Of a stretch of DNA of 55,064 bases, positions 1-55,064 are shown one piece after another (the stretch's first letter is position 1; each line of letters starts with the position of its first letter). The translations under genes and the position numbers were made by a program. Source of the DNA: Gammaproteobacteria bacterium (GTDB lineage: Bacteria > Pseudomonadota > Gammaproteobacteria > Chromatiales > Chromatiaceae); the NCBI GenBank assembly GCA_020445315.1, contig JAGRGW010000009.1, forward strand, positions 1 through 55,064. Direction: 5' to 3'. The notes beneath the pieces are model-generated. The model was not told where the DNA came from and ran no database searches. It saw nothing but the letters and a program-made list of their open reading frames with translations.

Positions 1-220
1 TTATATGCGCCCGTAGCTCAGCTGGGTGAGGCGCGGTCGCCGTAAGGCGATGACGAGCCACTTAACGTGGCTCGGCAAGTAACGAACGCCCGATCCGGCA
101 GGATTGGGCCGGGGAAGCCGCGCAGCGGCGTGAGTACCGCCCTTGTCGTTCGCAGAACGACCCGCACGCCGCAACGGCGTTGAAATGACAAACAGTTATA
201 TGCGCCCGTAGCTCAGCTGG
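1..220 (+). repeat. Partial tRNA-Arg 5'-half duplicate with structured inserts; 25-bp direct repeat (1-25 = 196-220)
   Basis: ttatatgcgcccgtagctcagctgg occurs at 1-25 and 196-220. gagtaccgccct occurs at 132-143 and 224-235. Six short hairpins lie between 37 and 180. The left edge is cut by the window. Confidence 0.85.
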
Positions 221-278
221 ATAGAGTACCGCCCTCCGAAGGCGGGGGTCACAGGTTCGAATCCTGTCGGGCGCGCCA
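202..278 (+). tRNA. argX: tRNA-Arg(CCG)
   Basis: 77-nt cloverleaf: acceptor stem GCGCCCG/CGGGCGC, D-arm GCTC..GAGT, anticodon arm CCGCC-CT-CCG-AA-GGCGG, T-loop GGTTCGAATCC, encoded CCA. Confidence 0.97.
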
Positions 279-473
279 TTTCCCAGATTTCACAAGCGTT
301 CTGAAAACTCTTCCCTGCTGTCGTCTGCAAGGTTTTCGCTTTCCGTCGCTCTCCATTGAGTCCGTCAAATTGACGACCCGATAAGTCCCAAGCCGTATCG
401 AGCGTGTTCGATATGCGCCACGACCGTGCCTTGCGTAAGCACCACTCCGTGATGGCGATGCTGATCCGCCCCC

Positions 474-506
474 CTTAAGGTTGGCTTAATCCTTCGGCGC
501 CATACT
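474..506 (+). promoter_or_regulatory. PmrA/QseB-type (OmpR family) direct-repeat box followed by a -10-like CATACT
   Basis: CTTAAG-GTTGG-CTTAAT at 474-490 (hexamer-N5-hexamer) and CATACT at 501-506, upstream of the FG-GAP gene. Confidence 0.5.
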
Positions 507-630
507 TGTCGGTCAACTTAAAAAAACCAGCATGTCAGCGCCCTCATCAGGTGAATTGGTCGAAATCCACGATCGGCAAGACCGGTCGAGAAACCAGGCC
601 TTGGGCGTCCGCAAAAAAAGCCATGTAGCC

Positions 631-2193
631 ATGAAAAACAAATCGACACACGACCGAGTTGCCCACGCGCGGTTGCTCATCGTCATGGCGCTGTCTCTGG
701 CGGCAAGTCTTCCAGCCCAGGCGGCCTTCAACCCGGCAGTGGCGAAAAAACTGGACGTAGATGTGCCACTCGACTACCTGTCAGCGGATCTCAACGACGA
801 CGGGGCCAGCGATCTTGTGGTGGCCGGCGACACCGCAAGCGGATCACGCCTTAACATCTTGATCGGCGACAGTGTTGGCGAGCTCAAGATCGAGCACGAG
901 GAACTGTTCACCGCCCCGTTCGGGTCCGTCACCCTCGGCGACGTCAACAACGACGGCACCCCCGACCTGCTCGTGCACCTGGCCAAGTCGCCGGGGCAGT
1001 CCGACAGTGTGTGCGGTACCTCGGGAGACAACGTCGTGCTGCTGGGCAGCGTGTTTGAAGGCCTGCCGCAATACACCCTCGGCTCCTGTTTCGATGGCGA
1101 CTACGTACAGGCTTTCGATGCCAATGCAGACGGCAACGACGATCTTCTGGTGGACAGCCGGGTCCTGTTGTCGAATGCCGACGGCACCTTCACGCAATCG
1201 CAAGACTTCGGCACCACCACCGAGCTGCAGATTTCCGACGTCAACGGCGATGGGATCCCGGACGTGTACGTCGACGCAATGCAGGCTTTCTGCGGCAATG
1301 GCGACGGCACCTTCCTCGCCTGCGACAGCATCAACTCGGTGATCGGTGGCCTTTTGGACATGAATGGCGACGACGCTTCGGATGTAGTCACCGCCATCCC
1401 CACCGCCTACGTACAGCAGGCCTACACCGTGACCCTGTTCAACTTCTGCGGTGGCGGCCGCACCTTCTACAAGTCCGGATCCGGGCGAGGTAGCGGGCGC
1501 TATCGCCCCTGGCGACCGGCCAGCGGGGTCGCCTGCCGAGGTACCGCGACACGCTACCGCGACATCGTCACCCGTACCGCGATTGAAGTCACGCTAAACC
1601 TGGGCCAGGGCGTGACCAGCACCCTGGTCAGCCAGGATGTCGACGGGATCATCCAATCGATCCACGTGCAGGACATCAACGGCGACGGCGTAATGGATGT
1701 CCTCGCGAGCCTCGGCGGCACGTCGCTGATGCTGTTTCGCGGCAAGGGCGACGGCAGCCTCGGCACACCGGAACCCATCAGTTCCACGCACGGCGGAAGC
1801 GCGCTGTTCATGGACGACTGGAACGGCGACGGTCTCCCCGACATTGGCTGGTTCTACGTGCCACCGGACACCGACCCGGAACTTCAGGTCATGTTCCAGG
1901 TGTTGGCCGACAGTGACGCCGACGGCCTGCGCGACGACGATGAAACCTACCTGTACGGCACCGACCCCAACCTGCCCGACAGCGACGGCGACGGCATGGA
2001 CGACAACTACGAGGTAAGCAACGGTCTCGACCCTCGGAGCGACGACACCGCGCTGGACAAGGACCTCGACGGCTTCAGCAACCTGCAGGAACACGACGCC
2101 GGCACCGATCCTTCCGATCCGGCCTCGCACCCCGGTTTATCACGCGCGGCCGCATTGATCCTGTGGACCATCCGGCCGTTGCTGCTCGAGTAG
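631..2193 (+). CDS. Secreted FG-GAP/VCBS-repeat protein with C-terminal thrombospondin type 3-like acidic repeats
   Basis: Signal peptide ending LPAQA; repeated DxNxDGxxD motifs (DLNDDGASD, DVNNDGTPD, DINGDGVMD, DWNGDGLPD); DSDADG/DSDGDG/GTDP C-terminal repeats. The ORF is open from 532; ATG 631 was chosen because it fits the signal peptide. Confidence 0.8.
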   Translation: MKNKSTHDRVAHARLLIVMALSLAASLPAQAAFNPAVAKKLDVDVPLDYLSADLNDDGASDLVVAGDTASGSRLNILIGDSVGELKIEHEELFTAPFGSVTLGDVNNDGTPDLLVHLAKSPGQSDSVCGTSGDNVVLLGSVFEGLPQYTLGSCFDGDYVQAFDANADGNDDLLVDSRVLLSNADGTFTQSQDFGTTTELQISDVNGDGIPDVYVDAMQAFCGNGDGTFLACDSINSVIGGLLDMNGDDASDVVTAIPTAYVQQAYTVTLFNFCGGGRTFYKSGSGRGSGRYRPWRPASGVACRGTATRYRDIVTRTAIEVTLNLGQGVTSTLVSQDVDGIIQSIHVQDINGDGVMDVLASLGGTSLMLFRGKGDGSLGTPEPISSTHGGSALFMDDWNGDGLPDIGWFYVPPDTDPELQVMFQVLADSDADGLRDDDETYLYGTDPNLPDSDGDGMDDNYEVSNGLDPRSDDTALDKDLDGFSNLQEHDAGTDPSDPASHPGLSRAAALILWTIRPLLLE

Positions 2194-2287
2194 GCATCCG
2201 GAATTCCGAAGTCAACGGCGGACCCGATCAGACAAGGTCCGCCGAAGCGCGTCGCCGACACAACGGGTGTCGAGCCAGCGACCGAAT

Positions 2288-2430
2288 TTGCCCATCACTC
2301 GCAGGCAAAGTGAACCTGGTCAACCCGGCCAGCGAAAGCAGGCCGTCGTCGTTGACATCACCGTCTTTGCCACTGCTGACCGGGTCGGGATCGGCCTATT
2401 GCGCGCATCGCCATGGTGTGCGCGCTTCAC
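2288..2430 (-). pseudogene. Decayed paralogous fragment of the EF-hand gene at 4612-4869
   Basis: Minus strand reads ADPDPVSSGKDGDVNDDGLLSLAGLTRFT versus AEPDLASSFEDGDDNDDGLLSLAEFTKLT in the intact gene. There is an in-frame TAG just upstream and a 1-nt indel before the conserved stop context ccatcactcg. Confidence 0.75.
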
Positions 2431-2587
2431 CCCGCCAACTACAAACCGGGCAGGCCAAGTCAACACACCCTGGTTAGTTTTCGGCGCGCCGATCAACGCG
2501 CACCTCGACAAGCGACCGGGGTAGATCGGGTGACGCTCGACGGAGACGGCTACGTGAAGACCGTCCCCGTCGAAACGATACTCCCGA

Positions 2588-3247
2588 TCAGCCGAACGAG
2601 CCCATGTCACCCGGATAGCTGACCTCTTCCAGTTTTCCGGTATCCACATCGTAGATAAAACCACGCACGGTTACCGCATCCGATCCCTCTGTCGGAATCC
2701 ACGGATGGTTCATGATGTTCGAGATCGATCGCCGTACGTCCCAACTCAGCCGCTCCATGTTCTTGTCGTCCCGCGGTGAGTCCAGCGGCTCGAGCGGTCC
2801 GCGGAAGGCATGGAAAGCGGAAGGCGTGGCCGAAGACGTCTTGCACGACACGAATTCACGGCTGGTTGCCTTGCCCAGCAGTTCCTCGGCTGCCGGATCG
2901 CCTTCCAGGCCTGCCTTCAACAGGTCGTCGGTGAAGGCGAGCATCCCGCATCGCGTGTGATGGATCAGGATGATCTCGTTGGTGTTCAGCAGGTGGTGCG
3001 AAATGATCAGGCAACGGATGGCATCGTCGGTGACCACGCCACCGGCATTCCTGATGATGTGCGCCTCACCGGTCTGCAGGCCCAGCAGGTCCTCGACATC
3101 GATGCGGGCGTCCATGCACGCGACAACGGCCACCCGCTTCGCCGGCTGAATGGCCTGCTGGCCGGGGTGGGTTGGCTTGTGTACGGCTTCGCCGTTCGCA
3201 TACAACTTGTTGTTTTCGAGAAACTTGTCAGTCATTGAATCGCTCAT
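2588..3247 (-). CDS. Beta-class carbonic anhydrase
   Basis: Zn-ligand motifs CMDAR and HTRC, plus HIIRNAGG and C-terminal [11 protein letters not shown]; AG-rich RBS upstream. Confidence 0.9.
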
Positions 3248-3437
3248 GTTCTCCTCCCTCTCCTCGTCTTGTTTTCGCTATGGAGACTTGAGCGTAGTTG
3301 TCAACGTGGGCGCCATCAAGGCAGACAACCAAACCGGTGTTGCAGTGGCCAGCGGGTTGGAATTCAGGGTTTGTCGGCCCCCGCTGAATACCAACTGCCG
3401 CCAGGTTTTGCGCCGGAACGCCCCTCAGCGGTCCCGG

Positions 3438-3827
3438 TCAACGATTCGGCGGCACCGGCGATTTCGGTTTTGGACGTCGCGTATCGACCAGGTGGCGCAG
3501 GGCCAGCACGGGATGACGGAGCAGCATGCGTGGCCCGGCGTATCGCATCACTTCCTTTACGCGCTCGCGGCGCTTCTGGCTGTAACAGTGGACCTCACAC
3601 AGGTTGCAGGCCGGCTTGTCCTCTTGAAAAGGGCAAATCTCCAGGCGCTGACTGGCATAGGCGAGCAGGTCGTTGCACGCGTCGCAAAGCCCTTCGCCCG
3701 GGGCATGGTGATCCCGGCAGAAGATGCCGATCATGGCCGTGATCGTGGACCGTTCGCGCGCGATACGTGGCCCGGGCGCAACGGGCGGGGCCGGGGGACT
3801 GCCAACCGCGTGCCTCGTTTCGTTCAT
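3438..3827 (-). CDS. ygbA: YgbA (nitrous oxide-stimulated promoter family) Cys-rich protein
   Basis: RERSTITAMIGIFC..HH, LCDAC, CPFQEDKPACNLCEVHCY, VMRYAGPRML.RHP family pattern. Confidence 0.85.
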   Translation of the reverse strand: MNETRHAVGSPPAPPVAPGPRIARERSTITAMIGIFCRDHHAPGEGLCDACNDLLAYASQRLEICPFQEDKPACNLCEVHCYSQKRRERVKEVMRYAGPRMLLRHPVLALRHLVDTRRPKPKSPVPPNR

Positions 3828-3851
3828 TCGCCCGCGCTCCTGTCCATGGCG

Positions 3852-4232
3852 TCACCGATCAGGCGACAAACGCGGCTCCCGGGAAGGCTGCCGCAAGATG
3901 AAGATCGCACCGAGGAGCATGATCATCGCCGTCAGCGTGACGATGCCAACCCCCACGTTCGCGATAACGATCATGTAGGCCAGGCTCGCTACCATCATGA
4001 CAACGGCGGCAACCTTGGCCCTGAGCGGGATGATGCCGTGTTTCTGCCACCGCTGCAGCGGTGGCCCGAACAGGCGATGGGAATACAACCAGCCGTGGAA
4101 ACGCGGCGAGCTCTTGGAGAACAGCCACAGCGCGACCAACATGAACGGAACCGTCGGCAAACCGGGAATGACGATACCGACGGCACCCAGGCCGAAGCAG
4201 CACCAGCCGAGCAGGAAGTATGCTGATTTCAT
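3852..4232 (-). CDS. ybaN: YbaN/DUF454 inner membrane protein
   Basis: GWCCFGLGAVGIVIPGLPTVPFML..FSKSSPRFHGWL..HRLFGP pattern; start trimmed to MKSAY. Confidence 0.85.
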   Translation of the reverse strand: MKSAYFLLGWCCFGLGAVGIVIPGLPTVPFMLVALWLFSKSSPRFHGWLYSHRLFGPPLQRWQKHGIIPLRAKVAAVVMMVASLAYMIVIANVGVGIVTLTAMIMLLGAIFILRQPSREPRLSPDR

Positions 4233-4611
4233 TACAGATCCACGGCCAACCCGGGACGAGACTGCAATTCTGACATACCCGATGCGTTGCGTTTCCCCAG
4301 GCACCGGGGATGGGGTGTCTCTCAAGCAGCCGGGGTGGCCGAAGCTTCAGCTTCGGCAACCGCCGCTATCTCGGTCATGCCTCGATTAAGATGGGCAGGG
4401 GGTATTGAGGGCCCTGACGGGGCCGGATGTCGCCCCGCAACGTGCTGGCGAGAGCCGGGCAACCGGTGGCGACAGCCGCGGGGCACACCTCCGAATCAGA
4501 GGATGCCTGTCAGCGCGTCGGGGCGCTTCGACAGTGGCAACGGCAGTCCCGGCCTCCAGCCAGTGGAGGCCGGGTTACGGCAGTCGCCGGCAGGCGACTG
4601 CCTTGCCACCA

Positions 4612-4869
4612 TCACTCGTCCGTGACAGTGAGCTTGGTGAACTCGGCCAGCGAAAGCAAACCGTCGTCGTTGTCATCGCCGTCTTCGAAACTGCTGGCCA
4701 AGTCGGGCTCGGCCTCGGCCTCGTCCTTCGACAACATGCCATCACCATCGGTGTCGTACGACTTGAACATTTCGGCCGCGACAGTCGGGTCGACGGCGGC
4801 AATACCATTGCCAAAGGCCAGCGAGGCCGTGAGCAAGACAGTCAGCGGAATAAGCGTTTTCATTTCCAT
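4612..4869 (-). CDS. Small secreted two-EF-hand protein
   Basis: Signal peptide; EF loops DTDGDGMLSKDE and DDNDDGLLSLAE; GGGGA RBS before ATG 4869. Confidence 0.8.
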   Translation of the reverse strand: MEMKTLIPLTVLLTASLAFGNGIAAVDPTVAAEMFKSYDTDGDGMLSKDEAEAEPDLASSFEDGDDNDDGLLSLAEFTKLTVTDE

Positions 4870-5451
4870 GGTCCCCCAAAAAAGTGTAAGCAACCAGATG
4901 CCTGCACGTAATTCCGTGGGATCTATCGCATCGAGGCTGGCAAGGTCTTGGGGGCCATTGACCCAGTCTGAAGGGAGCTAACCGGAGCGGTGCAGCGATG
5001 CAAATATATGCTTTCCCGAAGGCAATACAAGGGGGTCGAAAAAATATTTTTCGTGCGGGCCGAGGGGGCTCGGCAAGATCGATAAGACGACGTAAAAACA
5101 GGCAAATCCGAGCAACAGCGCTATCCACGAATCAACCACTTTCGGCGCCGCAACGCCGCCGTGATTCTCAAGAACCCAAGGGTTCTCGACACGCTTGGCC
5201 GAGGTACCCGCGGGGCATCGATCCGGCATGCGGAAGATGCCCGGCCAGGCCGCGGCAGGGCATGCCTGCCGGTTCCCACACCGTCATCGTGGCCGGCCGC
5301 GCATTGAACGATTCGTTCAGTGGGACGCGCGCCAGCCCCCGGATTGAACGATCCGTTTTCCGACTGCGCCACTGGGGAATGCCGTTCCACCCCGGTTTCG
5401 GTGCCAGGCCGGTTACGGTAAGCCATTGACGCAACGGTGTTTGCGGTTGCG

Positions 5452-5471
5452 CACTTGTCACAGATCAAGTG
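5452..5471 (+). promoter_or_regulatory. FNR/CRP-family-like box upstream of the multiheme cytochrome
   Basis: TTGTC-ACAG-ATCAA (5455-5468) inside the palindrome CACTTG..CAAGTG, about 105 bp before the start codon. Confidence 0.5.
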
Positions 5472-5575
5472 AATGGACCGGCCCCGCCCGCACCGGAACG
5501 GTTCCTGCTGTCTGTGTACTGGACAAGCCTGTACCGATGCGTACCAGGCGCCACACACACCACCAGGAGTTCGCC

Positions 5576-7957
5576 ATGAAACGGCTGTTATTCACACTCA
5601 TGCTGCTGGCCGCGTGGAGCGGCCTGCAGGCCGCGGTGACCAAGACCGCGCCATCCGGCAAGACCGGGTGTCTGGCGTGCCACGAAGGTATCGAGGACAT
5701 TCGCGACGACAACGCGATCATGATGCTGCAGATCAAGGCCATCGGCGCGGCCAATGGCGACCCGGAAGGCTGCGTTACCTGTCACGGCGGCGATCCCAAG
5801 GCGACAGACTATGAAAACGCGCACAAGGGCTCACCCAGCGGTCTGAAGAATGGCAATGGCCCGAAGGCCTTCTACCCCGACCCGGGCTCGGTGTGGATCG
5901 CCGAACACAGCTGTGGCCAGTGCCACATCAATTACGCGTACCGCGTCGAGCGTTCGCTGATGAACACCGAGGCGGGCAAAATCCAGGGCAACCTGCACAC
6001 CTGGGGCATCGCCGAGGTCCAGGACCACAAGGTGCCGTGGGGCAACTATGACGTCAAGGATACCGACGGCGCGGTGCCGCAGACCGGCACGCCCGAGTAC
6101 AAGGAATACATGAAGGCGATGATGGCCGCGCACAAGGAGCAGTTCCCGACCGAACTGACCCAGGTCCCGCAGCCGACCGTCGAAGAGATCGAGAACGATC
6201 CGAAGCTGGCCGGCTTCACCTACCAGCGCCAGCAGTGCCAGCGCTGCCATGTCGGCATCAAGGGTCGCGAGAAGCGCGGTGACTACCGCGGCATGGGCTG
6301 CTCGTCCTGCCACATTCCGTATGGCAACGAGGGCTACTACGAGGGCAAGGACCCGACCATCAACAAGGAAGAGCGCGGTCACATGTTGACCCACAAGATC
6401 GCCGGTACCCGCAAGACGGTGGTCAAGCACAACGACGTCGAGTTCTCTGGCATCCCGGTCGAGACCTGTAACTCCTGCCACAACCGTGGCAAGCGTATCG
6501 GCGTAACCTACCAGGGTCTGATGGAGTTCCCGTACGGCTCGCCTTACAACGCCGACGGCGACAAGCAGCCGAAGCTACATACCAAGAAGTACCTGTTCAT
6601 CTCCGACGACCTGCATCACCAGATCGAGTCGCGACCGGAGAACCCGAAAGGCGGCCTGCTGTGCCAGGACTGCCACACGACGATCGACATGCACGGCGAC
6701 GGCAACATCTTCGGTACGACGCTGGCGCAGGTCGAGACCGAGTGCCAGGACTGCCACGGCACGACCGACCAGTTCCCATGGGAACTGCCGCTCGGCTACT
6801 CGGAGGAGTTCGCCAAGGAACTGCCGCAGACCGAGCGTGGTCTGGGCGAAGGCCTGCTGATGGAGACCATGGCGTTCGCCACGACCTACGACAAGCGTGA
6901 CGGCTACCTGCTGACCGCACGCGGCAACCCGTATGGCAACGTGGTCAAGGACGGCAAGAAGGTCATCATGCATTCGGCCACCGGCAACGACTTCGAAGTG
7001 CCGCTGCTGAAACAGCTGAAGATCGACAACACCTGGAAGTCGCCCGACGCCATGGTCGCAATGAGCAGCGTCGAGAAGCACAACGAGAGCCTCGAGTGCT
7101 ACGCCTGCCATGCCTCCTGGGTACCGCAGTGCTATGGCTGCCACGTGCAGGTCAACTACGGCAAGGACAAGTCGGGCAAGCCGTACAGCGACACCGACTG
7201 GCTGGCCGGTGGCTCGATCCGTGACGAAAGCGGCCAGACCGCAGAGTCGCCGCTGGGCACGCATGGCCTGAAGTCCCCGGGCAAGGTATTCGAGACCCGT
7301 TCGTACCTGCGTTGGGAAGAGCCGGTCCTGGGTATCAACGGCGAAGGTCGCGTGACCCCGCTGATGCCGGGCTGCCAGATCGTGTATACCGTGTTCGACC
7401 GCAACAACAAGGTCGTCGCCCTGAACCAGCTCGGCAAGTCGCTCGACGAGCAGAAAGAGCTGGGCCAGGAACGCGTGCCCGATGCGATCGACATGGCACC
7501 GGTGCAGCCGCACTCGGCACAGCGCAAGGCCCGTACCTGCGAGTCCTGCCACAACAACCCGAAGGCACTGGGCTACGGTATCTCCGGCGGCGTGTTCCAG
7601 ACGCGCTACCCGGTCGACATCGTCGAGGACCTGATCGACCAGAAGACCGGACAGGTCATTCCGGGTCGTCACCAGATCCAGATCCCGAAGATCGCCGACC
7701 TGGACTACGACTGGTCGACCATCATCAAGGATGGCCAGCAGACCCAGACCGTCGGTACCCACTGGCCGCTGTCGCGCTCGCTGCCGAAAGCGATGCGTGA
7801 CGGTATGGAGCGGACCGGCCTGTGCCTCGGTTGTCATCGCGAGATGACCAACACGGAGCTGTGGGCCAAGGTGTCGACCCCGGGTACGCTGAGTGACCCC
7901 GAGCACATCGAGATGCTCAACCGGTTGCTGAAGACGTACGCCGCGTCGAAGAAGTAA
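5576..7957 (+). CDS. Large secreted multiheme cytochrome c (12 CxxCH motifs)
   Basis: AGGAG RBS and signal peptide MKRLLFTL..LQA. Heme motifs: CLACH, CVTCH, CGQCH, CQRCH, CSSCH, CNSCH, CQDCH x2, CYACH, CYGCH, CESCH, CLGCH. Confidence 0.92.
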   Translation: MKRLLFTLMLLAAWSGLQAAVTKTAPSGKTGCLACHEGIEDIRDDNAIMMLQIKAIGAANGDPEGCVTCHGGDPKATDYENAHKGSPSGLKNGNGPKAFYPDPGSVWIAEHSCGQCHINYAYRVERSLMNTEAGKIQGNLHTWGIAEVQDHKVPWGNYDVKDTDGAVPQTGTPEYKEYMKAMMAAHKEQFPTELTQVPQPTVEEIENDPKLAGFTYQRQQCQRCHVGIKGREKRGDYRGMGCSSCHIPYGNEGYYEGKDPTINKEERGHMLTHKIAGTRKTVVKHNDVEFSGIPVETCNSCHNRGKRIGVTYQGLMEFPYGSPYNADGDKQPKLHTKKYLFISDDLHHQIESRPENPKGGLLCQDCHTTIDMHGDGNIFGTTLAQVETECQDCHGTTDQFPWELPLGYSEEFAKELPQTERGLGEGLLMETMAFATTYDKRDGYLLTARGNPYGNVVKDGKKVIMHSATGNDFEVPLLKQLKIDNTWKSPDAMVAMSSVEKHNESLECYACHASWVPQCYGCHVQVNYGKDKSGKPYSDTDWLAGGSIRDESGQTAESPLGTHGLKSPGKVFETRSYLRWEEPVLGINGEGRVTPLMPGCQIVYTVFDRNNKVVALNQLGKSLDEQKELGQERVPDAIDMAPVQPHSAQRKARTCESCHNNPKALGYGISGGVFQTRYPVDIVEDLIDQKTGQVIPGRHQIQIPKIADLDYDWSTIIKDGQQTQTVGTHWPLSRSLPKAMRDGMERTGLCLGCHREMTNTELWAKVSTPGTLSDPEHIEMLNRLLKTYAASKK

Positions 7958-7966
7958 CCCCCTGAC

Positions 7967-8002
7967 AGGCGCCCCCGGTATCATGCCGGGGTCGCCTTTT
8001 TT
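7967..8002 (+). terminator. Intrinsic terminator after the cytochrome gene
   Basis: AGGCGCCCCCGGTA-TCA-TGCCGGGGTCGCCT stem followed by a T run. Confidence 0.75.
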
Positions 8003-8016
8003 GTTGCCGCAGGAAT

Positions 8017-8844
8017 ATGATTTCAACTTTCCGTCTTACCGTTTTCACCTCCCTGTTCGTACTCGCCGCCTGCTCCGAGAGCAACGCGCCGGCCACGCTC
8101 GAACAGGCCGCCGGGCAGGCGCTGGACAAGGCCGAGATCACGGCGCCGAAGGCACCGGCCGCCGTCGTCGCCGAGGTCGAACCGCGACCCGCCAGGCCCA
8201 AGCCGGTTGGCCCGCACGGCCAGCACGATCCACATGCGACGCTCGATCCCAATCGATTGGTCAAGGTCGCGCTGCAACACGACAGCGAAGGCCGGCGCGA
8301 GCTCGCCCTGAAGACGCTGGCCGAGGGCATCGAGAAGTTTCCGGACGCCGCCCAGTTGTATGCCGTGCGCGCCAGCATGCGCCTGCAGATGCAGCAGGTC
8401 AGCGCGGCGCTGAGCGATCTCGAGCAGGCCGTGGTGCTGGACCCGGACGACCCCGGCATCCGCGTCAACCGTGCCCAGGCCTACCGTTCGTTCGGCCGCT
8501 ATGCCGAGGCACGAGAGGATCTCGACCGCGCCATCGTCGTGGCGCCGGACCTGGTCCCCGCGCGCTTCAACCGCGGTGCCCTGCTGTATGCGCAGAACGA
8601 GTTCGACGCCGCACTGGTCGATTTCGACCACTGCATCGCGGTCGACCCGCACACGCCGGCGCCGTATTTCAACCGCGCGTCGACCTACTGGGAACTGGGC
8701 CGTCCGGACGACGCGATGCGCGACCTCGATCGCTTCATCGAATTGTCCGACAACGACGAATGGAAGCAGGCGGCGCTGGACCTGAAGAAGAACTGGGAGT
8801 CGGCACTCGCAAGCCCCCCCACGGCCAAAGGTGAAGACTCATGA
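8017..8844 (+). CDS. TPR-repeat lipoprotein
   Basis: Lipobox LAAC; TPR-like helices (NRAQAY..GRY.EA..DLDRAI, FNRGALLY, FNRASTYWELG). Confidence 0.85.
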   Translation: MISTFRLTVFTSLFVLAACSESNAPATLEQAAGQALDKAEITAPKAPAAVVAEVEPRPARPKPVGPHGQHDPHATLDPNRLVKVALQHDSEGRRELALKTLAEGIEKFPDAAQLYAVRASMRLQMQQVSAALSDLEQAVVLDPDDPGIRVNRAQAYRSFGRYAEAREDLDRAIVVAPDLVPARFNRGALLYAQNEFDAALVDFDHCIAVDPHTPAPYFNRASTYWELGRPDDAMRDLDRFIELSDNDEWKQAALDLKKNWESALASPPTAKGEDS

Positions 8845-9428
8845 GGCCCGTAGTCGCCCTCGCCTGGATGCTGCTGTTGCCAGTCATGGCGCTGGCATCG
8901 ACCGGGTTCGATGCCCTGCTCGACGAGGCCGAACTGCAGTTCGACCCGCCAGCGGGCTACCGCGAACTGCCGCCGGGACGCACCGAGGTATTCGACTACG
9001 AAAAGGCGGTGCGCAGCCCGGGCGACGAACTCGAGATCCGCCTCGCGGTCCGCCCGCTGAAGCGGCTGCGCATCGACTACGACGACCCGCACGGCGCCGT
9101 GCCCGACCCCAACCACATCTTCCCGCTGGTGTTCGAGTCGCTTGCCTCGCGCCTGGCCGGCGGTCGCCATGCGCCGAGCAATGCCTACCCGCCGGACATG
9201 GCCAGTGAGCTGTTCAACGCCGACTGGGCGGCGGCCGCCGTATTCGACACCATTGCGGAGTTCGACACCGAGTACCGCCAGGGACTGCTGGTCGCGATCC
9301 ATCGCAACCGTGTCGCTGACGCCTACGCAGTATTGCTGTTCGACGACTACCACGCGGTCAAACCGGCCCTGGACCGGGCCATGAAAACCCTGGTTTTCCG
9401 GCCGGCCGACCAACCGGGCAACGACTAA
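8841..9428 (+). CDS. Hypothetical secreted protein
   Basis: ATGA overlap with the TPR gene; signal peptide ending MALA. Confidence 0.7.
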   Translation: MRPVVALAWMLLLPVMALASTGFDALLDEAELQFDPPAGYRELPPGRTEVFDYEKAVRSPGDELEIRLAVRPLKRLRIDYDDPHGAVPDPNHIFPLVFESLASRLAGGRHAPSNAYPPDMASELFNADWAAAAVFDTIAEFDTEYRQGLLVAIHRNRVADAYAVLLFDDYHAVKPALDRAMKTLVFRPADQPGND

Positions 9429-9451
9429 ACCAGCAGCCGCACACCCGGTTT

Positions 9452-10276
9452 TCAGGCCGCCAGCAGGTCCGCTGCGGCACGCCGGTAGCGACGGCGCGCC
9501 GACGACACCAGGACGGCGCCGAGTGCGAGCATCGCCAACGTCGGCGGCGCGGGCACGGCATTGATCGTGATCCGCGCCAGGGCGTATCCGGGCTGCGTGA
9601 AGTCACCCGCCACCGGGTCGATGACTGTACCCGCCGCTGTCGTACTCCCCAGCAGCGCCCCGAGTCCCCCGTGTACGCCGATCGCCATCATCTCGTCGGT
9701 ACTGGTACCACCCAGCGTGGAGAACGCGGCGCCGAGCCCATCGTTGAGTTCGGTACCCGCATCCCAGACCTCGGCGCCGGTAACCAGGATGTCGACCGGG
9801 CCGACGAAGACGCCCGTCGCATCGAAGATCCGGTAGGCCATGGGATCGTCGTTGCCGATGAAGGCGTCGTTCGACGGAATGACCATCGATGCAAACGAAA
9901 AGTACGCCTGGCTGAGCGGATCAACATCGAAACTGGCACTGACCAAATCACCCGGGTCGAACACCGGCGCCCCACCGAAGCCCTCGGGCGCGACGATCAC
10001 GCCGTCCACGCCGCCGCTGGCGGAAAAATCAGCACGCAGGCCGGACGCATCGCCACCCTCGGCGATCGCCTCGATCGAAGCGCTGGCGTTGCCACCGACA
10101 TCGAAGCTGTCGAAACCGCCGTCGTGAAAACCCACCCATAGCGGCGTGAAATACAGTCCGCCCTCACCGGTCAGGTTTTCGACCGTGACCTGAACCTGCG
10201 TGGCAAGAGCACCGGCGTGCAGGCCGACCGTGGCGGCCAACGTCACGAGGGCGGAATAAATATATTTTGATTTCAT
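9452..10276 (-). CDS. Spondin_N-domain protein with PEP-CTERM-like sorting tail
   Basis: Signal peptide; VTVENL..YFTPLWVGFH, IAEGGD, ASMVIPSNDAF, WDAGTE motifs; tail VPAPPTLAMLALGAVLVSSARRR. Confidence 0.8.
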   Translation of the reverse strand: MKSKYIYSALVTLAATVGLHAGALATQVQVTVENLTGEGGLYFTPLWVGFHDGGFDSFDVGGNASASIEAIAEGGDASGLRADFSASGGVDGVIVAPEGFGGAPVFDPGDLVSASFDVDPLSQAYFSFASMVIPSNDAFIGNDDPMAYRIFDATGVFVGPVDILVTGAEVWDAGTELNDGLGAAFSTLGGTSTDEMMAIGVHGGLGALLGSTTAAGTVIDPVAGDFTQPGYALARITINAVPAPPTLAMLALGAVLVSSARRRYRRAAADLLAA

Positions 10277-10578
10277 CTGCTTACGATCCTCGGATTGGTT
10301 TTTTCTTGTCATCCGGCCGGCACGCGAGGCAGGTCGCAGCCGGCCCGATGCCTCCAATCCTAGGCAGGCAATCTCACGGAAGTATCACGCGGCGGTGACC
10401 GCGCCGGGACACAGCGTTGAAATATCACAGTCGTGGCTCCGGTCGCTTTATCCGGGTACTGCTGCACGGGTGGCGGGGCACAAGTCGCGACGACGAAACC
10501 CGGCTTGGATCGCTCAAAGACGTGTTTGTGGTTGGCGGCGGTTCCCACGGGACAAGCCAGATTCGGAGCACGGAAAAG

Positions 10579-11268
10579 ATGACCAACCGGTCAATATTGT
10601 TGATCGAGGACGAGCAGGACCTGGCCGACCTGTTGCAGTTGCACCTGCGTCGCGCCTGTGACGAACTGTGCGTCGTCCACGATGGCATCACAGGGCTCGA
10701 TGCAGTCCAACAACGCCCGTGGGGATTGGTGATTCTCGATATCGGCCTGCCTGGCGCCAGCGGCTTCACGATCTGCCGGCACCTGCGCAGCCTCCATGCA
10801 CGCACGTCGGTCATCATGCTGACTGCGCGCGACACCGAGGAGGACCGCATCCGGGGCCTCGAGATCGGCGCCGACGACTACGTGACCAAGCCGTTCTCCG
10901 TGCGTGAACTGCTGGCCCGCGTCAATGCCTGCTTCCGTCGCTCGGCTGCCTACGACGAGCCGACCGCGAACCGCCGCCTGCTGCACAAGGGACTGGCTCT
11001 CGACCCGAACAGCCGCCAGGTCAACGATGGCGACAACCCGGTCGGCCTGACGGCCCGGGAGTTCGACCTCCTCGCCCACTTCATGCAGCATCCGAAACAG
11101 GTCTTTACCCGCACGCAACTGCTCGACCGCGTCTGGGGCCATGGTCACGACGGCTACAAGCACACGGTCAACTCCCACATCAACCGCCTGCGATCGAAGA
11201 TCGAGCGCGACCCCTCGCACCCGGAACACATCGTCACGGTCTGGGGTGTCGGCTACCGGCTCGGGTGA
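10579..11268 (+). CDS. OmpR-family response regulator
   Basis: ILLIEDE, LVILDIGLP, MLTAR, GADDYVTKPFS receiver domain; HINRLRSKIE..IVTVWGVGY winged-helix domain. Confidence 0.93.
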   Translation: MTNRSILLIEDEQDLADLLQLHLRRACDELCVVHDGITGLDAVQQRPWGLVILDIGLPGASGFTICRHLRSLHARTSVIMLTARDTEEDRIRGLEIGADDYVTKPFSVRELLARVNACFRRSAAYDEPTANRRLLHKGLALDPNSRQVNDGDNPVGLTAREFDLLAHFMQHPKQVFTRTQLLDRVWGHGHDGYKHTVNSHINRLRSKIERDPSHPEHIVTVWGVGYRLG

Positions 11269-11271
11269 CGA

Positions 11272-11931
11272 GTGGTGCCGGTGCCGCTGCGATCCCTGCA
11301 TGCCCGCCTCGCCCTCACGCTGGTCGCGCTGTTCGTCGTGATCGGCATCGCGCTGGTCATGCTGACGCGTTTCTCGGCGGCGCGTTACCACCAGGAACTG
11401 ACCCAACAGCTGAACGCCCCGATCGCGGGCTATGTCGCCGCGGAGGCCCCGCTGATCGTTCACGGAAACGTGAATCTCGCTGCGATGCGCAGCATTGCCG
11501 ACAGGGCCATGGTCATCAACCCGACTGTCGAAGTCTACCTGCTTGATACCGGCGGCAGGATCCTGGGGCACAGCCTCGGTGAAGGGACATTGCGAAAGAC
11601 ACGCGTGCCACTGGGGCCGATCCGCGACTACCTGGCTGGTGACCACGACCTGCCACTGCGCAACAGCGATCCGCGACACGCCGGTCGGCGCAAGATATTC
11701 ACGGCAGCGGAAGTCACCAGCGACAACGGCCTCGAGGGTTATGTCTACGCGGTGCTGGGCGGACAGAAGTACGACCAGTTGGCGGCCACCATAGGCATCA
11801 GCGATGCGATGCGCCTGAGCACGCTGGCGATCGTCGCCTGCATCGCTTTCGGCCTCGCCAGCGCGCTGCTGATCTTCCGGCGCATCAGCAACCGCATCCG
11901 CTCCCTGACCGCCTGTTGCGGACTCGATTAA
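11272..11931 (+). pseudogene. Sensor histidine kinase, 3'-truncated (TM-periplasmic-TM and start of HAMP only)
   Basis: Follows the regulator; two TM segments, then RRISNRIRSLT and an abrupt ACCGLD stop. No HisKA or HATPase domain, and the convergent gene ends 10 bp later. Confidence 0.75.
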
Positions 11932-11940
11932 GGCAATCGC

Positions 11941-12300
11941 CTAGAAATTCCAGCGCAGGATCGCGTTGGGACGCGGCTCGTGCAGATCGACGTCGCGCTG
12001 CGTTGCCGGCCGCATTACATCCTCGCGCGCCCTCGCCGCCTCGTAGGCCGAGTCGTAACCGAAGCGGATGCGGCTGGGCTCTTGCTTGCGCGGCGCGCGC
12101 CACTCGCTCTCGAACATCGGCGGCTGGCGCCAACCCTCGGCCTCGCGATAGATCTCGTCGCTGAGCAGTTCACCCGATTCGGACTTGATCTCGAGACGCG
12201 CATCATCGCGCGCGACGACGATGGCCGACAGCAGCAATACGCCGAACAGGACGAGGCGCAGGCGTGTTGGCGACGCACCCAGCGAAGGGAGGGCCGTCAT
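11941..12300 (-). CDS. Hypothetical small protein with N-terminal hydrophobic segment
   Basis: ATG overlaps the stop of the SBP gene (ATGA); ends LRWNF. Confidence 0.55.
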   Translation of the reverse strand: MTALPSLGASPTRLRLVLFGVLLLSAIVVARDDARLEIKSESGELLSDEIYREAEGWRQPPMFESEWRAPRKQEPSRIRFGYDSAYEAARAREDVMRPATQRDVDLHEPRPNAILRWNF

Positions 12301-13097
12301 TGCGGGCGATCCCGCCATTTCAGGGTCTTGAACCAGTACTTGTGGGTCGTCGACAGCCACTTGTCGGCGGTCCTAGCCGTGACCCAGGCGTTGAGGAAGT
12401 TGAGCAGTTCCTGCTCACCTTTCCTGACACCCATGCCCGCCACCGAGGCAAGCAATGGCTTGTGCAGCGGCAGGTCGATCTCTTCGGGGTGGTCCAGCGC
12501 CAGGAAAGCCGTTTCGATGGTGCTGGCGATGTAGGCATGCGCCTTGCCCTCGAGCACCAGCGCTTCGGCCTCTGCGTTGTTGGCGACGATCCGCAGATCG
12601 GCCCGGTCGAACAGCAGCTTGGCGACGTCGGAACCCAGCGTCTTGGCGACGGCAACGACGACGAACTTGGGGTCGTTGAGATCCTCGAGGTCGCGCACAT
12701 CGTGGGTCTTGGCCGTATTGGTCGCGATGGCCGCGCCGGACTCGGCGTACGGAAGCGAGAAATTCAACTGCAACGCACGCCTTGGCGTGATCGCCATACC
12801 GGAGATGATGACGTCGATGTCGCCCTGCTGCAGGGCGCCGATGATTTCCGACCAGGGCAGCACCTTGAAATCCGCCTGAACGCCCATCTCGGCTGCCAGT
12901 TTCCTCGCCACTTCGACCTCGAAACCGGTCAACTCGCCCGACTTGTCTTTCATCGCCCAGGGCGTGAAAAGTGATACACCGACCCGGATCTTGCCCCGCT
13001 CGAGGATGTCACTCAGGGCGTCGGCAGGCACCGCGGCAGGCAACAGCAGCAATGCCAGGAGAACGGCGGGGAACACGGCACGTCGCAACATAGTCAT
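12297..13097 (-). CDS. Polar amino-acid-type ABC substrate-binding protein (SBP family 3)
   Basis: Signal peptide; RGKIRVGV, GFEVEVA, GDIDVIISGMAITPRRALQLNFSLPY. Confidence 0.88.
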   Translation of the reverse strand: MTMLRRAVFPAVLLALLLLPAAVPADALSDILERGKIRVGVSLFTPWAMKDKSGELTGFEVEVARKLAAEMGVQADFKVLPWSEIIGALQQGDIDVIISGMAITPRRALQLNFSLPYAESGAAIATNTAKTHDVRDLEDLNDPKFVVVAVAKTLGSDVAKLLFDRADLRIVANNAEAEALVLEGKAHAYIASTIETAFLALDHPEEIDLPLHKPLLASVAGMGVRKGEQELLNFLNAWVTARTADKWLSTTHKYWFKTLKWRDRPQ

Positions 13098-13251
13098 GGC
13101 AGAATCATCGGTAGAAAACACAGGGTCGACAGTATACATGTGAGCGTGGCAGCACTGCTGTCGGCCGACGATGCATTCAACCGGCCAGCGCCCCTACGCG
13201 ACAGGCAGGCAACACCTTAAAATTCCGCCACCCGAAACAAGGAGCAAACCC

Positions 13252-13491
13252 ATGCAACGCATCTTCGCCACAACCCTGCTCGTCGTCGCAGCAAACACGG
13301 CAACCGCGGTCGACTACGGTCAGCTGTACGAGTCGGTCGACAAGCAGAAGGCGGCCGAGTCGGTCGACACGGGCCAGGCCATGCAGGCCGTACAGGAACG
13401 GGACATTCAGAAGGGTTACGAGTCGGTTGACAAGCAGAAAGCCGCGGAGTCGGTCGACTCAAAAAAGGCCATGGAAGCCCTGATGAAATAA
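13252..13491 (+). CDS. Small secreted repeat protein (YESVDKQKAAESVD x2)
   Basis: AAGGAG RBS; signal peptide; 42-bp repeats at 13327-13368 and 13417-13458 differing only at synonymous sites. Confidence 0.75.
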   Translation: MQRIFATTLLVVAANTATAVDYGQLYESVDKQKAAESVDTGQAMQAVQERDIQKGYESVDKQKAAESVDSKKAMEALMK

Positions 13492-13500
13492 CGCCATGCG

Positions 13501-13528
13501 GCCGGTTGCCATCGACATGGCAACCGGT
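13501..13528. terminator. Hairpin between convergent genes
   Basis: GCCGGTTGCCAT-CGAC-ATGGCAACCGGT, a 12-bp stem; no U-tract. Confidence 0.5.
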
Positions 13529-15765
13529 CAGAAACTGGGACCGATCGTCAGGTAGATCGTGCCCTGGCCCAGGCTGGAGTAGCCGTAACCGAAGTATGTC
13601 GGCCCCAGCAGCGTATCGGCAGCCCAGAACGCGCTACCGCTGGCCATCCAGTCCCACGGTTCTTCCATAAGGGGGTCGTTGATCCGCCCCCCTTCGAGCG
13701 ACACGCCCCAGTACAACCCGCGACCCAGCTGTGATGGCAGGCTGGAGAAACGGTAGTAGTAGCTCAGCGATGCGAGGTTGTAGCGCGTACCGGTCAACTG
13801 GTCGAGATACAGGCCGGACATTCGCCTCGGGCCACCGAGTTGGAAAGCATCGTACACGGGCAGGTCGTCACCATCGATGACATCGCCCCACTCCAACCGT
13901 GCAAACAGCGTGTTCTCGCCGAAACTGGTCGCCACCGACACGCCGATGTTGGCGCGAACGAAATCGTCGTCGGCACCCCAATCCCGCTCCGCCGACCGGA
14001 TCTCGCCGTTGATGAGCAGGCCGTGCCGCGGAAACGAGACCGTGTCGAGCTGATCCAGGATGCCGCGCAATACGAGCCCTGTACGATCCGAGCTTTCCGT
14101 TGGCACGATCGGGCTGATGACACCGAGTCCCGGCTCGGATTTCACGTGTTCGACGTAAGGCCCGAATCGCAGTTCACCCAACGTGCCCGTCAGGCCGACA
14201 TCGACGCTCGCCCAGACGCGGTCGATCTGGAAGTTGCCGATACGCGTTTCACGCTGGTAGATCTCCACCGGGCCGCGCTGGACGCCGGCAATCAGGGAAA
14301 CGAAGGCGCCATCGCGCACCTGCAGCGGCTGCATCAGCTCGGTGACCAGTAGGCTGTCGTAACCCAGCTGCAGGTCGGTGCGCCACTCGGCGCCGAGTGC
14401 GTTGAGCCACGTCCTTCGGTAGCTCGCCGCGACGGCCAACTGCGCCGGGCTGTCGAAATCGGTTGCCGCGCCAATACCGAACTTGACGTAGCCCGGCCCC
14501 CACGGCTTGGCTTTCGCCTTGACCAGGATCTCGGCCTCGTCGCCGAGTTGCACGGTCGAGTAGCCGACGTAGGAAAAATCACCGCGGCCGAAAGTACGGG
14601 CAAGGTCACCGTCGAGTTGCAGGCTGTCAAAGGCGTCACCGGGCTCGACCGCGATATCGCGAACGACGGCGGCCTCACCGATCGGGCCAGTCGATTCCGC
14701 GACAATGCGCCGTATGCGCAGGGGAGGTAACACCGCGGACTCGCGCTGCTGCAGCCAACGCTGGTACGTCGCCTCGCTGACGGACAGGGCGGCCAGCACC
14801 TCCCGCTGGGCCAGCGCGGCGGCGCGGCCGCGCTCGACGATCGGCTGGTACAGGTTGAAGTCGGCCGAACTGAATCCATCCAGGTCGGGGGATATCAGCA
14901 CGTCGCCGGCGGTCAACTCGTCGAGGGACCGGCGCACGTTCTGCTCGGTCAGGATCAGGATCGTCTGGCGCGCCACATCCAGCGAGCTCTGCAGGAACTC
15001 GCGACCGAGTGGCTTGGTGCCGAGGTTGACCGCGACGACGGTGTCTCCGCACAACTCGCGCCCGACATCGACCGGCAGGTTACGCACGATGCCGCCATCC
15101 ACGTAGATGCGGTCGTCGATCTCGGTCGGCGAAACGATCGCCGGCAACGACATGCTCGCACGCATGACGCGCGGCAGTTCGCCGTCGGCGAACACCTTGA
15201 TGTCGCCGCTCTCGAGGTCGGTTGCCACGGCACGAAACGGCGTTGGCAACCGGTCGAACGCCAACCTGGCGCGTGAGGCCCCGGGGCCGACCAGTTCCTT
15301 GATGAACAACTCGAACTTGTAGCCAGCCGACGCGCCGGCTGGCAGCCGCAGACCGCTCGCGTCGAGCCCCAGCGTAAAACCGAACAGCGGGCGGTGATCG
15401 TCGCGCTTGACCCGCTGCGCGACGTTGGCCCGTGGCGGCTCATCGTCGAACAGCGCGACGACATCGGTCCGATCAAGGATCTCGAGCATCCGCGCGGGCC
15501 TCACGCCAGCGGCATAGGCCCCGCCCACCATGGCCCCCATGCTCGTACCGACCACGCAGCCGACCGGTATCCGCATCTGCTCGAGCACCTCGAGCACCCC
15601 GATATGCGCGTAACCGAGCGCCCCACCTCCGGACAGGACCAGCGCGACACCCTGGCCGGCCTGACGCTCGCCGGCGGCGATGGCCTGGAATGGCAGTGAA
15701 AGGCACAGCACGATGGCCGGCAGGACCCGCGCCGGCCATGAGCGTGTTCGCCGGCTGCCGCTCAC
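13528..15765 (-). CDS. Patatin-like phospholipase with POTRA/BamA-type barrel (PlpD-like)
   Basis: LSGGGALG, GTSMG (GxSxG) and DGG patatin motifs; signal peptide; beta-strand-rich C-terminus ending in F. Confidence 0.88.
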   Translation of the reverse strand: MSGSRRTRSWPARVLPAIVLCLSLPFQAIAAGERQAGQGVALVLSGGGALGYAHIGVLEVLEQMRIPVGCVVGTSMGAMVGGAYAAGVRPARMLEILDRTDVVALFDDEPPRANVAQRVKRDDHRPLFGFTLGLDASGLRLPAGASAGYKFELFIKELVGPGASRARLAFDRLPTPFRAVATDLESGDIKVFADGELPRVMRASMSLPAIVSPTEIDDRIYVDGGIVRNLPVDVGRELCGDTVVAVNLGTKPLGREFLQSSLDVARQTILILTEQNVRRSLDELTAGDVLISPDLDGFSSADFNLYQPIVERGRAAALAQREVLAALSVSEATYQRWLQQRESAVLPPLRIRRIVAESTGPIGEAAVVRDIAVEPGDAFDSLQLDGDLARTFGRGDFSYVGYSTVQLGDEAEILVKAKAKPWGPGYVKFGIGAATDFDSPAQLAVAASYRRTWLNALGAEWRTDLQLGYDSLLVTELMQPLQVRDGAFVSLIAGVQRGPVEIYQRETRIGNFQIDRVWASVDVGLTGTLGELRFGPYVEHVKSEPGLGVISPIVPTESSDRTGLVLRGILDQLDTVSFPRHGLLINGEIRSAERDWGADDDFVRANIGVSVATSFGENTLFARLEWGDVIDGDDLPVYDAFQLGGPRRMSGLYLDQLTGTRYNLASLSYYYRFSSLPSQLGRGLYWGVSLEGGRINDPLMEEPWDWMASGSAFWAADTLLGPTYFGYGYSSLGQGTIYLTIGPSF

Positions 15766-18700
15766 GTCGCCCCCCGTTCCGGGGCTTCCTGCTGCAGTCG
15801 GATCTGCAGCGGCGTGCTGGTGTCGAGATGGACGTCACGCTGCGGGAAAGAGATCTCGATGCCGGCCTTGGTCATGCCCTTGTAGATCGCCAGGTTCAAT
15901 TCGGTAATCGTCCGCAGTCGAATATCAATATTGTCGAGGTAACAACGCAGTGTCAGCAACAGCGCATTGTCACCGAACTCCTCGAACACGACGAACGGCG
16001 CCGGTTCCGACATGATTCGCTGATGGCTGGTAGCCGCTTCACGCATGATCTCCATGGCCTTTTCGACATCGCTACCGTAGGCGACACCCACGTTGATCAT
16101 GATCCGCGTGGTCTGGTCGCTGAGCGACCAGTTGAGCAGTTCCTGGGTGATGAAATTCTTGTTCGGAACCAGCAACTCCTTCTTGTCGTTGCGTCGGATC
16201 GTCGTGGCGCGAATGCGAATGCGTGTTACCACACCGTCGGTATCGCCGACGGTCACAACGTCGCCGACACGGATCGGTCGCTCGAACAGGATGATCAGGC
16301 CGCTGATGAAGTTGGCGACGATCTCCTGCAGGCCGAAGCCGATACCGACACCGAGCGCGGCGAATATCCACTGGATCTCGGACCAGCTGCCGCCCAGGGT
16401 GCCGAACACCCACGCCAGGCCGACCGCAACGATGGCGTACTTGGTCAGTGTCGTGACCGTGTAGCGCGTGCCCTGCGACACGTCCAGCCGCTGCAGCAGC
16501 GTCAACTCGATGAAGGCCGGCAACTGGCGCGTGGCGACAACCATGGCGACAAGCACGAGCAGGACCAGTCCAAGGCCCGACAACGTGATTGGCACCGGTG
16601 CTTCGACACCCGGCCGGGTGTAAGACCACAGAGTGACGTCCTCGAGTATGCGCAGCGCCGGTAGCATGTCCTGCCAGATCAGGCTGCAGCCAACGACGCC
16701 GACGACCAGCGCCGTGTTTCGGATCAGGCGACGGCTGGCCGCGTCGAGCGCCCGGATATCGACCGCCGGTTCGTCGAAATCGCGTAGTGAAAGTCCGTCA
16801 CCGTCACCCTCGTCGTGCCCCTGCGCCTCGCGTGCCTCGCGCTCGGCCTTGCGCTTGGCCAAGAGTGCGTCCAGCCGCAGACGACGCTCGTTCAACAACA
16901 TCCAGCGCGCCATGACCTGGTAGACGATGACCACGAGCAACACGAACCACAGGGTGTTGTCGATGTGCTCGACGATCGTGCGCGAGGTGTAGATGAAACC
17001 GATCAGCGCAATCACCGCGGAAAACACCGGTAGCAACATCAGCGTGATGAACCAGACGTGACGCAGGCGGTAGGCGAAGTGGTCGCGGTGGTCGTTCAGC
17101 AGTACCGCGAGGGTCCCACGCGACGGGTGGGTCAGGCGGAAGAAGAAGATCAAGAAAAGACCGTTGATGAACACCCACAGCGCACGGCCAAGGCCACCGC
17201 CCCAGGATTGCGCCGACGTCATGAACGCGAGGATCGTAAAGACCATGGCGACGATCAGAGTCGGCGTAAACCAGGCCAGGTCACCATGGAGTCGTTTCAG
17301 GCCCGGCTCGGGCCAGCCGAAATGCACGTGCGCCACGCCGCCCGGCGCAGAGAATATCTGCAGCAGGCGCAGGTTGTAGAGGAACGGTGCAGCGGTCTGC
17401 AGCGCCGTACCCAGTGCACGCGAGAAGTCGTCGACATCGTAGGCCGAATGCAGCAACCAGCCGACGACCCACATCAGCAACGGCAGCGGCAGTGCGAGCA
17501 GCGCCAGCAACAGCAAGGCAACCAGGGTGTCGGAGACATGGTCGCGCATCAGGTTGCCGACATGCTGCCCGCGCCTGGCGATGGCATCGACGAGAAACCG
17601 CCGGCGCAGCCAGACGATGGCCACGACGACCAGGGCAAGCGCCACCCACGGCCGGTCGAGTGTCTCCCGCCATAGCCGGTCAGCGGCCAGGATCCAATTC
17701 GATGGCGCGACGATGACCGAAACCTGGCCCGGGATCAGCCTCGCCGATTCGAGGCTCGCAGGCTGCGCACTGCGGACCCACAACAACCGCTTGTTCAGGA
17801 AAGCCTCGAACTGCTCGGTCAATGCGAGCAGGCGGCGTTCGGCGATGTCCAGTTCACCGATGCTCTGCAGGTAGCTGCGCTGAGTACTCAAGGCCTTGTC
17901 GACGAAAGAACGCCGGCTCTCCGCCAGCACCGCCAGGTCGTCACTTAACGGGATGCGTTCAGCCTGCGCTATATCCGCAAGCAACCCGTCGACATAGGCG
18001 CGCAAGTCCAGCAGTTGGTTGCGCTCCTCCTCGAGCAGTATCTGCGCCAGTGTCGCCTCGGCGATCTTGCCCTCGCGGTCTCGCGCCAGCTTGCGGTAGA
18101 CGCGCGGGTCGGGAAGTCCCCGGCGCTGATCCTGCAGGACCTGGCCGAGGATCTGGTTCAGCCCGGCAATCTCAATTTTCTGCCGGGTGGCATTGAAGCT
18201 GTTCTCGATCTGCTGCGCACGCAACACGGCCTCCCGCTCGCGCGACTTGATCAGCTCGATCTGGTCCGCGGTCGTATCGATTTCCTCGCTCAGGCGCGAG
18301 TTCTTTGCCGCAAGCTCCGCCACCAGTGGGTGCTTGTCCTCGGCCTGGCGCTCGACCGAGCGCGCCTCGAGCTTGGCCTGCTCCGCCTGTTCCGCACGCA
18401 TACGGTTGACCGCGGTTTCGATGGACTCGACCTGCTGAACCAGTTCGCGCATCGCGATCTCCGCCAGGTCCCGGCGGACTTCGAGCAATTCGAGGCGCAT
18501 TGGCTGGCTCGCCACCTCCTGCCCCAACATGAGAATCTCGGCGCGCAGTTGCTCAACCCGTGCCTCGTTGACCCAGCGGCGCGCCTCGACCAACTCGGGC
18601 AGTTCGTCTGCCGCTACGACCGGCGGATTGGACTGCAGTTCGGCACTCTGGCTCTTGGCCTCGGCGACGCGTTGACGAATGACAGCCGGCCGGCCTTTCT

Positions 18701-19178
18701 CCTGTTCGTAACGTGCCTTGATCTCGGTCGCCCCGGCCTCGGCGACTGACAGGTCCGCCTTGCTCTTCTGCAACAGCTGTTCGGCTTCGTCCAGCGAACG
18801 CCGATCCAGGTCCGGCGTACTGTCGAGGCCGGCCGTGGCCTTGACGGCAAGCTGGTTGCGGGCCTGCTCGATCTCGGCCGGGCCGCTCTCGAGGAACTGC
18901 TCGAAACGCTTCGCAGCCTGGCGATACGCCTCTGCCGATTCCAGCGCCGAACCGGCTACGCGATACAGTTCGTCGAGTTGTGCCTTGATCGCATCATCCA
19001 GCGACGCCGACGCCTTCACTTCGGCGGCGCGCTTCTCGATCAGGTCGGCGGACAGCGCCGAAAGGACGTCGATTGCCGTGGGCGGCACGACAGGCTGCGC
19101 CCACACCGTACCGGCGTTCAGTACGACAATCAGCAGGAGCCCCAAAAGAGGGAACAGGCTCGACACCGAATCGGGCAC
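15762..19178 (-). CDS. MscK/KefA-like large mechanosensitive channel (start uncertain)
   Basis: Long coiled-coil periplasmic region, multi-TM block, MscS core [29 protein letters not shown], and FPQRDVHL. Confidence 0.88.
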   Translation of the reverse strand: [1138 protein letters not shown]

Positions 19179-19356
19179 CACGCCGGATAAAACGTTGGGG
19201 GCGCCTCGACATCTACCCAGATGCACAATCGACTTGATGACGCCTCGATGGGTATGAGGGAAAAAACGACGACGCCCATCTGCAAAAACTTCCATGCGCA
19301 CGACACTCACACCGGGACCAGCACAGGCAGCAACACGTTGCGCCTCGGGAGACCGG

Positions 19357-21042
19357 TTACAGGTAGTAGAACAACAACGACACACCGAGCAGGACTGCGA
19401 CCCAGAGGACCATGCTGCCGGTTGGCCAGGTCCTGGCCGCCGTACTGCCCGGCCCGTGATGCTTGTACAGGCGGTCGATCATGCGCAACACGCCGGCCAG
19501 GGCCTGCTCTTCCCTGGCATCACGCGCAGCGCTGGTGCGCAACGTGAACTCGCCCGCGATCTCCTTGAAGAACTTGCGGTAGAACCAGTCAAAATCCAGG
19601 CTGATCGTCAAGGTGCGGCGCATCTGCTTCAGCATCACGAAAAACGCGAACCCGGCAAACAAAAGGACCTGGAACTGGGTGACGAGGTGATCAACCGTGT
19701 AGGGCTGGTAATCGACCGGGTACGGCAGAATGGCATACAACGGCGCCGGGTAGATGCCGATAGCCAGGCACAGGAACGAGAACAGCCACATGGCGTAACG
19801 CAGGTTGACCGGTGGATCCGGTGGCCTCAGCCCGGAATCCTTCTGGAAGAACACGAACCACGGGAATTTGATGCCGGCATGCAGGAACACGCCCGCGGAT
19901 GCTGCCAGCAACAACAGCCAGACGAGCAGCATGCCCTCGTTCGCGGCTGCCTGGGTCTCCAACGACTTGGTCACGAAACCCGAGGTGAATGGGAACGCCG
20001 ATATGGCCAGTGCGCCGATGATACCGTTGACCGCGGTCACGGGCATGCTCTGGAACAGGCCACCCAGGTCGGTGCATTTGCGCCTTGCCGTCATCAACAG
20101 CACGCTGCCGGCGGACATCAGCAACAGGGCCTTGTAGATGATGTGGGCAAACGCGTGCGCGGCGGCGCCGTTCAGCGCCATTTCGGTGCCGATACCGATC
20201 GCTGCCACCATGAAGCCGACCTGATTGACGATGCTGTAGGCCAGGATGCGGCGCATGTCGTTCTCGAGCAGCGCGTAGATGATGCCGTAGAACACCATGT
20301 ACAGGCCGATCGGCACCAGGATGTCAGCGCCCGGAAACCCGACCAGCAGCGTGAACACAGCGGTCTTGGTCGTGAACGCGGACAGGAACACGGTACCGCT
20401 CGGACTGGCCTCGGGATAGGCGTCGGCGATCCAGGCCGACAGCGGCGGTGCCCCGGCATTGACCAGGAACCCGATCAGGATCAGCACCGTCGGCACGCTG
20501 TCGGGCGTCATCGGCTCGAACGCGAGCGAGCCAGTCGTGCTGACTTGGGCGATGATGCCAATCATCAGGACAACGCCGCCGAGCAGGTGGAGCAGCAGGT
20601 AACGCATACCGGCGCGCTGCGACGACACGGTACTGGCTGCCCAGATCACGGCCGTCGAACCAAGCGCCATGACCTCCCAGAACACGAACAGCGTCAGCAG
20701 GTCACCGGCAAAGGTCACGCCCACCGCCGACCCGGCGTAGACGAAGGCCGCAGTCAGTTCCAGCGTACTGGCCTGACGATAGGCATACAGCCCACCGGCA
20801 AATGCCATGATGGCGAAGATCGTCGCGAACAACCGCCCCTCGGCGGTCGCGCGCACCGGCTCCAGCGTGTAGTCGAGGAAGGTCGTCCGGACCAGGACAC
20901 CGTCCGGCAGCGACCAGACCACCAACAGGGTCAGTACCGGCAGGCCCAGCAGCAACGCGAGACGCCTGCGGTTCGACGTGAACGGTATCAGCAGGCCGCC
21001 AAGTACCAGGACCAGGCCCGGCGGGAACGCGAACTCACTCAT
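19357..21042 (-). CDS. mrpD: Mrp antiporter subunit D-like (third copy)
   Basis: FVFWEVM, PPLSAWIADAYPEA, FTTKTA, RRILAYS, HAFAHIIYKALL (proton-antiporter module motifs). Confidence 0.85.
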   Translation of the reverse strand: MSEFAFPPGLVLVLGGLLIPFTSNRRRLALLLGLPVLTLLVVWSLPDGVLVRTTFLDYTLEPVRATAEGRLFATIFAIMAFAGGLYAYRQASTLELTAAFVYAGSAVGVTFAGDLLTLFVFWEVMALGSTAVIWAASTVSSQRAGMRYLLLHLLGGVVLMIGIIAQVSTTGSLAFEPMTPDSVPTVLILIGFLVNAGAPPLSAWIADAYPEASPSGTVFLSAFTTKTAVFTLLVGFPGADILVPIGLYMVFYGIIYALLENDMRRILAYSIVNQVGFMVAAIGIGTEMALNGAAAHAFAHIIYKALLLMSAGSVLLMTARRKCTDLGGLFQSMPVTAVNGIIGALAISAFPFTSGFVTKSLETQAAANEGMLLVWLLLLAASAGVFLHAGIKFPWFVFFQKDSGLRPPDPPVNLRYAMWLFSFLCLAIGIYPAPLYAILPYPVDYQPYTVDHLVTQFQVLLFAGFAFFVMLKQMRRTLTISLDFDWFYRKFFKEIAGEFTLRTSAARDAREEQALAGVLRMIDRLYKHHGPGSTAARTWPTGSMVLWVAVLLGVSLLFYYL

Positions 21043-21349
21043 CGTAATAAGTGTCCTCGCGCTTCAGGAAGATGCCGAGCACCTTGGCCGCGGCCACCAT
21101 GCCGGCGCAGGCCAGGAAGCCATACCACGCATAGAACCCGAATGTCCCGTCCAGCGTGAAACCCGAGCCGTCGAAATGCGGGTGATGATGGACGAAGAAT
21201 TCCGGCACCAGTGCCAGCGCCAGTATGACGAACTGGAGCAGCCACAGCTTTGGCCGATTATCGCGACGATACAACCAGTGCACGCGGTGCCGGTCGCGGC
21301 CCTCATCGTTCCCTGTCGGCGGCTGTTCGGGCGCGTCGGGTGTCTGCAT
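21035..21349 (-). CDS. Small membrane protein within the mrp operon
   Basis: Overlaps both neighbours; two hydrophobic segments, HHHPHF, FYAWYGFLAC, LKREDTYYDE. Confidence 0.7.
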   Translation of the reverse strand: MQTPDAPEQPPTGNDEGRDRHRVHWLYRRDNRPKLWLLQFVILALALVPEFFVHHHPHFDGSGFTLDGTFGFYAWYGFLACAGMVAAAKVLGIFLKREDTYYDE

Positions 21350-22833
21350 CACAAACCTGCCATCTGCTGAACGAGCGCCAGGGGAACGCCCGGAAAGAAG
21401 AAAACCAGGATGGCGAGCGTCGCGGTCAACATCAATGCCCCCCGCATCGGCCACGAGGCCTCGCCGTGGTCCGGGTGATCGTGATCGTCCTGCCCCGATA
21501 TCGCTGGCGCGTCCTCCGGCTTGAAGAAGGCGGCGTAGACGATCGGCATGAAGTACGCGGTGTTCAATGCCGTCGACACGACGATCACGCCGACCGCGAA
21601 CCAGTGACTGGCATCCAGTGAACCCATCAGCAGGTACCACTTGGAGATGAAACCGGCGACCGGCGGCGCGCCGATCATCGACACCGCGCCGACGGCAAAC
21701 GCGGCCATCGTCCACGGCATGCGCCGGCCGATACCATTGAGTTCACTTACCCGGGACTTGTGGGCGGTCACCAGTATTGCACCGGCACAGAAGAACAGCG
21801 TGATCTTGCCGAACGCGTGCATGGCGATGTGCATGCCGGCACCCACGGCGCCAGCCGCGACGCCGAGCATGGCGCCCAGCACGATGTAGCTGAGCTGGCT
21901 GATCGTCGAGTACGCCAGCCGCGCCTTGAGGTTGTCTTTGCGCAGCGCGATCACCGAGGCCATCAGTATCGTGAACCCGGCCAGCACCATCAGCACGTCG
22001 GCGGCCGCGATCGAAGCCAGGGTATCGATGCCGAACAGGTAGACGGCAACCTTGAGCACCGTGAACACGCCGGCCTTGACCACCGCCACCGCATGCAACA
22101 GGGCGGAAACGGGCGTCGGCGCAACCATCGCGGCCGGCAGCCAGCGATGGAACGGCATCAGCGCGGCCTTGCCGGTGCCGAGTACGAACAGCAACAGCAA
22201 CAGGCTCAGCACGCCGCTGCTCACCTCGGGGCCGAAGATTCCGCCCGGGGTGAACGTCAGCGTCCCGGTCAGGTGCCATGTCCAGATCATCGCCGGCAGC
22301 ATGAAGCCGATCGATGTCGCCATCAGCAGGCCCAGGTAGAGCCTGCCCGCGCGCTTTGCCTCGACGCTGCCCCGGTGGGTCACCAGCGGATAGGTGGCGA
22401 CCGACAGGATCTCGTAGAACACAAACAGCGTCAGCATGTTGCCGGCCATCGCGATACCCATGGCCGAGCCGATCGAGACGGCGAACGCGGTGAAGAAACG
22501 GGTCTGGTTGACCTCGTGGTGGTCACGCATGTAGCCCATGGCGTAGATGGTCGTGATCGGCCACAGCAGGCTCGCGATCAGTGCGAACAGCACCCCGAGC
22601 GGCTCGGGTGTCAGTACCAGTTGCAGACCCTGGATCGGCTCCGCCAGCACCAGCGTCGGCGGTGCGTCCCACGACAGGTCGGCCGCAAGCGACGCCACCA
22701 GCAGGAACAGCAGGATCCCGATGACGAAGCTGACGCCTTCGCGCACGTTGGGCAGTGGGCTCGCGGCCAGCACGGCCAGCGCCCCCAACATCGGCACGAG
22801 CAGGATCAGCAGGAGTTGCAGTTCGCCAGTCAC
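21349..22833 (-). CDS. mrpD: Mrp antiporter subunit D/A-like (second copy)
   Basis: LFVFYE, KAALMPFHRWLPAAMVAPTPVSALLHAVAVVKAG, RLAYSTISQ; the GTG start overlaps the upstream stop. Confidence 0.85.
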   Translation of the reverse strand: MTGELQLLLILLVPMLGALAVLAASPLPNVREGVSFVIGILLFLLVASLAADLSWDAPPTLVLAEPIQGLQLVLTPEPLGVLFALIASLLWPITTIYAMGYMRDHHEVNQTRFFTAFAVSIGSAMGIAMAGNMLTLFVFYEILSVATYPLVTHRGSVEAKRAGRLYLGLLMATSIGFMLPAMIWTWHLTGTLTFTPGGIFGPEVSSGVLSLLLLLFVLGTGKAALMPFHRWLPAAMVAPTPVSALLHAVAVVKAGVFTVLKVAVYLFGIDTLASIAAADVLMVLAGFTILMASVIALRKDNLKARLAYSTISQLSYIVLGAMLGVAAGAVGAGMHIAMHAFGKITLFFCAGAILVTAHKSRVSELNGIGRRMPWTMAAFAVGAVSMIGAPPVAGFISKWYLLMGSLDASHWFAVGVIVVSTALNTAYFMPIVYAAFFKPEDAPAISGQDDHDHPDHGEASWPMRGALMLTATLAILVFFFPGVPLALVQQMAGL

Positions 22834-24314
22834 CCGCCCCCCCCGACCAGGTCGTGCGCAACCCGGCTGGCCAGGCCGACGCTGACATCGGTGTAAAGGC
22901 CAAAGTAAATATTGGCGGCAACCAGCGTCCAGACCGGCACGAGCATCGACAACGGTGCCTCCGCGACCGCCGCCGCGTTGGCCGGCGGCGGCTTGAAATA
23001 GGCCGCCTCGACCAGCTTCCATACGTAGATCAGCGCCAGCAGCGACCCGAACAGGACCAGCATGGCAACCAGCCACAGCCCCTGCTCCAGGGTACCGAGC
23101 ACCAGGTACCACTTACTGACGAAACCCGCCGTCGGCGGCACGCCGATCAGGCTCAGGCCGCCGAGCACGATCGCAGCCGTCGTCCACGGCAGGCGCTGCC
23201 CCATGCCGGCGAACTCGCGTAGCGTGACGGCACCGACACGGTAGGCGACCGCGCCAAGCGCCAGGAACAGCGCCCCTTTCATCAGCGCATGGTTGAACAC
23301 GTGCAGGATGGCAGCCGTCACACCGGTCACGCTGGCCAGCCCGATACCCAGCACCATGTAGCCGATCTGGGCGACGCTCGAGTACGCCAGCATGCGCTTG
23401 AGGTCGCGCTGGAAGACCGCCACCAGCGAACCCGACAGGATGCCGAGCAGACCGAGGAAGACCAGGATCCGGTCGAGCGGCATGGCGTGCAGCGAGAACT
23501 CGACGCCGAAGATCTCGAGCACGAATCGCAGCAGTGCATAGACCGCGACCTTGGTCGCCGTCGCGGCGAGAAATGCCGTTACCGTCGACGGTGCGTAGGC
23601 ATAGGCATTCGGCAGCCACAGGTGCAGCGGGAACAGCGCCAGCTTGAGACCGATACCGACGGTCAGGAAGGCGAAACCGGCACGCACGGTACGCGAATCC
23701 GACACCTCCGGCAGTCGCGCCGCGAGGTCGATCATGTTCAGCGTGCCGGTCATCATGTACAGCATGCCGATCCCGATCAGGATGAAGGTCGCACCGATCG
23801 TACCCATGACCAGGTACTGGAAAGATGCCGACAGCGCGCGACGGTCGCGGCCCATGCTGATCGCGGCATACGAGGCCAGCGACGATATTTCGAGAAACAC
23901 GAACAGGTTGAAGGCGTCGCCGGTCACGGTGATTCCGGCCAGGCCGGCGAACACCAGCAGCAGCGCGGCATAGAATCGCGCGATGCGGTCATGCGGGATC
24001 TCCTGTTCGACGCTGTGACGCGCGAACACCATCACCAGTGCCGCGACCGCGGTGACGATCAACAGGACGTAACCGCCGAGGACGTCAATCCGGAACTCGA
24101 TACCCCAAGGGGCCTCCCAGCCACCGAGGCTGTAGCGCAACGGCCCCTCGGCCGACACCCGCAACAGCAGCATGACCGCAGCACCGAAACTGAACCAGGC
24201 GGCGACCAGCGATGTCAGCCAGGCCGGGCGCGACCGGTCGAGCAGCACGCACACCGGCGCCGACATCAACGGCACGATCACGACCAGGACGGCGAGGTGA
24301 TCCATCGGGTTCAC
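22830..24314 (-). CDS. mrpD: Mrp antiporter subunit D (first copy)
   Basis: GDAFNLFVFLEI, KLALFPLHLWLPNAY, KRMLAYSSVAQIGY, NHALMKGALF. Confidence 0.9.
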   Translation of the reverse strand: MNPMDHLAVLVVIVPLMSAPVCVLLDRSRPAWLTSLVAAWFSFGAAVMLLLRVSAEGPLRYSLGGWEAPWGIEFRIDVLGGYVLLIVTAVAALVMVFARHSVEQEIPHDRIARFYAALLLVFAGLAGITVTGDAFNLFVFLEISSLASYAAISMGRDRRALSASFQYLVMGTIGATFILIGIGMLYMMTGTLNMIDLAARLPEVSDSRTVRAGFAFLTVGIGLKLALFPLHLWLPNAYAYAPSTVTAFLAATATKVAVYALLRFVLEIFGVEFSLHAMPLDRILVFLGLLGILSGSLVAVFQRDLKRMLAYSSVAQIGYMVLGIGLASVTGVTAAILHVFNHALMKGALFLALGAVAYRVGAVTLREFAGMGQRLPWTTAAIVLGGLSLIGVPPTAGFVSKWYLVLGTLEQGLWLVAMLVLFGSLLALIYVWKLVEAAYFKPPPANAAAVAEAPLSMLVPVWTLVAANIYFGLYTDVSVGLASRVAHDLVGGGG

Positions 24315-24715
24315 GTGCGCGGCGACTCCCCGCTGCCCCCGGACCGGCCCGTCGCCTTGTCGGCGGCATTATCCCGCGCCTGGATTTCGTCCTCTTCGAC
24401 GCTGCCGTAGGCCTCGTTGATCCGGACGACCAGCGCCAGGCCGACAGCGGTCGTGGCGACGCCGACGACAATGGCGGTCAGGATCAACACGTGCGGCAGC
24501 GGGTTCGAATAGACGGTCACACCTTCGGCCAGGATCGGGGCGTGACCGTCGGCGACCTTGCCCATCGAGATGTAGAAGATGAACACCGAGGTCTGGAAGA
24601 GCGAAAGACCGACGAGTTTCTTGACCAGGTTGCCCTGCGAAATGACGACGTAGAACCCGGCCATCATCAGGAACACGGCGATCCAGTAGTTGTAAAGGCC
24701 CGGCAAACCGCTCAC
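24311..24715 (-). CDS. mrpC: Mrp antiporter subunit C
   Basis: NLVKKLVGL and NPLPHVLILTAIVVGVAT. Confidence 0.9.
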   Translation of the reverse strand: MSGLPGLYNYWIAVFLMMAGFYVVISQGNLVKKLVGLSLFQTSVFIFYISMGKVADGHAPILAEGVTVYSNPLPHVLILTAIVVGVATTAVGLALVVRINEAYGSVEEDEIQARDNAADKATGRSGGSGESPRT

Positions 24716-25683
24716 GAAGCCTTTCTCCGCCCGGAAAGTGCGTAGAAGATCGCCAGTACGATCGAGAACACCGTGATACCGACACCGAGTTCAACCAGCA
24801 ACACCCCAAGGTGCTGGCCGTGGACCGGGTCGTGCGCCAGTGCCGAGTAGTCGAGAAACGGCTTGCCGGCAAACAGCGCATACAGGCCAACAGCGCCGTA
24901 CAGCAACACGCCCAGCGCACCGAGTCGGTGGAGCCATGACGGCGGCACGACAAGGCGCGCGTCACCCTCGCCGAAGACCAGGTCGTACAGAACGAAAGCG
25001 GTCGCCAGGATCACCCCTGCCTGGAATCCCCCGCCGGCGCCGAAGTCACCGTGGAACTGAACGTACAGGGCATACAGCAGGATCAGCGGGATCACCATCT
25101 TCACGACGACGCGCAGGACCAACTGGTCGCCGATCGCCGTACGGCCAGGCCGCGTCTCCGGACCCTCCTGTATACCGAGCAGCAACAGGACCGCGATACC
25201 GGCCGTGAAAATGACGAAGGTCTCGCCGAAGGTGTCGAATCCCCGGTAACTGGCCAGCACCGCCGTGACCATGTTCGGCATGCCGACCTCCACCGGCCCC
25301 TGCTCGATGTAGCGCGGTGCGACGTGCTGCTGCACGGGTGCCGCCGGGTCACCGAGCAATGGCGCATCCAGCGTGCCGTAGATCAGCGCCGCACCGGTGA
25401 TGCCGACCACGATCAGCGGCAATAGCGGGCCGTGCGACGGTCGCCGCTCCCAGCGCCCGGTCAGGCGCAGCGTCGACAGCATCAGCACCCCGGTAACACC
25501 CGCACCGACCGCTGCCTCGGTAAACGCGACATCGACCGCGTCGAGGTCCATGAACAGCGCGGCGGTCATGAGACTGTAGACGGAGAACAGCATGACGACG
25601 ATGAACAGATCCCGCATGCGAATCGCGGCCAGCGCGATCAGCACCAGGAAGGCAAGAAGGACCACGTCGATCAGGCCTTCGAT
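24712..25683 (-). CDS. mrpB: Mrp antiporter subunit B (DUF4040 plus MnhB fusion); start ATC 25683 or GTG 25665
   Basis: DVAFTEAAVGAG, NMVTAVLASYRGFDTFGE, HGDFGAGGGFQAG. Confidence 0.88.
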   Translation of the reverse strand: MEGLIDVVLLAFLVLIALAAIRMRDLFIVVMLFSVYSLMTAALFMDLDAVDVAFTEAAVGAGVTGVLMLSTLRLTGRWERRPSHGPLLPLIVVGITGAALIYGTLDAPLLGDPAAPVQQHVAPRYIEQGPVEVGMPNMVTAVLASYRGFDTFGETFVIFTAGIAVLLLLGIQEGPETRPGRTAIGDQLVLRVVVKMVIPLILLYALYVQFHGDFGAGGGFQAGVILATAFVLYDLVFGEGDARLVVPPSWLHRLGALGVLLYGAVGLYALFAGKPFLDYSALAHDPVHGQHLGVLLVELGVGITVFSIVLAIFYALSGRRKAS

Positions 25684-26009
25684 GACGTTTCTCCCTGCCC
25701 GTTACCGTTACCTATCTGCGGCTCTTGTCCGCCGTGCAGTGCCGCCTTGGCCATGGCATGTGTGGCCGTGGGGTTGGTGGCCAGGACCAGGATCATGATG
25801 AACAGTACCTTCAGCAGATCGAGCGACCAGGGCATCTGCAACATGATGCCGGCCAGCAGCAACGGCGCGGCCAGGGTCTCGGTCAGACCCGCGGCATGCA
25901 CGCGTGAAAAGAAATCCGGCAGGCGCAGCAGGCCGATACCGCCGGTGACGCAAAGGAAACCGCCCACCAACAGGCAGAAACCGCTCAGTATCTCCAGCAA
26001 CAGCATCAC
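25671..26009 (-). CDS. mrpG: Mrp antiporter subunit G
   Basis: GLLRLPDFFSRVHAAG and NPTATHAMAKAA. Confidence 0.9.
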   Translation of the reverse strand: MMLLLEILSGFCLLVGGFLCVTGGIGLLRLPDFFSRVHAAGLTETLAAPLLLAGIMLQMPWSLDLLKVLFIMILVLATNPTATHAMAKAALHGGQEPQIGNGNGQGETSSKA

Positions 26010-26287
26010 CGCGCGCCACCGTTGTCGGCTTCTTCGGTATCACTGCCGTACTCGAAAAAGCGCATGACGGCGATCGTGCCGACGAAGTTGACCAACGCGT
26101 AGAGCAGGGCGATATCGAGGAAGCTGTGCCATTGCAGGGCATACCCGCCGAGTGCGATCAGCAGTACCGTCTTGGTACCAAACAGGTTGGCCGCGAGGAT
26201 GCGATCGTAGACCGAAGGGCCCTGGAAGGCCCGCACCAGCGCCAGCACCATCGTCACCAGCACGGCAAGGATTGCAGCGTCCAGCAC
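26006..26287 (-). CDS. mrpF: Mrp antiporter subunit F
   Basis: RAFQGPSVYDRILA and DIALLYALVNFVGT. Confidence 0.9.
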   Translation of the reverse strand: MLDAAILAVLVTMVLALVRAFQGPSVYDRILAANLFGTKTVLLIALGGYALQWHSFLDIALLYALVNFVGTIAVMRFFEYGSDTEEADNGGAR

Positions 26288-26292
26288 GACCG

Positions 26293-26760
26293 TCAGATCC
26301 CGAGACGGCGAATGCGTCGCTGCATCTCGCCCCCGCGCAGTTCGTCGATGTCTTCCTGGTTCAGCGCATGGACGAGAAAGTGGTCATCGCGCACATCCGT
26401 CGTCAGGGTGCCCGGGGTCAGCGTGATGGAATTCGCGTAAAGCGTCTTCTCCAGCGGCGTCTCGACCTCTGTTTCGAGTCGCGCCCAGACCGGCCTGACC
26501 GGCAGCGACGGCGACCAGATACGCCGCGCGACATCGACGTTGGACTTGATGACACACCACAACAGCCAGGCCAGGTAGCCGAACAGCCCCGCGCTTGGCG
26601 TCAACCTGTTCGGTTCCCCGTCGACACGGTCCATGCGGTACACCAACCAGATCGACACGACCACCGAGACGGCGCCCAGCGACAGCAGCAACGGCGTGTA
26701 ATGCCCGGAAAGGGCGATCCAGAAGACGGCCAGGAAGATGGCAGCAACCACGTATCGCAT
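26293..26760 (-). CDS. mrpE: Mrp antiporter subunit E
   Basis: KSNVDVARRI, ANSITLTPGT, LVHAL. Confidence 0.9.
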   Translation of the reverse strand: MRYVVAAIFLAVFWIALSGHYTPLLLSLGAVSVVVSIWLVYRMDRVDGEPNRLTPSAGLFGYLAWLLWCVIKSNVDVARRIWSPSLPVRPVWARLETEVETPLEKTLYANSITLTPGTLTTDVRDDHFLVHALNQEDIDELRGGEMQRRIRRLGI

Positions 26761-26887
26761 CGTTGACTCGTGCGGTCCAGGGTTTGGTGGAAACCAGGCT
26801 TTTACGACATCCCGTGAACCTCGACGTTACCCAAAGCCGGTGACGAAGGCAACGACGGGTCCGGCGCAGGCGCGCCGCGCGATCCAG

Positions 26888-27652
26888 TCAACGATGCAGG
26901 AACTCGTGCATCTCGCGCCAGTACTGCTCGACGTCGGCGAGACCGTTGTGACCGGCCGCCGCGATCGTGACATGTTCGACAGGCGCCGCGACGAGGGCCT
27001 CGACGAGCGCCAGCGAGTGCCGTGGCGGCACGACGCGGTCGTGCTCGGCAATCAGCACCTTGGTCGGCACCGTCACATCGGCCGCGTAGCGCACGCTCTC
27101 GTAACGGTCCTTCAGCAGCCAGTCGACCGGGAACACCGGGTACATCGCCCTTGCCAGCGCGACGGCGCTGTCCGGCGGTGTCGCGAGCACCAAACGCTCG
27201 GCCGAGCGCCGGCTGGCCAGGTAGACCGCAACCGCGCTGCCGAGACTGCGCCCGATCACGGCGACCGAGTCGTGGCGGCTGTCGACCAGGTCGAATATTC
27301 GCAGGGCATCTTCGAACAGGCCGCGCTCGGTCGGCCGCCCCTCGCTGCCGCCGTACCCGCGATAATTGACCAGGTAAACGCGGTGCTGGGCAAACAGGCG
27401 GCGGAAATCCCCGGCATTGAAATAGACGTTCTCGGCATTGCCACCGAAGTAGATCAGGGCACGCGACGCCCGTGGATCGCCGAGGGTCCACAGTTTGAGC
27501 CGTGGCCCGCCGCTGTCCAGGTATTCGTAATCGACGTCGCCGGAAGCCACCTCCGGCGTGGGGAAGTACATCAGCGACCGCTGCGCCAGGTAGAGATAGC
27601 CTGCCACACCGAGATAGGCCAGCACACCGATCTTGATGACCCAGGCCAGCAC
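26888..27652 (-). CDS. Alpha/beta-fold hydrolase with N-terminal membrane anchor
   Basis: YFGGNAE, NYRGYGGS, GRSLG nucleophile motif, DRVVP, GHN. Confidence 0.88.
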   Translation of the reverse strand: MLAWVIKIGVLAYLGVAGYLYLAQRSLMYFPTPEVASGDVDYEYLDSGGPRLKLWTLGDPRASRALIYFGGNAENVYFNAGDFRRLFAQHRVYLVNYRGYGGSEGRPTERGLFEDALRIFDLVDSRHDSVAVIGRSLGSAVAVYLASRRSAERLVLATPPDSAVALARAMYPVFPVDWLLKDRYESVRYAADVTVPTKVLIAEHDRVVPPRHSLALVEALVAAPVEHVTIAAAGHNGLADVEQYWREMHEFLHR

Positions 27653-27661
27653 CGGAGCGAA

Positions 27662-28099
27662 TTACCTCGGCTCGACCGTTGCCGCGCCCTCACCGCCGAT
27701 CCGGGTGGCGAAAAACCCGATCACCAGGCCGACCAGCACGCCCTCGAGCACGAACCAGAACGGCGACTGCAGCGGGCCGTCGACACCGGACACGTGCTGC
27801 AGGAACGCCTGCAGGGTGTCGTACGTGAACAGGGTCAGGACGAAGTTCATCCAACCACCGATCAGTGGGGCACGCACCCACCAGGGCAGCGGCAGGCGCA
27901 GGACGGGATGCCAGTCGTAGACACCGAACACGCCGATGATCGCACCCAGCATCGTGTACCAGAACAGGACGCCCCAGCGCAGCATCAGCTCCGAACCCGG
28001 CCAGAGGTACGGCAGCAGCACGAACCCGGCGAGCCCGAACAACAGCCCGATGACCTTGCCGACGATGATTCGGGTCGTCAGTGACGGCTTGTGGAGCAT
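27662..28099 (-). CDS. Hypothetical four-TM membrane protein
   Basis: GGAG RBS; four hydrophobic segments; ends TRIGGEG. Confidence 0.75.
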   Translation of the reverse strand: MLHKPSLTTRIIVGKVIGLLFGLAGFVLLPYLWPGSELMLRWGVLFWYTMLGAIIGVFGVYDWHPVLRLPLPWWVRAPLIGGWMNFVLTLFTYDTLQAFLQHVSGVDGPLQSPFWFVLEGVLVGLVIGFFATRIGGEGAATVEPR

Positions 28100-28166
28100 A
28101 CGCGTCTCCCGTTTCGGGGCATGGCTTCAGCATAGGCCCGCCTGGAGCCCGCTGCCATGACCGGGA

Positions 28167-30503
28167 TCACGACGATCCCGCACGGCGGGCCGCCGCGACG
28201 ACGGCCTGGCCGAGAGCGAGCCCACCGTCGTTGGCCGGCACCAGGCGGTGGCTGAGCACATCGAGGCCCGCATCGACCAGGTGCCGCTCGAGCGCCTCGA
28301 ACAGGGTCTTGTTCTGCAACACGCCACCCGACAGCGCGACCATGTCGAGACCATGGCGACGGGCCAGCTTCGCGGCCAGCGCCGCCACGGCCGCAGCAAG
28401 ACCCAGGTGGAAGCGGGCCGCCACGATCGAAGCATCGACACCGGCGGCGAGGTCGGCCAGCAATGCGCGCCACATCGGCGCAGGATCGAGCCATTCGATG
28501 CCGTCTGCGCGGCCTTCGGCAAACGCGTAGACGGTATCGGCCGATGCCAGCGCGGGCAACGCGAGCGCCTCGAGCTCGATCGCTGCCTGTCCCTCGTAGC
28601 TGATTGCATCCACGGCGACACCCAGCGCCCCGGCAACCGCGTCGAACAGGCGACCGCAGGAACTGGTCAGCGGCGAGTTGAGGCCGCGCTCGAGCATGAC
28701 CGCCAGCGTATCCAGCGGCTTGCCCTGCAGGTATCGCGTCAACGGGAGGTCGGCATAGTCAGCAACGCAGTCGGGCCAGCCCAGGTGTGTCGCGAGCTGC
28801 GCATAGGTGTTGCGCCAGGGTTCGAGTATGGCCCGCGTCGCCCCCGGCATCGGCACCGGTTTCAGGCTGGCCAGGCGCTCGAAGTCGCAGTACCCCGCGC
28901 GCAGGAACTCCCCGCCCCAGATCGTGCCGTCGGTACCGAAACCGAGACCGTCGAGGGCGATACCCAGGACGTCGCCGGCATCCGCCGGATGGCCGTTCTC
29001 GGCCAGCACACTGGCGATGTGCGCATGGTGGTGCTGCACCCCCTCGACCGGCAGGCCGCGCTCGTCGGCCAGTTGGCGGCCGTGCCGGGTCGACCGGTAA
29101 TCGGGGTGCAGGTCGACGGCCAACACCTGCGGCCGGTGGGCGAACAATGCTGTGTACAGGCCAATGGTGCGCTCGTACTCGTCGGCAGTGCGCACATCCT
29201 CGAGGTCACCGAGGTGCTGCGACAGCACCAGCTGCCCGTTGTGCAGCAGGCCCACCGTATTCTTCAGCTCGCCACCGAGCGCCAACACCGGCGGCGCATC
29301 CCCGAACCCCGGCGGCAGCAGGATCGGCGTCGGCGCATAACCACGCGCACGGCGCAGCAGGCGTGGCTCGCCAGCCATGACCCTGACCACGGAATCGTCG
29401 ACCCGGTTGACGATTTCCCGATCGTGCAGCAGGTAGAGGTCCGCCAGCCCGACAAGACGGGCGGATGCGTCGTCGTTGGCGATGCACTGCGGCTCGTCGC
29501 TGAGATTGCCGCTGGTCATGACCAGCGGCCGGTCCCAGTCGCGCAGCAGCAGGTGGTGCAACGGGCTATAGGGCAGCATGATCCCGAGCGTGGACTGGCC
29601 CGGGGCGACACCGTCGGCCACGGCGGCGTCGGCGTTGAGCGGCAGCAGCACGATCGGGGCCGCCGGCGAACACATCAGCCCGGCCTGCTGCTCGTCCAGC
29701 CGGCAGAAACGCCCCACGACATCGAGGTCCCGTGCCATCAGCGCGAAGGGCTTGGCGTAGCGTCGCTTGCGCGCACGCAGGGTCGCGACGGCCTCAACGT
29801 TGCAGGCATCGCAGGCCAGGTGGAAACCACCGATACCCTTGATGGCAACGATGCCGCCCGCAGCGAGACGCCGGCTGGCGACGTCGACGGCATCGTCACC
29901 GCCGAGATCGACGGTGCGGCCGTCACGATCGACCAGCCAGACCCGGGGCCCACACCGCGGGCAGGCGTTGGGTTGCGCATGGAAGCGCCGGTCGGCAGGG
30001 TCGACGTACTCGCGCCCGCAGTCGGGGCACATCGGAAACACCGACATGCTGGTATTGGCGCGGTCGTAGGGGATGCCGCGGACGATGCTCAGACGCGGGC
30101 CACAGTGCGTGCAGTTCGTGAACGGGTAGCGGTAGCGGCGGTTGCCCGGGTCGAATATCTCCTCACGACACTGTTCGCAGGTCGCCGCATCAGCGACGAC
30201 ACCGGTCTGTACCTCGGTCGCCTCGCTGGCGACGATATCGAACCCGGCCGTATCGATCGGCGCCAACAGCGGACTGCGCACCAGCGAATCCATGCGCGCG
30301 AGTGGCGGGCACTCGTCGCGCAAGCGATCGCAGAACCGGTCGATGTCGACCCTGTCGCCGGCGACGCGGATCAGCACGCCGGCACCGTCGTTGCGTACGT
30401 CGCCGCGCAACTGACATTCTCGTGCGAGGCGCCATACCGTAGGCCGGAACCCCACGCCCTGGACGAGACCGCGAACGCGGATCGTCTCGGCCGACTGCGC
30501 CAT
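28167..30503 (-). CDS. hypF: Carbamoyltransferase HypF (hydrogenase maturation)
   Basis: GLVQGVGFRP acylphosphatase-like domain; Zn fingers (CEQC/CTHCGPR, CPDC/CPRCGP); KGIGGFHL, QHHHAH, GGVLQN, NDGGLALGQ. Confidence 0.96.
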   Translation of the reverse strand: MAQSAETIRVRGLVQGVGFRPTVWRLARECQLRGDVRNDGAGVLIRVAGDRVDIDRFCDRLRDECPPLARMDSLVRSPLLAPIDTAGFDIVASEATEVQTGVVADAATCEQCREEIFDPGNRRYRYPFTNCTHCGPRLSIVRGIPYDRANTSMSVFPMCPDCGREYVDPADRRFHAQPNACPRCGPRVWLVDRDGRTVDLGGDDAVDVASRRLAAGGIVAIKGIGGFHLACDACNVEAVATLRARKRRYAKPFALMARDLDVVGRFCRLDEQQAGLMCSPAAPIVLLPLNADAAVADGVAPGQSTLGIMLPYSPLHHLLLRDWDRPLVMTSGNLSDEPQCIANDDASARLVGLADLYLLHDREIVNRVDDSVVRVMAGEPRLLRRARGYAPTPILLPPGFGDAPPVLALGGELKNTVGLLHNGQLVLSQHLGDLEDVRTADEYERTIGLYTALFAHRPQVLAVDLHPDYRSTRHGRQLADERGLPVEGVQHHHAHIASVLAENGHPADAGDVLGIALDGLGFGTDGTIWGGEFLRAGYCDFERLASLKPVPMPGATRAILEPWRNTYAQLATHLGWPDCVADYADLPLTRYLQGKPLDTLAVMLERGLNSPLTSSCGRLFDAVAGALGVAVDAISYEGQAAIELEALALPALASADTVYAFAEGRADGIEWLDPAPMWRALLADLAAGVDASIVAARFHLGLAAAVAALAAKLARRHGLDMVALSGGVLQNKTLFEALERHLVDAGLDVLSHRLVPANDGGLALGQAVVAAARRAGSS

Positions 30504-30739
30504 CACGCGCAAGACCCGGCGTTGCTGCCGCGCTCCTTCCGGCTTCGGGCCGTGCAGGACGCCCCCGTTGGAGACAAGGTTCGGCCAACGAGTCGTTTTG
30601 TTCGGTGCATGGTGCCAATTGTCACACTGTTGCGCCCCTGGCCGGTTGCAGATCGCGAGGGTATCGGTGTTAATTCCGGGTAACCCGGATGCCCGATTGG
30701 GGATTCCGAATGGTAGCTTACAGAACAGGGGACGTTACC

Positions 30740-31747
30740 GTGCGAATACTGACCATCTTCACACTGGCCATGCTGAGCCTGGCCTGTACACCGAACGAAA
30801 CCCGCGTCGAAGCCCCGCAGGGCGCCACGACTGCGAACAAACCCGCAGGCAAGGCAGCGCCTGCGCCGACCCGGCCGACGGTCGTGCAGATCGAGGACAA
30901 ACCCCGTGTCGAACGTTTCAACAGCCTCCTCATGCTGGCAAGCGAGGACGTACCCGAGCGCGACGGTATCCGTGACCCGTTTCGATATACACGCGCCATC
31001 GTAACGACCGAACTCGACGGCCTGCGTTACTATTTCTACCAACCCGGCAACATCCGTTCGATCGTCGGTTTCACGTTCCTCAACGACGGTTCACCCCGGA
31101 TCAACCCGCCCGGGCTCACGCGTAACGGCCCACGGCGCGAGTACGCCTTTCTGTTTGCCGACCGGGCGCGTGAGAACATCCACCTCGCCATCAACGACGA
31201 CGTCAAGCTGAGCGGCCGCTTCAGCCATGACAACATGTTTCGCGAACTGCATTTCTTCCCGCGCCGGCAGTTGCCGTCGTTGAAGGTCGACCACGGCAAG
31301 GGCCTGATCCGCGTCACCCTGCCGACCGGTGAACCGGTCGTCTTCGACAGTGAGACCAAGGAGATCACCAGCGGTGTGCTGCAGGAGTCGCCGATCGACT
31401 TCAACACCAGCCGGCACCTGCGCAAGAACCCGCGCGTGACCTACCGCGGCGACTACCTGGCGATCACGGTTGCGCAGCGTGGCGAGGCGCCGCGCCGGGC
31501 CAAGGTATGGGGGCAGCCGAAAACGGCCGAGGTGCATTACCCGTCGCGTTACGACAAGCCCTGTACGATTTCACCGGCTCGAATCTGGGACCAGCGCCCC
31601 AAGCCGGGTGACTCCGACCCCAAGCTGACGATGCTGCACGACACCGACGAGGAACTGTTTGCCGTCATCGAGAAGCACTGCAACTGGAACCTGTCCGCAC
31701 TGAGAGAGCAATCGCCCCGGCTGATCAAGACCGGTGGCGGCCGCTGA
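30740..31747 (+). CDS. Hypothetical lipoprotein
   Basis: AGGGGA RBS; lipobox SLAC; Pro/Ala linker followed by a ~290-aa domain I do not recognise. Confidence 0.7.
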   Translation: MRILTIFTLAMLSLACTPNETRVEAPQGATTANKPAGKAAPAPTRPTVVQIEDKPRVERFNSLLMLASEDVPERDGIRDPFRYTRAIVTTELDGLRYYFYQPGNIRSIVGFTFLNDGSPRINPPGLTRNGPRREYAFLFADRARENIHLAINDDVKLSGRFSHDNMFRELHFFPRRQLPSLKVDHGKGLIRVTLPTGEPVVFDSETKEITSGVLQESPIDFNTSRHLRKNPRVTYRGDYLAITVAQRGEAPRRAKVWGQPKTAEVHYPSRYDKPCTISPARIWDQRPKPGDSDPKLTMLHDTDEELFAVIEKHCNWNLSALREQSPRLIKTGGGR

Positions 31748-31757
31748 CGCAGCGGCC

Positions 31758-32855
31758 TCAGCGATTGCCGTCAACCGACGGCGGTCGTGGCGCGGGGGCG
31801 GGCCGGGCGGCATTGCCGACAGCCGCCGTCGCCAGGTCGAGTTGCTGATGCAGCCATGCCCGGGCCGGGTCGAGCCAGCCTGCCTGTGCGGCGGCAATGA
31901 TGGCCGCCGCGACCAGGCCGGCCGCAAGCCACGACACCAGTCGGCGTTGCCACCTGCCGGGGCCTCCGGCGCTGTCCTGCTCGGGAAATCGCGGGTGCGG
32001 TGATTGCACCGCGGGAGCGGCGGATACCCTTGGCGCGGCCGCCGCCCCCCGACCGAGTGAATCACGCAGGTCCTGCGCGGCGGTAAACCGACGTTCGAGT
32101 CGTGTTGTCTCCTGCCACAGTACTTCGATATCCCGTGGCGATGGTTCGACCCCGGTCGCACGCCCCGTCGGAGTGGTTTCCTTTGCGTCGTCAGCCCTGG
32201 TCCGCGGCATCGGCTCGCTTGCCACGACGCGCGGCCGCACCGGCGCAGCCGGCGATGCGGCGACCGGCGTTTCCGCCGGGGCCTGCACGGTCGGCGGTAC
32301 GACGTCACGACCGCCGTCGTTTGTGGTTACCCGGTCCGGACGATGTGGTTCGACCAGCGCGAGGTGTGGACGCGCGCCGGCCCTCGGGCGCGCCGGCGCG
32401 CGGAAACTGTCGAGTTGCGCGGGATCCGGTTCAAACCTGTCGGCGGCGAAACCGTCGGATCCGTCCGCATGGCTGCCGGCCGGCGACACCGGCACAGCCG
32501 TGTCGCCCTTGTCAGCGCCGCGCATCGGGCGCTGTTCGAGTTCGTCCGATGCCCTCGCCAGCAGATCGGCGAGATCGAAATCGATGTCCTTGAGGGCGCC
32601 ATCGACGTCGCGGTCTCCGTGTTGACCCTTACGGTCGGAGCCCGATGCAGCATCCGGGTCGATCCCAAGCGCCTCGGTGATCTGGCGGGCCGCGTCAAAC
32701 TCCGGCGCCTCGATCAACCGGTCGACCAGTTCGTCGAGGTCCGGATCGAGGTCGACGGCGTCATGGTCTTTTGCCGACACCGCGGTGCCGGCAGGGGCAC
32801 CCCGGTCGCGCAGGAAAAGCTCGTTCTGCCGTGATGGCGGTTCTTCTCGTGTCAT
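31758..32855 (-). CDS. Hypothetical low-complexity protein with C-terminal TM helix
   Basis: AGAGG RBS; acidic N-terminus, Pro/Ala-rich middle, hydrophobic LVSWLAAGLVAAAIIAAAQAGW. Confidence 0.6.
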   Translation of the reverse strand: MTREEPPSRQNELFLRDRGAPAGTAVSAKDHDAVDLDPDLDELVDRLIEAPEFDAARQITEALGIDPDAASGSDRKGQHGDRDVDGALKDIDFDLADLLARASDELEQRPMRGADKGDTAVPVSPAGSHADGSDGFAADRFEPDPAQLDSFRAPARPRAGARPHLALVEPHRPDRVTTNDGGRDVVPPTVQAPAETPVAASPAAPVRPRVVASEPMPRTRADDAKETTPTGRATGVEPSPRDIEVLWQETTRLERRFTAAQDLRDSLGRGAAAAPRVSAAPAVQSPHPRFPEQDSAGGPGRWQRRLVSWLAAGLVAAAIIAAAQAGWLDPARAWLHQQLDLATAAVGNAARPAPAPRPPSVDGNR

Positions 32856-32915
32856 CGTGACACACCTCTTTGCATCGGGGCAGCGGCCGTATCGGACATC
32901 GACACATTATTATCA

Positions 32916-32938
32916 ATATCATTAGTAACTAATGATAT
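32916..32938. promoter_or_regulatory. AT-rich perfect palindrome (candidate operator)
   Basis: ATATCATTAG-TAA-CTAATGATAT in otherwise GC-rich DNA. Confidence 0.5.
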
Positions 32939-33059
32939 GGCCGGCCCGGCTGCCTGACATCATACGACAGCAGGGGGCGGTTGAAACGTCTCCGCGAACG
33001 ACCTTCCCGAAGTTGGGCGACAGAACGCCGCACGGTTGAGAATCTGCTAATGAATTGAG

Positions 33060-33197
33060 GAAGATCAAAGCATGGCGTCCAACCTTCGACCAGACTTGGA
33101 AACACGCAACAGGTCACCGCATAGCACCCGTTGCGTGGGATCTCACTCCTCCTGACTATTGAGTCTTACCCGTCGCTTCGCGGCGGGTTTTCTTTTG
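33060..33197 (+). ncRNA. Candidate trans-acting sRNA (5' end uncertain)
   Basis: Plus-strand terminator with no credible plus-strand gene upstream; anti-SD CTCCTCCT at 33146-33153. Confidence 0.45.
33168..33197 (+). terminator. Intrinsic terminator (plus-strand polarity)
   Basis: ACCCGTCGC-TTC-GCGGCGGGT followed by TTTCTTTT. Confidence 0.75.
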
Positions 33198-33205
33198 GGC
33201 CTCGG

Positions 33206-33778
33206 CTAGAGGCGCGACAGCGAATCGGCCAGGTCGTCGCCAAGCCGACCGATCAGTCGACTCATCGACGCCGCATAGGCGCCATAACCGGCTCCACTCC
33301 AGGGGTCACGGTAGCTGGTGCTGCGGGTCTCGATCACGGCCAGCGTCCGCTCATCGATGACCGACCAGGCGACGTCGAGTACGACATCGCCACCTGGAAC
33401 GCCATCGAAACGACGGATATCGATCGCGAAACGGAAATCGGCGTCGGCGGCGATCCGGCTCGGGTAGCCGTAAACCCGCTGACTGCCCAGTACAGCCGCC
33501 AGGTGGCCAGTCAGCACCCGGCTGACTTCTTCCGCCAGCGGGCCGCCCCAGCGGTTGAACTCGTCGACAACAAGCCGGTTGCCCTCTGCGCGGGTGACCA
33601 TCTGCGGTCGGTCCAGGTACTCCGGCACGTCTATCGGGCCAATAGACAAAACCCGGTCAAAACGGTCGCCCACCAGGGCCGCGCCGGTGTTTTCCAACGC
33701 GTAGAACTGCGCCGTCGGTGTTGCCGCGCACGCCGTAAGCAGCGTGCACAACAGGAACGTCCGAAAAACCCTGGACAC
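33206..33778 (-). CDS. pqiC: PqiC family lipoprotein
   Basis: Lipobox LTAC; IGPIDVPEYLDRPQMV, EFNRWG, IRRFDG; last gene of the pqi cluster. Confidence 0.88.
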   Translation of the reverse strand: MSRVFRTFLLCTLLTACAATPTAQFYALENTGAALVGDRFDRVLSIGPIDVPEYLDRPQMVTRAEGNRLVVDEFNRWGGPLAEEVSRVLTGHLAAVLGSQRVYGYPSRIAADADFRFAIDIRRFDGVPGGDVVLDVAWSVIDERTLAVIETRSTSYRDPWSGAGYGAYAASMSRLIGRLGDDLADSLSRL

Positions 33779-33780
33779 CC

Positions 33781-35385
33781 TCAGTTTCCTCCCTTTCCAC
33801 GGATCAGCGCCTCGGGATGGCGCTCGAGATAGTCGGCCATGATACGCAGCGAACGGGCCGCCGAACCGAATTCCTGCAGCGCCCGCTGAGCCTCGACCTG
33901 CAACGGCGAATTCGGCTTGAGGAAGCGTTCGAGCGTGACCAACGTGCTGCGCGTCTGCGTCAGTGTCTTGTCCAGTTCGGTTGCCGTCTCCCGATCCAGA
34001 CGCCGCAGCAGCGCGTTGGTGGCGTTCATCGTTTTATGCAACGCGGCCAGGCTGGCGGCGAGATCGGCGGCCATGTCGTCCAATGGCAACTTGCCGAGAC
34101 GCGCCAGCAGGGTGCGCAGCTCGTCCAGCGGCGTCGGTACGGTCGGCAGCGCCGGCACCTCGGCCTGCCAGTCGATTGTTCGGACCTCGTCTTCCGGGTA
34201 GAAGTCGAGGTCGACGTACAGTGCCCCCGCGAGCAGGTTGCCGGTCTTGAGCTGGGCGCGCAGACCGTTGCGGACCAGTTCGTCCCACAACGCGCGTTCC
34301 GGCAAACCAATCGTCTCCGAATGACCCGCGTCCGGCCTGATGCCCATGCGTTCGGGTTCGATGGCGATACGCACCGGCACCCGGGTCGAGCGCCTGTCGT
34401 CGGCGATCTCCAGCGCCACGTCGACGACCTCGCCGATGCGGATTCCACGAAACTCGACCGGTGCGCCTGCCGTCAAACCGCGAACGGAGCCGACGAAATC
34501 GAGCTCCCAGGCCTCGCGCAGGGCAAACCGCGTGGCGAAAGCCGCCTGCTCGTCGGCGTGCAGCGTGAACTCGGCCATTTCTTCCGCCGCTGCGCTGTCG
34601 CCACCAGCCCCGGGATCGCCGAACGCGATGCCACCAAGCAGCACCGTTGCCAGCGAATCCGCAGTGACGCTGAGACCGTCGGCATCGAACCGCACGTTGA
34701 CCCCCGATGCGTTCCAGAAACGGGTGTGCTCGCGCACCCGACGATCGTGCGGTGCATCGACGAAGACATGCAGTGTCACGCCACCGTCGGCGGCCAGCTG
34801 GAAATCCACCACCCGCCCGACCTCGATACCCAGGTAGTGCACGGGCGACCCGACGCGCAGCGACCCGAGCCGCTGCGATCGCAGGCGAAAGGTGCGGCCG
34901 GCATCCGAAGCAGAGACCGTCGGCGGCGCCTCCAGTCCCTCGAAGCGGTCCGTTTCGACGCCCCCGGTGGCCAGGTCCGCGGCGATGTAGGTACCCCCGA
35001 CCAGTGTCTCCAGGCCGGAGATACCGGCACTCGACAGCCGCGGCCGGACCACCCAGAACCGCGTCCTGTCGTTCAGGTAGGGTTCGATATCGACCCGCAG
35101 GCGCGCCTCGACGAGCACGCGCTTGAGGTCGGGAGACAGCGAAATGGTCTCGACGACACCGATATCCACATCTTTGAAATTGACCCGCGTCCGGTCGGCC
35201 TCGAGGCCCTCGGCGGTCTCGAACACGATCGTCACCAGCGGCCCCCGCTGGCTGTAGGTGTGGTAACCCAGCCAGGCCGCCGCCAGCAGCGTGACCAGCG
35301 GGATCAGCCAGACCAGCGAGATACGCCGGCTGTCGTCGACATAGGCCTCGGGCAGGGCCTCGGCATTGGACGGCGGCTCAGTCAT
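33781..35385 (-). CDS. pqiB: PqiB MCE-domain intermembrane transport protein
   Basis: SLVWLIP anchor; three MCE domains (AEGLEADRT, GSLRVGSPV, RGLTAGAPVEFRG); LERHPEALIRGK. Confidence 0.92.
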   Translation of the reverse strand: MTEPPSNAEALPEAYVDDSRRISLVWLIPLVTLLAAAWLGYHTYSQRGPLVTIVFETAEGLEADRTRVNFKDVDIGVVETISLSPDLKRVLVEARLRVDIEPYLNDRTRFWVVRPRLSSAGISGLETLVGGTYIAADLATGGVETDRFEGLEAPPTVSASDAGRTFRLRSQRLGSLRVGSPVHYLGIEVGRVVDFQLAADGGVTLHVFVDAPHDRRVREHTRFWNASGVNVRFDADGLSVTADSLATVLLGGIAFGDPGAGGDSAAAEEMAEFTLHADEQAAFATRFALREAWELDFVGSVRGLTAGAPVEFRGIRIGEVVDVALEIADDRRSTRVPVRIAIEPERMGIRPDAGHSETIGLPERALWDELVRNGLRAQLKTGNLLAGALYVDLDFYPEDEVRTIDWQAEVPALPTVPTPLDELRTLLARLGKLPLDDMAADLAASLAALHKTMNATNALLRRLDRETATELDKTLTQTRSTLVTLERFLKPNSPLQVEAQRALQEFGSAARSLRIMADYLERHPEALIRGKGGN

Positions 35386-36007
35386 CGCGGCCTACGTTAT
35401 CCCATATCAGGCGTGGATCGAAGGTCTTCGCCGCGAGCATCGTCAGGATGACGACGGCGGCGAAATAGAGGGCACCGTCACCGGCCTGGATGTCGGCGAC
35501 GCGGCCCAGCTGCACGAGGGCGACCAACACCGTTACGACGAACACGTCGACCATCGACCAGCGGCCGACGAACTCGGTGAAGTGATACAGGCGGACGCGG
35601 TCCCTGGGGCGCCGGGCCGACCCCGCCCGTACCGACAACAGCAGGTAGAGCAGTATCGCGATCTTGACCAGGGGCACGACGACACTGGCGAAGAACACGA
35701 TCAGCGCCAGCGGCCAGGAGTCGTGCAGCAACAGGAACACGACGCCGCTGAGAATCGTGTCCGAGCGTGACTCGACCAGTGACGTCACGTGCATGATCGG
35801 CAGCAGGTTTGCCGGCAGGTAGAGAAAGATCGCGGCCACCAGGAAGGCCCAGGTTCGCGACAGGCTGCGTGGAATCCGCGCGTGCAGGCCGGCACCGCAA
35901 CGCGGGCAAACCTGTTGCCCCGGCCCCGCGCCACGTCGACTGAGCAGGCCACAGGTATGGCAGGCCAGCAGGCCGAGTTCGCGTGCCGTCATGAAACGAC
36001 CGCTCAC
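35378..36007 (-). CDS. pqiA: PqiA family protein (second half-type gene)
   Basis: CHTC/CPRC, LYLPANLLP, DTILSGV, GRWSMVDVF, FDPRLIWD. Confidence 0.9.
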   Translation of the reverse strand: MSGRFMTARELGLLACHTCGLLSRRGAGPGQQVCPRCGAGLHARIPRSLSRTWAFLVAAIFLYLPANLLPIMHVTSLVESRSDTILSGVVFLLLHDSWPLALIVFFASVVVPLVKIAILLYLLLSVRAGSARRPRDRVRLYHFTEFVGRWSMVDVFVVTVLVALVQLGRVADIQAGDGALYFAAVVILTMLAAKTFDPRLIWDNVGRDD

Positions 36008-36615
36008 TTGACGCGCTGCCAAAGCAGGTGCGGATGCACCTGGGTCGAGGCCATCGCCAAGAGCACGACCAACAGGCCGAGCGACCAGGCTGCCGGGCCG
36101 GGTACGATCGTCGCCTGTTCGGCCAGCTTGACCGCGGCCACGATAACACCGAGCAGGAATATCTCGAGCATGCTCCAGGAAACCACACCCTGGGTCACCC
36201 GGATCGCGATGGGAAAGCCCGGCGGTCGGCGGCCGAACGCCAGTGGCAGGTAGACGTACACGAGAAGCAGGATGTGAACCAGCGGCGCGACGAAGGTCGT
36301 CAACAACACGACTGTCGCCAGTATCGTCATGCCCTGCGCATACAACTGGCTGATTCCGGCCAACAGGTAGGTGCTGTCACGGTAGCCCTGCAGCGTGAAA
36401 TCCATCAGTGGCCAGGTATTGCTGACGACGAACAGGACAGCAGCAGCCAGGCCGAGCGCCAGCGGTGTTGCTACGAGATCACCGCTGCAGCGGTGCAGCA
36501 CGTGTCCGCACCGGGCGCAACGCACACGCCCGCGTGCCGGGTCGTCGGGCAGGCGCTGCACGGTGTCGCACTCGTGACAGGCGACCAGGTGGTGGGTCGA
36601 ATGATCGGTACCCAT
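36004..36615 (-). CDS. pqiA: PqiA family protein (first half-type gene)
   Basis: ACHECD/CARC and WSMLEIFLLGVIVAAVKL. Confidence 0.9.
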   Translation of the reverse strand: MGTDHSTHHLVACHECDTVQRLPDDPARGRVRCARCGHVLHRCSGDLVATPLALGLAAAVLFVVSNTWPLMDFTLQGYRDSTYLLAGISQLYAQGMTILATVVLLTTFVAPLVHILLLVYVYLPLAFGRRPPGFPIAIRVTQGVVSWSMLEIFLLGVIVAAVKLAEQATIVPGPAAWSLGLLVVLLAMASTQVHPHLLWQRVK

Positions 36616-36654
36616 GACGCCAAAGCATACCCCAAGCCGGTCGGGCCGGGCCGG

Positions 36655-39600
36655 CTATGCAGGCGGCGCGCCCCGGCGCCACAGGAACTCGAGCGGCTCG
36701 GTCGTAGACAGGTGGACATCCCGCTGCGGGAACGCGATCTCGATACCCGCTTCGCGGAACTTGTCGAGGATCGCCTGGTGGAGTTCGGTGATCGTCTGCA
36801 GACGGTTATCCATGTTGGCGAGGAAGGCCCGCATGTTGAGTGTCAGGGAGTTGTCGCCGAACCCCTCGAAACTGACCCTGTGTGTCGGATCCGTCAGGAT
36901 ATTGGGATGCTCCTCGGCCACCTCGTGCATCAGTTCCATGGCGCGGCGGGTATCGGTTCCGTAACCGACACCGACCGTGACGAATATGCGGTTGACCGTG
37001 TCCGACAAGGTCCAGTTGATCAACTGCCCGGTAATGAACGTCTTGTTCGGAATGACGAGCTCCTGGCGTTCCCAGTTGACGATTGTCGTCGCGCGGATCC
37101 GAATCTTGGATACCGTGCCGGTCGTACCATCCACCGTCACCACGTCGCCGACGCGAATCGGCTGCTCGAACAGCAGGATGATACCGCTGATGAAGTTCGC
37201 CACGATCTCCTGCAGGCCGAAACCGAGGCCGACCGACAGCGCGGCCACGAGCCACTGGATACTCGACCACTGCAGGCCCAGCGCATCGAACGTGATGACG
37301 ACGCCGATCATCGCGACGACGTACTGCAGCAGGGTCGTGAATGCGTAGCGCGAGGCGCGGCTCATCGGCAGGCGCTGCAGCACGGTCAGTTCCAGCACGG
37401 CCGGCACCTTCATCGCCGCGAACAGCGCCAGCCCGCCGAGCAGGAGGCCGGCGACCAGCGCGCTCAGCGTCAACGGCACATCCTGGCTGACGCCATCGAC
37501 CAGCACCGTCGTCGTGATCGGCAGCTGGACCTGGTTGAGGACACTAAAGGCCGGGAAGATGTCGCGCCAGATCCAGTACAGCCCCACGATCAGACTGATG
37601 GTATAACCCAGCTGGACCAGGCTGCGGACCTGCTCGCCCAGCTGCACGTAGTTCACCTTTTCCTCTTCGATCGCCTTGATGACGGTGTCGACCGGGGAAT
37701 CCGCGGCCGCGGCCGGCTCCTTGCCGGCTGCACGCTGGGCCAGCAGTTCGTCCCGGTAGCGCACAGCCTCCTGAAAGCGCAGGCGGCGCTGGGTCACGTA
37801 CAGCCCCCGGAACAACAGGTCCCTGCCCACCACGGCGAACAGGATGAACCACAGCGTTTCACCGGCGACGGACGCCAGAAAAACGCCGGTGTAGAAGTAA
37901 CCAACCAGGGCCGAAACCGCCAGCGACAGCGGAATCAACAGCGCGGGACCGAACCAGAGCACGTGGTAACTGTGCCACCGGGCGTTTTCCTCGCTGTCGG
38001 CAAATGCCTGCATGACCTCGCCGTTCTTGCGCCAGATCCGATGAATGATGATCATCAGGAACAGCATCTGCGCGGCAAACGCCAGGCGGCCGAGCGACAC
38101 CAGGCCGGCCTCCTCGACCTGTACCGCACCCGCCAGGCGAACGAAATCGGAGGGTACGGATGCGGAACCGTTGGCAAGGAGAAAGGCCAACGGTGCGGCG
38201 ATCGGTATCAGCCAACGCGTCTGCCGGTTGAGCTGGGTGCACAGCACCGGGGTCCACTGCAGGTGGGCGACGGCAACCCCCTCCTGACGACACAGATGTC
38301 GGAAAATCCCCAGGAACAGGACGGTCTGCCCGGCGGCCTGCAGACCCGCGGCAACCTGCAGGGTCGCATTGGAAGCGGCCGGCAGACCGCCCAGCAACAA
38401 GCCTAGTCCGAGCAACAGCCAGACCACGGGCAACATCAGGACCAGCGTGAAGCCCAAGGCCCTCGTGGTCGCCGTGAACCGGTCGGTCCGGACCTTGCGG
38501 GTCAGTTCCGCGGCCTGGCGCAGGCCCTCGCGTGCCCGGCGCTGACTGCCGAACAGCACGACAACGCCGAGCAGCCAGAACAGTGTTTCCAACGTGCGAC
38601 TGGCGGGCAGCGTGAGCATGTCTGCGACCACGACCTGCCAGTTCTGCGGGTCGACGAACCACAACAGGCCCTGGACCAGCAGTTTCGGCTCGGTCAGCGG
38701 TATCAGTTCGGAACTCGGCACCCACAGCAGGCGGTCGTCGATAAAGCCACGGTAACGCGTCGCCTCGACGACGAGGCTGCGCGTTGCGGCCTCGAGCTGC
38801 GACAACACGTTGAGATAGCGTGTATAACCCTGCCAGAGGTCGAGCGCCGTCTTGCGATAGATCGCGGCCAGCTCGCCGATCGCCTGTGACGACGACGTCA
38901 ACAGGGCCGCGTCGATACGTTTCTCGTTGACCAGGTAGGTTTTTGCCGCTTCGTCGTCGACGGCCTCCTGCAGGATCTCGTCGAGCTCCAGCTGGCGCAG
39001 GCCCGCATCGCTGAGCTGCTGCTGGAACGTCAGCGCCTCGCGACCGAGCTGGTCCGGCGCCGGCGCCAGTTGCCGGCGCTTCTGCAACAGCGACGACACC
39101 TGGCTGCTGGAGCCACCCAGCTCCACGACCTGCTGGATGCGGTCGTAATCCCGCTGCAGGCGTTCGGCAGTCCGTTTGACCTGTTGCAGCTGCCGCTCCA
39201 GTTCGGCCTCCTGCGCCACCAGCGACGACTGTTCACGCGCCAGCTGGGCGATCTCGGTCTGGATGGCACGCAGCGCGTCCGGCGTCTCGTCGGCCCGCCG
39301 TTCGACCGCCGACACCACGGCCTCCGCATCCTGGCGGCGCTTCGACTGCAGCTGGTCGAGCATGGCCGCGACGTTATTCTTGAGGGCCTCGACCTCGGCC
39401 GCGACCACGTCACGCTCCTGCCGTGTGACGTCGATCAGCAGGTTGACGCTGCCCTGGCGCAGCTTGATGGCATCGATCCGCGCACGCCAGAGCTCGATGC
39501 GGGCCTTGCGCCAAAGCACCTCGGCGGAGTTCACCAGGTCGTCTTCGGCCGCCTCCCGCGGCATGCTCTCGAGCTCTGCCAGGCGCTTGGTCGCGGCCGT

Positions 39601-40125
39601 CAGGTCACCGGCGTCGGTGCGGCTCTTCGACAGCAGTTCGTCGAGTTTGCGTTCACGCTCCTCGAGTAGCAGCTGTTGCGCGGACAAGGTGCCACGCCGC
39701 TCGGTCAGCTTGGCATCGAGTTGCTCGGCCGACAGCCGGTCGCGCGCCTCGGTGGCGACGAGCCCGGGCAGATTGGCCTGCCTGGCCGACAGTTCCTTGA
39801 TGCGCTGCGGCGCCGTGGAAATGCGTTCGCGCAACGCGGCCACCTGTTCGAGCATGGCCTGGGTTTCCTGCCGCGACGACAGCGTCTCGTCGATGCGCTT
39901 GAGCGCCTGCGCCTTCTGTTCGTCGGACAGGCCGGTTGCGCTCTCGACGGCGCCGCGCAGGCTCGACGCCTGCTGCTGCAGGTCGACGGCAAATGCCGCC
40001 GGCACCAGGATTGCCAGGAAACCGCAGATCCAGAGAAACCGGGCGAGACGAGCCGCCGCAGACGGGCGGTGCGAGGTGCGGAACGGGCCGATCATCGACA
40101 ACAAGAAAAACAGAATGCTGGACAT
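36655..40125 (-). CDS. MscK/KefA-like large mechanosensitive channel (second paralog)
   Basis: Coiled-coil periplasmic domain, TM block, GLGFGLQEIVANFISG, FPQRDVHL. Confidence 0.9.
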   Translation of the reverse strand: MSSILFFLLSMIGPFRTSHRPSAAARLARFLWICGFLAILVPAAFAVDLQQQASSLRGAVESATGLSDEQKAQALKRIDETLSSRQETQAMLEQVAALRERISTAPQRIKELSARQANLPGLVATEARDRLSAEQLDAKLTERRGTLSAQQLLLEERERKLDELLSKSRTDAGDLTAATKRLAELESMPREAAEDDLVNSAEVLWRKARIELWRARIDAIKLRQGSVNLLIDVTRQERDVVAAEVEALKNNVAAMLDQLQSKRRQDAEAVVSAVERRADETPDALRAIQTEIAQLAREQSSLVAQEAELERQLQQVKRTAERLQRDYDRIQQVVELGGSSSQVSSLLQKRRQLAPAPDQLGREALTFQQQLSDAGLRQLELDEILQEAVDDEAAKTYLVNEKRIDAALLTSSSQAIGELAAIYRKTALDLWQGYTRYLNVLSQLEAATRSLVVEATRYRGFIDDRLLWVPSSELIPLTEPKLLVQGLLWFVDPQNWQVVVADMLTLPASRTLETLFWLLGVVVLFGSQRRAREGLRQAAELTRKVRTDRFTATTRALGFTLVLMLPVVWLLLGLGLLLGGLPAASNATLQVAAGLQAAGQTVLFLGIFRHLCRQEGVAVAHLQWTPVLCTQLNRQTRWLIPIAAPLAFLLANGSASVPSDFVRLAGAVQVEEAGLVSLGRLAFAAQMLFLMIIIHRIWRKNGEVMQAFADSEENARWHSYHVLWFGPALLIPLSLAVSALVGYFYTGVFLASVAGETLWFILFAVVGRDLLFRGLYVTQRRLRFQEAVRYRDELLAQRAAGKEPAAAADSPVDTVIKAIEEEKVNYVQLGEQVRSLVQLGYTISLIVGLYWIWRDIFPAFSVLNQVQLPITTTVLVDGVSQDVPLTLSALVAGLLLGGLALFAAMKVPAVLELTVLQRLPMSRASRYAFTTLLQYVVAMIGVVITFDALGLQWSSIQWLVAALSVGLGFGLQEIVANFISGIILLFEQPIRVGDVVTVDGTTGTVSKIRIRATTIVNWERQELVIPNKTFITGQLINWTLSDTVNRIFVTVGVGYGTDTRRAMELMHEVAEEHPNILTDPTHRVSFEGFGDNSLTLNMRAFLANMDNRLQTITELHQAILDKFREAGIEIAFPQRDVHLSTTEPLEFLWRRGAPPA

Positions 40126-40305
40126 GCCGCACTATCGCCCGTAAGTCCTCGTCGATGCAACATCGTCGCCCCCGGCCAAGTCGCCGGGGCGCGCAGACCG
40201 CGACAGATGTCGTGCAGCCGCACCACGTTGTGCACCGCGAGCCTGTTCATCGACAGGGGGATGCCGCATTATTCCTGGACCGAGTCTGAACGGGAGGCGT
40301 AGACA

Positions 40306-41280
40306 ATGGCAGACGACGACGGCCTGGTTGCCTCTTTCCGCCTGGACGGCGACGGGCGCGGTATCCCGTTGACCTGGGACGAGATTCGCGCGTGGACGAA
40401 AGCATCCGGCACCCTCTGGGTACATCTCCACCGCGGGGCCGAGGCGGCGCAAAGCTGGCTCCGTGAAGACAGCGGACTGGACGCGCTGGTCGTCGAATCC
40501 CTGCTGGCCGAGAGCACGCGACCCCGCTGCGCACCCATCGGCGAGGGCGTCATGCTGTTCCTGCGCGGCGTCAACCTGAACCCGGGCGCCGACCCGGAAG
40601 ACATGGTTTCCATCCGTCTCTGGATCGAACCGACGCGGATCATCAGCGTGCGAACCCGCCGCCTGCTGTCGGTCGACGACCTGCGCGCCGCACTGCTGCG
40701 CGGCGACGGCCCGCGCACGACCGGTGAGTTCGTCACTCGCCTGGCGGATCACCTGGTGTCGCGTGTGTCCGGCATCATCTCCGACGTCGACGACGAAGTC
40801 GACCGACTGCAGGACGAGGTCCTCGTGTCCAACGAGCGGGTACTGCGCGCGGAACTGACGCGCCTGCGGCGCGAGATCATCGCGCTGCGGCGCTACCTGG
40901 CCCCGCAGCGCGACGCCCTGAGCCGGCTCGGCAACCTCAAGCCGGCCTGGCTCGATGACATGGACAGTCTCCACATCCGCGAAGAGGCCGACCGCGTCGT
41001 CCGCCTCGTCGAAGACCTCGACGCCGCCCGCGAGCGCGCGGCCGTCACCCAGGAGGAACTCAACAACCGCCTGGCCGAGGAGATGAACCAACGGATGTAC
41101 GTGCTTTCGGTCGTCGCTGCGATTTTCCTGCCGCTGGGGTTCCTGACCGGCCTGTTCGGCATCAACGTGGGTGGCATACCGCTGGCCGAGGACCCATTCG
41201 GGTTCGTCGAGATCGTGCTGCTCCTGCTCTTGATCACCGCCCTCCAGGTCGGGTTGTTCCGCTGGCGCCGCTGGTTATAG
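40306..41280 (+). CDS. zntB: ZntB (CorA family) zinc transporter
   Basis: TRPR, LRGVNLNPGADPEDMVSIR, GINVGGIP signature, two C-terminal TMs. Confidence 0.92.
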   Translation: MADDDGLVASFRLDGDGRGIPLTWDEIRAWTKASGTLWVHLHRGAEAAQSWLREDSGLDALVVESLLAESTRPRCAPIGEGVMLFLRGVNLNPGADPEDMVSIRLWIEPTRIISVRTRRLLSVDDLRAALLRGDGPRTTGEFVTRLADHLVSRVSGIISDVDDEVDRLQDEVLVSNERVLRAELTRLRREIIALRRYLAPQRDALSRLGNLKPAWLDDMDSLHIREEADRVVRLVEDLDAARERAAVTQEELNNRLAEEMNQRMYVLSVVAAIFLPLGFLTGLFGINVGGIPLAEDPFGFVEIVLLLLLITALQVGLFRWRRWL

Positions 41281-41324
41281 TGACGCACTGAGCCGGTAAC
41301 AGCACACAACAGGGTTGGGTCGTA

Positions 41325-42689
41325 TTGACGGGAAACAGCCGACACCGGGCCCCGGACGCAGCAGACGATCGAAATGAGCGGGTCGAGAACCTTTATGCCC
41401 GCATCGTCGGAGACGAGGATGCGCGTGTCTGCAAGGACATTCCCGACGCCGCCTGCAACGACCAGCCCTTCAATTTTTTCGCCTACCTCGGCAGCAATGC
41501 ACTCGGCAAGATCGCCGACGAAATTGCCAGCGCCAAGCTGCTGATCCCGTGGCTGTTCGGCACGCTCGGCGTGCCGGCCACATTCACGGGGTTCCTGGTT
41601 CCCATCCGGGAAGCAGGCGTTCTGATTCCACAACTCGTCGTCGCAGCCCTGGTGCGGGCCATGCCGGTACGCAAAGGCGTCTGGCTGCTTGGGGCCGCAC
41701 TCTCCGCCACCGCCCTCCTGGGCATGGCTGTCGCCGCGGCGACAGTGGAAGGCATGGCGGCCGGGTTCGCCATCCTCGGCCTGCTCGTGGTCTACAGCCT
41801 GGCGCGCGGCCTGTGTTCGGTGTCGGCCAAGGATGTCCTCGGCAAGACCATCTCCAAAAGCCGACGCGGTCGGCTGATGGGCCTCAGCGCGAGTATTTCG
41901 GGCCTGGTGGTATTGACCATCGGCATCTGGCTCGCGGCCTTCACCTCGAGCGGCACCGTCGCCACGTTCTCGATCCTGTTCGCCGCCGCCGGTGTCTGCT
42001 GGATCGTGGCTGCCCTGGTATTCGGCGCCATCCGGGAACAACCAGGCGCGACGGAAGGCGGCGGCAACGCCCTGGCCGTAGCGGTGCAGCAACTCGGCCT
42101 GCTGAGAACGGAACCCGGCTTTCGCCGATACGTCGTCGCGAGGGCACTGCTGTTGTCAGTGGCCCTCGCGCCGCCCTTCTACGTCCTCGTGGCGCAGCAA
42201 CAGGCCGACAGCGGCCTTCTCGGTCTTGGCACCCTGATCGTGGCGAACGGCCTGGCAACCAGCCTGTCCGCACCCGTGTGGGGCTACCTCGGTGACTGGT
42301 CTTCGAAAAAAGTCATGGCATCGGCCGCCGCCGGCGCGGGTATCGTCGGCGTGCTGCCGGCACTGGCAGCTTGGCAGGACTGGGGCCTGTCCGGCGGCGG
42401 GCTCGGCATGGCGCCCCTGTTCTTCGTCGTCACCGTCATGCATGGCGGCGTTCGCCTCGGGCGCAAGGTCTATCTCGTCGACATGAGTGACGACCGTCAT
42501 CGTGCGGCATTCGTGGCCGTTTCCAATACCGCGATCGGGGTCCTCATGCTGGTCGGCGGCCTCGTCGGCCTGGTCGGCGACTGGCTCGGGCCGGCAGCCG
42601 TGATCCTGGCGCTTGCGGCCGTATCCTTCGTCGCCGCGGCCTACGCCATGCGCCTGCCCGATGTCAGCGGGTCCGCACAGTCACGCTGA
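41325..42689 (+). CDS. MFS transporter
   Basis: About 12 hydrophobic segments; DEDARVCKDIP..AC N-terminus, LVPIREAG, GVRLGRKVYLVDM. Confidence 0.85.
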   Translation: MTGNSRHRAPDAADDRNERVENLYARIVGDEDARVCKDIPDAACNDQPFNFFAYLGSNALGKIADEIASAKLLIPWLFGTLGVPATFTGFLVPIREAGVLIPQLVVAALVRAMPVRKGVWLLGAALSATALLGMAVAAATVEGMAAGFAILGLLVVYSLARGLCSVSAKDVLGKTISKSRRGRLMGLSASISGLVVLTIGIWLAAFTSSGTVATFSILFAAAGVCWIVAALVFGAIREQPGATEGGGNALAVAVQQLGLLRTEPGFRRYVVARALLLSVALAPPFYVLVAQQQADSGLLGLGTLIVANGLATSLSAPVWGYLGDWSSKKVMASAAAGAGIVGVLPALAAWQDWGLSGGGLGMAPLFFVVTVMHGGVRLGRKVYLVDMSDDRHRAAFVAVSNTAIGVLMLVGGLVGLVGDWLGPAAVILALAAVSFVAAAYAMRLPDVSGSAQSR

Positions 42690-42724
42690 AATGCGGCGAA
42701 ACGCCGACTCACCACACCCAACCA

Positions 42725-43774
42725 TCAGGCGATCGTCACCTGCTCCGACAGGTAGACGTCCTGGATCGCGTTCAGCAGTGCAACGCCCTGGTCCATCGGC
42801 TTCTGGAAGGCCTTGCGTCCCGAGATCAGCCCCATGCCGCCGGCACGCTTGTTGATCACCGCGGTGCGGACCGCCTGGTGCAGGTCGTCCTGGCCGGACG
42901 GACCGCCCGAGTTGATCATGCCGATACGCCCCATGTAGCAGTTGGCCACCTGGTAGCGGACCAGGTCGATCGGGTGTTCGCTGGTCAGTTCGTCGTAGAC
43001 CTTCGGGTGGGTCTTGCCGAAACCGACGGCCTTGTAGCCGCCGTTGCAGGTCGCCTGCTTCTGCTTGACGATGTCGGCCTCGATCGTCACGGCGAGATGG
43101 TTGGCCTGGCCGGTCAGGTCAGCCGATTCGTGGTAATCGATGCCGTCCTTCTTGAACTCTGGGTTGCGCAGGTAGGCCCACAGCACTGTCGCCATGCCGA
43201 GTTCGTGCGCGTGGGCGAAGGCCTCGCTGATCTCGACGATCTGACGACGTGACTCCGGCGCACCGAAGTAGATCGTTGCACCGACTGCGACAGCACCCAT
43301 GTCGAAGGCCTGGTCGACGCTGGCGAACAGGGTCTGGTCGAACTCGTTGGGGTAGGTCAACAGTTCGTTGTGGTTCAGCTTGACCAGGAACGGGATCTTG
43401 TGCGCGTAACGGCGACCGACCGCCCCCAATACCCCGAGTGTCGAAGCGACCGCGTTGCAGCCCCCCGCCATCGCCAGCTGAATGATGTTTTCAGGATCGA
43501 AGTAGATCGGATTCGGCGCAAACGATGCGCCGCCGGCGTGTTCGACACCCTGGTCGACCGGCAGGATCGACAGGTAACCGGTGCCGCCGAGCCGTCCGTG
43601 ATCGAACAGCGTCTGCAGGGAACGCAGCACCCCGGTCTTGCGGTCGGTGGCCGCCATCACCCGGTCGACGAAATCGGGCCCCGGGGTCTGCAGCAGGCTG
43701 CGCGGAATGGTGCTGCACGCGTGTTCGAGCAGAAAGCCCGCCTCGTCGCCGAGCATGTGTTGGATATCGGTCAT
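42725..43774 (-). CDS. fbaB: Class I fructose-bisphosphate aldolase
   Basis: [27 protein letters not shown] (Schiff-base Lys), [18 protein letters not shown]. Confidence 0.95.
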
Positions 43775-43913
43775 CGCCAAGTCCTCCGTTCACCTGAACG
43801 CAAGCTTAGGCAGACCTGCGCGCGATTGCTGTGACAATCTCGCGACGACAGAAATCCTGTCTGGCGGCCATTGCCGGGACAACCGCCACGCCGGCCGTCC
43901 CGTCTTCACCCGG

Positions 43914-44339
43914 TCAGTTGTTGTCTTCGATCTCGTCGACGTCGAGCTGACCGGACATCCGTCGCCGGATATGCGACCACGACATGCCGGTGGCCAGGAT
44001 CGCAGACAGCAGGAACAGGCCCAGGTAAGTGATCATCTGGACATCGTCGGCCTCCAGCCAGCCACGGTCGATCACGAGCCAGACGATCGTGCCGAAGAAG
44101 GCCACCGCCAGGAGGATGCCGATCGGCCCCAGGCTGCGCAGCGTGGCGCGGATGAACATGACCCAGCCGATCAGCAGCGCGACCCCGGCCAGCACGACCA
44201 GCGGATCAATCGCTCCCAGGTTCTGTTTCGCCCAGTGGTAATACGAGTAACCGCTGGGATTGTAGGTCGCAAAGACCAGCACCAATGCGAAAAGAAACCG
44301 CCACAGGTAGCTCTGCAGCGTGAAAGCCCGAACTGTCAT
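43914..44339 (-). CDS. Conserved hypothetical membrane protein
   Basis: TYNPSGYSYYHW, RATLRSLG, GMSWSHIRRRMSGQLDVDE. Confidence 0.8.
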   Translation of the reverse strand: MTVRAFTLQSYLWRFLFALVLVFATYNPSGYSYYHWAKQNLGAIDPLVVLAGVALLIGWVMFIRATLRSLGPIGILLAVAFFGTIVWLVIDRGWLEADDVQMITYLGLFLLSAILATGMSWSHIRRRMSGQLDVDEIEDNN

Positions 44340-44444
44340 AACCCAACTTTCCCGGTCAGTTTAAAGAGGCGGCAAAGCATAACCCAGCCGGCGGCCGGCG
44401 TTCCATGTCGCCGGTCACGACCAGCCGGCCAACGTCGCCGGCGA

Positions 44445-44906
44445 TCAGGCAACCAGCCAGCGACCACCGGCGCCGATCGCGATCGTCGCCAGGCCGATCA
44501 GGGTGTTGATGCCCACCAGCATGCGGATCTGCGCAAGGGCCTTGCCACCGGCCGGCCAGTCCTCGGCCGCGACCGCGCGCTTGAGCCGCCCGTACGGGGC
44601 AAAGAAAACATGAAAGAAAATCAACATCATCAGGATGCCGAGACCGAGCATCAGGTGCACGTACAGGCCGACACCGCCCATGCCCCCGTAGAAACCGAAG
44701 ATCATCCAAAACCCGGTGGCCAGGATCGCCACGACCGACGCCCAGACCCACGGGAAGAAACCGCCGAATACGCCGGCCCACAGTTTCAGCCGCACCGGCG
44801 GCTCCAGCTGGGTCGCCGCCACCGGGCGCAGGAACATGTAGGCGAAAAACATTCCGCCAACCCAAATCACGACTGCAATCACGTGCAGCAGTACCGCAGA
44901 AGCCAT
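44445..44906 (-). CDS. CopD/DUF2269-like four-TM membrane protein
   Basis: LHVIAVVIWVGGMFFAY..LRP and YVHLM; start trimmed to MASAVLLH. Confidence 0.8.
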   Translation of the reverse strand: MASAVLLHVIAVVIWVGGMFFAYMFLRPVAATQLEPPVRLKLWAGVFGGFFPWVWASVVAILATGFWMIFGFYGGMGGVGLYVHLMLGLGILMMLIFFHVFFAPYGRLKRAVAAEDWPAGGKALAQIRMLVGINTLIGLATIAIGAGGRWLVA

Positions 44907-45017
44907 GGCCTTCAGATCTCCCCTTCGAGCTTCGGTAAAGGGCCTGTATTCTACGCCGTGATCCGCGGCCCCGGGCGGTCTATCATCCAAGCCTCTCGAT
45001 TTACGGGGTTTCCGGAC

Positions 45018-45392
45018 ATGAGTAATGCCGATCATCACGTCGCGGTCCTGGGCGCCAGCCCGAAGCCCGCGCGCTACGCCAACCAGTGCATCCGGCTGCT
45101 GAAGCAGCATGGCTACCGGGTCACGCCGCTGCACCCGAGATTCGAGACGATCGAGGATTTGCCGGTCACGCCCGAACTTTCCGCCATCCAGGACCCGGTC
45201 GACACGCTGACGCTGTACGTGGGACCGAAGGGATTGGAGCCGATGATCGACGACATCGTGCGCTTGGCTCCCCGGCGGGTCATTTTCAACCCGGGCACCG
45301 AGAGTCCTGACCTGCAGCAGCGGCTGGACGCGCATGGCATTGACTGGTTCGAGGCCTGCACGCTGGTCATGCTGAAGACCGACCAGTTCTGA
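45018..45392 (+). CDS. CoA-binding protein (YccU-like)
   Basis: VAVLGASPKPARYA, VDTLTLYV, RVIFNPGTE, ACTLVML. Confidence 0.9.
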   Translation: MSNADHHVAVLGASPKPARYANQCIRLLKQHGYRVTPLHPRFETIEDLPVTPELSAIQDPVDTLTLYVGPKGLEPMIDDIVRLAPRRVIFNPGTESPDLQQRLDAHGIDWFEACTLVMLKTDQF

Positions 45393-45566
45393 GCGAACCG
45401 TGTTCCTCGGTCTCGCCCTGGTACTCGGCGCACTGTTGTGGGCACGCGATATCCGCCGCAAGTCCCGCGGTGTACCGACAAGTTTCCGTGGTCCCTGGAT
45501 CATGGGCCTGACCGGCGCAGTCGTGTTCGTGTTCTACCTGTGGCTGGTGACCCACGGGGCATTGGA

Positions 45567-46067
45567 ATGAACGACCGGCACGCGGGCCGCTCGCCGCACA
45601 TCACCCGCGACGGCTGGGACACCCTGAACACCGAACAGGACACGTTGTGGGCGAAACGCCGCAAGGTCGTCGCGCACCTGTCGGCGGCCGCGGCGGAGGG
45701 CGACCGCTCGGAGAACGCGGAATACATCTACCGCAAGAAACAGCTGCGCGAGATCGACCGCCGCATCCGCTACCTGCAGAAACGGCTGCCGCAGCTCAAG
45801 GTCGTCGACAGCCGGCCCGACGACCCCGAACAGATCTTCTTTGGCGCCTGGATCACGCTGGAGAACGCGGATGGCGAGCAGAACCGCTACCGCATCGTGG
45901 GCGCCGACGAATTCGACCCGAAGCGCAACTGGATCAGCGTCGATTCGCCGATGGCACGCGCCCTGCTCCGCAAGCGGGTCGACGACGACGTCGTCGTGCA
46001 GACACCTGGCGGACAGGTCGAGTGGTATATCGTCGCCGTCGACTACCGCGATCCGGCATCCGGCTGA
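45567..46067 (+). CDS. greB: Transcription elongation factor GreB
   Basis: [43 protein letters not shown]. Confidence 0.95.
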
Positions 46068-46110
46068 CGAACGCACCCGATGACGAAGGCCGGGCACCCG
46101 GCTTTCGCCG

Positions 46111-46341
46111 TCAGATCATCCCCATCGCCGCGGCCACCAGGTAGGCGACACTGAAGATCACCAGGCCGATGCTCCAGACCTGCAGCCACAGGACGCGCCC
46201 GCGGCGTGACAGCCATAGCAGCGCGAGCCCGATCAGCAGCGCCAGCGCGACAGTGAAGTTGAGCATGAAGTGCAGGCCCTCGCTCTGCGAGTAGACCTGC
46301 ATACCCGTCCCGGCGATGACGTCGCCTGCATCGTAGCGCAT
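46111..46341 (-). CDS. Small two-TM protein coupled to the ThDP enzyme gene
   Basis: TGATG stop/start overlap at 46341; two hydrophobic helices. Confidence 0.65.
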   Translation of the reverse strand: MRYDAGDVIAGTGMQVYSQSEGLHFMLNFTVALALLIGLALLWLSRRGRVLWLQVWSIGLVIFSVAYLVAAAMGMI

Positions 46342-48581
46342 CAGATCAGCTCGACATCGGCCATGACCTCGACCAGCGCAGGCCCGTCACAGGCCAGCGC
46401 CCGCTGCATGGCATCGACGAGCTCATCCGCGGTTTCGACCCGGATTCCGAGGCCACCGCACGCGTCGGCGAAGGCCGCAAAGCTCGGATTGCGCAACGCC
46501 GTCTGCCATACCGGCCAGTGCCCGGCACGCTGCTCCTTGCTGATCTTGCCGAGTTCGGCGTTGTTCAGCAGCACGTGTACCAGCCGCATGCCGTAGTGCA
46601 CCGCGGTGGTGAACTCGGCCATGTACTGGCCGAAACCGCCGTCACCGCCGATCGAAACGACCTGGCGCCCGCGATACTCTTTCTGGGCCTGGGTGGCCGC
46701 CCACGCCCCCATTGCCGCCGGGAAACCGAACCCGATCGAACCGAGGTAGCCGGACATCAGCACGCGCTGCCCGCGGCATTCGAAATAGCGACCGAAAGAG
46801 TAGGTGTTGTTGCCGACGTCCACGGCAATCACGGCGTCGTCTGGCAACAGGTTCGACAGTGCCTCGAACAGCACGGCGGAATTCATACCCTTGCCGCGGT
46901 CGCGCTGCCGCCTCGCCGCTTTCTCGTCGCGCCAGATACGCCAACGCTCGGCCAGTTCCGGCCGCTGGTCGACCGAGCCGGTGTCGGCGGGCAGCGCCCG
47001 CCACAGCCACTCGGCGGTCAGGCCGATCTCGCCAAGTACCGGCAATTCGACAGCGTGGAACTTGCCCAGCGTCATCGGATCGAAATCGACCTGGATAATC
47101 GCTTTCTTGGCGCTGATGCCGGTGTGGTTCGAGAAGCTGGCGCCGAATACCAGCAGCAGGTCGCTCTCGTTCATGCACCAACTGGCGACCGGCGTACCGC
47201 TGCGACCGAGGACACCGGCGGCCAGCGGGTGGTCGTCGCTGACCTGGCCCTTGGCCTTGAAGGTCGTCAGCACCGGTGCCTTCAACCTGTCGGCCAGTTC
47301 GAGGATGTACTGCATGCGGTCGAGCGCACCGTAGCCGACGATGATGACCGGGCGACGCGCATCCTTGAGCATCTGCAGCGCGGCACCGAGACTGTCCACC
47401 GAAGGCAGCATGTGGCGGTCACCGAGACGACCGGCCGGGCCGCCCGCCTCCGCCCCGTCGGCGGCGGGCAACGTCTGTACCTCGTCGGGGAAGATCAGGT
47501 GCGCGACGTCGCGATCGACGATGGCGTGCTTGCAGGCCAGGTTCACCAGTTCGACCGGCTTCGAGTCGCGCAGCACCGTCTGGCTGAAGCGGGCGACCGG
47601 GGCAAACGCGCTGGCCAGGTCGATCTCCTGAAACGCACCCGGCCCGAGCACCTGCGTATTGACCTGCCCGGTCAGTGCGAGCACCGGTGCGCGATCGACC
47701 TTGGCGTCCCACAACCCGGTCAGCAGGTTGGTCGCACCGGGCCCGGCAATGCTGAGGCAGGCAGCCGGCTTGCCGGTCAGCTTGGCGTAACCGGACGCGG
47801 CAAAGGCTGCCGCGCCTTCGTGCCGGATGCCTATGTACTGCAGCCTGCCCTGCTCTTCCTGCAGCCGCAACGCATCGGCCAGGCCGAGGTTGGAGTGCCC
47901 GACCATACCGAACACGTGGGTGACGCCCCAGTTGACCATCGTTTGCGCCACCAGGTCGCTGACCGTTTCCTGGTGATCGGTCGACTCCTGTACCGCGACG
48001 TAGACGCCGTCGTCGCGCTCCTCGACCGGGTAGGTCTTCACACCGTCGTCATGCGCCCCCGGCGACAGGCCGGTCAGCGGGTGGAAATCCCAGCCGTGCC
48101 ACGGGCAGCGCAACCAGCAGTCGTCGCCGCCGTCATTGCATTCGATGCTGCCCTCGCCAAGCGGCCCACCCTGGTGCGGACAGGCATTGTCCAGCGCCCC
48201 GATGTTGCCCTGGTGACAGGTCAGTGCGATCGACTGCGTCCCGGCCTGCACCGCGCGCACCTCGCCTTCGCGCAGCTCACCGGGTTCGGCGACCTTGTAC
48301 CAGGTGGTCTTGAGGCCATCCTGCGCTTCGAGCTGCTGCTGCGTGATCTGTTTGTGGGAACCGTCGCACAGCGGCGGGTTCCTGCTGTGCTTGCACAGGC
48401 AGAAGAAGACCTTGCCGTCCTTGTCCGCGGTGAACTCCATCGGCTCGAACCCGGTGCCCTGGTGTGAACCGTCACAGAAAGGCTGGTTCTTCGATCGGCC
48501 ACAACTGCACCACCAGACGGTCTGGCCTGCCTTGAGCTCGACGGCCATGGGCTTCGTGTCTGCAATATAAGGGTCCGACAT
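46341..48581 (-). CDS. ThDP-dependent pyruvate oxidase/acetolactate synthase-like enzyme with two N-terminal CDGSH domains and a Rieske domain
   Basis: CSCGRSKNQPFCDGSH and CLCKHSRNPPLCDGSH; Rieske CPHQGG..CPWHG; GIRHEGAAAFAA; GPGATNLLTGLWDA; GDGGF..N ThDP motif; CGGAGG RBS. Confidence 0.9.
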   Translation of the reverse strand: MSDPYIADTKPMAVELKAGQTVWWCSCGRSKNQPFCDGSHQGTGFEPMEFTADKDGKVFFCLCKHSRNPPLCDGSHKQITQQQLEAQDGLKTTWYKVAEPGELREGEVRAVQAGTQSIALTCHQGNIGALDNACPHQGGPLGEGSIECNDGGDDCWLRCPWHGWDFHPLTGLSPGAHDDGVKTYPVEERDDGVYVAVQESTDHQETVSDLVAQTMVNWGVTHVFGMVGHSNLGLADALRLQEEQGRLQYIGIRHEGAAAFAASGYAKLTGKPAACLSIAGPGATNLLTGLWDAKVDRAPVLALTGQVNTQVLGPGAFQEIDLASAFAPVARFSQTVLRDSKPVELVNLACKHAIVDRDVAHLIFPDEVQTLPAADGAEAGGPAGRLGDRHMLPSVDSLGAALQMLKDARRPVIIVGYGALDRMQYILELADRLKAPVLTTFKAKGQVSDDHPLAAGVLGRSGTPVASWCMNESDLLLVFGASFSNHTGISAKKAIIQVDFDPMTLGKFHAVELPVLGEIGLTAEWLWRALPADTGSVDQRPELAERWRIWRDEKAARRQRDRGKGMNSAVLFEALSNLLPDDAVIAVDVGNNTYSFGRYFECRGQRVLMSGYLGSIGFGFPAAMGAWAATQAQKEYRGRQVVSIGGDGGFGQYMAEFTTAVHYGMRLVHVLLNNAELGKISKEQRAGHWPVWQTALRNPSFAAFADACGGLGIRVETADELVDAMQRALACDGPALVEVMADVELI

Positions 48582-48690
48582 CGCTTGCCTCCGGGTTTGG
48601 CTTGTCGTTGTTTTCGCGCGGGTAAGCAGGAATGGAACGATTCTGGCGAAGCACCCGTCGCAAATAACCCCACACCCTGCACGGTTCCCA

Positions 48691-49599
48691 CTACCGATCG
48701 GCTGACGGGTCACGCAAGACGCCGGGGCCTCCGGCAGCCGCCTCCCAGGCACACATCGCAGCTTTGCGCTCGCTGCCCCAGTGGTAGATGCCGATGTCGC
48801 CGCTCTCGCGCAGCACCCGGTGACACGGGATCAGAAAGGCCACCGGGTTGCAGGCCATCGCGGTGCCAACGGCGCGGGCGGCACGCGGCCGGCCCACCAG
48901 CGTGGCCAGCTGACGGTAGCTGAGCAGGCCGCCGGAGGGGACCTGCAGCAGTGCCCGCCACACCTGGATCTGGAAGTTCGTCCCACTGAGCCACAGCGAC
49001 AGGCCACCCCGTGCGCGGCCGGGATCCCGCCCGAACACCCGGCCCAGCACCGCCGCGGCCTGTGCATTGTCCTCGACCAGGTCGGCACCCGGCAGCGCCT
49101 TCCTCTGCTGCTGCAACCACAGTGAATGGTCGACATCGGGCAAGATGAACGACAGGTGACAGATGCCGCGCGCGGTCATCGCCACCCGTGCCGGTCCGAA
49201 CGGGGTTTCGCCAATGCCGTAGCGAATCGCCACCCCCCGCGCTGCGCGCCGAAACTCGCCCGGCGAGACCGCCTCCATACCGACGAACAGGTCGTGCAGG
49301 CGACCCGGGCCTGACAGGCCGGCATCCAGCGCCAGGCCGAGCAGGTCGCCGGTATCGCGCATCGCCTGCTTGGCGTACTCGACCGTCAGGTACTGCAAAA
49401 AGCGCTTCGGACTGATACCGGCCCAGCGCGTGAACAGGCGCTGCGTGTGCGACTCGCTCAGGCCGATGTGTTCGGCAAGCTGCGCCAGCGACGGCTGCAT
49501 TTTCTGCCGCAGGCGCAGGTACGCGATCGCGCGCTCGATACGCTCGAAATCGGTTTCCGGGCCGGCAAGGACCGGCCTGTCGTCGACCAGGGATTGCAT
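48691..49599 (-). CDS. AraC-HTH plus O6-methylguanine-DNA methyltransferase (Ada-like, without the N-terminal Zn domain)
   Basis: LSESHTQRLFTRWAGISPKRF, GTNFQIQVW, IPCHRV active site. Confidence 0.9.
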   Translation of the reverse strand: MQSLVDDRPVLAGPETDFERIERAIAYLRLRQKMQPSLAQLAEHIGLSESHTQRLFTRWAGISPKRFLQYLTVEYAKQAMRDTGDLLGLALDAGLSGPGRLHDLFVGMEAVSPGEFRRAARGVAIRYGIGETPFGPARVAMTARGICHLSFILPDVDHSLWLQQQRKALPGADLVEDNAQAAAVLGRVFGRDPGRARGGLSLWLSGTNFQIQVWRALLQVPSGGLLSYRQLATLVGRPRAARAVGTAMACNPVAFLIPCHRVLRESGDIGIYHWGSERKAAMCAWEAAAGGPGVLRDPSADR

Positions 49600-49742
49600 G
49601 CCCCGGACTCTAACCAATTCCGCCCGGGTGTCGACACCCGATTCTTGCTGGGCAAAGTCCGGAGTAACTGTATGCGAAACTTTCCTGATGGCGGCGTAGG
49701 CTTGGCTCAATGAACAGCAGGCGGCATTGAAGTCGGATCGCG

Positions 49743-50792
49743 ATGGACTCGGTCTCACAAGCAGCGCTCGGCGCCACGGTTGGGGTTGTCGTCATGGGCA
49801 GGTCGATACCGGTGTGGCGGGCTGCATTGGCCGGCGCCCTGGTCGGCACGCTGCCCGATCTCGACGTGTTCATCGACCAGGGTGACGAGATCCGCAACAT
49901 GGTCCTGCACCGCGCAGAGACCCACGCGCTGTTCTGGCAGGCACTGGCCACGCCGCTGATCGCGCTGGTGCTCGCCATGATGACCCGGACGCGCGAGCAC
50001 CTGACACGCTGGTGCCTGATGGTCCTGCTGGGGCTGGTGACGCATGCGCTGCTCGACGCCATGACAGTGTACGGTACTCGGCTCTGGTTGCCGTTCAACG
50101 ACGATCCCGTCGGGATCGGCAGCCTGTTCATCATCGATCCGCTGTATACCCTGCCGTTGCTGCTGGGCCTGCTGCTGGCACTCGTGATTCGCGGTGGCAC
50201 CCGGCGACGCTGGGCCACTGCCGGCCTGGCCCTGTCGACGCTGTACGCCGGCTGGTCGATCGCGGCGCAGCACCACGTGAGCGCGCGGGTACTGGCGAGT
50301 CCCGAGGCCACCGGCCTGTCACCGCAGCAAGTGCTGGTCACCCCGACGCCGTTCAACACGGTGCTGTGGCGCATCCTGCTGATGGACCGGGACAGCTACC
50401 GCGAGGGCTTTTACTCGCTCCTGGACCCCTACGTCGCACCCGGCCGCCCGATCCGGTTCACCCGGCACGACCGCGGCAGCCGGCACGAGGAGGCAACCGC
50501 CGCGTTTGCCGGGGCGAACCTGGTGCGCGAATTTTCCAGGGGCTTCTATGCGCTCTCCGACGATGGCCGCTACGCCTACGTTACCGACCTGCGCATGGGC
50601 CAGCACCCGTTCTTCGCGTTTTCGTTTGCCTTTGCGGAGCACCAGAGCCACCCACTGCGGGCGATAGACCCGATTCGCGTCACGAGGCGGATGCCCTTCG
50701 ACGCCGGCATGGCCTGGCTCCGACAACGCGCACTCGGTCACGAAGCCGCGCCACCGCAGCTCGACGCGAGCAGGTATGATCGCCGGCCGTGA
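49743..50792 (+). CDS. Metal-dependent membrane hydrolase (YdjM/DUF457-like)
   Basis: MDSVSQ, LPDLD, HRAETH, THALLDAMTVYGT, IIDPLYT. Confidence 0.88.
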   Translation: MDSVSQAALGATVGVVVMGRSIPVWRAALAGALVGTLPDLDVFIDQGDEIRNMVLHRAETHALFWQALATPLIALVLAMMTRTREHLTRWCLMVLLGLVTHALLDAMTVYGTRLWLPFNDDPVGIGSLFIIDPLYTLPLLLGLLLALVIRGGTRRRWATAGLALSTLYAGWSIAAQHHVSARVLASPEATGLSPQQVLVTPTPFNTVLWRILLMDRDSYREGFYSLLDPYVAPGRPIRFTRHDRGSRHEEATAAFAGANLVREFSRGFYALSDDGRYAYVTDLRMGQHPFFAFSFAFAEHQSHPLRAIDPIRVTRRMPFDAGMAWLRQRALGHEAAPPQLDASRYDRRP

Positions 50793-50821
50793 ATTCGTTA
50801 CCCGGTACGGACACAACCCCC

Positions 50822-51640
50822 ATGAACAAGCTGCTCTCATCCAGGCAACGCGTCGGACAGTGGATCGAGTCGGAGCGCGTACAGCATGTCATCATCGGTC
50901 TCATTATCCTCAACGCCGTCACGCTCGGGCTCGAGACGTCGTCGCGGGTGATGGAACAGGCCGGCGGGCTGCTGAAACTCGTCGACCGGTTGCTGCTGAG
51001 CGTGTTCGTCGCGGAGATCCTGGCCAAGCTCTACGCCTCGCGCGGGGCTTTCTTCCGCAACCCGTGGAACGTGTTCGATTTCCTCGTCGTCGGCATCGCC
51101 CTGATCCCCTCCAGTGGCCCACTTACTGTACTGCGTGTGCTGCGCGTGCTGCGGCTGGTATCGATGGTTCCGCGCTTTCGCTTCGTCGTCGAGTCGCTGC
51201 TGCGTGCGATCCCGGGCATCCTGTCGATCGCCGGCCTGTTGCTGATCCTGTTCTACGTCGCCGCCGTCATGGCGACCGGCCTGTTCGGTGAGCGCTTCCC
51301 GGACTGGTTCGGCAACATCGGCGAATCCATGTACACCCTGTTCCAGGTCATGACCCTCGAGAGCTGGTCGATGGGCATTGCGCGGCCGATCATCGACGTC
51401 TACCCCTGGGCCTGGGCCTTCTTCGTACCGTTCATACTGATCGCCACGTTCACCATGCTCAACCTGTTCATCGCCATCATCGTCAGCGCCATGCAGTCGA
51501 TGAGCGACGAACAGCAAAAGCAGGAAACCGAGCAGATCGGCCATCTGGTGCACGACGAGACCGAGACGCTGCAGACCCAGATCGCCGCCCTACACCGGGA
51601 GATGCGTGAACTGCGCGCCGCGATCGAACGGAAATCCTGA
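50822..51640 (+). CDS. Bacterial voltage-gated Na+ channel (BacNav)
   Basis: WNVFDF, S4 VLRVLRVLRL, selectivity filter TLESWSM, NLFIAIIV, C-terminal coiled coil; the ORF is open from GTG 50789. Confidence 0.93.
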   Translation: MNKLLSSRQRVGQWIESERVQHVIIGLIILNAVTLGLETSSRVMEQAGGLLKLVDRLLLSVFVAEILAKLYASRGAFFRNPWNVFDFLVVGIALIPSSGPLTVLRVLRVLRLVSMVPRFRFVVESLLRAIPGILSIAGLLLILFYVAAVMATGLFGERFPDWFGNIGESMYTLFQVMTLESWSMGIARPIIDVYPWAWAFFVPFILIATFTMLNLFIAIIVSAMQSMSDEQQKQETEQIGHLVHDETETLQTQIAALHREMRELRAAIERKS

Positions 51641-51712
51641 CGAAACCGGCATAAGGCTTGCCCCGGATCGGCCGCTAACCCCCTTGACGCAGGTAAATGC
51701 GGGGAGGGAAAC

Positions 51713-52024
51713 ATGCTTTCGAAAACGGTATTACTCGCCACCGTGCTGGCATCACTGTCAATCGGCGCGCAGGCAGACAAGATGACGGCCATGAAATCGG
51801 GCTGTATGGGTTGCCATCAACCGGACCGCGCCACGGTGGGGCCGTCGATCAGGGACATCGCCGCCAAGCACGGCGGCGACGCGGACGTCGACGCCCTTGT
51901 CGCCGTGGTCAAGAAAGGCAAGACGGCGGACGAACTGACCTGGGGCAAGATCCCGATGCCGGCCAGCCCGGCGCCGGAGGCCGACGTCCGCACGGTCATC
52001 AGCTGGATGCTTGCACAGCAATAG
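51713..52024 (+). CDS. Class I monoheme cytochrome c (c551/c552-like)
   Basis: Signal peptide, CMGCH, VGPS, WGKIPMP (Met ligand). Confidence 0.9.
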   Translation: MLSKTVLLATVLASLSIGAQADKMTAMKSGCMGCHQPDRATVGPSIRDIAAKHGGDADVDALVAVVKKGKTADELTWGKIPMPASPAPEADVRTVISWMLAQQ

Positions 52025-52123
52025 CGACTTCACTCCCGGGCATCGCATGCCGGGGTTTTACTGCGGACAACCGCTTGATAGTGTTGCCGACCATCGGCAC
52101 CAGGACTTGGATACGGCCACTCT

Positions 52124-53197
52124 ATGCTAAGTGACCTCATTGCGTGGAGCAGTCGGCTCTCCGCCGACCGCGGGATCTCGCGCGCCACCCAGATCGCAGA
52201 CATCCTGTCAGCCAGGCGGCAGGCCCGCATCGGCGTCAGCGAATATTACGAACTCGAGTTGTTCGACAGGCAGAAGTTCAGCGATCTGCACCGGTGCATT
52301 GGCCGCCACGGCAGTGCCCGCATCGACAGGCTGCTGAACAACGACTACTGGCGCGCCACGGCCAACGACAAGATCCTGAACTACGCACTGCTGGTCCACT
52401 TCGGCCTGCCGATCGCCGAGACCGTGGCGACCTTCAACGCTGGCCATGCCCGCATTGCGCAGGAACGGCGAATCGCCGATGACGATGCGCTGCACGCATT
52501 TTTTGCCGACAGCGATGCCTATCCCCTGTTTGCCAAGCCGGTCCACGGAAGCTACGGCAAGGGCACGTTTTCGCTGCAGTCGTACGACCCCGGCAGTCGG
52601 ACGTTCGTGGCCCCGAACGGTGGGCAGGTCTCACTGAACGACATCATCGAGGCAGGCCGCCGGCCACAATTCAAGGGATTGCTTATCCAGCGGACACTGC
52701 AGCCACACCCGACGGTGCTGGAGACCGTCGGACCCAGCACCAGTTGCGTCCGCGTGATACTGGTGCGGGACGGCGACGAGGCCTTCATACACTTTGCGTT
52801 CTGGAAGATCGCCCGGGCACACAACATCACTGATAATTTTTCTTACGGCCGCCATGGCAACCTGCTCGGCAGCGTCGATGTCGACAGTGGCGAGGTTAGG
52901 CGGGTCATCAACGGGCTGTGGCCCGACGGGCGCGATATCACCGATCACCCGGATTCCGGACAACCCCTGTCGGGTTTCGTTTTGCCGGACTGGCCGCGCG
53001 CCAAGGAAACGCTGATCGAGGCGTCGCACATCTTCCCCGGCCTGTCGCTGCAAAACTGGGATGTCGCCTTCTGCGAACAGGGCCCGGTATTACTCGAACT
53101 GAACACCGAGCCGGACCTGCAGGTGCCCCAGATGCTGGCGGGCACACCCTTCATTGATGATCGCCTGCAGGCGGTGCTGAACAGGGCGGGCTGGTAG
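52124..53197 (+). CDS. Sugar-transfer-associated ATP-grasp protein
   Basis: NDK, FAKPVHGSYGKG, LIQ..LQPHP, TDNF, HPDSG, WDVA..GPVLLELN. Confidence 0.8.
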   Translation: MLSDLIAWSSRLSADRGISRATQIADILSARRQARIGVSEYYELELFDRQKFSDLHRCIGRHGSARIDRLLNNDYWRATANDKILNYALLVHFGLPIAETVATFNAGHARIAQERRIADDDALHAFFADSDAYPLFAKPVHGSYGKGTFSLQSYDPGSRTFVAPNGGQVSLNDIIEAGRRPQFKGLLIQRTLQPHPTVLETVGPSTSCVRVILVRDGDEAFIHFAFWKIARAHNITDNFSYGRHGNLLGSVDVDSGEVRRVINGLWPDGRDITDHPDSGQPLSGFVLPDWPRAKETLIEASHIFPGLSLQNWDVAFCEQGPVLLELNTEPDLQVPQMLAGTPFIDDRLQAVLNRAGW

Positions 53198-53301
53198 GAG
53201 CCGGGCCGGGCTTGCCCTGACGCGGCAAAAATGAATCCTTGGACCGCAGGTTCCGCCGGCTATGACGCCGGTGTGCGCCTCGTTCCGGTCATCTCCCCCC
53301 T

Positions 53302-53338
53302 AAAAAAACCCTGCACGGTTATCACCGGCAGGGTTTTT
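53302..53338. terminator. Bidirectional intrinsic terminator
   Basis: AAAAAAACCCTGC..GCAGGGTTTTT between convergent genes. Confidence 0.8.
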
Positions 53339-53380
53339 CTGTACCTGCGCGGAGCGAATTCCGCCCCGCGCAGAGGCAGC

Positions 53381-53614
53381 TTACTCGCAGTCCTCGTCGA
53401 GCAGCACCGAGTATTCTTTCTTGTCGAGCGTGCCGTCGCCGTTCTTGTCCAGCGAAGCAAATTTCTTCTTCGACTTGGTGGCCTCGAACTCGGCGGCATC
53501 GACCATGCCGTCACCGTTGGTATCGGCTTTCTTGAAGCTCGGCGGGGCGGCGAATGCGACACTGGTGGCCAACAGCGCGGCAGCAGCCGCCAGGATCATG
53601 GAAGTGTTTTTCAT
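53381..53614 (-). CDS. Small secreted two-EF-hand protein
   Basis: Signal peptide ending AFA; EF loops DTNGDGMVDAAE and DKNGDGTLDKKE; tail DEDCE. Confidence 0.85.
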   Translation of the reverse strand: MKNTSMILAAAAALLATSVAFAAPPSFKKADTNGDGMVDAAEFEATKSKKKFASLDKNGDGTLDKKEYSVLLDEDCE

Positions 53615-53921
53615 GGATGTTTCCCTTCTCGTCGTTTGCGGGGTCAAGCCACGCGGGTTTGCTTTACAAAGGCGTCAAAAACTCAGGCACATAATTTAGG
53701 CTTTTTGCGCATACCGAGTCGAGCAAAATCCGGTAAGCGATAAAGAAATCACCGGTTTCGCTTAACCTCGGTCAAGTTCCGGTGTCATCAGCCGCGTGCC
53801 CAACGCTAAAAAGACATTTCCCGTGTGGTTAAGTTCCGCGTGGATTCTTTTCGTGGCCCGGGCTAAAGCGACACGGCGGGCGTTCCGTTAAAATCAGTGA
53901 GATACCGAGCAAGCCGTTGCC

Positions 53922-54335
53922 ATGGAACATCAATCCGACAACCGCCACGGGCGTCACCTCTACCTGCTGCTGGGCTGGACCTGCGTGGCACTGGGGCTGA
54001 TTGGCGTATTCCTGCCGCTGATGCCGACCACGGTGTTCATGCTGATCGCCGCCTGGGCGTTCGCACGTTCGTCGACACGCTGGCATCGCTGGCTGCGGGA
54101 ACACGCCCGCTTCGGCGAGGCGGTCCGGGCGTGGGAGGAGCACCACGCGATGCCGCGTCGGGCCAAGCGCATCGCATTCATAGCACTCGCCGTATCGTAC
54201 GCATTTACCGCGATCATCATGGGGCCTTTCTCGTGGGCCGCCATCATTGGCGGCGTCTGCATTGCCGGCGTGGCCATCTACATTGCGCACATCCCGGTAC
54301 TCGCAACAGTGGAGCACCAGGCCCGCAGAACTTGA
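53922..54335 (+). CDS. ybaN: YbaN/DUF454 inner membrane protein (second paralog)
   Basis: LGLIGVFLPLMPTTVFMLIAAWAFARSS..HRWL..HARFG. Confidence 0.88.
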   Translation: MEHQSDNRHGRHLYLLLGWTCVALGLIGVFLPLMPTTVFMLIAAWAFARSSTRWHRWLREHARFGEAVRAWEEHHAMPRRAKRIAFIALAVSYAFTAIIMGPFSWAAIIGGVCIAGVAIYIAHIPVLATVEHQARRT

Positions 54336-54359
54336 TTTCGGGCACGACCGGACGCACAT
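54331..54359 (+). promoter_or_regulatory. Possible sigma-32 promoter of htpX
   Basis: CTTGAT-N16-GCACAT resembles CTTGAA-N13-17-CCCCAT; htpX is an established heat-shock gene. Confidence 0.35.
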
Positions 54360-54396
54360 TCCCCGGTGCCGAAATCATTACCCGGAGTACGTTCAC

Positions 54397-55064
54397 ATGA
54401 TGCGTATCCTGCTCTTCCTGGGCACCAACATCGCGATCATCGCCCTGATCAGCGTGACCTTCCGCCTGCTGGGAATCGACAACCTGCTGGCACAGAACAA
54501 CGTCGACCTCGACATGAATGCATTGCTGATCTATTCGGCGATCATCGGGTTCTCGGGATCGCTGATCTCGCTGTTCATGTCCAAGTTCATGGCCAAGAAG
54601 ACCATGGGCGTCCACCTGATCGAGAAGCCACAGAACCGCGACGAGATGTGGCTGCTGAACACGGTTCAGCACCAGGCGCAGGCTGCCGGCATCAAGATGC
54701 CCGAGGTCGGGATATTCGAAGGTGGCCCGAATGCCTTCGCCACCGGCTGGAACCGCAACGACGCGCTGGTCGCGGTCAGCACGGGCCTGCTGCAGTCGAT
54801 GAACCACGACGAGGTCGAGGCGGTGCTCGCGCACGAGATCAGCCACGTCGCCAATGGCGACATGGTGACCCTGACCCTCATCCAGGGCGTGGTCAACACC
54901 TTCGTCGTGTTCTTCTCACGGGTTATCGGTCACGTCGTCGACCGGGTCGTTTTCAAGGTCGAGCGCGGGCATGGGCCGGCCTTCTGGATCACGTCGATGA
55001 TCGCCCAGTTCGTGCTGGGCATCCTGGCCTCGATGATCGTCATGTGGTTCTCGCGCTGGCGCGA
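54397..55064 (+). CDS. htpX: Protease HtpX (runs off the window end; absent from the ORF track)
   Basis: MMRILLFLGTNIA, SLFMSK, PNAFATG, VAVSTGLL, AHEISH (HExxH), GDMVTLTLIQGVVNTF, MWFSRWR. Confidence 0.95.
   Translation, partial: MMRILLFLGTNIAIIALISVTFRLLGIDNLLAQNNVDLDMNALLIYSAIIGFSGSLISLFMSKFMAKKTMGVHLIEKPQNRDEMWLLNTVQHQAQAAGIKMPEVGIFEGGPNAFATGWNRNDALVAVSTGLLQSMNHDEVEAVLAHEISHVANGDMVTLTLIQGVVNTFVVFFSRVIGHVVDRVVFKVERGHGPAFWITSMIAQFVLGILASMIVMWFSRWR

Follow-up and report, generated by a model that had tools for sequence, protein, structure and literature searches.

Why is a tRNA gene preceded by an incomplete copy of itself, in which the tRNA sequence is interrupted by a structured insert and then resumes in the correct order? 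This arrangement stands at the left edge of the window (the whole stretch of DNA analysed, 55,064 nt). As the first-pass annotation of this DNA had recorded, window positions 196-220 repeat positions 1-25 over 25 identical bases and diverge afterwards, and positions 224-235 are repeated exactly at 132-143, past the insert. The copy is followed by a single intact tRNA-Arg(CCG) gene at 202-278, found by both ARAGORN and Rfam, which is the sole gene for that anticodon at the locus.

Tandem units ahead of the tRNA-Arg(CCG) gene

The leader of the tRNA-Arg(CCG) gene contains a tandem array, of which bases 7-201 are one 195-bp unit; all parts described here are on the forward strand. The window opens at the contig edge with the end of the previous unit's leader (TTATAT, 1-6), which runs on into another contig, C392, whose terminal bases equal window 1-25. 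The segment we call U (7-25) is a copy of tRNA-Arg nucleotides 1-19, identical to 202-220, and finishes at the GG of the D-loop. Next comes an 87-bp core, E1 (26-112; match to model R1 at 24-112, E = 6.8e-5), composed of GTGAG, a stem with two inner hairpins, GAACG, a second stem and CCGG, its base being closed by tandem GA mismatches. The core is followed by a 3' hairpin with a C(GCA)G triloop, HP4 (113-131), and E1 and HP4 together take the place of three target bases (ATA), a replacement of three bases that is likewise seen at 5S, tmRNA and tRNA-Ile2 sites. The target sequence then resumes as segment X (132-143), which corresponds to tRNA nucleotides 22-33 by its identity to 224-235 and tracks the adjacent gene. 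Two more predicted hairpins (145-161 and 165-181) occupy 145-181, the first of which covaries in the alignment of relatives, and comparison with relatives identifies the A-rich tail (182-201) as the leader of the intact tRNA. The proposal that the D-stem could still close around the insert (16-19 with 132-135) holds insofar as the pairing is possible; it is absent from the predicted folds and broken in one relative's copy.

The last 102 bases of C392, the contig on the left, match window 119-220 with one mismatch, and at least one further, partial unit therefore lies left of the window; the resulting copy number is a minimum, since the overlapping bases are themselves repeat sequence. The order of the locus is a NicO-like gene, a promoter-like site (TTGAGA-17-GACAAT; L021, 4933-4961), the partial unit, at least one full unit and the tRNA, and across this and related loci one to three units sit between promoter and tRNA. 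Reads on the left contig do not cover 4942-4994, which is evidence neither way. A contig from a public run that may be the source sample (X1) spans window 1-133 with zero differences, and a 186-base contig from a separate study spans window 7-191 with 15 differences. Misassembly at the contig edge is rejected by these public contigs, by the overlap with C392, and by five relatives that carry a full unit, in four of them far from contig ends. Directly 3' of the tRNA, after a lower-GC stretch, window 532-2193 encodes a secreted FG-GAP repeat protein, which may be an island remnant.

We viewed the tRNA-Arg(CCG) leader in 18 of 23 same-genus genomes. Full units, one or two of the window type, are present in five (G004, G017, G019, G022 and G023), a partial unit in three (G009, G010 and G011), and another subtype with an identical junction in two (G012 and G016). 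Relatives without the unit also exist: seven of the 18 have an empty site consisting of a bare promoter and tRNA, and in one the leader is of unrelated sequence. In an alignment of seven window-type units, 99.6% of 273 cells were paired and 12 of 39 pairs had changed on both sides (slid controls, 23-41%). The two alternatives of the first-pass annotation, a tandem-array unit or a small non-autonomous element, are both supported: homologous inserts, empty sites and covariation are all found. In G023, a second copy of the tRNA-Arg 3' half lies ~3.5 kb downstream (L023; G023:C8:123694-123742) and is likely the far end of an integrated element.

A family of hairpin elements inserted after GG

The combination of a tRNA 5' end with GTGA occurs in at least 120 species-level genomes. 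We fetched loci from 80 of these, nearly all Gammaproteobacteria (2/80 repeat sequences already met among the relatives), and a tRNA-Arg start (CCG, ACG, TCG, TCT or CCT) was found no more than 450 bases downstream in 70/80. Cultured Alteromonas, Alcanivorax and Gilvimarinus species are among the carriers. Similar inserts at other tRNA fragments, which the first-pass annotation had anticipated, are found in many gammaproteobacterial genomes, and the common core reads GTGAR, variable stem, YGAACG, second stem, GGCYGG. Model R1 matches 13/25 relatives and 9/150 genomes of the phylum, and a strict subtype pattern matches 13/251 genomes and 0 controls; a loose pattern matches 87/401 genomes, a count inflated by numerous chance matches and unsuitable as an estimate of prevalence. 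Two sets of viral contigs yielded 27 and 2 pattern matches, of which 4 and 1 are convincing E1 copies, and a plasmid BLAST with one E1 as query returned no full-length match. No Rfam family covers E1 at the window or at 32 other loci.

Stem covariation, already seen in the window-type units, is also present in the E1 cores: among 41 single-hairpin cores (most E1 loci come from patterns biased towards intact copies, and related genomes do not count as independent), 83.8% of cells are paired as compared with 59.3% when shuffled, the covariation score is 0.563 as compared with 0.153, and 19 of 23 pairs have changed on both sides (slid controls, 30-39%). The base pair beside the tandem GA has changed from T-A to C-G in several copies. 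Self-correction of palindromes in DNA can yield paired changes without selection.

The element had been described as tRNA-targeting, which proved too narrow. Using R1 and target-blind patterns, we found E1 after GG in the D-loops of tRNA-Arg, Gly, Trp, Ile2, Ser, Thr and Phe; after GG on the antisense strand of the T-loops of tRNAs for Pro, Leu, Ile, Gln, Arg and Ser; and after GG at 5S rRNA ends, in the tmRNA T-loop, in TPP riboswitches and in the loops of other repeats. In protein genes it likewise follows GG, 55 bases into urtE and at the stop codons of nusG and xerD-like genes (names read from the sequence). With patterns that do not require it, GG was directly 5' of GTGAG in 20/21 and 16/17 matches. 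Copies occur on either strand relative to the target gene, many of them antisense, and those with HP4 stand in place of three target bases (ATA, TTA, AGA or TTC).

In essential RNA genes, E1 is accompanied by a short duplication that leaves one intact copy, and at stop codons and in the interiors of other repeats it stands without duplication. Within a metagenome sample, the upstream stretch is repeated after the element in 22 of 63 distinct cores, and ~20 others, judged by eye, sit in ATGG or AGGG loops of repeats with no duplication. The rule for E1 is insertion after GG, with duplication only where the gene must survive. The window's own genome holds a second E1 (L162; G000:C300:415-640), 55 bases into a urtE-like ABC ATPase gene whose start is duplicated; the two 18-codon starts differ at five codons, all silently, and in six relatives the urtE starts differ by 1-5 silent and 0-7 coding changes. 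G012 has four tandem units.

Several loci combine E1 with other repeats. One of them, L031 of a relative, carries an RtT match after tRNA-Tyr (RF00391, 49.6 bits; 2922-3060), an E1 unit ahead of tRNA-Trp (4701-4862) and, at 5862-6230, a nusG stop with an E1 and, behind it, some four tandem repeats of 82 bases. Copies of a TPP riboswitch stand in tandem with E1 between them in L159, L160 and L161, the upstream copies scoring under the intact one. A different hairpin element occupies the T-loop of the tRNA-Arg copy beside the D-loop E1 unit in L087 and L102. Genome G173 (L187, L194, L204 and L206-L214) has 26 R1 matches, and those viewed are nested in CCCTCTCCC palindromic repeats; one lies just 5' of a small ORF whose sequence resembles a DUF559 nuclease.

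A single E1 subtype occurs at several different tRNAs of one genome, among 19 matches there, which fits spread within that genome. Copies inside a genome have diverged from each other, so no recent jump was caught, and neither a circle nor a free form of E1 was seen. We conclude that E1 is a real, widespread and apparently undescribed non-autonomous hairpin element, which at this locus sits in a tRNA D-loop with a gene-saving duplication. A search of the accessible literature gave no account of a D-loop, GG-targeting family of this kind.

The resumed segment and the origin of the unit

The 195-bp unit is probably a dead fragment of tRNA-Arg(CCG), split after the D-loop GG by a gene-less hairpin element and standing in tandem before the intact gene; the element likely moves as a folded single strand of DNA, using an enzyme that comes from another source. 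A candidate nicking-joining enzyme, HUH- or GIY-YIG-like, would join the element's 5' end, GTGAG, to a GG that the target exposes in a loop. At a tRNA, E1, HP4, X, the following hairpins, the leader and U would travel together as a cassette that pairs with the target via U and X, with X either re-copied from the local gene or selected to match it, and recombination would then grow and erode the array.

An X of at least 7 bases matching the unit's own tRNA from position 22 is present in 35/70 units, its usual length being 7-12 bases, and an X of at least 8 bases in 27/70, as compared with a mean of 2.4 and a maximum of 8 in 2000 permutations. Scoring from the element side superseded an earlier pair test (21/21) that was circular in that a partial X match was required; an earlier anchor rule, which misplaced the slot, had given a weak signal (2.59 vs 1.73). 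Placed from the element side, the slot is scorable in 34 of 71 units. The window's unit is among the 37 unscored, of which 13 belong to the AGGA-loop subtype, 13 have no parsed core, 10 lack a slot and 1 contains an N. In the scorable units the match to the own tRNA averages 3.88 of 5 bases, as compared with 2.01 when permuted (maximum 2.71 in 5000; n = 34), and 4 or 5 of the 5 variable X bases match in 26/34. When units were paired by nearest body, in disjoint pairs, X followed the own tRNA in 15/17; within the eight closest of them it did so at 28 of 32 positions. For example, G188 has near-identical bodies whose X differs between two isoacceptors, and its third copy, located at 5S, has a 5S-derived X; in G192 the same pattern is seen for two tRNAs. 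Since X differs between near-identical bodies, it would be re-derived at each new site, or only matching cassettes would insert.

The limits of U bear on the cassette as well. Identity between the first and last U ends no more than 3 bases upstream of tRNA +1 in 36/70 loci, as expected were a second leader brought with the cassette; in 29/70 the similarity extends at least 10 bases upstream of +1, and plain local duplication fits too.

It is unlikely, in our judgement, that only the core (E1 and HP4) is mobile, that it struck one of two tRNA copies, and that X is a leftover of deletions with no targeting role. Such an account draws on a prophage contig in which a full-length tRNA-like gene is split by E1 ten bases from its 5' end (L455:2993-3146), on a unit that retains the entire anticodon arm (L041), on targets that resume fully inside other repeats, and on 13 units of another subtype that have no X; X may be the remnant of a decayed duplicate. 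Against it, the hairpin 3' of X is common to bodies at different isoacceptors while X itself varies, and an X of mostly 7-12 bases is not what repeated random deletion would favour.

The favoured reading also supposes movement as DNA. The forward strand folds beyond shuffled sequences both as RNA (1-195; z = -2.79, 0/200) and as DNA (1-201; z = -3.86, 0/200), and folding of the reverse strand is weaker (z = -1.66 and -2.16, respectively). The units contain 316 perfect hairpins, 140 of which have loops of three bases; C(GNA)G triloops number 49 as compared with 5 for their reverse complement, and GNRA and UNCG tetraloops are rarer (18 and 3). Minihairpins of the C(GNA)G type are extra stable in DNA. 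This triloop bias, together with the many antisense copies, favours a folded single DNA strand, a better fit than a tRNA-mimic RNA, and E1 likely moves in that form.

The mobilising enzyme had been expected left of the window or elsewhere, and neither place yielded one. On the left, C392 encodes CcmF, CcmH, CycH, a DsrC-like protein and a NicO-like transporter, and at the ~90 loci tested no nuclease, recombinase or RT is tied to E1. The 142 ORFs flanking 79 loci (excluding two ORFs of L088, a chance match without a tRNA) included 4 phage integrases and single DDE, rve, HNH and AHH matches and no GIY-YIG, Y1 or RT, in what is a partial test because many of these ORFs are spurious. In five carrier genomes, no E1 was found at 12 GIY-YIG loci, and the best R1 match at 13 Y1 (PF01797) loci (E = 0.046) is not an E1; by eye, none of the convincing copies in viral contigs is tied to a nuclease. 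Genome G012 (L320-L333) carries four small GIY-YIG genes of an Ssn-type family, two of them with internal stops, flanked by SRM-like palindromes.

A bolder possibility, which we consider doubtful, is a DNA-guided mini-element: a single-stranded cassette with the core looped out, whose U and rewritable X arms, the latter a slot flanked by constant hairpins, would pair with the target across the GG, and which would be retargeted from gene to gene, rebuilding each gene it hits, possibly finishing via the PriA restart machinery instead of a dedicated transposase. Such an element would generate a whole class of tRNA- and rRNA-linked repeats.

We hold it to be improbable that the core itself serves as a primosome assembly site in the chromosome, loading PriA onto exposed single strands, with spread and flank duplication arising by replication restart and no dedicated transposase. 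The likeness is nevertheless measurable: a ColE1 stretch ~25 bases from a DnaA box ranks 1-3 of 658 windows for unit likeness (z = 4.5), a descriptor fixed beforehand matches the hairpin region of phiX174 ori(-) (2298-2362), and a post hoc descriptor matches 24 E1 copies and the ColE1 site with 0 reversed-control matches in 3.1 Mb. However, R1 matches neither the ColE1 nor the phiX174 site, alignment places the phiX174 windows only at ranks 190 and 347 of 532, the core in 4/4 distant plasmid homologues has no upstream GTGAG and a different fold, and a primosome site alone does not explain the fixed insertion junction. The 30-70 kb stretch of the F plasmid gave 7 weak descriptor matches, which are no help to the idea.

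Retention of the unit for an RNA function in the tRNA precursor, as a processed small RNA, a CsrA/Rsm sponge or a folding aid, seems very improbable. The array lies between a promoter-like site and the tRNA, so its transcription is likely, although none of the RNA runs listed contains the stretch. ANGGANG hairpins occur in 13/66 units, and in vitro binding of CsrA is documented for three E. coli TLRs (PMC8144298). Yet the window's unit has no ANGGANG loops, the unit is missing from 7/18 relatives viewed, many E1 copies are antisense to the gene, and the loops are dominated by the DNA-stable triloop type. A tRNA intron, or a part of a permuted or trans-spliced tRNA, is close to refuted: the tRNA sequence does resume in order past the insert, but the copy is without anticodon, T arm and 3' acceptor strand and stands next to an intact gene, no Rfam intron model (group I, group II or tRNA intron) matches, and clean excision would not restore the D-loop because the insert replaces three bases.

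Comparison with known systems

E1 repeats have practical consequences: assemblies are interrupted by them at tRNA genes, and spurious tRNA fragments and gene starts result. The unusual part is the target-matching X slot which, if it does guide insertion, would make E1 a compact programmable DNA insertion system.

The attL/attR fragments of integrative elements are also partial tRNA copies that adjoin an intact gene, have a fixed junction and often carry a foreign leader (PMC9897764). The unit differs from these in the ~175 bp between the copies, in a target that resumes within the unit, and in its many non-tRNA targets, and no integrase gene lies between or beside the window's tRNA fragments.

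The ColE1 n'-pas/ssiA and phiX174 sites have words around GAACGAC and a tandem-GA triloop hairpin in common with E1. The former is placed ~25 bases from a DnaA box (PMC3640518, PMC3167613), and the phiX174 primosome assembly site (10.64898/2026.07.25.740675, PMC5778457) matches E1 by the loose descriptor only. Membership among primosome sites failed, the likeness being at word level and the plasmid core lacking E1's 5' end and base stem in 4/4 plasmids. The core of the ColE1 ssiA region (L215:1298-1365; L456-L459) is found in conserved form in at least 5000 plasmids, IncX1 and IncX4 among them, and many plasmid matches begin exactly at the GTGAG or ACCG word common to E1 and ColE1.

TwoAYGGAY (RF01731, in its extended Pseudomonadota form) is likewise a dispersed multi-hairpin repeat of variable copy number and suspected mobility (10.64898/2026.09.22.753630; PMC2864571), and the accessible text of 10.64898/2026.09.22.753630 mentions neither tRNA targeting nor a GG junction. 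Some E1 subtypes have AYGGAY-like loops, and E1 is often inserted inside such loops; there is no AYGGAY loop in 26-195, and RF01731 is unmatched in the window and at the 12 loci tested, so E1 was not assigned to that family. The accessible text of PMC4129139 and 10.1101/2024.07.17.603846 holds nothing specific to E1.

Closer in manner are REP/BIME-RAYT and SRM/NTS-Ssn, which are gene-less palindromes in tandem arrays, handled as single-stranded DNA by an enzyme acting in trans (PMC11893778). E1 differs from both in its motif, and no RAYT or Ssn gene is flanked by E1 in the five carrier genomes: there is no E1-flanked Y1 gene among the 13 PF01797 loci, and the small GIY-YIG genes of G012 are flanked by the other palindrome.

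Closest in layout are the TLRs of E. coli, first described in 1978 and of a function still not known in 2021 (PMC8144298). Like these (RtT RF00391, RrA/B/F), E1 units are 100-200 bp long, stand singly or several in tandem in tRNA and rRNA operons, and place ~19 bp of a gene end beside a hairpin insert (PMC8144298); as compared with the one to five units per tRNA or rRNA operon by which TLRs are defined, one to three are found here. In TLRs the repeated 18-19 bp come from the 3' end of the gene upstream (PMC8144298), whereas the 19 bp repeated in the window's unit come from the 5' end of the gene downstream, with the insert in the D-loop and the array upstream. Antisense E1 loci at tRNA-Ile, tRNA-Gln, tRNA-Pro and 5S show the TLR-type 3'-end geometry, and one TLR has a tandem-GA hairpin word in common with HP4. 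This word is all that is shared at sequence level: R1 has no match in MG1655 and a best E of 0.31 at four TLR loci, and homology to E. coli TLRs or RF00391 thus failed by model search. E1 is by test a member of neither the TLRs nor the REP-type repeats and works like one or the other, displaying the TLR layout in both directions and at non-tRNA targets. With a common layout and one insertion rule, the origin of TLRs becomes a testable question of mobility.
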